Positions 1 through 64,000 of a stretch of 64,000 nucleotides of DNA are shown here, piece after piece. Within the stretch, counting starts at the first letter, position 1, and each line of letters begins with the position of its first letter. The translations under genes were made by a program, and so were the position numbers. The stretch is from Mobula hypostoma (Eukaryota), in the NCBI RefSeq assembly GCF_963921235.1, contig NC_086107.1, positions 97,528,001 through 97,592,000 of the forward strand. Direction: 5' to 3'. The notes below the pieces were generated by a model, which did no database searches, was not told where the DNA came from, and saw nothing but the letters and a program-made list of their open reading frames with translations.

Positions 1-576
1 GTGCACCAAATCATTGCCAAGATGGGGACATCAGGAACAGGCTATTCAGCCCCTCTACCATTTAGTAGTCCATGGTTGATCCCCACAACCCTGGACAGAG
101 TTTGCAGCCATCACCAGGCAGCACATTGGCACAGAGATGGTAGATTCTGGTAACAGCACCCCAACATTCCCGACCCTGACGCTGTCTGTGCAGAGTGCGC
201 GATCTGACCCCTGTGGCTGCATGGGTTTCCCCAGGAGTCCTTCCCACATCCCAAAGGCATGCAGGGACGGTGGTTTAGTGTCCGCTGTCAAACAGCCCGA
301 GTGTGTGCGTGAGGGATGGAATGTAGAGAGATGTTGGAGAAAAATATAGGGCCAGTGTACAGCGAACTTCTCTTAATCCAGCAACCTCAGGACTGGGATG
401 CTGGATTAGCAGATTTTCCAGACTATTGGACGTTGCTTCAAATAGTTAGATTTAATGTTTTGAGATTCATAGATGCTTAGAGTTATACAGCATGGAACCA
501 GAACCTTTGGGTTAAATCTTCCTTGCTGACCAAGATGTCTTCAACCAGTCCACTTTCCCAGGCATGGCCCAAGTCT

Positions 577-900
577 GTGAGTTTGTGTGTGTCTGGGTGT
601 GTGTGAGTGTGTGTGTGTCAGTGGTGTGAGAGAGTAGGTATGTACATGTGTGAGTGTGTGGGTGTCTGTGTCTGGGTGTGTGTGTAAGTGTATGTGTGTG
701 TGTGTGTGTCTGTGTGTGAGTGTGTGTGTGAGTGTGTATGTGTCAGTGGTGTGTGAGAGTAGGTGTGTACATGTGTGAGTGTGTGTGAGTGTGTGTGTGT
801 GTCTGTCTGTGTGAGTGTGTGTGTGTCTGGGTGTGTGTGTGTCTATGTGTGTGTGAGTGTGTGTGTGTGTGTGTGTGCGTGCGTGTGAGTGTGCACATCC
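577..900. repeat. Degenerate (TG)n microsatellite
   Basis: Interrupted TG dinucleotide run. Confidence 0.95.
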
Positions 901-1260
901 ATGTGCAAATAAGTGAGTGTCTGCTGTTTTGACTTTATTCACCCTAGGTTAATTTTTCACTAATGTTCCTATAACTGAATCATGACTTCTTTTATTCTTT
1001 TAAAGGATGTGTCCTTCACAGACTGGGCCAGCACATAATTCCCCGTCCCTAGGTGTTTTTTGAGAAGGTGGGTGTGAACTCTGCCCTACTTGAGCTCACA
1101 CTCTGCCACACTCAGTACTGCCATGGGGGAATATGACCCAATGACAGTGAAGGAACAGCGATGTATTTCCATCTCAGGATGGAGGGCAACTTCCAGAGGA
1201 TGGTGTTCCTTGTGTCACAGCCCTCCATACCCCTTGTGCAGGCCAACGGGAATAATAGCT

Positions 1261-1677
1261 CAGACTGTGCAAAAGTCTTAGGCACCCTAGATTTTTCATA
1301 TGGTTTCAGACCATATGGCCTCCACAGAGCCCTAATCTCAACATCATCGAGGTTGTCTGGGATTACCTGGAGAGACAGAAGCAAGTGAGATAGCCGAAGT
1401 CTGCAGAAGAACTGTGGCAAGTTCTCCTGGATACTTGGAACAAGCAACCAGTTGATTTTCTTATAAAACCGCATGACAATGTTCCTAAGAGAATTGATGC
1501 AATTTTAAATGCAAAGGCGGTCACAGCAAATGTTGATTTGATTCGATTTATTTTTACTGTTGACTGCTCTTTATAGTAATTTGTTTATATTTAGAAACGT
1601 ATCATTTCATTTTTGTGGAAAGCATCATCACTTTACAGAATTTTTCTACATGTGCCTCAAACATTTGCACAGTACTG
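1261..1677 (+). mobile_element. Internally deleted Tc1-family DNA transposon
   Basis: Terminal inverted repeats (cagactgtgcaaaagtcttaggcac ... gtgcctcaaacatttgcacagtactg); internal frame at about 1316 reads WPPQSPNLNIIEVVWDYLER, the Tc1 transposase C-terminal motif. Confidence 0.85.
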
Positions 1678-1853
1678 TAGATGGGCTGAAGGGCCTGTTT
1701 CTCTGCTGTACCGCTCTGTGACATATCCTGCCCGCTGCTGGAGGCAGAGAGTTTGACAGGGAGTATCCAAAGATTCTTGGTGAAACTCCAACTAGGCCAA
1801 GTAGCCTGTGTGTTGAACATTTGAGTATTTATACACTTTCTGAAGTATTATAA

Positions 1854-2820
1854 ATCTCTTTCTCTCTGTCTCTCCCTCTCTCTTTCTCTCTCTCTCCCTC
1901 CCTCCCCCCTCTCTCTTTTCCCCTCTCTCCCCCTCTCCCTCTCCCTCTCCCCCTCCCACTCTCCCCCTCTCTCTATCCCTCCCCCTCTCCCTCTCCCCGT
2001 CTCTCCCCTCTTCCCCTCTCTCCCACTTTCCCCTCTCTCTCTATCCCTCCCCCTCTCTCCCCCTCTCTCCCCCCTCTCTTTCCCCTCTCTCTTCCTCTCT
2101 CTCCCCCTCTCCCTCTCCCCCTCCCACCCCCTCCTCGTCTCTCTTCCCCTCTCTCCCCCTCTCCCTCTCCCCCCCACTCTCCCCTCTCTCTATCCCTCCC
2201 CTCTCTCTCCCCTCCCTCCCCCCTCCCCCTCCCCCTCCCCCCTCCCCCTCTCTCTATCCCCCTCTCTCTTCCCCTCTCTCCCTCTCTCCCCCTCCCCCTC
2301 CCTCCCCCTCCCTCTATCCCCCTCTCTCTTCCCCTCTCTCCCCTCTCCCCTTCCCTCCCCCTCTCCCCCTCTCTCCCCCTCTTTCCCTCTCTCTCCCCCC
2401 TCCCCCTCCCTCTCTCTCCCTCTCTCCCCCTCTCCCTCTCTCTCCATCTCTCTCCCTCTCTCCCCCTCTCTCTCCCCCCTCTCTCCCTCTCTCTTCCCTC
2501 TCTCTCCCCCTCTCCCCCCTCTTCCCCTCCCTCTCTCCATCTCTCTCCCTCTCTCCCCCTCTCTCCCCTTCCCCTCTCTCCCTCTCCCCCTCTCTCCCCT
2601 TCCCCTCTCTCCCTCTCTCTCCCCTCTTCCCCTCTCTCCCTCTCTCCCTCTCTCCCCCCCTCTCTCCCCCTTCCCCTCTCTCCCTCTCTCTCCCCTCTTC
2701 CCCTCTCTCCCCCTCTCCCCCTCTCCCCCTCTCCCCCCTCTTCCCCTCCCTCTCTCCATCTCTCTCCCTCTCTCCCCCTCTCTCCCCCTTCCCCTCTCTC
2801 CCTCTCTCTCCCCTCTTCCC

Positions 2821-2901
<81 letters not shown>

Positions 2902-2911
2902 CCCCCCCCCC
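1854..2911. repeat. About 1.05-kb polypyrimidine/polypurine (CT-rich) low-complexity tract ending in pure (CT)n
   Basis: Almost exclusively C/T on the + strand. Confidence 0.97.
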
Positions 2912-4340
2912 ATTTTTTTCTTGCCGTTTATGCGATTTGTTCTTTTCTTTCATGTGCTGGGGGTTTGATGTTTTCCTTTAAACGGGTTCCTTGGTTTTTT
3001 TTGCTTCATGCCTGTCTGTGGAGAAGACGAATCTCTGGATTGTATACTGCAAACGTACTTGGCTAACACATGTACAGTACTTTGAACCTTGAATCTCACT
3101 TAGCATGGGCAAGCGGGGCTGAATGGCCTGCTGCTGTACTGCATACAGGTGAATCTTCCCTGAATCCTCTCCTGTGCAAGCACACCCTTCCTGTAGTGTG
3201 GCGAAGAGAACTGCAGGCAATATTCCAGACGTGGTCTAACTGTGTTCCCTCTCCCCCTGCTCTTATTCTCTGAGTACCCCTAATGAAGTTCAGAATCCTG
3301 TATCCTCCACCTCCCCGCTGATAACCAGTTTCACAGCCGGCTCCTCTTTGGTCTTGCCGAGTGTCAGGACTCTGTGAAAGGCTGCAGTCAGCGGGGAGCG
3401 AGAAGCTTCAGACCAAGTGCTTTGCAACTAAGAGCTTCAAGCACTTTACGGTCAAATCTTAGCAACATCTGCTGGACAATCAAATCGGCAGAGACTCAGA
3501 GGGAGATGGCAGCTCCCCTTCCAGCTGCTGCTCCTGAAGGGAAGGATGTAACCAACCTTGGGTGCTTTATCACTTTACACTGAGTCACAGAGCTGTACAG
3601 CACAGAACAGACCCTTCGGCCCGTCAGCTCCATACTGACACTTGTGCTCATCTCCACTCATCCTATCCACTGCTTTAGGACTATAACCTTCCATACCATC
3701 TAAGTGCTCTTTCAAAACCAACAATTGTTTCTGATATCAACCAGTCTCCGTGTATAAAAATATTTATTTGTCGATTGATTGATTGCAATATAGCACAGAA
3801 CAGGCCCTTCCGACCCTTCGAGCCACGTCGCCCAGCAATCCCGCGATTTAATCCTAGCCTAGTCGCGGGACGACTTACAATCACCAATTAACCGGTGCGT
3901 CTTTGGACTGTGGGAGCCACCTGGAGCACTCGGAGGAAACCCACGTGGTCACGGGGAGAATGTAAGATCTCCTTGCAGGCCGTCAGAACCCTCCCTCTCA
4001 CTTAAAACGATGCACTCTCGTCTTGGACAGAAATACTATGGGAAAGGATTTTGACCATCTAGGATTTGACCTCATAAATGAGTATGCTTCTTCGATATCC
4101 CCTCAGCCTCCTTTACTCCACAGGAAGTAAGCCCAGACTAACCTGTGGAATTGGATTTGCTTTACTATTGTCTCTTGCATCCTGATACAGTGAAAAGTTC
4201 ACCTTGGCGCTCCTTATACAGATCAAACCACTACACGGTGCATTGAGGTAGTTGGGTGACGGGGTGGAGATGTGTCTCTACCAAAGGAGGTGTGAGATGC
4301 TCCTTCCCCCCGCTAGGTCACCCTTGGGCAAGGTGTAGCA

Positions 4341-4543
4341 CCCACCCTGGCTGTCCTTGGGGAGGGAGCACACGGTCACGGCAGGCACACTGGGGGACTT
4401 GTGCAGTAGGCCCCCCAGGGTATTGGCTGTGTTATAGACGGCACTAACCATATTTTAGTTTGAGTATACTTCCTGTCTTGTCAATATTGATTGCCTGTAC
4501 CTTGTGTATATGTGTTGTAAATAAACTTTCATAGTAAAAAAAA
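4341..4543 (+). mobile_element. 3' end of a Tx1/L1-clade LINE with AATAAA and poly(A)
   Basis: Degenerate GTLGD..PPQGI C-terminal frame, aataaa, A9 tail; interrupts the SINE. Confidence 0.5.
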
Positions 4544-4632
4544 AGTGTTTGCACTTGCTTAGCCCCCATTCCTGATCGGGGTTATGTGAAGCCAATGGAG
4601 CAGGTGGTGGATGGTCATATAAACAGCCGCTG

Positions 4633-4864
4633 TGTGGTAAACCATACATATATGTTGTAACTGGGTGACCTGTCTGGACATGCCCTTCTGCTGACTGCCC
4701 CTGTGGCTGCTCCCACAGACCCCTGAATAAAGGCGATTGTGCCACTGCTCCCCCTCTCAGTCCAGGGCAGATACTCAGCAGGGACGAGACCCATTTTACT
4801 GTTAATAAAAGCCTTTCAGTATTTACTCTACTTCCAGTCTTTTGGAGTAATTGATAGTGCATCA
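4633..4864 (+). mobile_element. Solo LTR (232 bp)
   Basis: TG...CA termini, internal AATAAA; 5-bp TSD cgctg/cggtg (1 mismatch); the host SINE resumes on both sides. Confidence 0.75.
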
Positions 4865-5228
4865 CGGTGCACATCACAAGTCCTGGTTACGCGACCACTG
4901 ACGCCAGGCAGACAATGTCTGAACAGTATTGATAATGGGTGGGGTCACCCACTACTTTTTAATGTACATTTTGTATTCTCTTCATACCTCAATGTTTATA
5001 CTCCGTATTTTAAAGTATCTGTTTCTGACTGAGCAACTTTGGAACAATAATTTCCTTCAGGATAAATAAAGTTTTATCTTATCTTGTAAAGGCACTTCCC
5101 AGAAGAAGGCAATGGCAAGCTATTTTAGTTTAAAAAAGATTGCCAAGAACAATTATGGTCTAATTGCCCACGTCATACAACACGGAACTTAATGGTGATG
5201 ATTGAAAGAGTACAAAATGAAACAATAA

Positions 5229-6583
5229 TGTAGTAACTTCTACTTTGGAAAAGACACACTCGACAAATTCATGCCAAAGAAACAACTTTATGTCGAACTT
5301 CAAAACCGTTATGTACATACAGAGGCTTTCAACCTGTACGGCATGGCAGGCACACTATATACAAAGCCCACTGGAAGTAAACCCCCCACCATTATCCTAA
5401 TTAGTATTAACTTACTTTTAATAATGCTCACACTACAACACTTCTCCCCCTTTAAAATCCAACATCCCCAAATATAAAAAACTAGGAAATAAAAACCATA
5501 GTGTTATTAACTTGCGTACCCCTGAAAACTTATACCAGTATCTCAGCAACAGTTTATCAGTACAAAACATCTGGAAAATGTGACAGATTCAACATTCAAT
5601 CTAACAACAAAAAAAAGAACTGTCCGGTCAAAAATTCAGTCTGTCAGGAGGTTTACGAGTGCTCTGTGATCTGCGCACTACCCCCGGTGACCCAGCAGGC
5701 ACCACCGGTGAGGGTGCTTTGGGTGGATCTGGTTTTAGGGGCATGAGAGGGGTCTGTGTGTCTGCGTGAGAATGTCTATCCTCCTCAGGGGACCTCGACC
5801 CCTCTGCCAGCGTCTCGCCCTCTGGCAAAGTCACTGGTGGACATGCTTCCACAGTAGTCTGTCTCACTTTTGCCTTCATGTCTGGGCGCAGCAGGTCCAA
5901 TCTTGACTTGGGCCTACGCCCCATCAGCATCTCTGCTGGAGTGCGGGCAGCCGTAGTCTGTGGCGTGAGGCGGTATTTAAACAGGAAACATGAAAGCCGA
6001 ATGCTGAGAGAGTCCCCTGTCATCCACTTCAGGCCTTCCTTCACTGAACAGCCCGCTCAGCCAAGCCATTGGAGGCTGGGTGGAAAGGGGCCGTCTGAAT
6101 GTGACGAATGCCATTCTGCTGTATGAACTCACTGAACAGCTCACTGGTGAACATCGGGCCATTATCAGTGACCAGAGTGTCAGGCAACCCGTGGACTGCA
6201 AACACTTGTCTGAGTCTGTCTATGGTTGAGGGGGCTGTGATGTTGTTCATGATCTGAGCTTCGATCCATTTAGGACGTGCATCTACCATTACAAAAAACA
6301 TCTGCCCTATAAAGGGGCCAGCAAAGTCCAAATGTAGCCTAGGCCAGGGGTGCAAAGGAGTTGGTGGGGGCATATTCTGATTAGTCTGACATTGCGTGCA
6401 TGATTTTACCTTGTTCTCCAGATCCTGATCCATTCCTGGCCACCAAACATAGCATCTTGCAAGGCTTTTCATTCCAGACACTCCTGGATGAGCCTCATGA
6501 ATTTCCTGCACAATCTGTGAACGGCCAGGGGGAGGCACGATGACCCTTGCCCCCCAGAAAATGCAGCCATCCTACAGACTGAG
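5229..6583 (-). mobile_element. Gypsy/Ty3 LTR retrotransposon 3' portion: degenerate integrase (5628-6583), PPT (about 5441-5455) and 3' LTR (5229-5440)
   Basis: HHCC zinc finger (HEAHPG...CTQC), HLDFAGP, VTDNGP, SNGLAERAVQ. On the minus strand the PPT AAAGGGGGAGAAG directly precedes the LTR TGTTGTAGT...ACTACA. Confidence 0.92.
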
Positions 6584-7234
6584 TTCTTTACATCATTACA
6601 TCATTATCTAAATTCTTTACATCATTATCAAGTCTTATACCTAAATACTTTATACCATTTACCGGCCATCTAAATTGGGTTACTAATCGACATTGACTAT
6701 AATCTCCTTTAGTAAGAGGTAAAATTTCACTTTTATCCCAATTTATTTTGTAACCTGATACCTTCCCATATTCATCCAGTCTAGAAGATAATTTACATAA
6801 CGAATGTTGTGGGTTTGTTAAATAGATCAGAACATCATCGGCAAAAAGATTAATTTTATATTCCTCCTGATTAACTCTAAAACCCATAATATCTGGATCA
6901 ATTCTGATTAGTTCTGCTAATGGCTCTATCACCAGTACAAATAAAGCAGGTGATAATGGACAACCTTGTCTAGTTGACCTTTTTAACTGGAATGGTGTTG
7001 AAATTTGAGAGTTTGTCACTACTTTAGCCTTAGGGTTAGAATTTAAAGTTTTAATCCAATTTATAAAAGATGTTCCTAACCCATATTTTTCTAATACTTT
7101 AGATAAAAAATCCCATTCTAATCTATCAAATGCTTTTTCTGCATCCAAGGCTACTACTATACTCTTCTCGTCCCTTTTTTGTGCCAAATGAATTATACTG
7201 AGTAGCCGGGTTACATTATCTGCCAATTGTCTAT
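6584..7234 (-). mobile_element. Internal RT-domain fragment of the same L1 family as the full-length element at 40589-46341
   Basis: Near-identical to about 42287-42912 ([26 protein letters not shown]); no 3' UTR or poly(A). Confidence 0.93.
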
Positions 7235-10200
7235 CTTTTGTATCTTCTGCCCGATGGGAGATGGGAGAAGAGAGACTGTCCGGGGTGAGGGGTGGTCTTT
7301 GATACTGAAGCAGCAAGAAGAGTAACAGGGTCCTTGACGATGAGGCTGGCTCCCGTGATGTGCTAAGTTGCGTTCACAGCTCCCTGTGGTTTCTTGCGGT
7401 CATGTGCGGCGCAGTTGCCGTACCAAGCCACTACGCGTCCAGATGGAACACTTTCTATGGGCGGGGGGGGTGGGGAGACAGGGGATGAAGAGGCAGGAGG
7501 CAGATAGGGGAGGAGGAGCAGGGGACTGCGGCTAGTTGGACTACTCAGTTAAAGGGGCAGCACAATTTGTACACCAATTGGAGAAACGCACCACGTGACT
7601 CGAAGGAGAGCTGTCCCAAAGGTAGATCATTAGGTACGTCAGCAAAGTAAACGTTTCAAGCCAACTGTGGGAGTTAATCTTGTATCTATGGTGAGGGGCG
7701 GCTGAGTTGGGAGATGGGATGGAATGTGAATTATACTCAAGCTGAAAGATTGCCTAAAATCCGAGGGAGCGCAGCAATTCTTATCCATTGGTAAAGTGTG
7801 CCATCTGCTGGTGCCATCTGTTCAGCAGAGCAGAAAGGCAGGGGCGGGAGCTGGTGAGGTAAGGGAAGAGCCATTCTCACTGAGACCTGGGCACAAATGG
7901 TGGGCAGTGTTACCATTTGCCTGTCCTGGGAAGAGAAAGCCATCCCTGTTCCTCCCGCTAACCTCCCTGCACACTTGGACACTACAACCTCAGGGTACCT
8001 GACTTCCCTGCCTGTACCAGTTGTCTATCTGTGATGACAACTCACCTTTGTGTGTTTCATTTTCCCTCTGGGAGTAGAGGGCATTTGCTGACTGACCAGC
8101 CGGGCATGTCAACCTGCTCTGAATTTTGCACCTCCTACATTCTGCGCCTCCATCATCAGTCTCCAACTGCTGTCACTCGCTTGCCAACCAGATAACCTCG
8201 TCTACCGCTTGCCCCCACTGTCACCCCCATTTTACATCTGCCTCCCCCACTCTCCCTGCAGTTTGATCAGTCTCTTTATCGTCCTTCCCAGTTCGTCGGC
8301 ATCAATGAAGACCTTGACACCATTATGATGGTGTCGAGACTAGCGTGTGATTTGGATTTAAGTGAGGGAGAATTGCGCAGTGTCAGCCTCACTCTTTCTT
8401 CCCGATTCCCATCTGGATCCAGTGGCAAGGCAAGAGTCGAGATGGCTGGAGATGGGACTAGGCGCAGTGGATGACCAGGATGTCTTCTGTGTCTTGTCGT
8501 GCTCTACACGTTCCACGACGCTTGCAGAGACCGCCTTCTTGACCGTTGGACCTTCCATTGGTCACGTCCACTCAATCCGCCGGAGTCTGTCTTCACATGC
8601 TGGGATGGACAACTCCCTATCTCACCGAGGGTTTGAGACCCGTTGGCTACCTTCACCTGGTTTAGCCGGCTTGTCGAAGCCATTGCCCGGGGTGTCGCCA
8701 CTGTCGCATGCAAACAGCTACGGGGAGCCACAGGTGAGAGCTGAGTGCCAGGTGGGGACCAAAGGTGGACTAACCGCCCTGAAAAGGACGCGACATGTTC
8801 CCCTACCAGAGGTGCTACCCCTCCCTGACACTCCATACACTAAACACCATAGAAAGCATTCTATGTGGATACATCATGGTTTGGTATGGAAACTGGTCTT
8901 CACGTGACTGCCAGAAACTGCAAAGACCTGCGGACACAGGTCAGCATATCACAGAAACCAGCCTCCCACCCACTGAATCCACCCTGTAGTTCTCACTGCC
9001 TCAGGAAAGCAACCAGCTTAAGCAAAAACCCTCACCCGCCCCAGCCATTCTCCCATCTCCTCTCTCCCATCAAAAAACCTGAAAGCACATACCACTAGGC
9101 TCAAGGACAGCTTCAATCCCACTGTTATCAGACTCTTGAATGATAAGATGTACTCCTGGTCTCACAGTTTACTTCATTCTGACCTTGAACTTTATCGTTT
9201 ACCTGCACTCCACTTTCTCTGTGGCAGTAACACTTTATTCTGCATTGTTATTATTTTACCTTGGTCCAGTTCACTGCACTGTGTAATGATCTGATCTGTA
9301 TGAATAGCTTTTCACTATATCTCAGTACCTGTGACAATAACAAAGCAGTTCCAAGGATACCTTGGAGAAATAGACAATAGACAACAGGTGCAGGAGTAGG
9401 CCATTCAGCCCTTCAAGCCAGCACCACCATTCACTGTGATCATGGCTGATCATTCACTGCGATCATGAGAAGGTGTGTGAGTGTTTGTTCACGGACTCAT
9501 ACAGCAACCCCACCCCCATTCTTCCACATGGACGATCTCCCCAATCTTGTCACTTCCTCCTTCTCTTCATCCCACCACTTCAGCCTTCCCCAGCCTCACG
9601 TAGGGTTGTTCCTGTCTCCCAGGCGCACCCTTACCCTGCCAACAAGGACGTTTCAACACTATTCCCTTCTCCTGCTACAGGGGCCACGTCCTCTCCACTG
9701 ATCTTATCTGGCCTTCACTCCCTGGCATCCATTGCCCTGCCACTTGGACGGTTAAACACTGAGAGATAAATTAATGTTCAGGACGACCTGAGTATCCTTA
9801 CACTTAAGTTGTGTGGGTTCCCAGATGATTGACGAGGCTTGTAATGAGCTCTTCGGGCTTGTGGGGAGAGTTAGGCACCGAGGTTTTTAGAGCACCTGAA
9901 TTGGTAAATTGGCCTGCTGCGTTCACCAGCATTCTTTGTGTGTGTTGCTTGCATTTCCAGCATCTGCAGATTTCCTCGTGTCTTGGTTAATTGTTGTTTA
10001 ACAAGTCATTAATTGTTTAGAGTTCTTCATGTTTTTTCTCCAGCGACTCGCCCTTTGTAACGTGGTCTCCTGGTGTTTCTGTTTAAGCTCGTTAAGTTAA
10101 TTTTGACAGGCTCTGGCGTTCCGTTTTACCTGTATTAGTTAGGCGGATGCCTGATTAGAGCCATTCGCGGGGTCCTAGTTTTGAGAATGTTACGTGTCAC

Positions 10201-10730
10201 GGTGTTGCTCGGCCGAGCCGCAGGTGTTCTGTTGGAATTGTATAAATAAACTCCGATTGCTGTCTCCACATGGGAGTCTGTCTTCTCTCTGCACCTGTAT
10301 TCCAACATTGCCAGCGCACATTGTGACACAGGCTGTTGACCTAAAAGCACAGATAAGTTGCACAAAGGGAATGCGCAGTTGATTAATGAGGCTGCTGCCT
10401 GGTTACTCAGGTTTGTTATCAGGACAGAGACTGAGTAGATTAGCCAGTATTCTCTTGAGCATGGAGTAAATAAAGCAGAGAATAGCGCAGCAGCAGAAAA
10501 GGCCCTTCAGCCCATCGTGTCTGTGTTGACCACAATGCCAAATGAAATTTATCCTGTTTGCCTGGTGAACTGCCTCTTAGAAGTTGCTAACTCTACAGCC
10601 CCACCACTCTCTGTAAAAAACATACCCTACATATTTGCTTTACACTTTCCTCCTCTCGCCTTAAATCTATTTCCTCCAGCATTTGACATTTCTACCCAGG
10701 GAAAAGACTCTGACTATCTATTCTGTCTAA

Positions 10731-11020
10731 AGCACTGTGCAGAAGTTTTAGGCACATGGATATAGCATAAGACCATAAATACAGTGCTGTATTTGTCAAC
10801 ATGAAGCGGAGAGCAAGCTTGTAGATCTAGCAGGAGCAAAGGACGTTGGGAATGGTGAGGATGCAGCACCCGGGGAGGGGTGTGGGATGGCAGAGAGGGA
10901 GTTCCAGGGGAGGCGGGGTGGAATTGGTGCGGTTGCAGACACACCCATCCCTGAGACACCAGGCAAGGACATTTGATTCCAAATAATTGGTTTATTGATC
11001 AGGTACATAATAGGCATCTG
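10731..11020 (+). mobile_element. Tc1-type MITE fragment; related copy at about 35770-36167
   Basis: TIR-like ctgtgcagaagttttaggcac and shared internal sequence (ggagcaaag...gacacacccagcc...gagacaccaggcaagg). Confidence 0.65.
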
Positions 11021-11312
11021 TTAGTCTCATGAGACAATGGATTTGCATCTTGGAAGGTTTCCAGGGTGCAGGCCTGGTCAAGGCTGTATGGAGGACCAGC
11101 AGTTGCCCATGCTGCAAGTCTCCCCTCTCCACATCACCAATGTTGTCCAAGGGAAGGGCATTAGGTCCCATACAGCCTGGCACCGGTGTCGTCGCAGAGC
11201 AATGTGTGGTTAAGTGCCTTGCTCAAGGACACGACACGCTGCCTCAGCTAAGGCTCGAACTAGCGACCTTCAAATCACTAGACGAACACCTTAACCACTT
11301 GGCCATGCGCCA
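11020..11312 (-). mobile_element. tRNA-derived SINE; copies at about 32362-32652 (-) and 54500-54720 (+)
   Basis: Minus-strand A box TGGCCAAGTGG and B box-like GTTCGAGCC/GTTCGAACC, followed by a shared non-tRNA body. Confidence 0.8.
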
Positions 11313-11320
11313 GCTAATGT

Positions 11321-11550
11321 TTCAATGACAAACTCTGCCATCGGCTTCAGGAATGATGCCTGGGCATGTCTATTCCGGTGGTATTTAAACCCCTGTCGTC
11401 TGTCCCTCCTGATACCAGACTGCGGTGTTATAAATACCACCAGACTAGACATGCCCAGGCATTGTCTGTGAAGAAGGTGACAGTTTGTCATTGAAGCCTT
11501 GGTTATACTCAGTACATGTCCCCGGCTGGAAGCCTGAGAAGAGTGCATTC
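11321..11550. mobile_element. Palindromic (inverted) Penelope-derived repeat
   Basis: Arms at about 11321-11389 and 11425-11495 are reverse complements (caatgacaaact...tgcctgggcatgtcta...ggtggtattta); degenerate CTGAAGA...GAAA motif. Confidence 0.6.
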
Positions 11551-12359
11551 CTCACGTGACGTTGTTTCCAGTGTTCCCAGTCCAAGCAGCCTGAGCAGGG
11601 GAGGTGAGGAGCCAGCAGCATCTTAACGGGTTTTTTTTTGTTTGCAGGTATATGAGAGAAGCAGGTTGTTGTGGAGCCGCTATTTTGGGTGGTGGGGGTG
11701 TGTGGGTGATCAAGTTTGAGTTGCAAGTGCAATGATTCGATATAGTGCTGAGGCTTTGATCTGAGAGCATCAAAAACACTCTGATATGGCCCAAGCACAG
11801 ACACTGAAGTGGGTCAACAGTTCACTGACTTTAATGAGAACAGTTGCAGAATTTAGATGAAAAGAAGAGCAACACACTCTAGGCCAACAGGATGGTTAAC
11901 TAAAACTCTCAAACTGAAAGTTAGCGCCAACACTGGTGCCGGAACCAATAACTGATTGCAAAATGAATACGGCTCCTTTACAGCGTCTGTCAAAAGGGTA
12001 GTCCTCCTTCCTGAACAAGGCTGAAGGTAAGCAGGGAGCATAAAAGTTGCTGTGCTTTTGGTCAAGTGTCAACAGGACTGGAGCAAAAAGGGAGATAAAT
12101 ACCGCATTAACGAAACTGTATTTCGCTGGAACTTTCCAACTCAGGAGCGCAACTGTCGAACCTGTTCCGCAGCCCGCCTGCGCGGGCACGTAGACCCCAC
12201 AGCAGAGTCCGTGGCTGTGACAGAGAGGTTTCGGTTAGAGCAATCTGAGCAGCGAAATTGGGTAAGTGCAGGTAGTTCCTTAGAATTACGCTGCCAGTTA
12301 AGCCGGGGTGCCAGTCGTGGCAGTAGGTGTGTGGGGGGATCAATGTTCCTGATAATTTA

Positions 12360-13850
12360 ACCTGTAGGATGTGCATCTGGCTGATCTCTTTAGGAAATGG
12401 AGCTGGAGATGGATATACTGAGGAATGTCCGGGAAGCTGAGATCACCTTTGACAAGAGGTGGTCACACCTAAGGTGCAGGCAGTAGATAGTTGGTTGACC
12501 ACAAGGAAAGGTAGAGGGAGCAGGCAGGTTCCCGTGTGGCCATCCCCCCTCAGCAACAAATATACCCCTTTGGATACCACGGTAGGGGGGCATGGCATGA
12601 CCTCGGAGGGAGAAGATGGTGGCGTGACGCAGCCTGCGCGGCCGTTCCAAATTGATATCGTATGTGTGAAGTAGGAAGCCGTGCACAATCCGGATTTGAT
12701 GGAGACAGCCGTGAGAAGCACGGAGGAACATCTGGAGTAACTTCTGAAATGCCCGCTTCGCTGCCGCTGCTACTGTGCGATCGAGAATCTCCGGAGGGGA
12801 AGGCCCCAAATCCTCGGCTTTGCCTATTGCCTGTTGCTGGGGCCGGGGTCGAAGCACTCGGCAGAGCTGGTGCTCGGTGCTCGGTGTCGGAGAGCTGGTT
12901 GGAGGCTCGGAGCTTTCGGACAGACTCGGAGTCGGACTGTGGTCGGATGCTTCCAGGATGCTGCATCGGCAAGTTTGCGGCGCTGGAGGTTCACCGTCTG
13001 CGTGAGATGACGGGACTTTCGAGCGACTCTGAGACTTTACCGTGCCCATGGTCTGTTCTTAACAAATTACGGTATTGCTTTGCACTGTTGTAACTATATG
13101 TTATAATTATGTGTTTTTTGTCAATTTTTCAGTCTTGGTTTGTCATGTGTTTGTGTGATATCATTCTGGAAAAACATTGTATCATTTCTTAATGCATGCA
13201 TTACTAAATGACAATAAAAGAGGACTGAGTGTCCTCATATTCTAATCTAATCACCTCTTGGGTGTACAGCAGCAGTAGGCAGAGCAGTAGCACTGAGGCT
13301 CAGTGGGGGTGGATTCAGGTGGAACAATAGTGATAAGAGACTCGATAGTTCCGGGGGAGGGTCTGGGCCAGCAAAAGAGTCGTCAGGATGGTGCGCTGCC
13401 ACCCTAGCTCCAGAGCCGAGGGTATCTCAGAGTGCCCGCAGGACACGCTCAGAAAGGGAGGGTGAGCATCAAGAGGTGGAGGTGCACACGGGCACCGTTT
13501 ACGCAGGTAGAAAGGGGGAAGAGATCCTGCGCAGAGAGTATAGGGAGTCAGAGAGGAGACTGAAGTGGACCTTGATCTTTGTAATCTCTGGATCACCCCA
13601 GTGGCCACGTGCTAGTCTGGGCAGGAACAGAAAGATAAATGAGTGGCTGAGGAACTGGTGCTTCAGGTCCTTAGGTCATTGGAGCTCTTCTGGGGAAGGG
13701 ATGTCCTATACAACAGGAACGGGCTAGGCCTTAACTGGAGCGGATCTGATATCCCGGCTAAGGGGTTAGCTGCTTCCTCTACTGAGTTTGGCAGGGGAAT
13801 GGGAGCCACAGGCCAGAATACAGATGGACTGGGAGGAAGGTAGATGTCAT
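12360..13850 (+). mobile_element. Old CR1 ORF1 remnant interrupted by a younger non-autonomous non-LTR element (about 12605-13252)
   Basis: Degenerate CR1 ORF1/esterase similarity. The insert starts gggagaagatggtggcg and ends aataaa...(ctaat)n, with acctc on both sides. Confidence 0.55.
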
Positions 13851-14063
13851 GACCAGCAAGAACAGGCAAGGAGCAAGTTTACAGACACAAAAGAACATAT
13901 TGAAGTGAGCTTATCCTAATACCAGCAAGATTTGTTATCTAATTAACAAAATAAACTTTATTCGCAATTAAAAAATTACAATAAACCATTTAATACTTTC
14001 CATACTGTTATGGGTAATGGTGATGAACTTAAGAGCATGGTCCAGCAGATGGAACTATGATAC

Positions 14064-15702
<1,639 letters not shown>

Positions 15703-16289
15703 ATCACACATTTTATGCGAGTTGCTTGGATTTCCAGCATCTGCAGATTTTAGAAACACAGAAACATAAAACACCTACAGCGCAATACAGACCCTTCGGC
15801 CCACGAGGCTGTGCTGAACATGTCCTTACATTTTCTCCTGCTTGTACTTGGGACTATGATGTTGTGGATGGCTGATTTCGGACACATGGAGGGCACTTAA
15901 AGGACAGGGCAGTCAGAAGGAACACTAGGATGGCAAGGTTAGCGAACCTTGGATTTTGAGAGAGGTGGTGAATTTAGTCAAGAAAAATAAGTGCATGGGA
16001 AGCTAAAATCAAACAGCCTTTTAGAAGCCAGAAAATAACCTTTTAACAATTATTTCGTTCTCCTTGTGTACTGGAAAATGGCAATCTTGAAGTTGTATAT
16101 GCAAGGAATAGGGGACTTTGTTTTGTTTTGTCGTGGCCTGTAGGGCCTGTTTCTGTACTGCACTATGTTTCCCTTCCAGCATTACACATAGATGCTGCTC
16201 GACCATCTGAGTATCACACGGATCAGTTCAATGTTCGTCCCTTTGTATCCACACTACCTCTGCTCTACCAGAAGGGGGCCATCATCCTT

Positions 16290-16720
16290 TGCCCCGGCCT
16301 CCCCGCACTTCACCCTCCCACCTACAGAGGGCGCTCTCTCCCCACCGCCCCCCCCCGCTTCCCAAGCTTGAGCCTGCGCATTGGGGCTCTCGCGAGACCA
16401 GATGGTCCCGGGACCTGACGGTGAGCGCACGACTGCGGGTCCGGACCGGAGAGAGGTACGTGTGAACGGGAGTTCGTGAGCGATCTCCACGCGGGGACTA
16501 CGCCGCGGACACCGGGGAGCCTCGGTTAAAACAGATCAGTACTTTATTCGTCAAATGGCAACTTGTAGTTTATTAGGCCTCTGTCATTCATCCATTGTTT
16601 GAGACCGCCTTCCTTCTGATAGGCCGGGTGCCCTCTATGGCGATTCTGATTGGTGGATTGTTACGTAATCAGGGGTGAGCGTCTTAAAGGGACCGCGTCC
16701 CTGTTACCTGGCAAGGCGAA
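16290..16720 (+). promoter_or_regulatory. XRCC6: CpG-rich promoter / first-exon region of XRCC6
   Basis: Local CpG enrichment; TCTCGCGAGA palindrome at 16388-16397 (BANP-type housekeeping motif); NRF1-like GAGCCTGCGCA just upstream; ATTGG box at about 16649; GTTACGTAAT at 16660-16669; RFX-like GTTACCTGGCAA at 16703-16714. It lies 3.5 kb upstream of the first coding exon. Confidence 0.75.
16380..16420 (+). other. XRCC6: Putative non-coding exon 1 of XRCC6 (start approximate); donor ACG|gtgagc at 16420/16421, alternative donor GAG|gtacgt at 16455/16456
   Basis: Consensus donors inside the CpG island. Vertebrate XRCC6 has a non-coding first exon. No transcript evidence is available. Confidence 0.45.
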
Positions 16721-17280
16721 GCCGTCTGTCCTGAGCCCATTATAAAGTTATGGTGATGATCCTGCCTTTGCTGCGCCTAAAAGGGACAGCACGTCAACTT
16801 TATGTAATTAAAAACCTACCTGGTGCGTAGTTTCGGAACAGCAAAAGGCCATTTAGCCCCTCCAGCAGGTGTAGCTGATCCAGGTGGAGGATCCAAGGAA
16901 GCAAACTATTGATCGAAAGGTGTTGACTGGAATAAACAGTATTGTTAATTGGTATTTGATTCACCAATGACTACCAGGGATTAATTCTGGCCTTCCTTCC
17001 ACAATCTGGCCTCTGTGTGACTCTCGTTGCGGTTGATTGTGAGCTGCCTGTGCAGTTCAGGGACATTAGGGATGGTAGCATTGCCGGTGGTATCCATATC
17101 TCATGACAGATAAAGAAAAAAAACAGGCTTAATTGTAAATGGTTGAATTCTTCAGTCCCCATCACTAATTCAATCATGGTAAACTGAGTTGCAGATTTCC
17201 ACCTTTGTCCTGTCAGCTGCTTTCTCGAGCTTTAATCTTAGGATCATGACTTTTCCTGAAACTTGCTTAGAAGTTGGACC

Positions 17281-17757
17281 CCAGGGATGATTCCAGGAAT
17301 GAAAGGGTTATCATATGAGGAACGTTTGGCAGCTCTGGGTCTGTAATCACTGGAATTCAGAAGGAGGAGGGGGATCTCATTGAAAGCTTTCGAATGTTGA
17401 AAGGCCTAGACAGAACGGATGTGGATAGGATGTTTCCCATGGTGGGGGAATCTAGGACAAGAGTGCACAGCCTCAGGATAGAGAGATGTCCATTTAAAAC
17501 AGATGCAGAGAAATTTCTTTAGCCGTAGGGTGGTGAGTTTGTGGAATTTATTAGCATAGGCAGCTATGGAGGCCAGGTTGTTGGGTGTATTTAAGGCAGA
17601 GATTGATAGGTTCTTGATTGGCCATGGCATCAGAGGTTATGGCGGGAAGGGTGGGGAGTGGAGCTGAGGAGGGGAAAAAAGCATCAACCATGATAGAATG
17701 GCAGAGCAGACTCGACAGGCCAAATGGCCTAATTCTGCTCCTAGGTCTTACGGTCTA
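17281..17757 (+). mobile_element. CR1 LINE 3' fragment (similar fragments at about 20470-20805, 22205-22525, 28530-28815, 56090-56783, 61870-62185)
   Basis: CR1 ORF2 C-terminal [14 protein letters not shown] frame plus CR1 3' UTR hairpin and tail. Confidence 0.85.
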
Positions 17758-17812
17758 ATCAGGGATTGTAGCTTCTCCCTGCTATTCACCAGGCATCAAT
17801 CATCCAATATGG

Positions 17813-17892
17813 TAGAGATTCCTAACCTTTTATATGCCATGGACCCCTACCATTAACCAAAGGGTCCGTGTACCCCAGGTTGGGAACCCCTG
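17813..17892. mobile_element. 80-bp hAT MITE (MER5/Charlie-like)
   Basis: Perfect 8-bp TSD caatatgg (17805-17812 and 17893-17900); TIR-like tagagattcctaacct / aggttgggaacccctg. Confidence 0.8.
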
Positions 17893-18159
17893 CAATATGG
17901 ATAGCGTCCCAAATTCCTACCATTTTTGTATGTAGAAATGCTTGTTTATCTCACTCTGTACAAACCTTGCTCTGTTTTTTTAAGATTCTTACTGTTAGTG
18001 AGGGAAGTTTTAATATATTTGCCCCGTCGTTTCTCCTTGAAAACTTCAGTCAAATTGCCTCTAAACTTAAATTCCTGGAAACGCGAGCCTGCTTTGTGTG
18101 ATCTGCAGTCAACCAATCATCCTGCTCTCTACCTTCCAAACTCATCTGTAAAAGGTATC

Positions 18160-18670
18160 CACTCAGAGTTCCCTTTATTAGGTACAGCTGTGTACCTGCC
18201 CATTAGTGCAAATATCTAATTAGCCAGTCGTGGTAGCAGCTCAATGTTTTAAAGCATGCAGGGGCATGATCAAGAGATTCAGTTGTTCAGCCAAACATCA
18301 GAATGGAGAAGAAATCTGAACAAAGTGATTTTGACCGTGGAGTGATTGTTGGTGCCATACAGAGTGGTTTGAATACCTCAGGAACTGCCGATCCCCTGCG
18401 ATTTTCACGCCCAACAATCTCTTGAGTTTACAGAGAATGGCTTGAAAAGCAAAAAAGAAGCCAGTGAGCGGCAGTTCTGTGGGCGAAGACGCCTTGTTAG
18501 TGAGAGAGGACAGGGGAGAATGGGCAGACTGCTTCAAGCTGACAGGAAGGCAGCTGTGATTCAAACAACCATGTGTACAGCAGTGCCGTGCAGACGAGCG
18601 GCTCTGAACACACAGCACTTTGAAGAGCAGCGGGGACTACTCCTGTGCTTAATAAAGTGGCCACTGAGTG
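18160..18670 (+). mobile_element. Non-autonomous Tc1-like element
   Basis: TIRs cactcagagttccctttattagg / ttaataaagtggccactgagtg; internal remnant of transposase N-terminus. Confidence 0.75.
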
Positions 18671-18876
18671 TGCTTGCGCAGTGGTCAGCTTACTGAACCA
18701 GCAGACAGGTTTCTCTGCTGCCAGTCCCAAAGCTCAGTCACTGTGGTAGGGCAGGAAGGTAAACTGTCATTGTCAGTTGGTGTACGGAAGATAGAATGAT
18801 TGCTGCAATAGTCAAGTCCAAAATGTCAAAGGCAGATGAGCAGGAAAGGAGTGGCCTTGATGTAAGATCAGGGTCA

Positions 18877-19317
18877 AGGTTGATTTATACTTGTGCATAC
18901 AGGCTACGCCGTAGGCCTGATTTATACTTTTGCGTAGCCGTACGCCGTAGCGAGCATGCGTAGTTGTGTCTGCGTCGCTCTGCAATTCACCGCCAAAACG
19001 CCAGTTCTATGCCACTGTGTTGAGTTTCTTCGTGAGAGACATGGACGAGGAAATGCATTTCAAATATTTTCGGATGTCGGCAGGTGGATTTGAAGATTTG
19101 GTTCATCGTCTCCAACCATTTATTTCGCATCAGTGTACGGACACGGCGGAGAAAAGCAACCGGAAATGCGACGCTACCAAGCGGACCAATCACAGTTGTT
19201 GCGGGCCGCATCACCGCAACACGTGAGTTACATTTTTTGGGGAGGTGCACATCACCCTACGGCGTAGGGTACGTGGTACCTATGGCGTACATTTGTCGCA
19301 CAAGTATAAATCAGCCT
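18877..19317 (+). mobile_element. PIF/Harbinger deletion derivative (441 bp)
   Basis: TIRs aggttgatttatacttgtgc / gcacaagtataaatcagcct; 3-bp TSD TCA; internal frame [18 protein letters not shown] typical of the Harbinger transposase N-terminus. Confidence 0.88.
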
Positions 19318-19366
19318 TCAGACAGGTCACGGAGATTGAAAGCGGTACAGATATGATCTGGGAACT

Positions 19367-19714
19367 GGTTGGGCTGAGTTGTTCTCCGATTTTGGCAATT
19401 TATTTGCAAGCATTTCATCACCATACAAAGAGACGTCATCAGTGCGCTGTAAATTGTGGTGTGTCCTCACAATGCTTGGTCCTTCTATACTTGTCAATCA
19501 GCTGATCGGTTGCCATTTCGGAAACTCATTTGTGACGTGGGGAGGAATTTTGCCCACATCAGCTCATAAATAGGATCAAAGTCTGCACATTTGTTTACAG
19601 GCCAAGCACTCGGAGGACGCACCACAATCAACAGGGCACTGACGACTTCTCCCTGCGTGGTGACGAAATGTTTGCAAGTAAATGGTCAAGGTCAGAGGAC
19701 AACTCAACCCAACC
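19367..19714. mobile_element. Inverted Penelope-derived repeat with two hammerhead-like cores
   Basis: About 115-bp arms (19367-19483 and 19599-19714) are roughly 80% reverse-complementary by eye; each carries CTGAYGA-N19-GAAA. Confidence 0.7.
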
Positions 19715-19974
19715 GTCAACCAACCCAGTTACACATTTTCCAATTATTTCCGACCTGGGAACTGTCGGGTCTTCTCTCCTTGGGAAAGAAACTGTAGAAA
19801 TGCAGGAATTTTAGAACTGCAAAGGAGAAGCAAATGCACTTTTTTTTTGTGAAGCGTTACTTGTTTCTCAGGTGACCCGTTACCGTTGAGGGAGGTAGCC
19901 CTGAGCATTGTCGCCGGACTCTCACAGTGCTTCTTCTACCCGACAGAACAGCCAGCGGCTCCCCTGCAGCGGAC

Positions 19975-20044
19975 ATGTCGGACTGGCGCTCGCACTATCC
20001 CAATGAGGACGAGGAGGATCAGGATGAGGTCGAGGAGAATGAAG
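19975..20044 (+). CDS. XRCC6: XRCC6 coding exon (exon 2): [23 protein letters not shown]
   Basis: ATG in GACATGT context, acidic Ku70 N-terminus, donor GAAG|gtacag; upstream acceptor candidates at 19946 and 19969. Confidence 0.92.
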
Positions 20045-23000
20045 GTACAGCCAGGGCCCACGTCCCTGCAGTCGCAGACGGCTCTCCAGTATGGCAGCCG
20101 CATAGCGGAACAGCTCTTACACGCTAGTCAATGATCATAGCAACCACCTGAAATGTGTTCACCGACCCTAATGACTGCAATGTGTTTGCTCTCCTTTCAG
20201 AGGAATTCAAGTTCACAGGAAGGGACAGTTTAATCTTCCTAATTGATGCCTCAGAAACTATGTTTGAAGAGGACAGTGAAACAAAGATTTCACCATTTGA
20301 TATGACCATTCAGGTGAGAGGGGTGTTTGTTGTACTCTCTGACTGTCCCCTGAACTTTCCCAGATATAGAAGCACGAATCCAAAGGCTGTGAGCTGAAGT
20401 GGGATGAATGTGAATTAGACTATGATGAGAGATTGAGTTTGGCTGTGCTGTGCTCGCGGGGCTTCAGAAAGAAGGGAGGAGATCTTATAGAAACATATTA
20501 AATTTTGAAAGGGATAGATAAGATGGAGGCAGGAAAGTTGTTTCCACTGATAGGTGAGACTAGAACTAGGGGACGTAGCCTCAAGATTCGGGGGAGTAGA
20601 TTTAGGAAGAGATGAGGAAGAACTGCTTTTCCCAGAGAGGGGTGAACCTGTGGAATTCTCTGCCCAATGAAGCAGTGGAGGCTACATCAGTAAATATACT
20701 TAAGACAATATTGGATAGATTCTGCATAGTAGGGGAATTAAGGGTTATGGGGAAAAGGCAGGTAGGTGGAGATGAGTCCATGGCCAGGTCAGCCATGATC
20801 TTACTGAATCTAAAAGGGATTATCTAATGAATATAGTATTAAACACACAGCGCATATTTTCCTGGCATGGATAAGTCAGTTACTGTATAAGTCACTTATA
20901 AGTCAATAGCATCATAACATTTTAAGTAATGTTTGGATATTAAACACACAGCACATATTTTCCCCGTATGAACATATAAAATCATTGCAACACACCAATA
21001 TCGCTGAATCAGTGGGAGTCCTGGGCTTGTTTCCCTGCAACAAGACGGTGACATCGAGGGGTGATGGGAGACAGCGATACTCGAAGGGGGTTCCGTATGT
21101 CTAGTCTATTCCGCAATTTACTTTTCGTTGCATTCATTGCAGAGATATGTTGGAAATGGAAGCAACGTTTTCAGTGCTTTCGTGGCTATCTCAGGATATT
21201 TAGCCTTGACTTTGATCCAGAATGCCGGCAGAGATGTTATGTCAAACGTACTTTTCGGCCTGCCGTCATTTGCAAGCTCGAGTTGATCTTCCCGCACTGA
21301 CACAGATGACGCGCGGGTAATGACCTCGCGTGCGTTCAAGCTCCACAGTGGGCGTGACAGGGAATGAGGAAAGGTGCCGCTGACTCCTATCGCCAAATCA
21401 TATCGTTTCGTCGCGGCCCGGTAGCACATGCTTTGCAGCCTGGCACCGGTCCGCGGCCCAGTGGTTGGGGACCACTGCTCCATGACAATGACTCTATGGT
21501 GTGTTATTTTAGCCTTGTGGAGGAGTCCAGAACAAGGGGGAGTAACCTTAAAATCAGAGCTAGGCAAGCTGGGGTGATGACAGACAAGAACCCTGATGGC
21601 TGGTGGGGCTGGGACAGTTGAGAAGTTGGAACAAACAGTGGCAGGATGAAGTTAAAATACAGATCAGACTTTTTGTTACAAAATGATAGAACAGGCTGGA
21701 GGGGATGAATGGCCTCTTTCCATTCCTACCAAGCTGCTCTCGAGGGCATTTTGTACACATGTTACAATCTAATATTGGACAGTTTGTCCTAAGAGTTGCC
21801 ACGGACAGCAGGAGTGATCTCCTTCCAATTGTGATCCAGGCACTTTCCCGAAGCACTAACTGCACCGAATGGTTTTTGTTGATGACTGATTTGACCCTGT
21901 CTGCCTGCAGTGTGTTCACAAAGTTTACACCAGCAAAATCATCAGCAGTGACCGTGACCTCCTGGCCGTTGTCTTCTTTGGGACTCGAGAGCACAAGAAC
22001 TCTGTTGACTTCAAGCATGTTTATGTGCTCCATGAACTGGACACTCCAGGTAGGTTTATCTACCAGATCAGTGTGGACTCGGATATGGGGTGTCTGCCTG
22101 CTGCATAAATCAGTCCAATGCAAGGTCCCACAAATAAAATAGCAATTACAACCAAGAAGTCTATTCATGTTAGTTGAGGGATGGGGGTCTGCATTGGCTG
22201 TAAAAAGACCATAAGCCTACAGTAGGTGCAGAATTAGGCCATTATGACCATCAAGTCTGCTCTACCATTTCATCATGGCTGATTTATTATCCTTCTCTTC
22301 CCCAATCTCCTGCCTTCTTCCCATAACCTTTAATGCCCTTTACTAACTAAGTACCTATCAATCTCTATTTTAAATATGCCCAGTGACTTGGCCCCCGCAA
22401 TGAATTCCACAGATTCACCACCCTCTGGTTAAAGAAAATTGTCCTCATCGCTCTCTGTTTAAGGGATGTCCTTGTATTCCAAGGCTGTGTGTGCCTGCTG
22501 GTCCTAGAGTCCCGCACTATCAGAAATGTCAGATTCAGAATCAGGTTTAATATGTCGTGAAATTCGTTCACTCTGCAGAACAATGCAATACATAATAATA
22601 GAGAAAAAAACTGTCAATTATATTAAGTATATATATATATTGAATATATTATATATATTAAGTAAATTGGATAAGTAATGCAAAATTTTGTTTTCAAATA
22701 GTGAGATAGTGTTCATGGGTTCAATGACCATTCAGAAATTGGATCCTGTCCACATCTGAAGGACAAAAGATTTGAGATACCCTGAGATGCTTAATTAATG
22801 CAATTGTTTTCAAGTTGCCTCTGTGTGGCTCACAGTTACCGCTCCCTTCCTTCGTACTTCTTCACTTATCATTTATATTTACCAACTGGCTGCTGAAAGC
22901 TGGTGCAGAATCTGTCTCAATCCCAACACTTCCACCTGCTCACAATTCCTTGTGTGAAGACCTTTCTCTGCCCTCTCTAACACATTTAGTCTTCTTTCAG

Positions 23001-26000
23001 GTGGCGGGGCGGAGACAGGTCTCTACCAAAGGTGGTGTAAGGCTAGCCTGCAGGTCACCCTTGGGCAAGGTGTAGCAGCTGCTCAGCCCCCACCCCCAGT
23101 CAGGGTCACCTGAAGCCGTGGGACCACTGACGCCAGGCAGACAATCTCGGAAGAGTATTGACAATGGTTGGGGTCACCCGTCTTGTAAACACACTGCCCA
23201 GAGGAAGGAAATGGCAAACCACTTTGGTGGAAAATTTTTGCCAAGAGCAATCATAGTCATGGATAAAGAAAAGAATAAGAGCTTATTAGCAGATTAAAGA
23301 CGGATAGAAAACCATGATCACCCACATCTTTCAACATAGCACATAAGGATGATGAATCTTGTTTTAGCAGCTATGTTGGCTGATGAGCACGCACTGCTTC
23401 TCTGTCACCCTATCCTGTCCTTGTGTACTATAGCTTAAACCACTACGTCTTTATGATATTTCTGGTGCTTTGGAAATATGGAACATTTTCAAGTCTTATA
23501 TTTGTACTTCCTCATCATATTAATGGATAGTGGGTTATTTATAATATTCTGCCATTGTATCACTGTAATTAATGTATTTCATATTTGCGATTCAATCTTC
23601 TGCTAAGGCTCTACCTAACTTATAGAACAGACTTCAAAAACATGGCTGAGCTGTGGACAAATTAAACAACATTTCTGAGAAGTATTTTTAATAATTGAGG
23701 TATTCTGCATTTTTTTTGAAGAATACATCTCACGAGGTTCTGAACAGGTCATCAGTGATGTAACCTGGGGTCATCAGGTGTTTTGGGTTTTTCAATGTCA
23801 GACACTCTCACCCAGGCGACCCAGCCGTGGTTGATCCAGCCGATGACTTGGGGTTCAGGTAGCGTGTGCTGCTGATCCCCGTGGACTTGCTCTCTTCATC
23901 CAGAGCCATCTCGAGGCTTCCTCTGCTGCCTCAGTAATGTTGCTGATGGCTCTCTGCCACCTTGTACCAGCGATGCCCGATGCGCTGAGGGCTCTGTGAA
24001 GAGACTGTCCAGCGAAGCCCACTCCAACGGGCATGTACTCTGCCTTCCATCCCTGCCTCCCGACAGTTGCTGACCAGTTCGTCGTATCTGGCAAGCTTCC
24101 TCTCCCCTGGAATGTGGTAGGACCCTGGAAAATATGCACCACATCCCATAACTCCAGAGTCTCCTCTTAAAGAGAAATTTGTCAGCAAGTATGTTTGTAC
24201 ATATTTTGCCCACCTGAAGGTGAAGATCTCAAACCTGGCAAAAACTCGCCGCCACCCGGGCAGCAGTGATCTCTACCATCCTGCAGGGGTCTGGGATTTG
24301 GACATCACACACCGTGCCTCAAAGCACTGGAAAGGTACTTCCAAATCTGCTGGCAGGGTAAGCGGACCATTGTGTGTCCTCTTCCAGGGTAACACCCTCA
24401 GCACTGAAGGCCTCGTCGCACTCTGATGGTTTTGTTGATCAGACTGTGTTATACGCACGAAGCTCCGTGATGGGATGAAGTTACCCAGTGGAACAAGGGA
24501 AAAAAACCTGGATGATCTGAAAACCTCCTGGGGGGGTGGGGGGGAAGGGCAATTACGACATCTCCAGTAACTCCAAGTAGAGCAGGAGCATTGTGGACGA
24601 CATGGAGATCCTGGTGTCCATGTATTTGGAGTATGACGACACCTCGCCTTAACTGCGGAGTGCCCTGCCTGCTTATTAAGCAGCTGCTGCCCTAACTGGG
24701 ATTATCTGTGCGCCTCATGTTGGTGCCCTACCTCAGAGTGGAGTGGGAATGTCACCCTGAATCCCAAGTGACTGTCAACAAAGAGCAAAAATAGCTTGGC
24801 AGAGTATGGAATGAACGATTGGGGTGAAGATGCAGGGAAGTACGATGTTTAATGCTGTAGTTGCTTGCTCTGACCAGGAGGTGGTATGTGGAGCAAGTTT
24901 GGGAAACCTTGGAGGTGCAAAAGACTGTGCAGATGCTTACATCTGGAGCAATAGACAATCCACAGGAGGAACTCGGAGTCGAGCAGCATCTGTGGAGGGA
25001 GAGGAATTGCCGACGTTTCCGTGTTTCGATCTAACTCCCTAACAGATGGTGTTCAGTCCGCTGAGTTCCTCCAGCAGATTGCATGTTGTTTCTGGAGTCG
25101 TAATCCCAAATCCCCAGCTGTCTTGTATTTTATAACTAAGTAACCTACTTTCAGTACTGTAAACCATTTTCTGGTGCTGTATTCCAGACTGATGTTATAA
25201 AGCATCTGCCTCTCTCTGGACACAGGTGCTAAGCGGGTGCTGGAACTGGACAAGTACCAAGGGGAGAGAGGCTACCAGCTCTTCAAGAATGAGTTGGGCC
25301 ACAGCAGAGACGTCTCTCTGAGTGATGCACTGTGGGTCTGCTCCAATCTCTTCAGTGACATCAGGCTTAAGCTGAGCCACAAGCGCATCATGTTGTTCAC
25401 TAACAATGACGACCCTCACGCTGCTGACAGCTCCAAAGCACGCATGGCCAGAACCAAGGCCAGTGATCTCCGAGAGACAGGTGGGTGAGCTACCGTTACT
25501 GAATCCGAATCAGAATCAGGTTTACTATCACCAGCATGTATCATTGAATTTGTTGTTATGCAGCAGCAATACATAATAAAGACTGTACATTACAGTAAGA
25601 AGTGTACTTGTATATTAAAAAGTTAAATTCAAAAAGAGGGGAAAAAGTAGTGAGATAGTGTTCATGGGTTCAATGTCCATTCAGAAATCTGATGGCAGAG
25701 GGGAAGAGGCTGTTCCTGAATCGTTGGGTGTGTGCCTTCAGGCCCCTGTGCCTCCTTCCTGATGGTAACAATGAACAGGGGGCTTGACCTAGGTGATGAG
25801 GGTCTTTAATGATGGATGCCGTCTTTCTGAGGCATCACTGTTTGAAAATATCCTGGATGCTGAGGAGGTTCGTGCCCATGACGGGGCTGACTGAGTTTAT
25901 AATTTTCTGCGGCCTCTTCCGATCCTGTGCAAAGGCCTCTCCATACCGGACGGTGATGCAACCAGTTAGAATGCTCTCCATAGTACATATGTAGAGATCT

Positions 26001-29000
26001 GGCAGTGCCTTTGGTGACATACAATTCTCCTGAAACTCCTAAAGAAATGTAGTCGCTGTCATAACTTTGAAACTGCATGGATATGTTGTAACTGAATTGT
26101 AACTATATCAATATGCTGGGCCCAGGATAGATCCTCAGAACTTGAAATTGCTCACTCTCTCCACTGCTGATCCCTTGAGGAGAACTGTTGTGCGTTCCCT
26201 CATCTTAACCTTTCTGAAGTCCACTATCAATTCTTTGGTCTTACTGATCATGAGTGCAAGGTTGTTGCCGCACCGCCACTCAACCAGCTGATCTACTTTG
26301 CTCCTGTATGCCTTCTCGTTGCCATCTGAAATTCTGCCAACTATAGTCATGTCGTCAGCAAATTTAAAGATGGCATATGAGCTGTGCCTCGCCACAGCGT
26401 CATGGGTGTAACACTGGGAGCCACTGTTGGGACAGACTCAGTGATGTGTATGTGATACTATTTCTCTGCCACTGAACCATGCAGTTGTACAATGAGGCAT
26501 ACTGTACAGTGTTACACAGCATTAGTCATAGGGTATGGAACCAGGCCCTTTCACCCAACTCATCCATGACCATGACACCCACTAAACTGGTTCTATTTGT
26601 CAATGTTTAACCAAAATCTCCCTCAATCCCTCCTATCCGTGTACTTATCCAAATGTCTTCTGAATGTCGTTACCTTGCCTTCCTCAATCACTTCAACAGA
26701 TAGGTCGTCATCATCCTCTGCATGAAGAAGTTATCTCCATTTGAAACTCTTAAACTCTCTCTAGCTTTCAGTTCCCCTTCCCCATTATTTATACAGCAGG
26801 ACTTAGCTAAATATTGCAAAACACAGTAGGGCAGTGTCACCAATGTCACTGAGTCACGGAAAGAATTAAGATTCTTGTCCAGACTTTTGCTGAAAAATTA
26901 GATTTAACTAATGAATAGAGGGGGAGATAAAGGGACGGGGTTTAACAGAGTTTTAGGTTCAAGTTTATTGTCTTGGGTATACATTCATAGGGTATAAATA
27001 CGATGAAAATTGGCTTTTTATATCAGGAACACAGTACATTGCAGATGTGACAAATAAAGTTAACATAGACTTATTGAGACCTTGGTTGCTCTGGCTTGAC
27101 CAATATGGAGAGCAAACTGTTGCCCATGTAGCAATCTCCTCTCTCCATGCATCTGATAAACCCAAAGGAATGGCAGAGATTGATACAGTTCCGTACAAGC
27201 AGTTTCACAGGGGTTCCCAGTCAGCATTGAACTCAGCCTTGGGGACTCCTGCTCCAGATTTTTTCTTCGGGGTTTACTCCCAAAGCCTTCCCCCCCATGA
27301 GTGGGTATAGCCGCAAGGCAGCAGAGGTTTGAGATCAGAGTTTTCCTTCTCCTAGATGAGCTGCCAACCTCGGCTGACGAGCCCCATCTGCCTGAAGTGA
27401 CTGGTTTTAAGGCGCCAGTAACCCACCTTTGCCCCTTCTCCTGTCAGTAGAATCGGTTCCACCGGGCTTGGTGGCTAAGCCATGCGTAAAGGCCAGGAAC
27501 TGGACTTGTTAGACACTATTTGAATTGCATGCCATTGGGAACATTTAATAGGTTAGCGGGAGCTTATCTCCACTAACTTGCCCGGCCATAACGACCTTAA
27601 GGAACCAACATAAAATTAAATTAACGTAAATTACACGCAACTTGCTCAGCAACACAAAAAATATCATTAGTGCAAGTTGAGAGAGAGAGTCTGAAGTCGA
27701 ATTGGGTTTTTTAAACTTGTTTGAAGAACCTGATGGCAGTGGGGAAGAAGTAGTTGAACCTTGAGGTATGGGTCTTCAGTTTCCTGTACCTCCTCCCTGA
27801 TGATAAGTGTCACCTTCATGAGACATTAGGTGTTCTTGATGATGGGGAGACCTGTACCCATTAAAAATTTACAAACTTTTAGTCATTCATGTCTGGGATG
27901 ATGAGTGGTCCTGTTACCACTGAAGTCCTGCTCAGTGATTTCTCCTCACACCAGGGGAATGCCATTGAGTCAGACAGTTCAGCGAGGCCCTTCAGCCTGT
28001 TGCATTTGTCCCTGCTACCAACCACCCATTTGCACCAGTCCTACTCTGTCCGTTGTATTCTTTCCACATTCCCATCAACTCTCTCCACTCTCTCGTCTCT
28101 GTAACCTTTTGCGGTCCTGTGCATTGGAGCTCCCAACCCTGGCTGTGATGCGATGTCATAAAGCCTGTGGACAAGTCAGCTGGAAATACAGCCATCAGTA
28201 GGGGACCAGTGAAGACTAGAGTGGCTGTGGAGGGCAAGTTTTGATCAGTGCAGGAACACAATCTCATGTCGTATACACGGAGGGACAGTGCATTGAAGCA
28301 GCCCCCTGTTGTACATACAGATCCCATAGGATTGCAGAGACTGAAAGAACTCAAAGCTTTGGAGGGAGGGGGGTGGGTTTGAGAGTTTGCATCTGTTTGA
28401 TAATTGCGCATCACATTAAGGCATGTGTAGACCCAGACAGCACGCTATTCCTAAAGGGGGAACTTCAGCTAAGCACAATGCTTCAGCTGCCTGGATTCAC
28501 AGAGGAAACTGGTCCAGAATCTTGCCTTCATCACTCTGGGCTTTGAGTACGAGAGTTGGGATGTCATGTTGCAACGATACAAGTCATTGTTGAGACCAGA
28601 TTTGGAGTGTGTGCATCTTTGGTCACCAAGCTATAGGAAGGATAGCATTAAGCTGGAAAGCAATCAGAAAAGATTTACGAGGATGCTACTGGACCTGGAA
28701 GGTTTCAGTTGTAAGGAGAGGACAGACAGACTGGACATTCGTTCCTGGAGTGAAGGAGGCCGAGGAGTGACCTTGCAGAGGTTTATAAAGTCATGGGGGG
28801 GCATAGTTAAGGTAAACATCTATAGATGTACAATGCAGAGTATTCTAACTGTGAAATGGGAACACCTCTTTTTCCCAAGGCTTTTGGTGAGTGGCAAAAG
28901 AATCAAAAGGGAAGTTGTTGGGCACATGAGTGAGAGAGGTGTTATAAAAATTTGGGAGGAGGTGGTGAGAAACTGCTGATTTCTTTCCACATTTTATATA

Positions 29001-32000
29001 TACAGAGCTGACCGTAGTAGCTTTTAATTGCTGTTGTGAATGGATTTTCTGTGTCTGTGTTTAGGTATTATCCTTGACCTAATGCACCTGAAGAAGGCTG
29101 GTGGGTTTGATATCTCTCTCTTCTACTGCGACATTGTGAGCCTGTCGGAGGATGACGAGCTGGGCCTGCAGGTCAAGGAATCAGCCAAACTGGATGACCT
29201 GCTTCAGAAAGTCAGGGCCAAGGACCACAAGAAACGAGCGCTTACCTGGTCAGCCATCACAAGATTAGCATCTTCTGATTCCTAAAACATTTAAAGAATC
29301 ATAGAACACAACAGCACAGATACAGGCCCTTTGGCCCATCTCATCTGTGCCGAACCATTAATCTGCCTAGTCCCATCGACCCGCACCCAGACCAAAGTCC
29401 CCTCCCATCCATGTACTTATTCCAAATCTCTCTTAAGTGTTGAAATTGACCCCGCTTCCACCACTTGTGTTAGCAGCTCGTTCCACCTCTCACCCCTCGA
29501 AATGAAGAAGTTCCCCCTCATGTTGCCCTTTAAAACGTCACCTTTCACCCTTAACCTATGACCTCTATGTGTAGTCTTGCCCAACTCAGTGGAGAAAGGC
29601 TGCTTGCGTTTACCCTCTCTATAGCTCACATAATTTTGGATCCCAGTAGAACAGCATAAAAACTACATTTCAGAGCCTCAGCCTGCCTGAGGAACAGGTA
29701 GGTTCTCTGTTCTCATAGACAAAGGAGATTCTGCAGATGCTGGAAACTGAGCAAGCACACACAAATGCTGGAGGAACTCAGCAAGTCAGCAGCATCTTTG
29801 GAGGGAATCTGGGCAAATGCCCTTCATCGGGACTGGAAAGGAACCAGCATAAGAAGTTGGCGGGGCGGGGGTGGGGAGTACAAAGTGGCAGGTGATAGGT
29901 GAGACCAGGTGAGAGGAGGCAATGATTTAAGAAGCTGGGAGATGATAGGTGGAAGTGGTAAAGGGCTGAAGAAGGAGGAATCTGATAGGACTAAGGAATA
30001 AAAGGAAGAAGGAGGAGAACCAGTGGAAGGTAATGGTCAGGTCGTGTGGGTAAAGAAGGAGAAGAGAAGGGGTGAGAGGGTAACAGCAGGAGAGTGGATC
30101 TTTTACATGCATCTCAACAGAGGTAGAAGAGGTGCTCTCAGTCGAACCCCTCATTACTAAGCTGTCATCATTTGTAGTCTGTTAGTTTGAGGCAGCGCAT
30201 ACCCACTTTCCCCGCCTCAGGCACCCAGCTGCGGCAGCTATGTACGCCCCTGACGTGTGCTGTTTTTGCCCAGGGTAAACCTGATCCTGGGCGGAGGTGT
30301 GGAGCTCTCGGTTGCCGTGTACAACCTCATCTATGGCGTCAAGAGACCTGGTGCAATCCGCCTCCACCGGGAGAGCAACGAGCCTGTCAAAACCAAAACC
30401 CGGTGGTTCAATGGAGAGACTGGCAGCCTGCTGCTGCCCAGTGACACCAAGAAGGCCCAGGTATTGAACTTCTACTTTCTTATTGCATTTGGCCCAATGG
30501 CTCCAAGCAGAACAATCCCTAGTCCCATTGCCCCTCTCCCCTCCTGAATCTTGTTCCCTCTCTCATTGAGAGCATCCTGACAAGTTGCATCTCCTTCTGG
30601 TATGGGAGCAGCTGAGCATTGGACTGGAAGTCCCTACAAAGGACTGAGAATGGCTGAGAGGATCACAGGGTCTCTCTATCATCCACTGGGGACATTTATC
30701 AGGCGCACTGCATACGTAGGGCCGGTAGTTTTATCAAGGATCCCACCCCTCCATCCAGCATCTTCTTGGACTTTCTACCATCAGGCAGGAGACTCCGATG
30801 CTTAAAAACAAGAACGGTCAGGATGGGAAATGGTTTCTTTAATCAGGACATTAGGCTTCTGAACCACATCGCATTTGAAGTGTCACTGGTTAATCTGTTC
30901 TGTATCTTACAATATTTAATTTATGCACTTTAGTTTGTTATTTATGCGTGATTCAACCATAGATTTTATTCTTCCTTTTATGTTACTGTGTGTTATGTGT
31001 AGTACTGTGCTTTACAGACTGGTCTGGAGAAATGTCTCGTTTGACAGTATACATGTGTATAGTTAAATGACAATGAACTTGACTTGACATGCTTATCAAG
31101 TGCCCCTTGATACTTTGACCATTCCCCCTTGAGGGGCAAATAACAGCAGCTAATTAACCTACCAAGCTGCATGTCCTAGGGGTGTGGAGGAAGCCGTTGT
31201 GTCCACAGGAGACCCTTAAGCCTCTCTTGCCCTTCTTCAAAGTGTCTACATCTTCACCCTGCCCTAACATGGTCTTATGTCGTTCATCTATTTTTTTTGT
31301 TGCTTTGTTGAGACTGGTGGCAAACTCCGCAGGAGACCACTGTTTGTGGAGACTGAAGTCTGTGCTTGTGCTTTGAAAATCAGGTGTACGGACAGCGACA
31401 GATTGTGATGGAGAAGGAGGAGACGGAGGAGCTGAAGCGGTTTGATAATCCCGGCTTGGTTCTCATTGGCTTCAAGCCATTGTCTCTATTAAAGAAGCAT
31501 CACCACATCAGGTCATCGCAGTTCATTTACCCTGAGGAAGAGCTGATAACAGGTAACCGTCAACTCCAGTTACATCTCCCATTTACCCTGAGGAAGAGCT
31601 GATAACAGGTAACCGTCAACTCCAGTTACATCTCCCATTTACCCTGAGGAAGAGCTGATAACAGGTAACCGTCAACTCCAGTTACATCTCCCATTTACCC
31701 TGAGGAAGAGCTGATAACAGGTAACCGTCACCTCCAGTTACATCACCCGATGTAGGGAGAGCTCTGCACTAATCCTTCAAACAAGGGTAGAATCTGCACC
31801 AGTGATACCTGGCCTGGAAATATCGTTGTATGGTGTTGTTTACTTCTGAGCTATGCAATTGAAAGTATTTATTTTCTTAGTGGGACAAAACTGTTTCCAG
31901 GTTGTTTTGTGTCTCTCTGGGAATTGGGATTGATGCTTCCCCAGTGTGAGCCACATTCATGGTGAATGATTTCCACATCCAGCTTATCTCCTAGTTACAG

Positions 32001-35000
32001 AATTCCCAGGTGGCATTGTCCTCACAGTTTTCTGAGTCCTTCTATCCCAGAGAGCCTGTTAACCCAGGACAACGGGATTTAATATCAGTCTAGTGTGAAG
32101 GCCCAGTAAAGGGGCCTCCATTTTCTGCCGTCAGTGCTTTCAGAGCCACTCCCCGCCCCCCCAGCACCATCCTGTAATCTCCCCTTCACCTTGCTCAAAA
32201 CCCCAGCTTCAGCCATCTCTCCTCATTGAAGGATGCACCCTCACCCCATGATCAGAATCAGGTTTAATATCACCGGCATATGTTGTGAAATTTGTTAACT
32301 TTGAGGCAGAGATGATAATAATAATAATAGAGAAAAAAATGTGAATTACATTGTGTGTATAGTCTCGTGAGACCATGGATTTGCGCCTTGGAAGGTTTCC
32401 AAGGCGCAGGCATGGGCAAGGTTGTATAGAAGACCGGCAGCTGCCCATGCTGCAAGTCTCCCCTCTCCACGCTACCGATGTTATCCAAGGGAAGGGCACT
32501 AGTCCCGATACAGCTTGGCACTGGTGTCGTCACAGAGCAATGTATGGTTAAGTGCCTTGCTTAAGGACACAACACGCTACCTCAGCTGAGGTTCGAACTA
32601 GCGACCTTCAGATCACTAGACCAACGCCTTAACCACTTGGCCACACGCCAACATATATATATATATATATATATGTGCATATCTATAATAATTAAATTGC
32701 AAAAATAGAAATAAAAAAGGTAGTGAGGTAGGGTTCATGGGTTCAAAGTCCACTCAGAAATCGGATGGCAGGGGGGATGAAGCTGTTCCTGAACATTTGA
32801 GTGTGTGCCTTCAGGCTTCTGTACCTCCTTCCTGTAACAATGAGAACAGGGCATGTCTGGGTGATGGGGGTCCTTAATGATAGATGTCACCATTTTGAAG
32901 CAATGCTCCTTGAAGATGTCCTGGATACTACAGAGGCTAGTGCCCATGATGGAGCTGTTTTCTATACAATAGCCCGCCACCAGCCCCACCCCATACCAGA
33001 CAGTGATGCAGCCAGCTAGAATGCTCTCCATGGTACATCTGTAGAAATTTGTGAGTGCTCAGGCCAGTCCTCCACGAAAGCTGACTGGGCAATCACCGAC
33101 TTACTGTCTCAGCGCCTGACCTCAGCCCTCGGCACTGTCTTTTGTCCGAAGAACCGTTGGAAACATTAGGCTGGTAGCCCCTGGCATTCCTAAAGTGGAA
33201 GAGCCCTTGAACTGTCCAAAAAACTGAGGGGTGTTAACAGGATTGATATGGAGAGGATGATTCCTCTTGTGGGAAAAGCTAGAACTAGTGGTCATTGTCT
33301 AAAAATAAGATGAGGAGAATTTGGTTCAGGGATGTAAGTCTTTGGGACTCTCTTCCTTCAGACTGGTCTGAGTATTTTTAAATTCACGGGCAGATAGATA
33401 CTATAAAATGTTACTGGGGATAGAGCGTGGAGCTGAGGTTCTGGTCTGATCAGCATGAAGTGGTGAGGCAGGTTGGAGAGACTGAGTGATCAATTCCTGG
33501 TGCATTTGCACGCTTTCCTTCGGATTGCTGACCATCAGAGCTGCAGCCCCAGGGGTCAGAGATGTTAGTGAGCTAAAACTAAAGCAGGAAGTGCTGGAAA
33601 CACTCAGCCCATCAGGCTGCATCTGGGGGGAATAGAAAAAGCATCAGCGTCTCCGAATGGAGACCCTGAACTGAAAAGGAGACGAAAGCAGTTGGTGGAC
33701 CTAGTGTGCCACTGCACTGACCATCTCACACATGACTGAGGACCACTTGAATCTCTGAGCACTCAGGACTTTGAGTCTCATTGTCCTGGTTAAACTTCAA
33801 GTTTAACTCTTGTCAAGCAACCTCGGCTGGTCCTCATCTCTAACTGTCCTGGGTCCTAGTGCCCAGCTGTTTGTTACTCTGACTTTTTTTTTGTTGAGAT
33901 ACAGTGTGGAATAGGCCCTTGGAGCCACGCTGCCCAACAATCCCTCAATCTAATGCTAGCCGAATCACGGGACAATTTACGGTGACCAATCAGCCTACCA
34001 ACTGGTACATCTTTGGTCTGTGGGAGGAAACTGGAGCACCTGGAGAAAACCGTGCGGTCGCGGGGAGAACATACAAACTCCTTACAGACTGTGGTGGGAA
34101 CTGAACCCCAATCGCCTGCACTGTAATGTATTGTGCTAACTTTTATCTGTGCTCATGTCCCCAACAGGAAGCACTACTCTGTTCAGCGCGGTACTCACCA
34201 AGTGCCTGGAGAGGAACGTGTGCGCCATTTGTCGGTACACATCGCGGAGGAACACCCCGCCTCGATTCGTCGCAATGGTCCCGCAAGAGGAACAGCTGGA
34301 TGATCAGAAAATGCAAACCATGCCTTCAGGTCGGTGATTCTGCACGTGCTTACTGACTGAGGGAATAGGTTTAATGGCAGGCTCTTCACCCCACCTTCAT
34401 CAAAGGATGTGCACTCTTTAAGTGGCCAGATCTCCACTCACCGAGGGCACGCCTTATGGGTTTTCAGACGCCGCACAAATTCTGAGCACACTCAACGACT
34501 GCACATCTGAACATGGTACACACACACATACACTCATAAAGACACCCACACTCTCTGACGCACTCGCATTCACACTCTCACACTTGCATGATGAGTGATT
34601 GTAGTAGTAAAGCCATTTTGAGAAACAGCAGGTGACAATATGACCCAGGGGGTGACAACATGACCCAGGGATAATGATGCATCATGAAACATGGGAACTT
34701 AAAAAGTTGCTTACTTTGGGATCTGTGCAAGAGGGTAAGAGATGATTTCTCCCCAACCCACCCCCATTACCGGTTCATGAAAGCTTAAGTATTTAGTATT
34801 TTATTCTCCGAGTTCGAAGAAATGTTGGACACGTTAGGCTGGTAGCCCCTGGTGTTCCTAAAGAGAGAGCCTTTGAACTGTACAAAAAACCGGAGGGGTG
34901 TTAACAGGATTGATGTGGAGAGGATGATTTCTCTTGTGGGAAAACCTAGAGCTTGTGGTCGTTATCTAAAAATAAGATGAGGAGAAATTGGCTCAGGGAT

Positions 35001-38000
35001 GTAAGTCTTTGGGACTCCCTTTGTTTTCCTTTGGACTGCTGATCGTCGGAGCTGCGGCCCCAGGGCTCAGAGATGTTAGTGCATTAAAACTAAAGCAGGA
35101 AGTGCTGGAAACACTCAGAACGTCAGGCTGCATCTGGGGGAATAGAAACAGCGACAGCCTGTCCGATCAGGGACCCTGAACTGAAAAGGAGACGAAAGCA
35201 GCTGGTGGAGTTTCTGAGTTATACAGTACAGCAACGGGCCCAAATATTTCCCATTGGCCCACATCCCTCTAAATCTTCCCTATCCATGAATCAGTCCATT
35301 TGTCTCTTGAACACTGTAATTGTACCTGCTGCTACCATTTCGTCTGACAGCTCATTCCACATACTGATCATCATCTGTGTGGAAAAATACTTTTAAATCT
35401 TTCCTCTCTCATCTTAAACCTTTGCCCTCTAGTTTTAAATTCCCCTATCCTGGGCTATTCAGTTTATCATTACCCTTCATGATTTTGTATACTCTATACC
35501 TCTACAACATCACCTCTCGATCTTCTACACTCCAGGGGAAAAAGTCACAGCTATCCAGTCTCTCCTTATAACTCCTACCCTCTGGTCCCAGAAATATAGA
35601 TCTTTTTTGCACACTTTCCTGCTTAATGACATCCTTCCTATAGCTAGGTGACCAGAACTGCCCACACAATACTTTTCTGCACCGATGACTTCTGCAACTG
35701 TAGCATTACATCCCAACTCTTGTCTCCCAGCAACATGACCTCATTATTTGTCTTTTGCACAATAGTCTTAGACTTTTGCACAGTACTGTATTTGTCAAAG
35801 TGGAGCGGAGAGTGAGTTTGTAAATCAGGTGGGAGCAAAGAATGTTGGGAATGGTGAGGGAAGGGCGTGGGACAAGTGGCAGAGAAAGAGTGCCAGGGCA
35901 GGGGATGGCACAGGTGCAGACACACCCAGCCATGAGACACCAGGCAAGGTTGTTTGTTTATTGATCATTACAGAATGTCTCTCTGGTGCTTCCTGCTCCC
36001 TTCCCTTTTTCCCAACCATGATTTCCCCTCTCCCTGCCCCCTTCCCACTCTCAGTCCATGATAGAGACCCATACCAGAATCAGATTTATCATCAATCACA
36101 TATGACATGAATCTTGTCATGTCATATATATATACACATACGCCTAAGACTTTTGCACAGTATTGTATGTCAGTGTCAATAAACCTGATTCTGATTCTGA
36201 CTCAGTGCCCTAACTAACAAAGGCAAACATGCTAAATGGACCTTGTTAAAGTCTACAGAGACAACAACTACTGCCGTGCTCTTGTCAAGCCTCTTGGTTA
36301 CCTCTTCAAAAAACCTCAGTCAAATTTGTGATCTTTGCATGCACAAACCCATGCCCACTATCCCTATTCAACCCTTGCCTTGGGTTTCAGACACTCACTC
36401 TATCCACACTGCTCTACAACTGCAGATAAAAAGACTTGCATTCATGAAATGCCATTCACAACCCAGGGGGTAAACCCAAATGCATTACCCCCAATAACAT
36501 GCTTTAATTTTGAGCTCCAAATACAGTGGATTCCAGTTAATTGGGACATATCAAGACCAGAACATTTTGGCCCAACTTAAGTGGCTGCCCCAATTAGCTG
36601 ACGTTTTGTTGAAATAGTTTAAAAGTGTAAAATAGGTCATACTACTGTTTACTTGAGTAACAAATTATGTATTTAAATAAATAAAGAACAAATTGGAACA
36701 TTACCAATACTACTGATGGTTGTCCATCATATCCAACGATGACAGGAAACCTGTGCGGGAGAGTTTTTAAAGTGGAAAAGCCATCGCACTGGGGCAGGTC
36801 CCCTCTCTCAACCTCAGAAGTCTGGGTCCAGTGGTACAAGTAGTCGTCACGATTGGGGTCATCCTTGGATGAAATGGATGACCGTAACTACTCCCGTGCC
36901 CTTTGCTCTCCACGATGCTTTACAGACTCGCCTTTCTGGCCATTGGATCTCGCTGTAGATCTCACCCACCCTGTCTGCTGGAGCTGACTTTGCAGGCTAG
37001 GACAGGTGTGTCCCTATCTCAACGGGGGCATGAGTTCCGCCAGCTGCCCTCACCTGGTTTAGCCTACCTGTCAAAGCGGTGTACTGGGGTCACATGCAAA
37101 CAGCTAGTTGAAGCTACAGGTGAGAGCTGAATGTCCGGTGGGGGGCAAAGATAACATTCCAGGGGATTGTCCGTACCTTCAAATTCTTTGTAGTTCCACC
37201 TGCTGAAGTAATGAAATTATTTCATTTTTACTCCTGGCTGTTTCTGGCACTTCCAAGCCTGAATGCTTGAAACCACAGTGACCAAAACAGATCTGAGCTG
37301 TCTTACTGCTTATTTCTCGCCAGCTATTGATGACAAAAATCACTGCTTTTTGAACACAAACACACACAACTGACGCTATTTAAAAACTGTTCACTCTAAG
37401 CAGAGTGTTGTGTGTTTGGCAACGGTCCCCCATCAGTAGCATAGTGTCCCAAATAAATGAAGAGGATCCTGGCTATTTTCTCAATTAGTTTTTGTCTTTT
37501 AAGAGTTGTCGCAAATAAGAGGCTCCTCCAATTGATCGATGGCCCAATTAACCAGAATCCACTGCATTCTATAATATTATTAGATAACCAGCTTGCACTA
37601 AGCTCACTCAAACAACCATGTGATAGTAAGAGGATTACCTGTTTAGTCAGTGATGTTGGCATAGAATATTGGCAAAATATGAAAAATCTGAATGGTGCCC
37701 CGATCCTTCTTATCTGCCTCTAAGATGACATCTACTATCGTGCCTCCTCCAGCCATTTACCCTCAGCTTCAAGCCTCATGTGAAACGTGCTGAGGTATTC
37801 AAGGGCACAAGGACCATAATGCCCTTCCCACCTGTGAAGGTCAGGGTTTAAAAGAACATAGTAGTTGGGGACATTGCTGCTGGTGTGCAGTCAGGTCCCA
37901 CCTTTGATCACATTTCTGTGGGACTGTTGGCATTCATTCTAAGGGTGAATTAAGCAACTCGAGTGCTGCCCACATTCTGCGTGCATGGTACGCTTACGCA

Positions 38001-41000
38001 TTCTTGGTGCAATGAAACCTCTCTGCTGCATTTCTTAGGATTCCACCTGATCTTCCTGCCATTTGCCGATGACATCAGGAAGGTCAGTTTCACAGAGAAG
38101 GTGGTGGCCAATCGAGATCAGATCGAGAAGATGAAGAGAGTGGTGCAGAAGCTCAGGTTCAAGTACAGGTCAGTGGCAAGTTTGGAAACTAACTTCGTAG
38201 CACAGCTGTCCACGTGCCTGTTGTATTACTGAGGGCAGTTGTGTGCTTTGGAACAGGAGCGGGTGAACCTGCAAAACCCACGCTGGCCAACAGCTTGCAG
38301 CTAGCCAGCTCATTTAACATTGTAAGCTGTTGCAAAGCCCTTGACACAAGGTTATGGATGGAGATACAGGTTGAGTACCCCTTATCTAAAACGCTTGGAG
38401 CCGCAAGTGTTTCTGATTTCAGATTTTTTTTCAAATTTTGGAATGTATAATATGATAGCTTGGGATTGCCATCATTTCCGACTGAATTGATGTGCTAACA
38501 GTAAGCTGTCTTACACTTGTTCATCAGACATAGGAACTGATGCAGCCATTCTGTGTGTTAGGTTTTCATCAGTAACGATCTTAGCAAACTCTTCAATTAA
38601 TTTCTCTGCTGCTCCATGATCAGTAGACCCTTTATCACCACAAATTCTTTAAAAGTGGAGTGCTGTAAATTTCTGCTACCAGCATGCAGAACATTCACAA
38701 TTTCCTTCAATTTTCAATTCGTTGTGATGGATCTTTGCTTGTTTCCTGATCAGCGTACCGTTAAGCGGCATGTTCACTCTGACACTGATGAATCCACTCT
38801 ATCAGTAGACGATCGAGATCTTTACTTTTCTCTTTACGCAGTATTTTCCTATTTGTCATTAACTTCTGTTCATTACATATGTGAGGTCACTTCTCAGAAC
38901 TGTGTGGTGCGCAGAGACCTGCTCATTGCCTGGAAGCCTTCCCAGAGCCTTGGGAATTTCCATTTATGACGTCATGTCAGCACTCAAAACTTGGGATTTT
39001 GGAATTTCGAATAAGGGGTACCCAGCCTGTATTAGGATAGGTAGGTGAAGGAATGGTTAATGGAATAGACACAACTCAAAGAAGCAAAGTTGAAAATCAA
39101 GTTTTTTGACATATGCAAGTGTACAGGTGCAATGAAAAACTTGCCTGGACCAGCATCACAGTTACATAGCATCGAATAAGCAGCATTCACAAGAAAAACA
39201 TCAATTATACATGACGTTTACAAGAAAGAACACAATTAGATCTAAAAGTCCAATTTGGTTTGGTGGTCACAGTGTGGCTAGACTATCAGTTGGTTCAAGA
39301 ATCAGATGGTTGAAGGAAAGCAGCTGTTGTTGAACCTGGTGGCGTCGGACTTCAGGGTTCTGTACCTTCTGCCTGATGGTAGATGGCATGCACCACACGG
39401 TGGGGATCTTTGATAATGGATGTTACCTGAAGGCACACACTCAGCGATTCAGGAACAGCTTCTTCCCCTCTGCCATCCGATTCCTAAATGGACATTGAAT
39501 TTTTTGAAAATATATATTATTTCTGTTCTTGCACGATTTTTAATTTATTCAATATACATATACTGTGATTGATTTACTTATTTATTACTTTTATATATTT
39601 TTTCCTCTATATTATGTATTGCATTGAACTGCTGCTGCAGAGTTAACACATTTCACCACACATGCCTGTGATAATAAACTTGATTCTGACCTTCCAGAGG
39701 CAACACCTCCTGCAGATATTACTGATGGTAGGGAGGGATATGCCTGTAATGTATTGCGTAGAGTCCGCTCGGCATTTTTTTTGCATTGTTGAGCATTAAA
39801 TTGTTGAACCAGTTAACAGTATATCTGTAGAAATTTGTTAGTGTTCGACAACAAGCTGAACCTACCTCACCTCCTAAGTAAAGATGCTGATGCACTTATG
39901 AAACTTAAGAAGCGAGTTCTAAAGGTTAAGACCCAATCTTAGCTGCAGTGGTGAGAGATTCACTGGCGCTCTCTCGCTGTTCAAATTATACATGACTGGA
40001 CATAGCTATGTCTGCCACATGACAGCTGTTGCCAGGTTTTGTAGTTTCTGAATGGTCTGATGGCTTCTGGTGGCAGTGATCATAATTCACACTGATCAGG
40101 TAAATGTTTCCTATTGCATATTGATACTGATTTTGCCTGTTGTAATATTAAGGGCAAAGACGTGGTCTGTGTTTTGAGCTCCTATTTTCATCTGAGCCAG
40201 GGAAGATTCCCTCATCTTCTCTTTTCCCCATTGAGAATAATAAATCACAAAAGGTGGCCATTGGGCCCATCACACCTGTTCTTCCAATCACTAAGCTCAT
40301 GTCAAATATATTACCTCACTATCACTCAAAATCTCCGTAAGACATGGGAGCTGAATTAGGCTATTTGGCCCATCAAGTCTACTCCACCATTCACGACTGA
40401 CTTTATTATCCCTCAACAGCATTCTCCAGCCTCCTCCCCATAAACTTTTGAAACCTTTTCTAATCAGGATTCTGTCAACCTCCGCTTTAAATATACCCAA
40501 ATGACTTGGCCTCCATAGCTGTCTGTGGGAATGAATTCCACAGATTCACCACCCTCTGGCTTAAGAAATCCCTCCTTATCTCTTTTCTTTATTTTTATTT
40601 TTTTTAATATAATTTTTATTGAGTTTTCAAAAAGAATACATGAAAAGATAAAATCTACCCTCCCCCCTCCCCTTAACCCTCCCCCCCCCATATATATAGT
40701 CCTACCTAAAAAGAAAAAAAAGAAAAGAGCCGCCTGGGTATTGGAAGGTTTCCACATGCTCCATGGGATTCAAAATAAATTTGGAATAATTATTCGTTGC
40801 TTTCCCCGAGGGACCAAGGTCTTTATCGGAGCACTTAAATACGACATCCTATCTTTTGTAAATAAGGGCGCCAAATATTCAAAAATGTTACATATTTATC
40901 TCTTAAATTATAAGTAATTTTTTCGAGTGGAATAGAACTAGTCATTTCATTATTCCAACGATCCATACTTAAATACGAATCAGATTTCCAAGTAACTGCT

Positions 41001-44000
41001 ATAGTCTTCTTAGCTACTGCCAATGCAATTTTTATAAATTCTTTCTGATATTTATTCAATTTAAGTTTCGGTTTTATCCCTTCAATATCACCTAATAGAA
41101 ATAATACAGGGTTATGTGGAAGTTGAGTTCCAGTAATTTGTTCCAATAAGACTCTTAAATTTATCCAAAAGGGTTGAATTTTAAAACAAGACCAAGTAGA
41201 ATGTAAAAAAGTACCAATTTCTTGATTACACCGAAAGCATTTATCAGATAGATTTGAATTTAATCTATTTATTTTTTGTGGTGTAATATATAATTGGTGT
41301 AAAAAATTATATTGTACTAATCTAAGTCGAACATTTATTGTATTTGTCATACTGTCAAGACAGAGTCTTGACCAATTTGTTTCATCAATATTAATATTCA
41401 AATCTGTTTCCCATTTTTGCATTGACTTATGGGTTCCTTGTTTAATTGTCTGTTCTTGAATCAAATTATACATACAAGAAATAAATTTTTTAATTTTCCC
41501 TTTTTGAATTAAAATTTCAATTTCATTAGGTTTTGGCAAAAACATTGTTTGACCCAGCTTACCTTTTAAGTAAGCCCTTAATTGAAGGTAACAAAAGAAA
41601 GTATTATTAGATATTTTATATTTATCCTTTAATTGTTCAAATGACATCAATATACCTCGTTCAAAACAATCTCCTATAAATTTAATCCCTTTTTGGTACC
41701 AATTATATAAAAGTTGATTGTCCATTGTAAAAGGAATAAGTCTGTTTTGAAACAAAGGTCTCCTTGCTAATAGAGATTTCTGTGTTTCATTATCATCATT
41801 TATCTTATTCCATAAATCAATCAAATGTGTTAATATAGGAGATTCTTTCTTTTCCCGTATCCATTTAGATTCCCATTTATATATAAAATCTTCAGGTTCA
41901 TTTTCTCCTATCTTGTCTAGTTCTATTTTAATCCATGCTGGTTTTTGATCATCGAAGAAAGATGCAATAAATCTAAGTTGATTTGCTTTATAATAGTTTT
42001 TAAAGTTTGGAAGTTGTGACCCTCCTAACCTAAATTTACATGTCAGTTTTTCCAATGATATTCTTGACATTTTACCTTTCCAAAGAAATTTTCTCACACA
42101 TTTATTTAACTCTTGAAAAAATTTGTGTGGCAATTGTATTGGTAATGTTTGAAACAAATACTGTAATCTAGGAAATATATTAATTTTTACAACATTGACT
42201 CTACCTACTAATGTTATTGGTAGTATCATCCATTTGTCAAAATCTTCTTGAATTTTTTTCAACAGCGGTAAATAATTAAATTTATATAAATTCTTTACAT
42301 CATTATCAAGTCTTATACCTAAATACTTTATACCATTTACCGGCCATCTAAATTGGGTTACTAATCGACATTGACTATAGTCTCCTTTAGTAAGAGGTAA
42401 AATTTCACTTTTATCCCAATTTATTTTGTAACCTGATACCTTCCCATATTCATCCAATCTAGAAGATAGTTTATGTAACGAATGTTGTGGGTTTGTTAAA
42501 TAAATCAAAACATCATCGGCAAAAAGATTAATTTTTTATTCCTCCTGATTAACTCTAAAACCCATAATATCTGGATCAATTCTGATTAGTTCTGCTAATG
42601 GCTCTATCGCCAGTACAAATAAAGCAGGTGATAATGGACAACCTTGTCTAGTTGACCTTTTTAACTGAAATGGTGTTGAAATTTGAGAATTTGTCACTAC
42701 TTTAGCTTTAGGGTTAGAATTTAAAGTTTTAATCCAATTTATAAAAGATGTTCCTAACCCATATTTTTCTAATACTTTAAATAAAAAATCCCATTCTAAT
42801 CTATCAAATGCTTTTTCTGCATCCAAAGCTACTACTATGCTCTTCTCATCCCTTTTCTGTGCCAAATGAATTATACTGAGTAGCCGGGTTACATTATCTG
42901 CCAATTGTCTATTTTTAATAAATCCTGTTTGATCCATATGTATTAATTTTGGTAAATATTTAGATAATCTATTCGATAAAATTTTTGCTATTATTTTATA
43001 ATCTGTATTCAATAAAGAAATAGGCCTGTATGATGTTGGTTTCATAGGGTCTCTGTCTTTTTTTGGCAATACTATTACAATCGCTGTTGAAAAAGATTCT
43101 GGAAGTTTATGTATTTTTTCTGCTCGACGTATTAGTTCCATAAAAAGAGGAAATAATAAATCTTTAAATTTTTTATAAAATTCAGGTGGAAAACCATCTT
43201 CTCCTGGAGATTTATTACTTTGGAGTGATCCTAAAGCTTCTTCAACTTCTTTTAATGTAAAAGGCATATCTAATCCCTTCTGTTCTTCCAAATTCAATTT
43301 TGGAAGAGAAATTTGTGATTAAAAACCTTTCTATCTCATTAACATCATTTTGGGATTCTGATTGATATAAATCAGAATAGAAATTTTTAAAAGTTTCATT
43401 TATTTCAAGAGGTTTATAAGATATTTTATTTGCCCTTGTTCTAATTGCATTTATTGTTTTGGAAGCTTGTTCTGTTTTCAACTGCCAGGCAAGAATTTTA
43501 TGTGCTCTCTCACCTGACTCATAATACCTTTGTTTAGTTCTTATAATTGCTTTTTCTGTTCTATATGTCTGAAGCGTATTATATTGTAACTTATTATTAA
43601 CAAGTTGTCTTCGTTTTTCTTCTGACATATATCTTTGAGATTCTTTTTCTATTTTTGTAATCTCTTTTTCCAATTGATCTAGTTCTGCCATATATTCTTT
43701 CTTAATTTTAGACGTATAACTTATCATCTGGCCCCTAAGATATGCTTTCATCGCATCCCATAATATAAATTTATCATCCACTGAATGAAAATTTGTATCC
43801 AAAAAGAATTGAATCTGCTTTTTCATAAAATGACAGAAATCTTGACGTTTTAATAATGTTGAATTAAATCTCCATCTATAAGCCACTTCTTCCTTATCAG
43901 CCATTATTATTGTCATTAATAAAGGGGAATGATCTGATAATGTTCTTGCTTTATATTCCATATTTTTCACTCTGTGTTGAATATGCATTGATAATAGAAA

Positions 44001-47000
44001 CAAATCTATCCTTGAGTAAGTTTTATGTCTATGGGAGTAAAACGAATAGTCTCTTTCTTTAGGATTGATTCTTCTCCATATATCAATCAAATTTAAATCC
44101 TTCAACAATGATGAAGTTAAATTTACTACCTTCGATTTTATAACAGCCTTGGTTGATTTATCTAAGACTGGGTCTAAGCAAAAATTAAAGTCTCCTCCAA
44201 TTAATTTTTTTTCATGTGCATCCGCCAAATTCAGAAAAGCTTCTTGTATGAATTTTGTATCATTTTCGTTTGGTGCATAAATATTCATAAAAGTCCATAA
44301 TTCAGAAAAAAGTTGACAATGTATAATCACATATCTCCCCGCAGAATCAGTTATTACATTTTGTATTCTAATTGGTAACGTTTTATTGATCAAAATTGCT
44401 ACTCCCCTCGCTTTTGAATTAAATGAAGCCGCAACAACACTACCCACCCAATCTCTCTTTAGTTTCTGATGTTCTGTTTCTGTTAGGTGCGTTTCCTGTA
44501 AAAAAGCTAAATCTATCTTCATTTTTTTAATATGTGTTAAGATTCTTTTTCTTTTCACTGGTCCATTAAGCCCATTAAAATTAAAACTCAAAAAATTCAA
44601 TAAATTAGTCATTATTCTTAACAAAGTTACTCCAATCTGAAACACTACTTATCTTCTCAACTCTCATAGTTCCTTGGGGAATCTCTTTAAACTTCACCAT
44701 GTTGCTATGTGTTTCCCTCCCAACCTTCCAGGCAAAAAGAAAAGAAAAGATAGAAAGAATACAAAAAAAGAAAAAACAAAATACCCCCCCCACTAATGTT
44801 GTGAATGAAAAGATACACAACACTACCCCCCTCCATTTTACGGGTCGTGGCAAAAGCCACGCTTGCACACATGATTAGCATGGCAATCGATCAGTGCTTC
44901 TTCCAGCTCCCCCGCAACAAAAAAAATTATATATATATAGGCAAAATTAATGTTACTATTCCCAACTAATATTCCTCCAGTTTTAACCTTTCTTACCCCC
45001 CCGTATAATTAATGATGTATTTATACATTCATCCAGCTTCAAAAATCCAACAAGTCCATTCTTTAACCCAATCTTCATCTTCAATCTATCTCGCTCCCCT
45101 GGATTTGTTCTTGTATCTGGTGAATATTCAGAGAATCTCGCACAAACTGCTCTGCTTTCTGGTAGTCATCAAAAAATCTCTTTTCTCCACCAGGCAAAAA
45201 AATCTTCAAGGTTGCAGGGTAACGCAGTATAAATTGATAACCATGGTCCCATAGGGTTTTTTTCACTGGATTAAATTTCTTCCTTCTCTTCAAAAGTTCA
45301 TAACTTATATCAGGGTAGAAAAAAACTTTAATCCCTTTAATTATCAATGGCCCTTTTCTATCCTTGGCAGCTCGAGCAGCTGCCTGTAGAATCCTTTCCT
45401 TGTCTTGAAATCTTAAGAATTTTATTAAAATCGATCGTGGATATTGGTCATCTTTTGGTTTTGGTCTTAGAGCTCTATGTGCCCGCTCAGTTTCAATTGG
45501 TCGAACCTCCTCTTCCATTTGCAAAATATCCGGGATCCATTTTTGAAAAAATTCTATTGGATTTTCTCCCTCCGTACCTTCTTTAAGACCAACAATTTTA
45601 ATATTATTACGTCTACTGAAATTTTCCAACATGTCCAAGAGTCGATTTCTTTCCGAGTTCCAGACAAGCAAATCATTTTCTGTTTTTTCCACTCTATCAT
45701 TCATATGCCCCATTGCTCTTTCCATTTTTTGAAGCTTCTTATCCATTTTGTCCTGTCTTTCCATAACTTTATTATAGCACATCTTCGTATCTCTAAGCTT
45801 TTCTCTTACTTTTCTTCGTTCAGCCGTTAATTGCAATATGGCCTCTCGTATGTCTCTATCATCTCCTTTACTCCCACTCGCTTCCAATTCTTCCTCCTCT
45901 TCTTCATCTGTGTTCTCTGCAGAATCCGATTCTGACTCTGAGTCATTTTCAATTGCAGTGGCTGACGGTTCTTGTAGTTTGCGTTGTGTCGATTTGTGCA
46001 TGCGCTCTTCTTTGCACATGCGCATTTCCGGTGCCTTCTTCGAAGAACCCGTTACCACCGCCATTGCTCCCTGTTCTACCGAAGGAAATCCAACCTGAGT
46101 CTGAGGCTCCATCGTTGCAGTAGTCCCTTTTTTCTTCCCCTCTCGCGGCTGCTTCGCAACATCAGACTTCTTTTGTTGCAGTTTAGGAGGCATATCGTAA
46201 AGTAATCTTACAAAGTTTATAAATAGTTTTCAGAAAATATTTACCAACTTTGTTTTATTTAAACGGTACTTTACTAATTTGTTGCGGGAGAGCTGGATTT
46301 ACACGTCTCAGTTCCATGTCATCACGTGACGCCCCCCCCCCCCTTATCTCTTTTCTAAAAGGATGTCTTTGTATTCTGAGACTCTGTCCTCTGGTGCTAG
46401 ACTCTCCCACTATTGGAAACTTCCTTTCCATGTCCACTCTATCTACGCCTTTCAATATTCAGTGAGATTCCGCCCCCTCCCCCATTCTTTTAAACTCCAG
46501 CCAGTACGGGCCCAGAGCTATCAAATGCACTCGCAAACACAAATCTCAGCACTCATCCTCTTTAGCGAATTCCAAAGGTTTATCACAGTGGGTGAAGGCA
46601 TTCTTTCTCAATTCAGACCCAAGTGGCTGCCCTGTCCTCTTGTGAACACGGCTCTAGACACCCCCAGGCAAGGGAGGCATTGTATCTACATCCACCTTGC
46701 TGAGCCCTGCAAGAATCTTACACATTTCAATGAGATCTCTACTCATTCTTCCTAATCCTAGAGGGTAAAGGCCATCCCTGTGCTTAATCTCTCCTGACAT
46801 GACAAACCTTCATCCCAAGAATCAATCAAGAGATTCCCTGGGTTATCCCTCTTCTTCCCGGGGTATTGGTAGATGAATAGATGTTGGTCAAAACCAGGGA
46901 GAGCTCAGCCAGTCTTGTTCCATCAACCTGAGGGGTCAGTGGGTTCACAGCATCAGATGGTCGGTCAAGCGACTGAAGCCTGATTGGAACCTCTCATTCA

Positions 47001-50000
47001 GGGGCTCGAGTGCAGCAGCTGACACCACAGTGCCATTCTCCCGATCTACTGACCGCCACTGATCCAACACCCACCTGTTCTGTCTGTGGGATCTTTCTAT
47101 GTATAAAATGCTTCCTGTCGCTGACAGTGGATGTAGTTCAGGGTGTTTGGACCGAGAGTGTCACGAGAGGGAAAGAAGAGACCTTTCTACTGAGTTGGTC
47201 CGATAATTGTCAGTGATTATACAGCTTCGCTCTCTCCCTGGTTGATTCATGTCACAACCTGACAGGCTTTGCACTGACCTGAGATGCCAAACCTGGATTG
47301 CACTGCAGAAACAGGTGAGACAAACCAGAGACAGCCACCCCCCTCCGGCAGCATCTCCTTAAAGAAAGGGTGACAGTTTGTGTTCTGTCTGCAGGCCCGA
47401 GAGCTTTGAGAACCCTGTGATTCAGAAGCACTTCCGCAATCTGGAGGCACTGGCGCTCGATTTAGAGGAACCAGAAGAAATGGAGGACCTGACACGTGAG
47501 TTGTTGAGCTCCTAGCGGGAGGAGTTATACATGACACTGCAGGTGCAGACCAAGCACACTAAATCTATCAGTCTGATTTAGGGTTAGCTAGATATTCGGC
47601 CCATTAGCCACTATTCTAGCTACTGACGCGTGTTCCTTGTGGGCGGGCTATCTGATTTGGATGGCAAGATGGAGATACGTCTCCACCAAAGGAAGTGTAA
47701 GGAACTCCTTCCCCGTATTGGCCTGCAGAGTCACCCTTGGGCAAGGTGTAGCACCTACTTCCCACCCCAACTAGGGTCATGTGAAGCCATGGAAGCAGGT
47801 GGTGGATGGTCATATGAGCAGCTGGTGCATATCACAGGTCCTGGTTATGTGACCACTGACACCAGGTGGATAATCTTTGAAGAATATTGATAATGGCTGG
47901 GGTAACCTGCCTTGTAAGTATACCGCCAGGAAGAATGGCAAACCACTTCTGTAGAACAATTTGGTAAGCACCATCATGGTCATGGGACCATGAACGCCCA
48001 CCTCATACAAAACGGCACGTGATAATGATGTCATACAACATGGCACATGATGATGATGTATCTGGATAGTGGGTGAGGACTGGAAACGTAAACACGAGGA
48101 ATTCTGCAGATGCTGGAAATTCAAGCAACACATGTCAAAGTTGCTGGTGAACGCAGCAGGCCAGGCAGCATCTCTAGGAAGAAACATAGAAACATAGAAA
48201 ATAGGTGCAGGAGTAGGCCATTCGGCCCTTCGAGCCTGCACCGCCATTTATTATGATCATGGCTGATCATCCAACTCAGAACCCAGCCTTCCCTCCATAC
48301 CCCGTGACCCCTGTAGCCACAAGGGCCATATCTAACTTCCTTTTAAACATAGCTAATGAACTGGCCTCAACAGTTTGCTGTGGCAGAGAATTCCACAGAT
48401 TCACCACTCTCTGTGTGAAGAAGTTTTTCCTAACCTCGGTCCTAAAAGGCTTCCCCTCTATCCTCAAACTGTGACCCCTCGTTCTAGACCTCCCCAACAT
48501 CGGGAACAATCTTCCCGCATCTAGCCTGTCCAATCCCTTTAGGATCTTATACGTTTCAATCAGATCCCCCCTCAATCTTCTAAATTCCAACGAGTACAAG
48601 CCCAGTTCATCCAGTCTTTCTTCACATGAAAGACCTGCCATCCCAGGAATCAATCTGGTGAACCTTCTTTGTACTCCCTCTATGGCAAGGATGTCTTTCC
48701 TCAGATTAGGGGACCAAAACTGCACACAATACTCCAGGTGTGGTCTCACCAAGGCCTTGTACAACTGCAGTAGTACCTCCCTGCTCCTGTACTCGAATCC
48801 TCTCGCTATAAATGCCAGCATACCGTTCGCCTTTTTCACCGCCTGCTGTACCTGCATGCCCACTTTCAATGACTGGTGTATAATGACACCCAGGTCTCGT
48901 TGCACCTCCCCTTTTCCTAATCGGCCACCATTCAGATAATAATCTGTTTTCCTATTTTTGCCACCAAAGTGGATAACTTCACATTTATCCACATTAAATT
49001 GCATCTGCCATGAGTTTGCCCACTCACCCAACCTATCCAAGTCACCCTGCATCCTCTTAGCATCCTCCTCACTGCTAACACTGCCACCCAGCTTCGTGTC
49101 ATCCGCAAACTTGGAGATGCTGCATTTAATTCCCTCATCCAAGTCATTAATATATATTGTAAACAACTGGGGTCCCAGCACTGAGCCTTGCGGTACCCCA
49201 CTAGTCACCGCCTGCCATTCTGAAAAGGTCCCGTTTATTCCCACTCTTTGCTTCCTGTCTGCTAACCAATTCTCCACCCACACCAATACCTTACCCCCAA
49301 TACCATGTGCTTTAAGTTTGCACACTAATCTCCTGTGTGGGACCTTGTCAAAAGCCTTTTGAAAATCCAAATATACCACATCCACTGGTTCTCCCCTATC
49401 CACTCTACTAGTTACATCCTCAAAAAATTCTATGAGATTCGTCAGACATGATTTTCCTTTCACAAATCCATGCTGACTTTGTCCGATCATTTCACCGCTT
49501 TCCAAATGTGCTGTTATCACATCCTTGATAACTGACTCCAGCAGTTTCCCCACCACCGACGTTAGGCTAACCGGCCTATAATTCCCCGGTTTCTCTCTCC
49601 CTCCTTTTTTAAAAAGTGGGGTTACATTAGCCACCCTCCAATCCTCAGGAACTAGTCCAGAATCTAACGAGTTTTGAAAAATTATCACTAATGCATCCAC
49701 TATTTCTTGGGCCACTTCCTTAAGCACTCTGGGATGCAGACCATCTGGCCCTGGGGATTTATCTGCCTTCAATCCCTTCAATTTACCTAACACCACTTCC
49801 CTACTAACATGTATTTCGCTCAGTTCCTCCATCTCACTGGACCCTCTGTCCCTTACTATTTCTGGAAGATTATTTATGTCCTCCTTAGTGAAGACAGAAC
49901 CAAAGTAATTATTCAATTGGTCTGCCATGTCCTTGCTCCCCATAATCAATTCACCTGTTTCTGTTTGCAGGGGACCTACATTTGTCTTTATCAGTCTTTT

Positions 50001-53000
50001 CCTTTTTACATATCTATAAAAGCTTTTACAGTCCGTTTTTATGTTCTCTGCCAGTTTTCTCTCATAATCTTTTTTCCCCTTCCTAATTAAGCCCTTTGTC
50101 CTCCTCTGCTGAACTCTGAATTTCTCCCAGTCCTCAGGTGAGCCACTTTCTCTGGCTAATTTGTATGCTACTTCTTTGGAATTGATACTATCCCTAATTT
50201 CTCTTGTCAGCCACGGGTGCACTACCTTCCTTGATTTATTCTTTTGCCAAACTGGGATGAACAATTGTTGTAGTTCATCCATGCAACCTTTAAATGCCTG
50301 CCATTGCATATCCACCGTCAATCCTTGAAGTGTCATTTGCCAGTCTATCTTAGCTAATTCATGTCTCATACCTTCAAAGTTACCCCTCTTTAAGTTCAGA
50401 ACCTTTGTTTCTGAATTAACTACGTCACTCTCCATGTTAATGAAGAATTCCACCATATTATGGTCACTCTTACCCAAGGGGCCTCTCACGACAAGATCGC
50501 TAATTAACCCTTCCTCATTGCTCAAAACCCAGTCCAGAATAGCCTGCTCTCTAGTCGGTTCCTCAACATGTTGGTTCAAAAAACCATCCCGCATACATTC
50601 CAAGAAATCCTCTTCCTCAGCACCTTTACCAATTTGGTTCACCCAGTCTACATGTAGATTGAAGTCACCCATTATAACTGCTGTTCCTTTATTGCACACA
50701 TTTCTAATTTCCTGTTTAATACCATCTCCGACCTCACTACTACTGTTAGGTGGCCTGTACACAACTCCCACCAGCGTCTTCTGCCCCTTAGTGTTACGCA
50801 GCTCTACCCATATCGATTCCACATCTTCCCGGCTTATGTCCTTCCTTTCTATTGCGTTAATCTCTTTTTTAACCAGCAACGCCACCCCACCTCCCCTTCC
50901 TTCATGTCTATCCCTCCTGAATATTGAATATCCCTGAACGTTGAGCTCCCATCCCTGGTCACCCTGGAGCCATGTCTCTGTGATCCCAACTATATCATAA
51001 TCATTAATAACAATCTGCACTTTCAATTCATCCACCTTATTACGAATGCTCCTTGCATTGACACATAAAGCCTTCAGGCGCTCTTTTACAACTCTCTTAG
51101 CCCTTTTTAATGCTTGCCCTGGATTTGTCGGCCTGCCACTTTTACTTTTCCCCTTTGTACTTTTTGCTTCTACGCTCACTTTACACCCCTCTGTCTCTCT
51201 GCACTGGTTCCCATCCCTCTGTTGTGAACTAACCTCCTCACACCTAGCCGCTTTAATTTGATTCCCACCCCCCAACCATTCTAGTTTAAAGTCACCTCAG
51301 TAGCCCCCGCTAATCTCCCTGCCAGGATATTGGTCCCCCTAGGATTTAAGTGTAACCCGTCCTTTTTGTACAGGTCACACCTACGCCAAAAGAGGTCCCA
51401 ATGATCCAAAAACTTGAATCCCTGCCCCCTGCTCCAATCCCTCAGCCACGCATTTATCCTCCACCTCATCGCATTCCTACTCTCACTGTCGCGTGGCACA
51501 GGCAGTAATCCCGAGATTACTACCTTTGCGGTCCTTTTTCTCAACTCCCTTCCTAGCTCCCTATATTCTTCTTTCAGGAAGAGGTACAGTCGAGGTTTCA
51601 GGCCGAGACCCTTCGTCAGGACTAACTGAAGGAAGAGCTAGTAAGAGATTTGAAAGTGGGAGGGGGAGGGGGAGATCCAAAATGATAGGAGAAGACAGGA
51701 GGGGGAGGGATGGAGCTAAGAGCTGGACAGGTGATTGGCAAAAGGGATATGAGAGGATACTGGGACAGGAGGCCTAGGGAGAACGACAAGGGGGAGGGGG
51801 GGAAGCCCAGAGGATGGGCAAGGGGTATAGTCAGAGGGACAGAGGGAGAAAAAGGAGAGTGAGAGAAAGAATGTGTGTATATAAATAAATAACGGATGGG
51901 GTACGAGGGGGAGGTGGGGCATTAGCAGAAGTTAGAAAAGTCAATGTTCATGCCATCAGGTTGGAGGCTACCCAGACAGAATATAAGGTGTTGTTCCTCC
52001 AACCTGAGTGTGGCTTCATCTTTACAGTAGAGGAGGCCGTGGATAGACATGTCAGAATGGGAATGGGACGTGGTTTTGGTTCTGTGTGGGTAGATAGATG
52101 CTGCCAAGCAAACTGAGCTTGTGGTTATCTACAGAAGGATAAAATTCTAACAGCCCAAGAGCAAATTGATATCCTTCCTTGTATCCTATAATAAACTATC
52201 ATGTATTATCCATCTGCCTCCCCCCACTCCCCCCAGTTAGTTGTTGTGTGATCCTGCAGCCGTGGGAAGGCCTCCTGCCCGGTGAACCTGCACAACTTGT
52301 CTTCTCTTGCACTTTGGTTGTTTGTCAGTCTTTGTCTGTTTATTTACAGTTATTGTACAATTGTTTTGTTTTCCTTGCAGGAAAATGAATCTGAATTTAG
52401 TATATGGTAATACATACGTACTTCGATCTTTAGAAAAATACTTTAAACTTTGAATAACCTGCCTCCATTATTTCAGCAAGCTTTTCTCCCAACCATGCCT
52501 GAGTCACCCAGCTCAGGGTGGGATGGGGTAGATGTTCTGGTCCTCAGCAAAGCGCACTGTGTATAATTGGAACAAAACCCTGTCTGTTACTCTTCCAGTG
52601 CCAAAGAACAATGTGATAGATGAGAGAATCGGCCAGCTGGCTGAGGAATTCACGAGTCTGGTTTATCCTCCTGACTACAACCCCAACGCAAAGGGCCAGC
52701 AGAAGAGGAAGCTGGGTGAGTTTCCACAGAATGAATATGCCGGGCTGTAGTTTAGAACGGGAGCGCACACACAAGGAAGACCCCTGACAACTGACAGAAG
52801 TGCCTCTCGCTATCTGAGCACTGCCAGACCGTTAGCTGCTCTTACAACATGGGAACTGTGATGGCCAATCGGTGCACAGCAGGATCCCACCAGCACCAGG
52901 TACTGACCAGTGATATCAGCTGAGGATGGATATTGGCCCACAGCCCTGCTTCTCTTCAGATGCTTTGGGATCATCTGACGGAAGAATTAGGGTGTTGGCT

Positions 53001-55283
53001 AATTGTCACATCTGACAGATGAGGGACCCGGGGGATAACTTTTCTCACAGAGGATGGTGAGTATACGGAATGGGACTTGCTCATGTAGGCAGTCTGGACA
53101 GCATGGATGAGATGGGCAGAAAGACCTCTCTCCAAGCTGTATAACTCTTGTGATTCTGTACATGTGAATTGGGCACAGTATTGGGTTGCAGTAGTAAAGT
53201 CAAGGGCTATGCAGTAGGGTAATTCCAGGCAGTTTCTAGAGTAGGTTACATGGTGGGCCGAGGACCTGTAATGTGCTGTAGATTTTTATGTTCCATGTTC
53301 TAGTAGGGCCGTGTGAACATATGAATTGGGCTCAGTAGCAGGCCACTCGGCCCTTCGGGCTTGCTGCGTCCTTCCGTAACCCATAGTATCACAGTGGAAG
53401 ACCAGCCAAAGGCCAACCCTGAGAGAGACGAGTCTGTGATCCTGTAACCCAGGAGGAAGCACATCATCCAAAAATGTTGAAACTATCTTGCACTCTGACC
53501 CAGTGCAGGGGGTCGTGTACCATCTCCCAGCAGCAGATTTCTCCCATCGTTTGAGTGGTGTCGGTGAGGAGGCGGTGATTTTATTCATCGCACAGCTTTC
53601 CTCCATTTCCAGTATTCAAAGTCAAAAGTCAAGTTTACTGTCATATGCACAGGCTTACATCAGCATTGCAGATACATAGAATCAGAGACACAACATTCAC
53701 AAGAAAAACATAAATTATACAAAAATTATAATGAAAGAACACAATTAGAATTGAAAAAAGAAGCAAGCCCCATTGTAGTGCAAAGTGGTTGTATATTGAG
53801 ATAGTGAATGAGGTTGTGCAGGTTGGTTCAAGAACCGAGTGGTTGAAGGGAAATAGCTGCCTTAAACTTGGTGAAATGGGACTTGAGACTTTTGTACTTC
53901 CCGCTCCGTGGTAGCTGCAAGAGAACGGAATGGCCCAGATGATGGAGATCTTTGATGATGGATGAACTTTCTTGAGGCAACACCTACAAGAAATGTTGCC
54001 TCAAGAGGGTAACATCTATCATCAAAGATGGTAGATGGAGAGGAGGGAAGTGCCCGTGATGAACTGGGCAGAATCCACTGCCCTCTGCAGTTTCTTGTGT
54101 TCCTGTGCACTTGAACTGCTGTACCAGACCATGATGCCACCAGTCAGGCTACATTCAATAACACAACTGTAGAAGTAGAAGGAATAATGAATCAGCACAG
54201 GGTCTGCGTGTGGGATGGCCGTGTTCCTAATGCCGAAAGCATGACTCAGATGCATCCACTGCAACAGGAAAATTATGATTCACTTCATTGAAGGTGGGTA
54301 AACTAGCTGAGCTGTCTACAACCAGGGGTCACAGAATCAGAACAAAAAGGTCAGCTACGTGGGGCTGAGAGGAACAGAAGTCTCCACCGGGGTGGGGGGG
54401 GTGAATATTTGGAACAGACTTCCCCCAGGTTGTGAAGGCTGGCACACTGAGTTCATGCGAAACAAAGATGGAGAGATTTCTCATGACTAAGGGAATGTTG
54501 GGCACGTGACCAAGTGGTTAAGGCATTCATCCAGTTAGCTCAAGGTCGCTAGTTTGAGCCTCAGCTGTGGCAGCGTGTTTGTGCCCTGGAGCAAGGCACT
54601 TAATCACACATTGCTCTAGTGTCTGTGTGAGGAGTGGCGCCCCACATAGACTTCCAATCTGCGCCTTGTAAGGCATGAAAATGCCCGATGCAGGTCTCTC
54701 ATGGTCTGAGTCGACATTCCCTCCCTCCCCCTCCCAAGGGAATGAAGGGAGATGGGGATTCTGCTGAGGCGAGGATGAGGTAGAAGATTAGCAAGTTCAA
54801 AAGGGGATATTCTAGTCCTGCTCCTAATCCTTATGCCACAAATCTCTGCTGGAAGGACTCTGTCGAGCGGCATCTGTGGCAGGAATGGAATTGTTGACAT
54901 CTCAGGAAGCAACACCGCATAAGGATCCGGTGCACGGTTTGTTCCTGGAACGTCGACAATTCCTTTCCCTCCACAGATGCTACTCGACCCAGTAAGTCCC
55001 TCCAGCAGATCGCTGCCCCAGACTCCAGCATCTGTGTCTTCCGACCCTCACGTTCTGTTACCTCTGTTTCCCGTGATCAGACGACTCAGCCGGCAGAGCG
55101 GAGAAGAAGGCAAAGGTGGAGGCGTCTCTGGGGGAGGACGAGATCAGGCAGCACCTGCAGAGCGGGACTCTGAGCAAGTTAACCGTGCCCGTGCTGAAGG
55201 AGGTCTGCAAACAGTACGGACTGAAGGGCAGCAAGAAGCAGGAGTTATTGGACGCCATCTCCAACTACTTCAGCAAGCACTGA
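19975..55283 (+). CDS. XRCC6: XRCC6 / Ku70 (NHEJ DNA end-binding subunit), spliced CDS join(19975..20044,20201..20313,21911..22049,25226..25480,29065..29248,30274..30460,31384..31552,34168..34329,38039..38168,47395..47495,52599..52715,55081..55283), 609 aa
   Basis: Exon translations match Ku70 motifs ([76 protein letters not shown]-terminal SAP domain). All introns are GT-AG, phases are consistent and the total of 1830 nt is open. Confidence 0.98.
20201..20313 (+). CDS. XRCC6: XRCC6 exon 3 (113 bp), vWA domain start
   Basis: ctcctttcag|...CAG|gtgaga; [37 protein letters not shown]. Confidence 0.97.
20820..21477 (-). mobile_element. hAT/Charlie transposon remnant
   Basis: hAT dimerisation-domain frame [32 protein letters not shown]; terminus cagtggtccccaacc on the minus strand. 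Confidence 0.85.
21911..22049 (+). CDS. XRCC6: XRCC6 exon 4 (139 bp)
   Basis: ctgcctgcag|...CCAG|gtaggt; [46 protein letters not shown]. Confidence 0.97.
23740..24470 (-). mobile_element. R2-superfamily (Hero-like) non-LTR retrotransposon 3' fragment
   Basis: REL-endonuclease C-terminus ([37 protein letters not shown]). Confidence 0.75.
25226..25480 (+). CDS. XRCC6: XRCC6 exon 5 (255 bp)
   Basis: cacag|...ACAG|gtgggt; [12 protein letters not shown]...[15 protein letters not shown]...ASDLRET. Confidence 0.97.
25500..26410 (-). mobile_element. Rex1/Babar LINE 3' fragment (others at about 8845-9350, 30580-31090, 32700-33060, 53780-54180, 60780-61430)
   Basis: RT frame [15 protein letters not shown]...[12 protein letters not shown] and [13 protein letters not shown]; (ctgatt)n tail. 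Confidence 0.8.
29065..29248 (+). CDS. XRCC6: XRCC6 exon 6 (184 bp)
   Basis: gtgtttag|...CCTG|gtcagc; [20 protein letters not shown]...[13 protein letters not shown]. Confidence 0.96.
30274..30460 (+). CDS. XRCC6: XRCC6 exon 7 (187 bp)
   Basis: ttttgcccag|...CAG|gtattg; [18 protein letters not shown]...[30 protein letters not shown]. Confidence 0.97.
31384..31552 (+). CDS. XRCC6: XRCC6 exon 8 (169 bp)
   Basis: aatcag|...ACAG|gtaacc; [32 protein letters not shown]...[10 protein letters not shown]. Confidence 0.97.
31524..31747 (+). repeat. 4 x 56-bp tandem repeat spanning the XRCC6 exon 8 / intron 8 junction
   Basis: Units start at 31524, 31580, 31636 and 31692. Copies 1-3 are identical; copy 4 has 2 substitutions. 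Confidence 0.97.
33147..35209 (+). repeat. Direct local duplication (33147-33699 and 34815-35209) flanking exon 9
   Basis: Colinear composite of CR1 fragment, SINE-like and unique sequence in both copies; the second copy lacks about 160 bp. Confidence 0.88.
34168..34329 (+). CDS. XRCC6: XRCC6 exon 9 (162 bp)
   Basis: ccccaacag|...TCAG|gtcggt; [53 protein letters not shown]. Confidence 0.97.
36524..37564 (-). mobile_element. Tigger/pogo-like element with a nested retro-repeat (about 36714-37177)
   Basis: TIRs cagtggattccagttaattggg / cccaattaaccagaatccactg, left TA; frame [21 protein letters not shown]. Confidence 0.8.
38039..38168 (+). CDS. XRCC6: XRCC6 exon 10 (130 bp)
   Basis: tttcttag|...ACAG|gtcagt; [20 protein letters not shown]...VVQKLRFKY. 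Confidence 0.97.
38367..39029. mobile_element. Tigger-like non-autonomous element
   Basis: TIRs caggttgagtacccctta / taaggggtacccagcctg with TA TSD on both sides. Confidence 0.85.
40835..44612 (-). pseudogene. L1 ORF2 (APE endonuclease, RT, C-terminal CCHC) with one frameshift (about 43320) and one nonsense codon (TAA 42536-42538)
   Basis: ATG at 44612 ([16 protein letters not shown]), [41 protein letters not shown]...C. Confidence 0.94.
45081..46193 (-). CDS. L1 ORF1p (coiled coil + RRM/CTD), 370 aa, open
   Basis: [53 protein letters not shown] motifs. Confidence 0.93.
   Translation of the reverse strand: MPPKLQQKKSDVAKQPREGKKKGTTATMEPQTQVGFPSVEQGAMAVVTGSSKKAPEMRMCKEERMHKSTQRKLQEPSATAIENDSESESDSAENTDEEEEEELEASGSKGDDRDIREAILQLTAERRKVREKLRDTKMCYNKVMERQDKMDKKLQKMERAMGHMNDRVEKTENDLLVWNSERNRLLDMLENFSRRNNIKIVGLKEGTEGENPIEFFQKWIPDILQMEEEVRPIETERAHRALRPKPKDDQYPRSILIKFLRFQDKERILQAAARAAKDRKGPLIIKGIKVFFYPDISYELLKRRKKFNPVKKTLWDHGYQFILRYPATLKIFLPGGEKRFFDDYQKAEQFVRDSLNIHQIQEQIQGSEID
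47395..47495 (+). CDS. XRCC6: XRCC6 exon 11 (101 bp)
   Basis: tgtctgcag|...ACAC|gtgagt; [33 protein letters not shown]. Confidence 0.97.
48276..51296 (-). CDS. CR1 ORF2 (APE endonuclease + reverse transcriptase), uninterrupted frame of about 1000 codons with no N-terminal AUG
   Basis: [56 protein letters not shown]; the first in-frame ATG is at 50672. Confidence 0.95.
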   Translation of the reverse strand, partial: GDFKLEWLGGGNQIKAARCEEVSSQQRDGNQCRETEGCKVSVEAKSTKGKSKSGRPTNPGQALKRAKRVVKERLKALCVNARSIRNKVDELKVQIVINDYDIVGITETWLQGDQGWELNVQGYSIFRRDRHEGRGGGVALLVKKEINAIERKDISREDVESIWVELRNTKGQKTLVGVVYRPPNSSSEVGDGIKQEIRNVCNKGTAVIMGDFNLHVDWVNQIGKGAEEEDFLECMRDGFLNQHVEEPTREQAILDWVLSNEEGLISDLVVRGPLGKSDHNMVEFFINMESDVVNSETKVLNLKRGNFEGMRHELAKIDWQMTLQGLTVDMQWQAFKGCMDELQQLFIPVWQKNKSRKVVHPWLTREIRDSINSKEVAYKLARESGSPEDWEKFRVQQRRTKGLIRKGKKDYERKLAENIKTDCKSFYRYVKRKRLIKTNVGPLQTETGELIMGSKDMADQLNNYFGSVFTKEDINNLPEIVRDRGSSEMEELSEIHVSREVVLGKLKGLKADKSPGPDGLHPRVLKEVAQEIVDALVIIFQNSLDSGLVPEDWRVANVTPLFKKGGREKPGNYRPVSLTSVVGKLLESVIKDVITAHLESGEMIGQSQHGFVKGKSCLTNLIEFFEDVTSRVDRGEPVDVVYLDFQKAFDKVPHRRLVCKLKAHGIGGKVLVWVENWLADRKQRVGINGTFSEWQAVTSGVPQGSVLGPQLFTIYINDLDEGIKCSISKFADDTKLGGSVSSEEDAKRMQGDLDRLGEWANSWQMQFNVDKCEVIHFGGKNRKTDYYLNGGRLGKGEVQRDLGVIIHQSLKVGMQVQQAVKKANGMLAFIARGFEYRSREVLLQLYKALVRPHLEYCVQFWSPNLRKDILAIEGVQRRFTRLIPGMAGLSCEERLDELGLYSLEFRRLRGDLIETYKILKGLDRLDAGRLFPMLGRSRTRGHSLRIEGKPFRTEVRKNFFTQRVVNLWNSLPQQTVEASSLAMFKRKLDMALVATGVTGYGGKAGF
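51281..51575 (-). CDS. CR1 ORF1 C-terminal fragment (SGNH/GDSL esterase-like), 5'-truncated
   Basis: [11 protein letters not shown]...INAWLRDW...DGLHLN (DxxH motif)...TLN*. Confidence 0.88.
52599..52715 (+). CDS. XRCC6: XRCC6 exon 12 (117 bp)
   Basis: tcttccag|...CTGG|gtgagt; [38 protein letters not shown]. Confidence 0.96.
54847..55008. mobile_element. Palindromic Penelope-derived short repeat just upstream of XRCC6 exon 13
   Basis: Arms ctgctgga..gtcgagcggcatctgtgg..ggaattgttgac / gtcgacaattcc..ccacagatgctactcgac..tccagcag; related to the terminal repeat at 48090-48180 and about 24945-25100. Confidence 0.65.
55081..55283 (+). CDS. XRCC6: XRCC6 exon 13 coding part (second NLS cluster + SAP domain, stop TGA 55281-55283)
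   Basis: gtgatcag|; [13 protein letters not shown]...[40 protein letters not shown]. Confidence 0.96.
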
Positions 55284-55497
55284 GGGCTGAGGTGCTCACC
55301 ACCCAGGCCTGTCCAAGCAGAACCCAGAAGGCTGGACAGACAAACAGTGACCCACAGATCTGTTCACCTAGGCCCCCGGCTCCACTGCTGGTTGCCGGTA
55401 GAGAGCTCTACTCCAAGAACAACTCACAGGCTATTTTTGTACGTTTTGTATTTTTCACATTTATTCTGGAGTTTGCTTTGCAAAACTACTTGTAACC

Positions 55498-55503
55498 AAT
55501 AAA
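55498..55503 (+). terminator. XRCC6: XRCC6 polyadenylation signal AATAAA
   Basis: Canonical hexamer about 215 nt after the stop, with upstream TGTA elements and a downstream T-rich tract. Confidence 0.8.
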
Positions 55504-56989
55504 ACATGTTTTGAAAGTCATTTTTTGCCCTATTTGTACATGGGTAAAGAAATCCTTGGATGGCTCACAATGAACTGGAATTAGGCACTTTACAGTCAAT
55601 ACAATGAAATTCGGCTGATTTTTGGACAGCCATGGTTCTAGTCTGGGGCATTGGTTTAATGTGTGTCTTTTGTAACTGCATATCACCATGGCCATGTGGA
55701 CCATGTACTGTTCAGGAGAGGGGTAGCAAAACCTAGCACTGTGGAAAAGAAGGTAAAGGTAATTTAACAAAGCTAAAGGTAATGATGAAGTGCTGTGTTG
55801 TGGCTTGTGTGGCTGTTTCAGCTGCTACAGTGAAAGAAGATTTTTTTTTAAACTGCAGGTGCTGGAAATCTGAAACAAACAGAAAATGCCAGAGAAACAC
55901 AGCATCTGTGGAGAGAGAGACGGGCAATATTTCAGAATCGGGTTTACTATCACTGACAGAAGTCATGAAATTTGTTGTTTTGTGGCAGCAGTACAGTGCA
56001 AGACATTAAAAGTTACTGTGTTGTTCATGGTCTGCTAACAAACCTTAGGCAGAGGGCTCCTATACCTCATCCCTATAGTAGTAATGAGAAGATATGTGGT
56101 GGGACAAGTAGTGTTGAGGAAGCAGGGGAGGACTTAGACAGATTAGGAGAATGGGCAAAAACGTGGCAGATGGAATACAGTGTCAGAAAGTATATAGTCA
56201 TGCACTTTGGTAGAAAAGGTAAGTGGAGACTACTTCCTAAACATGAAGCAAATTCTCAGAAGTCAGAGGTGCAAAGGGACTTGGAAGTCCTCGTGCAGGA
56301 TTCCCTAAAGGTTAACTTGCAGGTTGAGTCGGTGATGAGGAAGGCAGATACGATGTTAGCGTTCATTTTGAAAGGATTTAGGGTATAAAAACAAGGATGC
56401 CAAGGCTTTATAAGGCACTGGTGAGGCCTCAAGAGGCTGAGATCGAGTGGATATGGAGAGGATGTTTCCTGTAGCGGGGGAGTCTAGGACCAGAGGACAC
56501 GGCCTCAGAATAGAGGGACATCCATTTAGAATGGAGATGAGGAGGAATTTCTTCAGCCAGAGGGTGGTGAATCTATGGAATTCATTGCCACAACCGGCTG
56601 CAGAAGTATATATGGGTGTATATAAAGAAGTGGTTGATAGATTATTAATGTCAGAGCGTGAAGGGTTACAGGGAGAAGGCAGGAGAATGGGGTTGAGAGG
56701 AAATGGATCAGCCACGGTGGAATAGTGCAGCAGACTAAATGGGCCAAAAGTCCTAATTCTGCTACAGTGTTTTATGGTCTTATGATATCCTGGAGAGTTT
56801 GGGTAGTGAGGGTGTATGGCCTCAGAAATAAGAAGGGGGGATCCACTTTGAGGGAATTATTTTATAGACCTCTCATTAGCAGGGATTATGTAGGCAGATA
56901 GCAGAAGGTGTAAGAACAATAGAGTCATAGAGAGGTATAGCACAGAAGCCTTCGGCCCATCTGATCCCAGCCCATTTTTCCAGCTAGTG

Positions 56990-58012
56990 CAGATCCCTCT
57001 ACAAGCCATGATAGCCTTGCTTGCTGTCCACTACACCCCTAATCTTGGCGTCATCCACAAATTTGCTGGTCCAGTTAACCACATTATCATCCAGATCATC
57101 AATTATAGATAACAAACAACAAAGGACCCAGCACCGATCCCCCATCTGTTTTAGCTCCACATCTGGATTACCATTTTGATCTTCCAGAGGACCAACTTTG
57201 TCCCTTGCAATACCTTTGCTCTTAACATATCTGTAGAATTCCTTGGGATTCTCTTTCACCTTGTCTGCTCTGGAAACCTCATGCCTTCTTTTAGCCCTCC
57301 TGATTTCACTCAGGTGTTCTCTTGCATTTCTTATACTCCATAAGCATTTTATTTCTCCTTTGCTACCTATGCCTGATATGCACCTCCTTACTTTCCTTAA
57401 CCAGAGCCTCAATATCTCTCCGAAACCAAGGTACCCTACACTTGTTACCTTTTTACCTTTTATTCTGACAGGCACATACAAACTTTGTACATTCAAAATT
57501 TCCCTTTTGCATGCCTCCCACTTACCAAGTATGTCTTTGGCAGAAAATGATCTGTCCCAATCCACACTTGCCAGATCATTTCTGATACCATCAAAATTGG
57601 CCTTTCTCTAATTTAGAATCTCAACCCGCAGACCAGACCTATCCCTTTGCATATTTACTTTGAAACTAATGGCATTGTGGTCACTGGATGCAAAATGTTC
57701 CCATACAAAAACTTCTGTCACCCGCCCTGTCTCATTCCCTAATAGCAGATCCAGTATCACACACGCTGTCATTGGGATATCCATGTACTGATAAAGGAAA
57801 CTTTCCTGAACACATTTGACAAACTCTATCCTATCCAGTCCTTTTACAGAATGGGATTCCCCGTCAATATGTGAAAAATAAAATCGCCTACTGTAACAAC
57901 TTCATGTTTCTTGTAGCAGTCTGTGATCTCTCTACAAATTTGTTCCTCTAAGTCCCTAGGTCTGTTGGGTGATCTGTAATATAGTCCCATTATATGTGGT
58001 CATACCTTTCTT
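56990..58012 (-). mobile_element. Degenerate CR1 ORF2 fragment with internal deletion
   Basis: Frames KENPKEFYRYVKSK and SKFVDDAKI. Confidence 0.8.
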
Positions 58013-58470
58013 ATAGGTTATAATAGTGGAAGGAGGGATGGAAGAGGCTCACGAGAGAAAGGACGAGAAGGACCAGCTCTTAGTGCAGGAGTGTAAAGAC
58101 AAGGGATGGCAGGCATGGTTGTTCCCTGTGGAGTTCGGCTGCAGAGGCTTCCCAGCCAAATCAGCATGGCAGTTGTTGTCAGATCTGGGCTTGGACGAAA
58201 GGAACAAAAAACAAGCAGCTCGTAGGATGGGGGAAGAGGCAGAACGAGCCTCTTGTTGGATTTGGAGTAGGCGAGAGGAGGGGAGCTGGAAGCCAGGAGC
58301 AGATGGGCAGTGATTTGGTCACCACTGCCAGCCCACCAACTGGAGAGTGTCGTGGTTAAGGGTCGAAACACTCTGTGAAACTTGAGAACCACCTGATGAC
58401 ATCTGCTCCTGGCTGAAGGCTATGGTTACCTTATAAGGGAACTGGAGAATGCACCCTAGCAGGTGTATGT
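58013..58470 (+). mobile_element. R2-superfamily (Hero-like) 3' fragment
   Basis: MEEAHERK...GWQAWLFPVEFGCRGF...EEAERASCWIW. Confidence 0.78.
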
Positions 58471-61400
58471 AACAAGTGGGGGGGGGTTTAATTACCCCAG
58501 TATTGGCTGGGGTTGCAGTAATGCAAGGGGTTTAGGTGGGGCGGATCCAAGAGGGCTTTTTAAAGCCATATGTAGAGGGTCTCATTCGGGAGAGTGGTGT
58601 ACTAGAACTTATTTTTAAGGAAGGAGGATGGCTATGAGGCCAACGTGCCCGTGGAGGGACCCTTTCAGAACAGTGACCACAGTTCAGTAAGCTTCATGGA
58701 GGAAGACAAAGTTGGTCCTGGAGAAAGGTCCCTGAAGTGGAGAAGCATGTGCAAATCTGTACATAGAGTGGGAGCAGCTGCAGGAGGGGAAAACAACATC
58801 TGATAACTGGGAGGTGTTTAAAGGTGAGATAGTGATAGCTGTAAGGGTAAGGAGCAAAGATGTTAGGATGACAGAACCTTGGGTCATTATAATAAACCAT
58901 GGAGGTTTAAATTGAATTGATTTTATTACTCACGACCTTCATATACATGAGGAGTAAAAATCTTTACATCTCTGTTCAAATGTGCAATTATAGTAATTTA
59001 TAATAAATGTTATTTACAACAGGATAGTTAATATACAAATACAGTTGCGTAGAGTCAGTCTATCGTATCTGTTGTGACTATCTTGAACAAGAAATGCGAA
59101 GGGAATCGCAGAAATCAAAAGTGTACTGAAAAGTTAGAACAGATCGCAACACAGCCACCGTACGCGGCACCACGATCAGGATGAAGGTAAAAAGGTGTAT
59201 GGCAGGTATGGGAACATGGTATCAAATGAGTTACTTTCACAGGGATGTAAGAGAGAATTAGACGGGCAAACTGGCCCATAATATGCCAAGTAGGATTAAG
59301 GAGAACAGGGTACCAAAGGTTACATGACAGACACACCTGTTCTCTCAAGATAACTGAAGCCTGTCCCGACCGAGATACATCCTAACTTGTCAGGAGCACA
59401 TCACTGACCAGGATGAGAAATGACCCTATTGACATTTAAAAGTTTCCTATAGGACTTGAAAGACTGGGAGGGTCTTTCCGTTCAATGGGTGAGGCCTGAA
59501 CTTGAAGGTACAGTTTTAAAGTGTACTTCAAAGTAACTCAAGATAGCGCTGATCTGCTGTCTCCATTGAGTTTTTTTTAGGTTTGTAAGGGTGGTTTGGG
59601 AACAATGAGGGGAGTTAAGGGTCAGGTTAGGGTTGGGGAAATTAGAGGACTGTCTGGAGTCCAAGCCATTTCTCTGTTCAAAGGCCAGTGGTGAGGGTAT
59701 GGTTGGATGTCAGCAGACAGTGAACATGGCCTTCGAGGCCTGGAGTTCGGGCCCTCATCCAGAATCCTCACTCATCATCTTCTTCAGTTCCTGGGTTGAT
59801 CAGAAGTCCAGATCGAGGCCCGAAATCCGACCGCAGGTGCGGATGGAGGCCCAGAGGTCCAGCTGGAGACCCAAAGGCCGCCCAGAGGTCCGGCTGGAGA
59901 CCCGAAAGCCAACTGAGGTCCAGAAGTCGAGACCCAGTGACCGGAGACCGAGTCTGCAAGTCTTTGGAAATCTGCCAGGGAGGTTGGGGCCTAGTGCCTG
60001 CTGGAGGCTGGAAGCTGAAGACAGCCTGTCCCGTGCTAGAGGACTGTGTAGGTGCGTTGGGAGTGAGAGTAGAACGTGGCTTGTTTCGCTGTTGTCGCTT
60101 GCTACGTTCTGCTTTATTTTGGTGCTCCGTGCTCTTTAGCCGAGCACTATGGGCACAGTCGGCACCAGAACATGGGCTGCCCCAGCACCTCCTTGACTGT
60201 GTTGGTTGTTAACACAAATGACACATTTCACTGTTTGTTTTGATGTACTATATGTAGGATAAATAAATCTGAATCAGAAAGTGAGGCATTCCTCATTTAA
60301 GAGTGATTTGTGAAGGCAGTGCTCTTCTCATGAAATTATTAATAATTGTAATTCTAGAGTCATACAGCAGGAAAACAGGCCATTTGGCCCACCAAGTCTC
60401 TGCTGACTCTGAGTCACCCACCTACACTGACCCTATTTTATTCTCCCCACATTTCTCCCAATTCCCCCACTCCCCACTCTGATTCTGCCCCACAGATACA
60501 CACGGGGGGCAATTTACAGCAGCCAATTAACCTACTGATGATGTGGGAGGAAACGGGAGCGTCTGAAAGTAACTCACATGGTCACAGGGAGAACATGCAA
60601 ACTCCACATGGACAGTGCACAAGGTCAGGATTGAACCCAATTCTCTGAAATTGTGAAGCAGCAGCTCTACGCGCTACATTTCCCCAGCCCTCAGTTTTTT
60701 TTTGTGTTCACTCACCTTCTCCCAAGTTTTAATCTTATTGGTAGACATCACAGTTCATTTTAGCCAGTTTCTTCAGAGGATCAGAGGTGGAGAGGGTCAG
60801 CAACTTTAAATTCCTCGGTGTTATCATCTCAAAGAACCTGTCACGGGCCCAGCACGTAAGTACAATATCAAGGAAAACACAGCAGTGCCTCTACTTCCTT
60901 AGGAGTTTGTGAAGATTCGATATGACATCTAAAACTTCTAAAATCTTCTAAAAATTGAGTACATCTACACAGAACGTTGTGGCAGGAAAGCAGCATCCAT
61001 CATCAGGGACACTCACCACCCAGGTCATGTTTTGCTGCCATCAGGAAGAAGGTACAGGAGCCTCAGGACTCAACACCACCAGGTTCAGGAACAGTTATTA
61101 ACCCTCAGCCATTAGGCTCTTGAACGAAAGAGGATAACTTCACTCAACTTCACCAGTCCTATCACTGACCTGTTCCCACAACCAATGGGCTCACTTTCAA
61201 GGACTCTTCATCTCATGGTCTTGATATTTATGCTCATTTATTTATTATTATTGTTACTTCTTTATTTGTGTATTTGCACAGTGTTGTCTTTTCCACACTG
61301 GTCGAACACCCAAGTTGGTGTGGTCTCTCATTGATTCTATTATGGTTAATTTTTCTATTATTGAGTTTGCCCACAAGAAAATTAATCTCAGCGTTGTAAT

Positions 61401-63349
61401 ACGTACTTTGATAATAAATTTCTTTGAACTTTGTACTACTTTGAAATTATTTCTGACAACTTGATGCATTTAAATTTTACAGAAGGGAGATAAAAAGTTG
61501 AAATTATTCCTGTGTTATTCTTTTGCATTTTTCTTGAATGCACAGTTTCTCTGTTCCCACAGCTCAGCTGGATAAAAGGAACGTCGAGTTCAGCTCAGAG
61601 TTACATTGCAGCTTTTATTCTAGCTGTTCCCGTCCCCAAGTATAACACTGTCGATTGTGTTTCAGAAATTCATCTTCCCCTTGCCTCTTAATCAAAGTAA
61701 AATTCGATCTGACTTGTAACGCAGCTGAAGAATGTTAATTTTATATAATTATTTTTATTTCTTCAGTTCTACATGAAGCTGCTGACGGCAAAATACCCCA
61801 ACAGTCTCCTCCTCCTAGGGATATGGGAGGTGACTGGAGTATCCACGGTAAACCCACACAGCATCTCGATAGAGTAGATTTGGCGAGGACGTTTCCTGTG
61901 GTGGGGGGAGTCTAGGGCCGGGGGCACTGCCCCAGAACAGAGGGACGTCCATTTATGAGGGAGAATTTCTTTTGCCAGAGAGTGGTGAATCTGTGGAACC
62001 CGTTGCCACAGGCGGCTGTGAAAGCCAAAGTCAGTGGGTATATTTAAGGTTGATAGGTTCTTGATTAGTCAGGGCATGAAGAGATACGGGGAGAAGACAG
62101 ATTGGGGTTGAGAGGGAAATTGATCAGCCATGATGAAATGGCGGAGCAGACTCGATGGGGCTAATTCTGCTCCTGTATCTTATCTCACAGGGAGAAAATG
62201 GAGACTGCAGATAGCACCAGAGGTGAAGATTGAATCTGGGTCTCCAGAGCCAGCATTGTGATACTGCTGGCTCCTTTAGAGCTGCCCATTCAGTCCCGGT
62301 GTCTTGCACTTTCCCCGGAGATTAGAAATCACTTGGCCGCAGCAACGAATCTATTCAGTGGAGTTCTGCAGGTTACTCCCCTACCCCTATGTCCAGCCTC
62401 CTTGCCGCTCTGACCACCGAACAGGAACAAACCTCATGCCAACATTTCCCCTCTCACTCACAGGCGGTGATTGACCCGCTTTGCTCCATTCAAACTACCT
62501 TCACCTCTCGAACTGTGCTGATCTGACTCTTACCGGCCAGCATCCACCTGGGTATCCCTGCGTAGCGAAGGCTGCATCGGGTTGCCTTTCACCGGCTGAT
62601 TACATCGAAACGGATACCCTCTCCCTCCTCATGTAATATCACAAGCATGCTGCTGTCACCGAAGATAGCGGTATTTGTGGACCTCACAGCCCTTCTGCCT
62701 GTGCAGACTAAAACGTCGACAACACCCGAGATTGCAGATGCTGTAAACATTAGGCACTTGAACCTGTGGGATAACTTCACTTGCCCATCACTGAACTGTT
62801 CCTACAACTATGCACTCACATTCAAGGACTCTTAATGTCAATTTCTCAATATTTACTTACTGCTTTCTTTCCTTTTGTATTTGCTGTTTGTTGTCTTTTG
62901 CACACTGCCTGCTTGTCCATCCTGTTGGGCATGATTCTATTATGGCTCTTAGATTTGCTGAATACGACCTAAAGCAAACAAATCTCAGGATAGTACATGG
63001 TGGCATATACGCCCTTTGATCATAAGTTTATTTTGACCTTTGGAATCTGCAGGAACAAAACAAGATGCTGGAGGCGGGTCAGTCTCCAGCTACTTCCTTG
63101 CACAGGAGGTAGAGCCGCTGCCGATTTGATCCCGACCTCCGGTGCCGTCCGTGTGGAATTTGCGCGTTCACCTCTAATCCCGGGTGCTCCCGTTTCCTCG
63201 CACCTTCCTAAAGACTTGCGGGTTGCTGTGAATCCCTCCCTCCGCCCCCTATATATATATGAGAAGTTGTTGGGGCTGTGGGAGAGGTTACAGGAGAATC
63301 GGACTGATGTGATTGTTCAGAAAGCTGACACAGACTCAATGCGCCGAAC

Positions 63350-64000
63350 GTGTCTGTCTGTCTGTCTGTATCTTGTTTTACAACGGTTGGCATCCAGCTT
63401 AATGGTGCATTACCGCCACCCTCTGCTCCAGAATGTGCACTAGACATACATTCTAAATCCCTTCACCCAATCACACACACAAACCTACACTTCACCCTCC
63501 CATCTTTGACCATCCCAGTATCCTATTCCTGTTTATTCGTCATATTCTATAAAAAACCCCTGTACCCCTTAAAAACGCTAAAAATACCCGGACTTGTGCT
63601 CTCTCACCCATGCCCAGCAACCCTTTTAATGTGAATTCCTGCATCCCCAACTCCCTTAGTTTAATTCTCATCATCTCTCTCTATATCCCATACTTCCTGC
63701 AACTCAGAACTACATGTTCTACTGACTCCTCTTCCTGACATTCCTCACACAATCCTGTCTGGTGTTTCCCTATCATTTTCGATGTTTTGTTTAATGCACA
63801 GTGTCCCAGCCTTAACCTAGTCCACACAGTCTCCTCTCTTCTGTTTCCATTACTTACCCTAGTAACTGCAACACTCTTTTGTATTTGATATAGATGCCTC
63901 CTTTTCCCCTCCCTGTCCCATCTTTCTTGCCACATTCGGTTGACTTTTTCCCAGATCACACACTTAACCTCTGCTTTACTGATACTAATGTGCATTTCCA
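63350..64000 (-). mobile_element. I-group (Nimb-like) LINE 3' end, runs off the window
   Basis: RREETVWTRLRLGH...CEECQEEESVEHVVLSC zinc knuckle; 3' GGTGGCGGTAATGCACC and (AGAC)n tail. Confidence 0.8.

What the first reader, a model, noticed from the sequence alone, without database searches (positions are those of the whole stretch)
51245..51300. Canonical -1 ribosomal frameshift site (U UUA AAC) joins ORF1 and ORF2 of a CR1 LINE
Seen in the sequence: the minus strand reads ...GCT ACT GAG GTG ACT TTA AAC TAG, so ORF1 ends T-L-N-stop. The heptamer T TTA AAC (51290-51284) is in exact X XXY YYZ phase. The -1 frame (TTT AAA CTA GAA TGG TTG GGG GGT GGG AAT...) is the roughly 1000-codon ORF2. That frame is closed by a TGA at 51299-51297, so ORF1 and ORF2 overlap for only 13 nt, and the heptamer occupies the last 7. 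ORF2 has no in-frame ATG until 50672, inside the endonuclease domain. Six nt after the heptamer lies GGUUGGGGGGUGGG, a possible G-quadruplex or stem stimulator. Established knowledge: UUUAAAC is the coronavirus-type slippery site, and -1 PRF is typical of retroviruses and LTR elements, whereas LINE ORF2 is usually explained by reinitiation. Inference: this CR1 makes an esterase-endonuclease-RT fusion by a gag-pol-like frameshift. I cannot check whether this has been reported before.
Basis: partly seen in the sequence, partly recalled or inferred. Interest (0 to 1): 0.85.

Follow-up and report, generated by a model that had tools for sequence, protein, structure and literature searches.

The report
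Conserved slippery site joining CR1 ORFs
A ray LINE retrotransposon ends its first gene exactly on a classic ribosome-slipping sequence that leads into its start-codon-less second gene, and the same signal recurs in related elements from sharks to birds, so these elements may make their enzyme by frameshifting.

Summary
On the minus strand ORF1 ends ACT TTA AAC TAG. U_UUA_AAC (51290-51284) is in exact X_XXY_YYZ phase. The 1006-codon APE/RT ORF2 lies in the -1 frame, is closed 3 codons upstream, and has no in-frame ATG before codon 209.

The copy is a 5'-truncated CR1 (esterase ORF1 remnant, 3' octamer microsatellite) of a family with about 50,000 contigs in each of two ray-like organisms.

- TTTAAAC + stop + a G-rich tract 3-11 nt downstream recurs in a bird CR1 locus (36% ORF1 identity).
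- By eye, it also recurs in 18 published CR1-group consensus sequences from 12 species, chimaera to crocodile.
- 63 of 115 ORF1 homologues with intact tails end in ...LN.

An in-frame AUG beside the stop is present in sharks (UAAUG) and some birds but absent in rays, crocodilians and others. No stable hairpin follows the site; only a two-tier G-quadruplex is possible.

Best reading (about 0.55): a clade-wide -1 frameshift signal that makes an ORF1p-ORF2p fusion. Main rival (about 0.3): termination-reinitiation.

Ten literature searches found no report of this, but the primary CR1 papers are not held. No experiment exists.

The parts
48181..51579 (-). 5'-truncated CR1 LINE copy (about 3.4 kb) inserted into another, more abundant repeat
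   Evidence: Pfam domains. Other copies continue upstream of 51579 with ORF1 sequence (loose ends). 'ttcc' is present at both edges, and the flanks 51580-51650 and 48100-48176 belong to one other repeat.
51281..51579 (-). ORF1 remnant: last 99 codons plus stop; C-terminal half of an SGNH/GDSL esterase
   Evidence: PF13472, E 3.6e-9, profile positions 88-175 of 178. 99% identical to the tail of a 311-aa ray protein.
51284..51290 (-). Slippery heptamer U_UUA_AAC in X_XXY_YYZ phase with ORF1
   Evidence: Read directly. The same heptamer is at the same place in L001 and in published CR1 consensus sequences.
51281..51283 (-). ORF1 stop codon TAG directly behind the heptamer
   Evidence: In relatives the stop at this position is TAG, TAA or TGA.
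51297..51299 (-). TGA that closes the -1 (ORF2) frame three codons upstream of the heptamer
51264..51277 (-). G-rich tract GGUUGGGGGGUGGG, 6 nt after the heptamer; possible two-tier G-quadruplex
   Evidence: ViennaRNA with the G-quadruplex option places a 2-tier G4 here. GGGGGGTGGG is identical in L001.
48276..51296 (-). ORF2, 1006 codons open: linker, APE endonuclease (residues 93-279), reverse transcriptase (residues 566-783)
51277..51279 (-). ATG just behind the ORF1 stop, but in the third frame (8 codons, then a stop)
   Evidence: Sharks and some birds have an in-frame ATG at about this place.
51273..51275 (-). UUG, the first near-cognate start codon in the ORF2 frame after the ORF1 stop
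   Evidence: Relevant only to the reinitiation rival.
50670..50672 (-). First in-frame ATG of ORF2 (codon 209), inside the endonuclease domain
48180..48204 (-). 3' octamer microsatellite (ATGTTTCT on the element strand, 3.2 copies)
   Evidence: Tandem Repeats Finder. An octamer microsatellite is described as a conserved CR1 3'-UTR feature in the introduction of PMC4316615.

Best explanation
The site is the ORF1/ORF2 junction of a young, 5'-truncated CR1 LINE of a ray. It carries a recoding signal that is ancient in the CR1 group. I propose the following mechanism.

1. Most ribosomes translating ORF1 (a zinc-knuckle-like N-terminus, a coiled coil and an SGNH esterase) decode UUA-AAC and terminate at the adjacent UAG.
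2. A small fraction slip back one base on U_UUA_AAC (tRNA-Leu UUA to UUU, tRNA-Asn AAC to AAA).
3. Those ribosomes read CUA GAA UGG... and continue through the linker into the endonuclease and reverse transcriptase. The product is an ORF1p-ORF2p fusion at a fixed low ratio, as in retroviral Gag-Pol.
4. The pause that favours slippage would come from the stop codon directly behind the heptamer, from the G-rich tract 6 nt downstream (possibly a two-tier G-quadruplex), or from both.

Shown: the anatomy, the absence of an AUG in this family, and the deep conservation of heptamer + stop + G tract.

Inferred: the slippage itself, its efficiency, and the role of the G tract.
For: 1. Exact phase, ORF2 in the -1 frame, the -1 frame opening only 3 codons upstream, and no in-frame ATG for 208 codons although the endonuclease domain starts near codon 74-93.

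2. Family level.
- 55,666 contigs of organism A and 46,810 of organism B lie on the stretch. Among the 40 best-supported variant places (5% or more of depth) none falls in 51251-51306; 44 further places were not shown.
- A 1,444-nt contig of organism D spans the junction with 11 differences in 630 nt. Ten of them are listed and all lie outside 51251-51306.

3. A bird CR1 locus found through ORF1 protein homology only (L001, 36% ORF1 identity) reads GCT TTA AAC TAG in the ORF1 tail frame.
- ORF2 is in the -1 frame (S F K L...), open for at least 797 codons.
- That frame is closed 2 codons upstream of the heptamer.
- CTTTAAACTAG (11 of 11) and GGGGGGTGGG (10 of 10) are identical to the window, while the flanks are not.

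4. Supplementary Table 2 of PMC13343379 (only the first 400 nt of each consensus are held).
- TTTAAAC followed by a stop sits at the ORF1 end in 18 consensus sequences from 12 species: halosaur (Crack clade), alligator, crocodile, bearded dragon, bullfrog, coelacanth, bowfin, elephant shark, dogfish, catshark, sawfish and stingray.
- By stop codon: TAG in 11 of 12 hits, TAA in 6 of 8, TGA in 1 of 3.
- A G-rich tract follows in all but the Crack element and one dogfish consensus (SquAca_CR1-17a).
- When ascertained through the G tract instead, 9 of 9 CR1 hits have the heptamer, or its visible part, just upstream.

5. Proteins.
- Of 115 ORF1 homologues with intact tails (out of 171 held), 79 end in N, 63 in LN and 9 in QGN (which would fit CA[G GGA AAC]). 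The 6-9 residues before LN vary.
- 3 of 3 bird proteins that read across the junction in the ORF2 frame show FKL (= TTT AAA CTN).

6. The stop varies (TAG, TAA, TGA) but its position does not. TTA, AAC and the preceding T are kept at synonymous positions across lineages whose ORF1 proteins are 36% identical.

7. The in-frame AUG beside the stop is not conserved.
- Present: UAAUG in catshark and dogfish; TAG-gt-ATG in L001 and 2 bird proteins.
- Absent: this family, sawfish, stingray, chimaera, crocodilians, lizard, frog, bowfin, coelacanth.

8. G-quadruplexes placed 5-8 nt behind UUUAAAC raised -1 frameshifting from 0.4% to about 7% in reticulocyte lysate, with an optimum spacer of 6-8 nt (PMC3919603, passages read). 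The window's spacer is 6 nt.
Against: - No direct evidence of a trans-frame protein.
- No stable hairpin or pseudoknot follows the site. For 124 nt downstream the z-score is -0.53 in the window and -1.54 in L001.
- The G tract can form only a two-tier quadruplex, and fewer quartets gave less frameshifting in PMC3919603. The tract also encodes Gly-rich residues of ORF2, so protein-level constraint could explain it.
- Sharks carry UAAUG, the same stop-start overlap that is reported to drive translational coupling in SART1 (reviews PMC3708506 and PMC3894237). Human L1 ORF2 is translated without needing its AUG (passages in PMC5009743 and PMC1965478). So lack of an AUG does not by itself call for frameshifting.
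- By eye, 7 of the 18 consensus sequences read one or two bases out of phase at the ORF1 tail. Seven of them hit a stop in the -1 frame before the endonuclease (AllMis-1b, AllMis-6a, LatCha-1, SquAca-17a, SquAca-22, PogVit-2, CalMil-1b). I attribute this to uncertain lower-case consensus letters but could not test it.
- The depletion of residues that cannot be encoded by NNU just before LN is 1 of 63 (0 of 18 clusters). Positions -7, -9 and -10 are similarly depleted (4, 4 and 3 of 63), so it is only weak support.
- The 18 consensus cases were found by searching for the motif, so their denominator is unknown.
Confidence: 0.55

Rival explanations
1. Termination-dependent reinitiation (translational coupling). 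Ribosomes finish ORF1 at the UAG, stay on the RNA and restart in the ORF2 frame within a few nucleotides. They would restart at AUG where one exists (UAAUG in sharks, TAG-gt-ATG in birds) and at a non-AUG codon such as UUG 51275-51273 in rays. ORF2p is then a separate protein. The G tract would be the downstream structure that holds the ribosome, and the heptamer would be conserved for some other reason.
For: - UAAUG is present in catshark CR1-1a and dogfish CR1-6c/-17a, and an ATG lies 2 nt after the stop in L001. Two bird proteins begin MKG... at that ATG.
- SART1 uses UAAUG plus a downstream structure (reviews read in passages).
- L1 ORF2 initiation does not depend on its AUG.
- The ORF1 stop always sits at the same place, which matters for coupling.
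Against: - It gives no reason for a phase-exact X_XXY_YYZ heptamer kept at synonymous positions from chimaera to birds.
- The AUG is missing or out of frame in most lineages seen, including this family of about 50,000 contigs per genome.
- The only AUG near the stop in the window opens an 8-codon dead end in the wrong frame.
- In sharks and birds the AUG sits at different codons, 4th versus 5th of the -1 frame.
Confidence: 0.3
2. Both mechanisms operate. Frameshifting is ancestral and general. Lineages that gained an AUG at the stop (sharks, some birds) add reinitiation, giving both fused and free ORF2p.
For: Heptamer and UAAUG, or TAG-gt-ATG, occur together in the same elements.
Against: It is no more than the sum of two untested mechanisms, and there is no data on products.
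Confidence: 0.1
3. The heptamer has no translational role. It is kept because the ORF1p C-terminus must be Leu-Asn, or because the DNA or RNA motif serves something else (packaging, RT recognition). ORF2 would be made from another RNA or by internal entry.
For: LN is the commonest C-terminus (63 of 115), and residues at -7, -9 and -10 are also constrained.
Against: - A protein constraint does not fix TTA among six Leu codons, AAC over AAT, or the preceding T, in every DNA example seen.
- The tail just before LN is variable.
- No internal promoter or entry site is known, and none was tested.
Confidence: 0.05

Closest known systems
Retroviral and coronaviral -1 programmed frameshift sites (U_UUA_AAC of coronaviruses; gag-pol junctions)
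   Same: - An identical heptamer in X_XXY_YYZ phase.
- The upstream gene is a structural or RNA-binding protein and the downstream gene encodes the polymerase.
- A short overlap.
- From my recollection, not from a call: Rous sarcoma virus also has its gag stop codon directly behind the slippery heptamer, followed by a G-rich stretch.
   Different: - The host element is a non-LTR retrotransposon.
- No pseudoknot or stable hairpin follows; only a G tract.
- No product has been demonstrated.
SART1 (R1-clade LINE) UAAUG stop-start translational coupling
   Same: - A LINE ORF1/ORF2 junction with ORF2 in another frame.
- The stop and restart are within a few nucleotides, and a downstream structure is said to matter (PMC3708506, PMC3894237).
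- Shark CR1s carry the same UAAUG.
   Different: - This ray family has no in-frame AUG at the stop.
- A conserved slippery heptamer directly precedes the stop.
- The primary SART1 paper is not held, so I could not check whether it has one.
Human L1 ORF2 unconventional, AUG-independent initiation
   Same: ORF2 translation does not depend on an AUG (passages in PMC5009743 and PMC1965478).
   Different: In L1 the ORFs do not overlap and are separated by a spacer. No slippery heptamer is described at the L1 ORF1 end in the passages read.
Synthetic G-quadruplex-stimulated -1 frameshifting (PMC3919603)
   Same: UUUAAAC followed after 5-8 nt by a G-quadruplex. The optimum spacer of 6-8 nt matches the 6 nt here.
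   Different: Those constructs used three-tier quadruplexes. The natural tract allows only two tiers, and its folding is untested.

Membership tests
CR1-group LINE (non-LTR retrotransposon) | ORF2 with an APE-type endonuclease followed by a reverse transcriptase | tested here: met
   PF03372/PF14529 at residues 93-282 and PF00078 at 566-783.
CR1-group LINE (non-LTR retrotransposon) | ORF1 of the esterase (SGNH/GDSL) type found in CR1/L2 elements | tested here: met
   PF13472, E 3.6e-9, on the remnant. Full-length 311-aa relatives carry the same domain.
CR1-group LINE (non-LTR retrotransposon) | 3' end with an octamer microsatellite instead of a poly-A tail | tested here: met
   8-nt unit, 3.2 copies, at 48180-48204. 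The feature is named in the introduction of PMC4316615.
CR1-group LINE (non-LTR retrotransposon) | RT-domain phylogeny places it in the CR1 clade rather than L2, Rex1 or Crack | not tested
   No tree was built. By eye, the ORF1 tail and junction resemble consensus sequences named CR1 for sawfish and stingray in PMC13343379.
Canonical -1 programmed ribosomal frameshift signal | Heptamer X_XXY_YYZ in phase with the upstream frame | tested here: met
   T_TTA_AAC at 51290-51284 in the ORF1 frame.
Canonical -1 programmed ribosomal frameshift signal | Downstream ORF in the -1 frame, open across the heptamer | tested here: met
   ORF 48276-51296. The same holds in L001.
Canonical -1 programmed ribosomal frameshift signal | Stimulatory RNA structure 5-9 nt downstream | tested here: inconclusive
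   No hairpin beyond shuffled controls (z -0.53 and -1.54). A two-tier G-quadruplex is possible at +6 nt (window) and +11 nt (L001).
Canonical -1 programmed ribosomal frameshift signal | Heptamer conserved in phase among diverged relatives, including synonymous positions | tested here: met
   L001. 18 consensus sequences from 12 species, with the phase readable by eye in 8 of them. LN termini in 63 of 115 proteins.
Canonical -1 programmed ribosomal frameshift signal | Trans-frame protein product | not testable with these tools
   Needs a reporter assay, mass spectrometry or ribosome profiling.
Termination-reinitiation (UAAUG-type coupling) | Start codon of the downstream ORF overlapping or within a few nt of the upstream stop, in the downstream frame | tested here: not met
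   In the window the ATG at 51279-51277 is in the wrong frame, and the nearest in-frame near-cognate is UUG 51275-51273. The feature is met in shark consensus sequences and in L001.
Termination-reinitiation (UAAUG-type coupling) | Upstream or downstream element that tethers the terminating ribosome | not tested
   No test was available. The G tract could serve this role.

The most novel reading that the evidence does not exclude
CR1-group LINEs are the dominant transposons of sharks, rays, crocodilians, turtles and birds. Since before the split of cartilaginous and bony vertebrates they would have expressed their endonuclease/reverse transcriptase as an ORF1p-ORF2p fusion. The mechanism would be -1 ribosomal frameshifting on U_UUA_AAC, stimulated by the adjacent stop codon and a G-quadruplex. 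That would be a Gag-Pol strategy in a LINE, and a natural G-quadruplex frameshift stimulator.
Probability: 0.4. Interest if true: 0.9.

Novelty: new variant of a known kind. Interest (0 to 1): 0.75.

Why it matters
How the second ORF of bicistronic LINEs is translated is an open question. The reviews read here say so, and the large frameshifting review lists only HeT-A, TART and L1 among non-LTR elements.

A conserved, phase-exact slippery site at the CR1 junction would have four consequences:
- It gives a concrete mechanism that one reporter assay can test.
- It would tie ORF1p physically to ORF2p and set their ratio.
- It would explain why annotated ORF2 proteins of rays start inside the endonuclease domain.
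- It would add a natural case of a G-tract stimulator.

It also gives annotators a simple rule for joining CR1 ORFs.

Tried and rejected
- **Own genome.** None is held, so copies could not be collected directly.
- **Other copies in the window.** Only 3' fragments and one decayed ORF1 at 12309-13690 (+). That copy lacks the heptamer stretch and has no ORF2 behind it. Uninformative.
- **Viral contigs.** The ORF1 profile found no relative and the junction pattern gave 0 matches.
- **Genome contigs.** One hit, L003, in an actinobacterial MAG, 30% identity over 104 residues. It was not examined further and is set aside as an ordinary bacterial GDSL protein.
- **L002.** A decayed relative of L001 (TTTAAAG CAG, ORF2 broken). 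It counts as neither support nor contradiction.
- **Earlier findings.** Nothing by sequence or by words.
- **ORF2 N-terminal search.** Only 2 distant, AT-rich, invertebrate-like hits. Annotated ray ORF2 proteins evidently lack this region.
- **QGN-type tails.** The predicted CAGGGAAAC + stop was not found in the held 400-nt cells (0 hits), so that prediction stays untested.
- **Hairpin or pseudoknot stimulator.** Rejected for the window.
- **Frame reading of the published consensus sequences.** Done by eye only, because such sequence may not be passed to the tools. Seven are out of phase, seven hit a -1-frame stop, and I could not settle whether that is consensus noise.
- **NNU test before LN.** Weak once control positions are considered.
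- **Papers not held.** The primary CR1 and SART1 papers could not be read.
Full report
**What is at the site**

On the minus strand the window reads GCT ACT GAG GTG ACT TTA AAC TAG AAT GGT TGG GGG GTG GGA.
- The frame that ends in TAG (51283-51281) is the tail of an SGNH/GDSL esterase (PF13472, E 3.6e-9).
- The -1 frame is a 1006-codon ORF (48276-51296). It holds an APE endonuclease (residues 93-279) and a reverse transcriptase (566-783).
- The heptamer T_TTA_AAC (51290-51284) is in exact X_XXY_YYZ phase.
- The -1 frame is closed by TGA at 51299-51297.
- The first Met of ORF2 is codon 209 (50672-50670), inside the endonuclease domain.
- The G tract starts 6 nt after the heptamer.

TTTAAAC occurs 16 times on both strands of the window, so finding one at exactly this phase and place by chance is about a 1-in-8,000 event.

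**What the copy is**

- The element ends in an octamer microsatellite (48180-48204), a CR1 hallmark according to the introduction of PMC4316615.
- Its ORF1 is only the last 99 codons. Contigs of other copies continue upstream of 51579 with the esterase block ...NDIGRKRDE (loose ends).
- Depth rises 5- to 20-fold at 51574-51650. This stretch and 48100-48176 are the two halves of another repeat into which the LINE inserted, with 'ttcc' at both edges.
- So this is a dead-on-arrival, 5'-truncated copy with an intact ORF2, and therefore young.
- The ORF1 remnant is 99% identical to the tail of a 311-aa protein that its source names as from Mobula hypostoma.
- The family is very large: 55,666 and 46,810 contigs of two organisms lie on a 701-nt stretch.

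**Is the junction the family's state?**

Among the 40 best-supported variant places (5% or more of depth) none lies in 51251-51306. The window copy does differ from the majority elsewhere, for example at 51250, 51347 and 51383. Forty-four further places were not shown, so this is not proof of invariance. A 1,444-nt contig from a fourth organism spans the junction with 11 differences in 630 nt. Ten of them are listed, and all lie outside the junction.

**Deep comparison: DNA**

An ORF1 profile (A1) found two metagenome loci.

L001 is a bird-type CR1. Its ORF2 N-terminus matches proteins named from stork, godwit, swallow, pigeon and turkey.
- Its ORF1 is 36% identical to the ray ORF1.
- It reads GCT TTA AAC TAG gt ATG AAG GGG GGT GGG GGT.
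- The heptamer is in phase with the ORF1 tail (...RALN). A 1-nt indel about ten codons upstream breaks this copy's ORF1.
- ORF2 is in the -1 frame, open for at least 797 codons, and closed two codons upstream of the heptamer.
- In the alignment, CTTTAAACTAG and GGGGGGTGGG are identical islands in otherwise diverged sequence.

L002 is a decayed version (TTTAAAG CAG).

**Deep comparison: published consensus sequences**

Supplementary Table 2 of PMC13343379 holds CR1-group consensus sequences, but only the first 400 nt of each are searchable.
- TTTAAACTAG occurs 12 times, 11 of them at an ORF1 end.
- TTTAAACTAA occurs 8 times, 6 at an ORF1 end.
- TTTAAACTGA occurs 3 times, 1 at an ORF1 end.
- That makes 18 consensus sequences from 12 species: halosaur (Crack clade), alligator, saltwater crocodile, bearded dragon, bullfrog, coelacanth, bowfin, elephant shark, dogfish, catshark, sawfish and stingray.
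- All but the Crack element and one dogfish consensus (SquAca_CR1-17a) are followed within about 3-11 nt by a G-rich tract, such as GGGGGATGGGG or GGGGAGGGG.
- Searching for the G tract instead gave 9 CR1 hits, all with the heptamer or its visible part just upstream. It also gave 2 unrelated G-rich L2 5' regions.

I could read these sequences only by eye.
- In 8 the ORF1 tail is in phase (for example ...LIRRALN, ...AVGEGLN, ...AVDRALN).
- In 7 the consensus is one or two bases short upstream, at lower-case uncertain letters.
- 2 I did not resolve, and 1 starts at the motif.
- The -1 frame runs open from the heptamer into the endonuclease motif in catshark CR1-1a and dogfish CR1-6c. It is open for the 30 visible codons of crocodile CR1-3a. 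Seven others (AllMis-1b, AllMis-6a, LatCha-1, SquAca-17a, SquAca-22, PogVit-2, CalMil-1b) hit a stop in the consensus.

**Deep comparison: proteins**

- Of the 22 word-indexed hits, 20 have a recognisable tail: 18 end in LN, 1 in IN and 1 in LNLNG.
- A profile search of 1.84 billion representatives gave 5,647 hits at E of 0.001 or better, of which the best 150 were fetched.
- Over all 171 ORF1 homologues held, 115 have an intact tail. Of these, 79 end in N, 63 in LN and 9 in GN, and all nine GN cases are QGN.
- The residues just before LN vary.
- Only 1 of 63 residues preceding LN cannot be encoded by NNU (0 of 18 clusters), against 22 and 15 of 63 at the next two positions. Positions -7, -9 and -10 are similarly depleted, so this is weak support.
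- Three of three bird proteins that happen to be read across the junction in the ORF2 frame show FKL.

**The AUG question**

An in-frame AUG next to the stop exists in some lineages:
- UAAUG in catshark and dogfish;
- TAG-gt-ATG in L001, with two bird proteins starting MKG... there.

It is absent in this family, where the ATG is shifted into the third frame and opens an 8-codon dead end. It is also absent in sawfish, stingray, chimaera, crocodilians, lizard, frog, bowfin and coelacanth. Other bird copies have V or S at that codon. The heptamer is therefore the constant and the AUG the variable.

**Structure**

Neither junction is followed by a hairpin that beats shuffled controls (z -0.53 and -1.54). 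With the G-quadruplex option, ViennaRNA places a two-tier quadruplex at +6 nt (window) and +11 nt (L001). In PMC3919603, G-quadruplexes placed behind UUUAAAC raised -1 frameshifting from 0.4% to about 7%, with an optimum spacer of 6-8 nt. Fewer quartets gave less (passages read).

**Interpretation**

The simplest account of the following features together is a -1 frameshift signal that yields a low, fixed amount of ORF1p-ORF2p fusion:
- a phase-exact slippery heptamer kept at synonymous positions for the whole history of jawed vertebrates;
- a stop that is always directly behind it;
- ORF2 in the -1 frame, opening just upstream;
- a G tract at stimulator distance.

The main rival is termination-reinitiation, as reported for SART1 (UAAUG) and in AUG-independent form for L1. 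It explains the fixed stop and the shark and bird AUGs, but not the heptamer. Both may act together. I put frameshifting at about 0.55, reinitiation alone at about 0.3, both together at about 0.1, and no translational role at about 0.05.

**Novelty**

Ten full-text searches found no paper that links CR1, or any vertebrate LINE ORF1/ORF2 junction, with a slippery site. I also read passages of two LINE-translation reviews, the 2016 frameshifting review, the 2014 ORF1 survey and the 2026 CR1-group paper. The primary CR1 papers of 1997-2003 and the SART1 paper are not held, so an earlier remark there cannot be excluded.

Noticed in passing
window 51580-51650 and 48100-48176 (minus strand): The LINE copy sits inside another repeat whose summed contig depth is 5-20 times that of the LINE. 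Its two halves flank the insertion and 'ttcc' is present at both edges. It is probably a SINE-like family and was not identified.
   Followed up: partly
window 51099/51100: Contigs of three other organisms, and a few of the source organism, carry a 27-nt insertion here. By eye it adds 9 in-frame codons without a stop to the ORF2 linker upstream of the endonuclease. This is consistent with the linker being translated.
   Followed up: partly
window 12309-13690 (+): A second, decayed esterase-type ORF1 (41-51% identity to ray and shark ORF1s). Its tail runs into ...ACTGAG TTTGGCAGGGGAATGGGAG, so the heptamer-stop stretch is missing. No ORF2 follows.
   Followed up: partly
PMC13343379 Supplementary Table 2, SquAca_CR1-3 and SquAca_CR1-18: Two dogfish CR1 consensus sequences carry GGTTTAAACTA(G/A) in the 5' UTR, about 150 nt upstream of the ORF1 start. 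Whether this is chance or a second copy of the motif is unexplained.
   Followed up: no
proteins P0078-P0096, P0141, P0151: Nine ORF1 homologues end in QGN. If this is encoded as CAG GGA AAC, it would be a different canonical slippery heptamer (G_GGA_AAC) at the same place. No DNA was available to check.
   Followed up: partly
PMC13343379 Supplementary Table 2, HypSab_CR1-13: This stingray consensus has TTTAAAC followed by GAA instead of a stop, so ORF1 would run on for 17 codons. The consensus has many deletions relative to the window copy, so this may be an artefact.
   Followed up: no
window 42398-43234 and 57134-57871 (minus strand): Fragments of more distant RT/APE-encoding elements, 26-29% identical to this ORF2. 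They are other LINE families in the same window.
   Followed up: no

What the first reader, a model, noticed from the sequence alone, without database searches (positions are those of the whole stretch)
51245..51300. Canonical -1 ribosomal frameshift site (U UUA AAC) joins ORF1 and ORF2 of a CR1 LINE
Seen in the sequence: the minus strand reads ...GCT ACT GAG GTG ACT TTA AAC TAG, so ORF1 ends T-L-N-stop. The heptamer T TTA AAC (51290-51284) is in exact X XXY YYZ phase. The -1 frame (TTT AAA CTA GAA TGG TTG GGG GGT GGG AAT...) is the roughly 1000-codon ORF2. That frame is closed by a TGA at 51299-51297, so ORF1 and ORF2 overlap for only 13 nt, and the heptamer occupies the last 7. ORF2 has no in-frame ATG until 50672, inside the endonuclease domain. 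Six nt after the heptamer lies GGUUGGGGGGUGGG, a possible G-quadruplex or stem stimulator. Established knowledge: UUUAAAC is the coronavirus-type slippery site, and -1 PRF is typical of retroviruses and LTR elements, whereas LINE ORF2 is usually explained by reinitiation. Inference: this CR1 makes an esterase-endonuclease-RT fusion by a gag-pol-like frameshift. I cannot check whether this has been reported before.
Basis: partly seen in the sequence, partly recalled or inferred. Interest (0 to 1): 0.85.

Follow-up and report, generated by a model that had tools for sequence, protein, structure and literature searches.

The report
Conserved frameshift signal in CR1 LINEs
A family of jumping genes found from sharks to birds ends its first gene with a conserved 'slippery' sequence, which probably makes some ribosomes slip back one base and build the copying enzyme as an extension of the first protein; this offers a testable answer to how these elements make that enzyme.

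Summary
On the minus strand ORF1 ends ACT TTA AAC TAG. TTTAAAC (51290-51284) is in X XXY YYZ phase. The 1006-codon endonuclease/RT ORF2 is in the -1 frame and opens two codons before the heptamer. Its first ATG is codon 209, inside the endonuclease domain.

The site is not a chance feature of one copy. NNT TTA AAC + TAG/TAA, then 7 nt, then a run of at least 5 G, recurs in seven CR1 lineages of this ray genome and four lineages on metagenome contigs, some bird-like. Flanking codons and synonymous sites differ freely. Of 91 ORF1 proteins from rays, sharks, coelacanth, frogs, turtles, squamates and a hummingbird, 83 end Leu-Asn-stop.

Best reading (about 0.6): a conserved -1 programmed frameshift yields an esterase-ORF1p/ORF2p fusion, gag-pol style.

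Caveats:
- Nothing was measured.
- No stable RNA structure is predicted downstream, and a G-quadruplex is predicted in only 2 of 20 sequences.
- Bird-like lineages also carry an ATG just after the stop, so termination-reinitiation stays a live rival.
- The window copy is 5'-truncated and cannot make ORF1p.

Ten searches of the open literature found no description. Older subscription papers could not be read.

The parts
48180..51579 (-). 5'-truncated, very young copy of a CR1-type LINE (about 3.4 kb of a full length of about 4.4 kb)
   Evidence: Identity to full-length copy L002 is 99.9%, starting at L002 base 1422 = window 51579. At least 40 genomic copies are 100% identical over 401 nt, out of 1418 candidates. 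The 3' end was read.
51281..51579 (-). ORF1 remnant: last 99 codons of the 311-aa esterase (SGNH/GDSL) ORF1 plus the TAG stop
   Evidence: tblastn of full-length ORF1p residues 213-311 gives 99% identity. Pfam PF13472 E 3.6e-9.
51284..51290 (-). Slippery heptamer U UUA AAC in X XXY YYZ phase of ORF1 (last two sense codons Leu-Asn)
   Evidence: Conserved in 10-11 of 11 lineage representatives.
51281..51283 (-). ORF1 stop codon TAG, directly after the heptamer
   Evidence: TAG or TAA sits at this place in 11 of 11 lineage representatives.
51297..51299 (-). TGA that closes the ORF2 (-1) frame two codons upstream of the heptamer
   Evidence: Lineage-specific: it reads TGG in the A2 subfamily.
51264..51277 (-). 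G-rich tract GGUUGGGGGGUGGG; the G6 core is 51273-51268, 10 nt after the heptamer
   Evidence: A G-run at +18..+22 is conserved in at least 9 of 11 lineage representatives. It is unpaired in the minimum-energy fold. A two-tier G-quadruplex is predicted here and in 1 other of 20 sequences.
48276..51296 (-). ORF2, 1006 codons plus stop, in the -1 frame relative to ORF1; no ATG until codon 209
50460..51020 (-). Apurinic-type endonuclease (EEP) domain of ORF2, residues 93-279
   Evidence: Pfam PF03372 E 2.9e-12 and PF14529 E 1.3e-9
48948..49601 (-). Reverse transcriptase domain of ORF2, residues 566-783
   Evidence: Pfam PF00078 E 1e-33
48180..48275 (-). 3' UTR with an inverted repeat (GGUGCAGG...CCUGCACC, about 48204-48242) and an 8-nt tandem tail (ATGTTTCT x 3.2, 48180-48204)
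   Evidence: Read; TRF row. That such a tail is typical of CR1 is recalled, not tested.

Best explanation
The junction is a conserved programmed -1 ribosomal frameshift cassette of esterase-type CR1 LINEs.

Proposed course of events (inferred): the element RNA is bicistronic. Most ribosomes translate ORF1 (zinc-knuckle-like N-terminus, coiled coil, SGNH esterase) and stop at UAG. A minority slip back one base. The slip happens either with tRNA-Leu and tRNA-Asn on UUA AAC, or one step later while paused with the stop codon in the A site. The tRNAs re-pair to UUU AAA, and the ribosome continues into the endonuclease/RT frame. The product is an ORF1p-ORF2p fusion (...[14 protein letters not shown]...) at a fixed low ratio, as in gag-pol.

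The invariant stop directly after the heptamer and the run of at least 5 G starting 10 nt downstream are taken as parts of the signal. The G-run would act as a pausing element, either as a weak G-quadruplex or as a protein-bound linear motif.

Shown here: the sequence anatomy and its conservation at synonymous sites. Inferred: the slip itself, its efficiency, the role of the G-run, and that the fusion is the active form of ORF2p.
For: 1. Anatomy. The heptamer is canonical and in phase. ORF2 is in the -1 frame and opens 2 codons before it. There is no ATG for 208 codons, so an AUG start would lose the N-terminal part of the endonuclease.

2. The family with this anatomy is recently active. At least 40 copies are 100% identical over 401 nt. 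Twelve of 30 loci carry the same open 311-aa ORF1. ORF2 is intact here.

3. DNA conservation within this genome, counted as copies with heptamer and stop intact:
- lineage A subfamilies: 27 of 30
- A2: 16 of 18
- B: 10 of 20 old decayed copies
- C: heptamer 12 of 12, stop 11 of 12
- D/E: 10 of 14

4. DNA conservation elsewhere. The ORF1 frame reaches a stop within 17 of the 43 metagenome loci. Twelve of these end NNT TTA AAC + TAG/TAA, one ends G TTA AAC TAG, and two more hold TTTAAAC + stop behind an indel.

5. Nucleotide-level constraint rather than protein-level. Across 11 lineage representatives, positions 1-9 (TTTAAACTA) are 10-11 of 11 identical. The codon before Leu varies (ACT, AGT, GCT, GGT, CAT, TGT, TCG...) but ends in T in 10 of 11. 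Other ORF1 third positions agree in only 4-6 of 11. Leu is always TTA, although TTA is 17% of Leu codons in the window family's ORF1+ORF2 and 7-41% in the intact ORF2 of three metagenome loci. Asn is always AAC (36% in the window family; 27-57% in those ORF2s).

6. Protein level. Of 91 homologues that reach the C-terminus, 83 end LN. The residue before LN cannot be encoded with a final U in 2 of 83, against a 17.5% baseline. Named species span rays, sharks, coelacanth, frogs, turtles, squamates and a hummingbird.

7. The endonuclease lies in the TTT-AAA frame in 20 of 30 loci that have an intact site and a downstream hit. The other 10 all carry a stop in the TTT-AAA frame within 87 codons of the heptamer, which I read as decay. 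All loci with a long intact ORF2 are in that frame (L081 974 codons, L084 964, L095 954). In L084 and L085 the first ATG is codon 59.

8. More distant clades end Q-G-N-stop (7 of 8 GN endings) or carry x-K-N with x = R/T/S/A/Q. These fit G GGA AAC and A AAA AAC. This is protein-level inference only.

9. An apparent counter-example dissolved. A TGA at ORF2 codon 11 in two A2 copies is CpG decay: across 18 copies the codon reads CGA 9, TGA 6, CAA 1.

10. Weak support from public runs. In contigs of four runs, none of the 41 listed variable sites falls in 51258-51293, while sites on both sides vary. Sixty-five rows were not shown.
Against: - No frameshift product, ribosome footprint or reporter value exists for any CR1.
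- No stable RNA structure is predicted downstream in the window family (MFE -16.7 kcal/mol against -15.5 for shuffles, z -0.53). No common fold appears across lineages.
- A G-quadruplex at the G-run is predicted in only 2 of 20 sequences.
- The 10-nt spacer is longer than the 5-9 nt usual for structured stimulators (recalled).
- Bird-like loci (L082, L087, L095), L110 and lineage B carry an ATG in the ORF2 frame. It lies 4-5 codons after the heptamer in the metagenome loci. In lineage B it is read at about codon 16 in most copies, and the script found it at codon 8 in two copies. L081, the one locus with an imperfect heptamer, has an ATG at codon 29. Codon 5 of the ORF2 frame is often NTG (TTG/GTG/ATG), which would suit reinitiation.
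- Conservation among copies within one genome partly reflects shared descent.
- The QGN and KN argument has no DNA behind it.
- An N-terminal esterase fused to ORF2p has not been shown to be tolerated.
Confidence: 0.6

Rival explanations
1. Termination-reinitiation, of the L1 or SART1 type. Ribosomes finish ORF1 at UAG. The 40S subunit stays on the RNA and restarts a few nucleotides downstream at an AUG or a near-cognate codon, making a separate ORF2p. The conserved TTTAAAC-stop-G-run would then be a restart signal, or would be conserved for some other RNA-level reason.
For: - Bird-like loci and L110 have an ATG in the ORF2 frame 4-5 codons after the heptamer, 1-5 nt after the stop.
- Lineage B has an in-frame ATG, at about codon 16 in most copies and at codon 8 in two.
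- Codon 5 of the ORF2 frame is TTG, GTG or ATG in many lineages.
- The G-run is 7 nt after the stop. That places it at the mRNA entry channel of a ribosome sitting on the stop codon (geometry recalled).
- Reviews give reinitiation as the mechanism for SART1 and L1 (passages of PMC5972666, and PMC3708506).
Against: - It does not explain why Leu is always UUA, why Asn is always AAC, and why the preceding codon always ends in U. It also does not explain why the two variant endings fit other canonical heptamers.
- The active ray families and the M1 lineage have no AUG before the endonuclease domain.
- The near-cognate codon is not conserved in position or identity: TGG, AGT, GCA, TCG and GCG also occur.
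Confidence: 0.25
2. Protein-level constraint. The C-terminal Leu-Asn of the esterase protein is needed for ORF1p function, and the slippery look of its codons is incidental.
For: LN is the end of 83 of 91 proteins. The distance from the DGLHL motif to the end is fixed at 26 residues in 76 of 89.
Against: Synonymous sites are fixed (TTA, AAC and the preceding NNT) while other third positions vary. The residues just before LN are free to vary. The G-run downstream of the stop is also conserved, and in lineage B it sits shifted by one base relative to lineage A with the same nucleotides.
Confidence: 0.05
3. Frame fusion at the nucleic-acid level. Polymerase or reverse-transcriptase slippage in a G-run, or genomic indels, supply copies or transcripts in which ORF1 and ORF2 are in one frame. 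The ribosome would not need to shift.
For: Four lineage-C copies have G-runs upstream of the heptamer lengthened by 1 modulo 3, which gives single open frames of 443-707 aa. I picked these four because of their long frames, from 127 matches. Two stingray gene models read ...GGFKL... straight across the junction.
Against: - Such copies are a few of 127.
- The upstream G-run exists only in lineage C. Lineages A, B, M1 and M2 have none.
- It does not explain conservation of the heptamer.
- The contigs laid list no insertion or deletion at the junction. Only one indel row appears, at 51374, and it is contig-level data.
Confidence: 0.04
4. Chance match in one family.
For: A single heptamer in one copy could arise by chance. 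The 10-mer is expected 0.17 times per window.
Against: The same signal occurs in the same phase in eleven diverged lineages and in proteins of more than 20 named species.
Confidence: 0.01

Closest known systems
Gag-pol -1 frameshifting of retroviruses and LTR retrotransposons (for example Rous sarcoma virus A AAU UUA followed directly by the gag UAG and a G-rich stem; recalled, not checked here)
   Same: The slippery heptamer is at the very end of the upstream ORF with the stop adjacent. The downstream polymerase ORF is in the -1 frame without its own start. A G-rich sequence follows soon after. The arrangement would set a fixed ratio of structural to enzymatic protein.
   Different: This is a non-LTR element. 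ORF1p is a coiled-coil/esterase protein, not Gag. No pseudoknot or stem is predicted. The spacer to the conserved G-run is 10 nt.
Coronavirus ORF1a/1b frameshift site U UUA AAC
   Same: Identical heptamer. An enzymatic (polymerase) ORF is reached by the -1 shift.
   Different: Coronaviruses use a three-stem pseudoknot after a spacer of about 5-6 nt (recalled). Here there is no predicted structure, and the 0-frame stop is immediately adjacent.
Protein-stimulated frameshifting with linear 3' motifs (arterivirus nsp2TF C-rich motif; cardiovirus 2A). The Atkins 2016 review PMC5009743, in a passage seen, notes stimulators 12-15 nt 3' of the site that act with trans-factors.
   Same: Long spacer, and a short unstructured homopolymer-rich motif as the only conserved downstream element.
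   Different: The motif here is G-rich, not C-rich. No binding protein is known. This is an analogy only.
LINE ORF2 translation by termination-reinitiation (SART1 UAAUG coupling; human L1 AUG-independent reinitiation). Passages of PMC3708506 and PMC5972666 were seen; the primary papers were not read.
   Same: Bicistronic LINE RNA. ORF2 synthesis is tied to the ORF1 stop. ORF2 lacks a usable AUG.
   Different: Those systems have no slippery heptamer and give separate proteins. L1 has a 63-nt spacer and SART1 has overlapping stop and start codons.
HeT-A gag frameshift in Drosophila telomeric non-LTR elements (passage of PMC5009743)
   Same: A non-LTR retrotransposon reported to need a frameshift for expression.
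   Different: The HeT-A shift lies within gag, and that element encodes no RT. No conserved canonical heptamer joining ORF1 to ORF2 is described there.

Membership tests
Canonical eukaryotic -1 programmed ribosomal frameshift cassette | Slippery heptamer X XXY YYZ in the phase of the upstream ORF | tested here: met
   ACU UUA AAC UAG; U UUA AAC is in phase.
Canonical eukaryotic -1 programmed ribosomal frameshift cassette | Downstream ORF in the -1 frame, open across the site, coding for a real protein and lacking its own start | tested here: met
   ORF2 has 1006 codons with EEP and RT domains, opens 2 codons before the heptamer, and has its first ATG at codon 209. In some other lineages an ATG follows soon after the stop.
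Canonical eukaryotic -1 programmed ribosomal frameshift cassette | Stable 3' stem-loop or pseudoknot 5-9 nt downstream | tested here: not met
   The 124-nt fold has z -0.53 with the G-run unpaired. No shared fold appears in 20 junction sequences, and a G-quadruplex at the G-run is predicted in 2 of 20. A conserved G-run starts at +10 nt instead.
Canonical eukaryotic -1 programmed ribosomal frameshift cassette | Conservation of the heptamer at synonymous positions among diverged relatives | tested here: met
   Positions 1-9 are identical in 10-11 of 11 lineage representatives, against 4-6 of 11 at other third positions.
Canonical eukaryotic -1 programmed ribosomal frameshift cassette | Observed trans-frame product or measured frameshift efficiency | not testable with these tools
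   No proteomic or ribosome-profiling data could be reached. No RNA holder is listed for the stretch.
CR1 clade of non-LTR retrotransposons (LINEs) | ORF2 with an N-terminal apurinic-type endonuclease and a reverse transcriptase | tested here: met
   Pfam PF03372/PF14529 and PF00078
CR1 clade of non-LTR retrotransposons (LINEs) | ORF1 with an esterase (SGNH/GDSL) domain, as described for CR1-like elements (recalled: Kapitonov and Jurka 2003; mentioned in a passage of PMC3708506) | tested here: met
   PF13472 on the ORF1 tail and on homologues. The GDS motif is present in the full-length ORF1.
CR1 clade of non-LTR retrotransposons (LINEs) | 3' end with a hairpin and a short (8-nt) tandem repeat instead of poly(A) (recalled) | tested here: met
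   Inverted repeat at about 48204-48242 and ATGTTTCT x 3.2 at 48180-48204.
CR1 clade of non-LTR retrotransposons (LINEs) | RT domain groups with named CR1 elements in a phylogeny | not tested
   No tree was built. Indirect support: ORF1p homologues include hummingbird proteins, and birds are known for CR1 as their main LINE (recalled).
Termination-reinitiation junction (SART1/L1 type) | Restart AUG overlapping or within a few nt of the upstream stop | tested here: not met
   Not met in the window family, lineage C or M1, which have no ATG before the endonuclease. Met in bird-like loci L082, L087, L095 and in L110.

The most novel reading that the evidence does not exclude
Esterase-type CR1 LINEs, from cartilaginous fish to birds, make their endonuclease/reverse transcriptase mainly or only as an ORF1p-ORF2p fusion through a -1 ribosomal frameshift that has been conserved for several hundred million years. 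The signal is of an unusual kind: the heptamer, an obligatory adjacent stop codon, and an unstructured G-run 10 nt downstream. The G-run would work through a bound protein (possibly ORF1p itself, which would give feedback) or through a weak G-quadruplex. Sister clades use G GGA AAC or A AAA AAC at the same place. This would be the first conserved canonical frameshift cassette joining ORF1 and ORF2 in a non-LTR retrotransposon. It would also be an independent convergence on the gag-pol strategy.
Probability: 0.45. Interest if true: 0.88.

Novelty: new variant of a known kind. Interest (0 to 1): 0.78.

Why it matters
How LINEs translate ORF2 from a bicistronic RNA is a long-standing open question. 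A 2013 review calls it 'an interesting and important question' and never mentions frameshifting (PMC3894237, passages).

CR1 is the dominant LINE of birds, reptiles and cartilaginous fish. If the signal works:
- It gives a defined, short cassette of about 40 nt that can be tested in a standard reporter.
- It changes the picture of the CR1 ribonucleoprotein, with RT tethered to the ORF1p assembly and a fixed stoichiometry.
- It explains why ORF2 of many CR1 families has no start codon.
- It should change how such elements are annotated.
- It adds a stimulator type (adjacent stop plus a G-run at +10) to the catalogue of eukaryotic frameshift signals.

If it does not work, an equally sharp question remains: why are seven nucleotides and a G-run frozen at synonymous sites from sharks to birds?

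Tried and rejected
- RNA structure. One fold with shuffles and folds with and without G-quadruplex energies for 20 junction sequences gave no shared stem or pseudoknot. A G-quadruplex at the G-run was predicted in only 2 of 20. I dropped 'stem stimulator' and keep the G-quadruplex only as a possibility.
- Expression. No RNA holder is listed for the stretch. The four runs laid are contigs of uncertain kind, so nothing can be said about transcription.
- DNA for the Q-G-N and x-K-N clades. The own genome gave only 33-44% relatives, which turned out to be further LN lineages. Genome contigs and viral contigs gave no relative. The 'heptamer covariation' therefore rests on protein sequence only.
- Fused single-chain forms. 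The search for longer proteins found 5, all gene-model chimeras. One stingray model holds the esterase and endonuclease in one chain reading ...GGFKL.... This is too few to argue that a fusion is functional.
- TURBS-like 18S pairing of UGGGA in the G-tract. I rejected it because the motif is not conserved (UGGGU in lineage B, absent in M1) and lies downstream of the stop.
- The in-frame TGA at ORF2 codon 11 in L052 and L055 looked like evidence against the reading. Eighteen more copies show CGA in 9 and TGA in 6, so it is CpG decay.
- The old degraded CR1 ORF1 remnant at window 12453-13682 was too decayed to read a junction.
- Earlier notes of this scan held nothing on this.
- Literature. Ten searches. 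One search (CR1 + slippery + retrotransposon) returned 0 papers. One search returned only the Atkins 2016 review, whose passages name HeT-A, TART and L1 but not CR1. Kojima 2005 was not held.
- Papers not readable here that might mention an ORF overlap or a frameshift (recalled titles only): Haas et al. 1997 and 2001 (chicken CR1), Kajikawa et al. 1997 (turtle CR1), Kapitonov and Jurka 2003, and Poulter et al. 1999 (Maui).
Full report
**What is in the window.**
On the minus strand the sequence reads ...GCT ACT GAG GTG ACT TTA AAC TAG AAT GGT TGG GGG GTG GGA AT....
- TTTAAAC occupies 51290-51284 and the ORF1 stop TAG occupies 51283-51281.
- The frame one base back (TTT AAA CTA GAA TGG ...) is open from 51296 to 48276, which is 1006 codons. 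It is closed just upstream by TGA at 51299-51297.
- Pfam finds an apurinic-type endonuclease at residues 93-279 and a reverse transcriptase at 566-783. The upstream frame ends in a GDSL/SGNH esterase tail.
- The first Met of ORF2 is residue 209 (50672-50670), inside the endonuclease domain.
- The 3' end has an inverted repeat and an 8-nt tandem tail. From memory, this is the CR1 type of 3' end.

One thing was missed. The copy is 5'-truncated at 51579 and keeps only the last 99 ORF1 codons.

**The family.**
The genome has 3.48 Gb in 200 contigs. The best named protein hit is 98% identical to a Mobula hypostoma protein, so it is a devil-ray-like genome.
- At least 40 copies are 100% identical to the window over 401 nt around the junction, from 1418 candidates.
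- In 12 of 30 fetched loci ORF1 is the same open frame, giving a 311-aa protein.
- The family is young, and its intact ORF2 has no AUG that could give a complete endonuclease. Some AUG-independent route to ORF2 is required.

**Is the heptamer more than chance?**
In the full-length ORF1 the terminal TTTAAAC is the only in-phase X XXY YYZ (Y = A/T) in 311 codons. ORF2 has one in 1006 codons. The decisive evidence is comparative.

Within the genome I reached seven lineages by searching with a Pfam model and with diverged ORF1 proteins. Copies with heptamer and stop intact:

| Lineage | Copies intact |
|---|---|
| A (84-98% identical subfamilies) | 27 of 30 |
| A2 | 16 of 18 |
| B (old, about 40% ORF1p identity to A) | 10 of 20 |
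| C1/C2 (young, about 63-69% identical to a shark-like protein) | heptamer 12 of 12, stop 11 of 12 |
| D and E | 10 of 14; the other four have one substitution each |

A metagenome scan with an alignment of 32 ORF1 proteins gave 43 loci. In 17 of them the ORF1 frame reaches a stop inside the locus:
- 12 end NNT TTA AAC + TAG/TAA;
- one ends TCG TTA AAC TAG;
- two more hold TTTAAAC + stop behind an indel;
- two have no heptamer.

Several of these loci are closest (50-66%) to hummingbird proteins.

**Nucleotide-level or protein-level constraint?**
I anchored 11 lineage representatives on the heptamer.
- Positions 1-9 (TTTAAACTA) are identical in 10-11 of 11.
- A G-run at +18..+22 is present in at least 9 of 11.
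- No other position except one G at -2 reaches 9 of 11.
- The codon before Leu encodes T, S, A, G, H, C or S but ends in T in 10 of 11. Other ORF1 third positions agree in only 4-6 of 11.
- Leu is always TTA and Asn always AAC. TTA makes up 17% of Leu codons in the window family's ORF1+ORF2 and 41%, 7% and 11% in the intact ORF2 of three metagenome loci. AAC makes up 27-57% of Asn codons.

At protein level, 83 of 91 homologues that reach the C-terminus end LN. The residue before LN is one that cannot end in U (K, Q, E, M, W) in 2 of 83, against 17.5% at the ten positions before it. These proteins are related, so the binomial value is not a true probability.

Named sources with the LN ending include rays, sharks, coelacanth, Xenopus, Hyla, turtles, lizards, a snake and a hummingbird.

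This is the signature expected of X XXY YYZ. It is not what a conserved dipeptide would produce.

**Wider reach.**
A profile search of 1.84 billion representatives gave 16127 hits. Among 91 new representatives that reach the C-terminus:
- 44 end LN;
- 8 end GN, and 7 of these read Q-G-N.

In an alignment, a further clade has x-K-N at the same column (x = R, T, S, A or Q in 9 of 13), followed by 10-13 more residues. Q-G-N fits CAG GGA AAC and x-K-N fits NNA AAA AAC. Both are canonical heptamers with the same A-site codon. I could not reach DNA for these clades, so this is inference.

**Frame and starts.**
Thirty loci have an intact site and a downstream endonuclease hit. In 20 of them the endonuclease lies in the TTT-AAA frame. 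The other 10 all carry a stop in the TTT-AAA frame within 87 codons of the heptamer, which I read as decay.

Loci with a long intact ORF2 are all in that frame: L081 (974 codons from the heptamer), L084 (964) and L095 (954). First ATG positions in the ORF2 frame:

| Lineage or locus | First ATG (codon) |
|---|---|
| Window family | 209 |
| L084 / L085 | 59, inside the endonuclease |
| Lineage C | none before the endonuclease |
| Bird-like L082, L087, L095 | 5 |
| L110 | 4 |
| L091 | 23 |
| L081 | 29 |
| Lineage B | about 16 in most copies; 8 in two |

An AUG near the junction therefore exists in some lineages, and the heptamer is kept regardless.

**The downstream element.**
- The 124 nt after the heptamer fold no better than shuffles (z -0.53), and the G-run is unpaired.
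- With G-quadruplex energies switched on, a two-tier quadruplex is predicted at the G-run in 2 of 20 junction sequences, the window included. No shared stem appears.
- What is conserved is G5-6, usually followed after 1-3 nt by G3-4, starting 10 nt after the heptamer and 7 nt after the stop.
- In lineages A and B the same GGGGGGTGGG sits one base apart, so it encodes different residues (LGGG against RGVG). In all lineages the first Gly codon is GGG and is flanked by G. This points to an RNA-level constraint.
- The spacing resembles the longer-spacer, factor-dependent stimulators mentioned in the Atkins review (passage). That is an analogy, not a result.

**A check that could have sunk the idea.**
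Two A2 copies have TGA at ORF2 codon 11. Eighteen further copies show CGA in 9, TGA in 6, CAA in 1 and an indel in 2. This is ordinary CpG decay after insertion.

**Other data.**
- No RNA run is listed for the stretch.
- Contigs of four coded runs laid at 80% or higher likeness show many variable sites. None of the 41 listed falls in 51258-51293, while 51294, 51297, 51306-51311, 51254 and 51257 vary. Sixty-five rows were not shown, and contigs cannot show absence.
- A few lineage-C copies, and two stingray gene models, read ORF1 and ORF2 in one frame. In the ray copies a G-run before the heptamer differs in length, giving ...GGFKL.... This shows such fusions arise. It does not show that they work.

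**Reading.**
The best explanation is a conserved -1 frameshift cassette that yields an ORF1p-ORF2p fusion (about 0.6). Termination-reinitiation remains a serious rival (about 0.25), especially for amniote lineages that carry an AUG after the stop. Both could operate. A purely protein-level constraint, nucleic-acid-level fusion and chance are unlikely.

**Known or new?**
Ten full-text searches of the open library found no paper linking CR1 to a slippery site or to frameshifting.
- A review on non-LTR protein biogenesis has no occurrence of 'frameshift' (passages).
- The large recoding review names only HeT-A, TART and L1 among non-LTR elements (passages).
- The primary CR1 papers of 1997-2003 are not in the library and may mention the ORF overlap.

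I rate it a new variant of a known kind: -1 frameshifting is classical for retroviruses and LTR elements. What is new is the element class, the depth of conservation and the form of the signal.

Noticed in passing
L132-L135 (own genome, lineage C); P0298, P0037: Some young lineage-C copies have the G-run just before the heptamer lengthened by 1 modulo 3. ORF1 and ORF2 then form one open frame of 443-707 aa reading ...GGFKL.... Two stingray RefSeq gene models read the same way across the junction.
   Followed up: partly
window 12453-13682 (+), then about 13950-14400: An old, degraded remnant of a different esterase-type CR1 ORF1 (42-49% aa identity to the young family). It is followed by a long GT/GTGTCT-rich microsatellite that accounts for the GC skew of 0.77 at 14-16 kb.
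   Followed up: partly
window 3148-62026, many places: At least 20 further fragments match the 3' half of ORF2 at 26-65% aa identity on both strands. Most cover only the last 100-150 residues, as expected of 5'-truncated CR1 copies. Two (42398-43234 and 57134-57871, minus strand) are only 26-29% identical and probably belong to another LINE clade.
   Followed up: no
window 40001-46000: An AT-rich block (GC 0.29-0.36) within a window that is otherwise at 0.43-0.50. A 382-codon open frame lies at 45081-46229 (-) at its edge.
   Followed up: no
P0023, P0027, P0065/P0068, P0084, P0299: CR1 ORF1 sequence appears in public proteins with misleading names. Examples: an 'SGNH/GDSL hydrolase' filed under Pseudomonas aeruginosa (59% to the ray protein, probably a contaminant contig); '40S ribosomal protein S24 isoform X2' of a sawfish; 'transmembrane protein 204' isoforms of a manta; and a protein of a Xenopus parasite (Protopolystoma).
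   Followed up: no
position -2 relative to the heptamer: The third base of the codon two before Leu is G in 9 of 11 lineage representatives (NNG NNT TTA AAC). It is the only conserved position outside the heptamer, the stop and the G-run, and could be an E-site context effect.
   Followed up: no
window 51258-51260 and A2 copies L150-L167: ORF2 codon 11 is CAA in the window family and CGA/TGA/CAA in A2 copies. This is a clear case of CpG decay in both directions from an ancestral CGA.
   Followed up: yes
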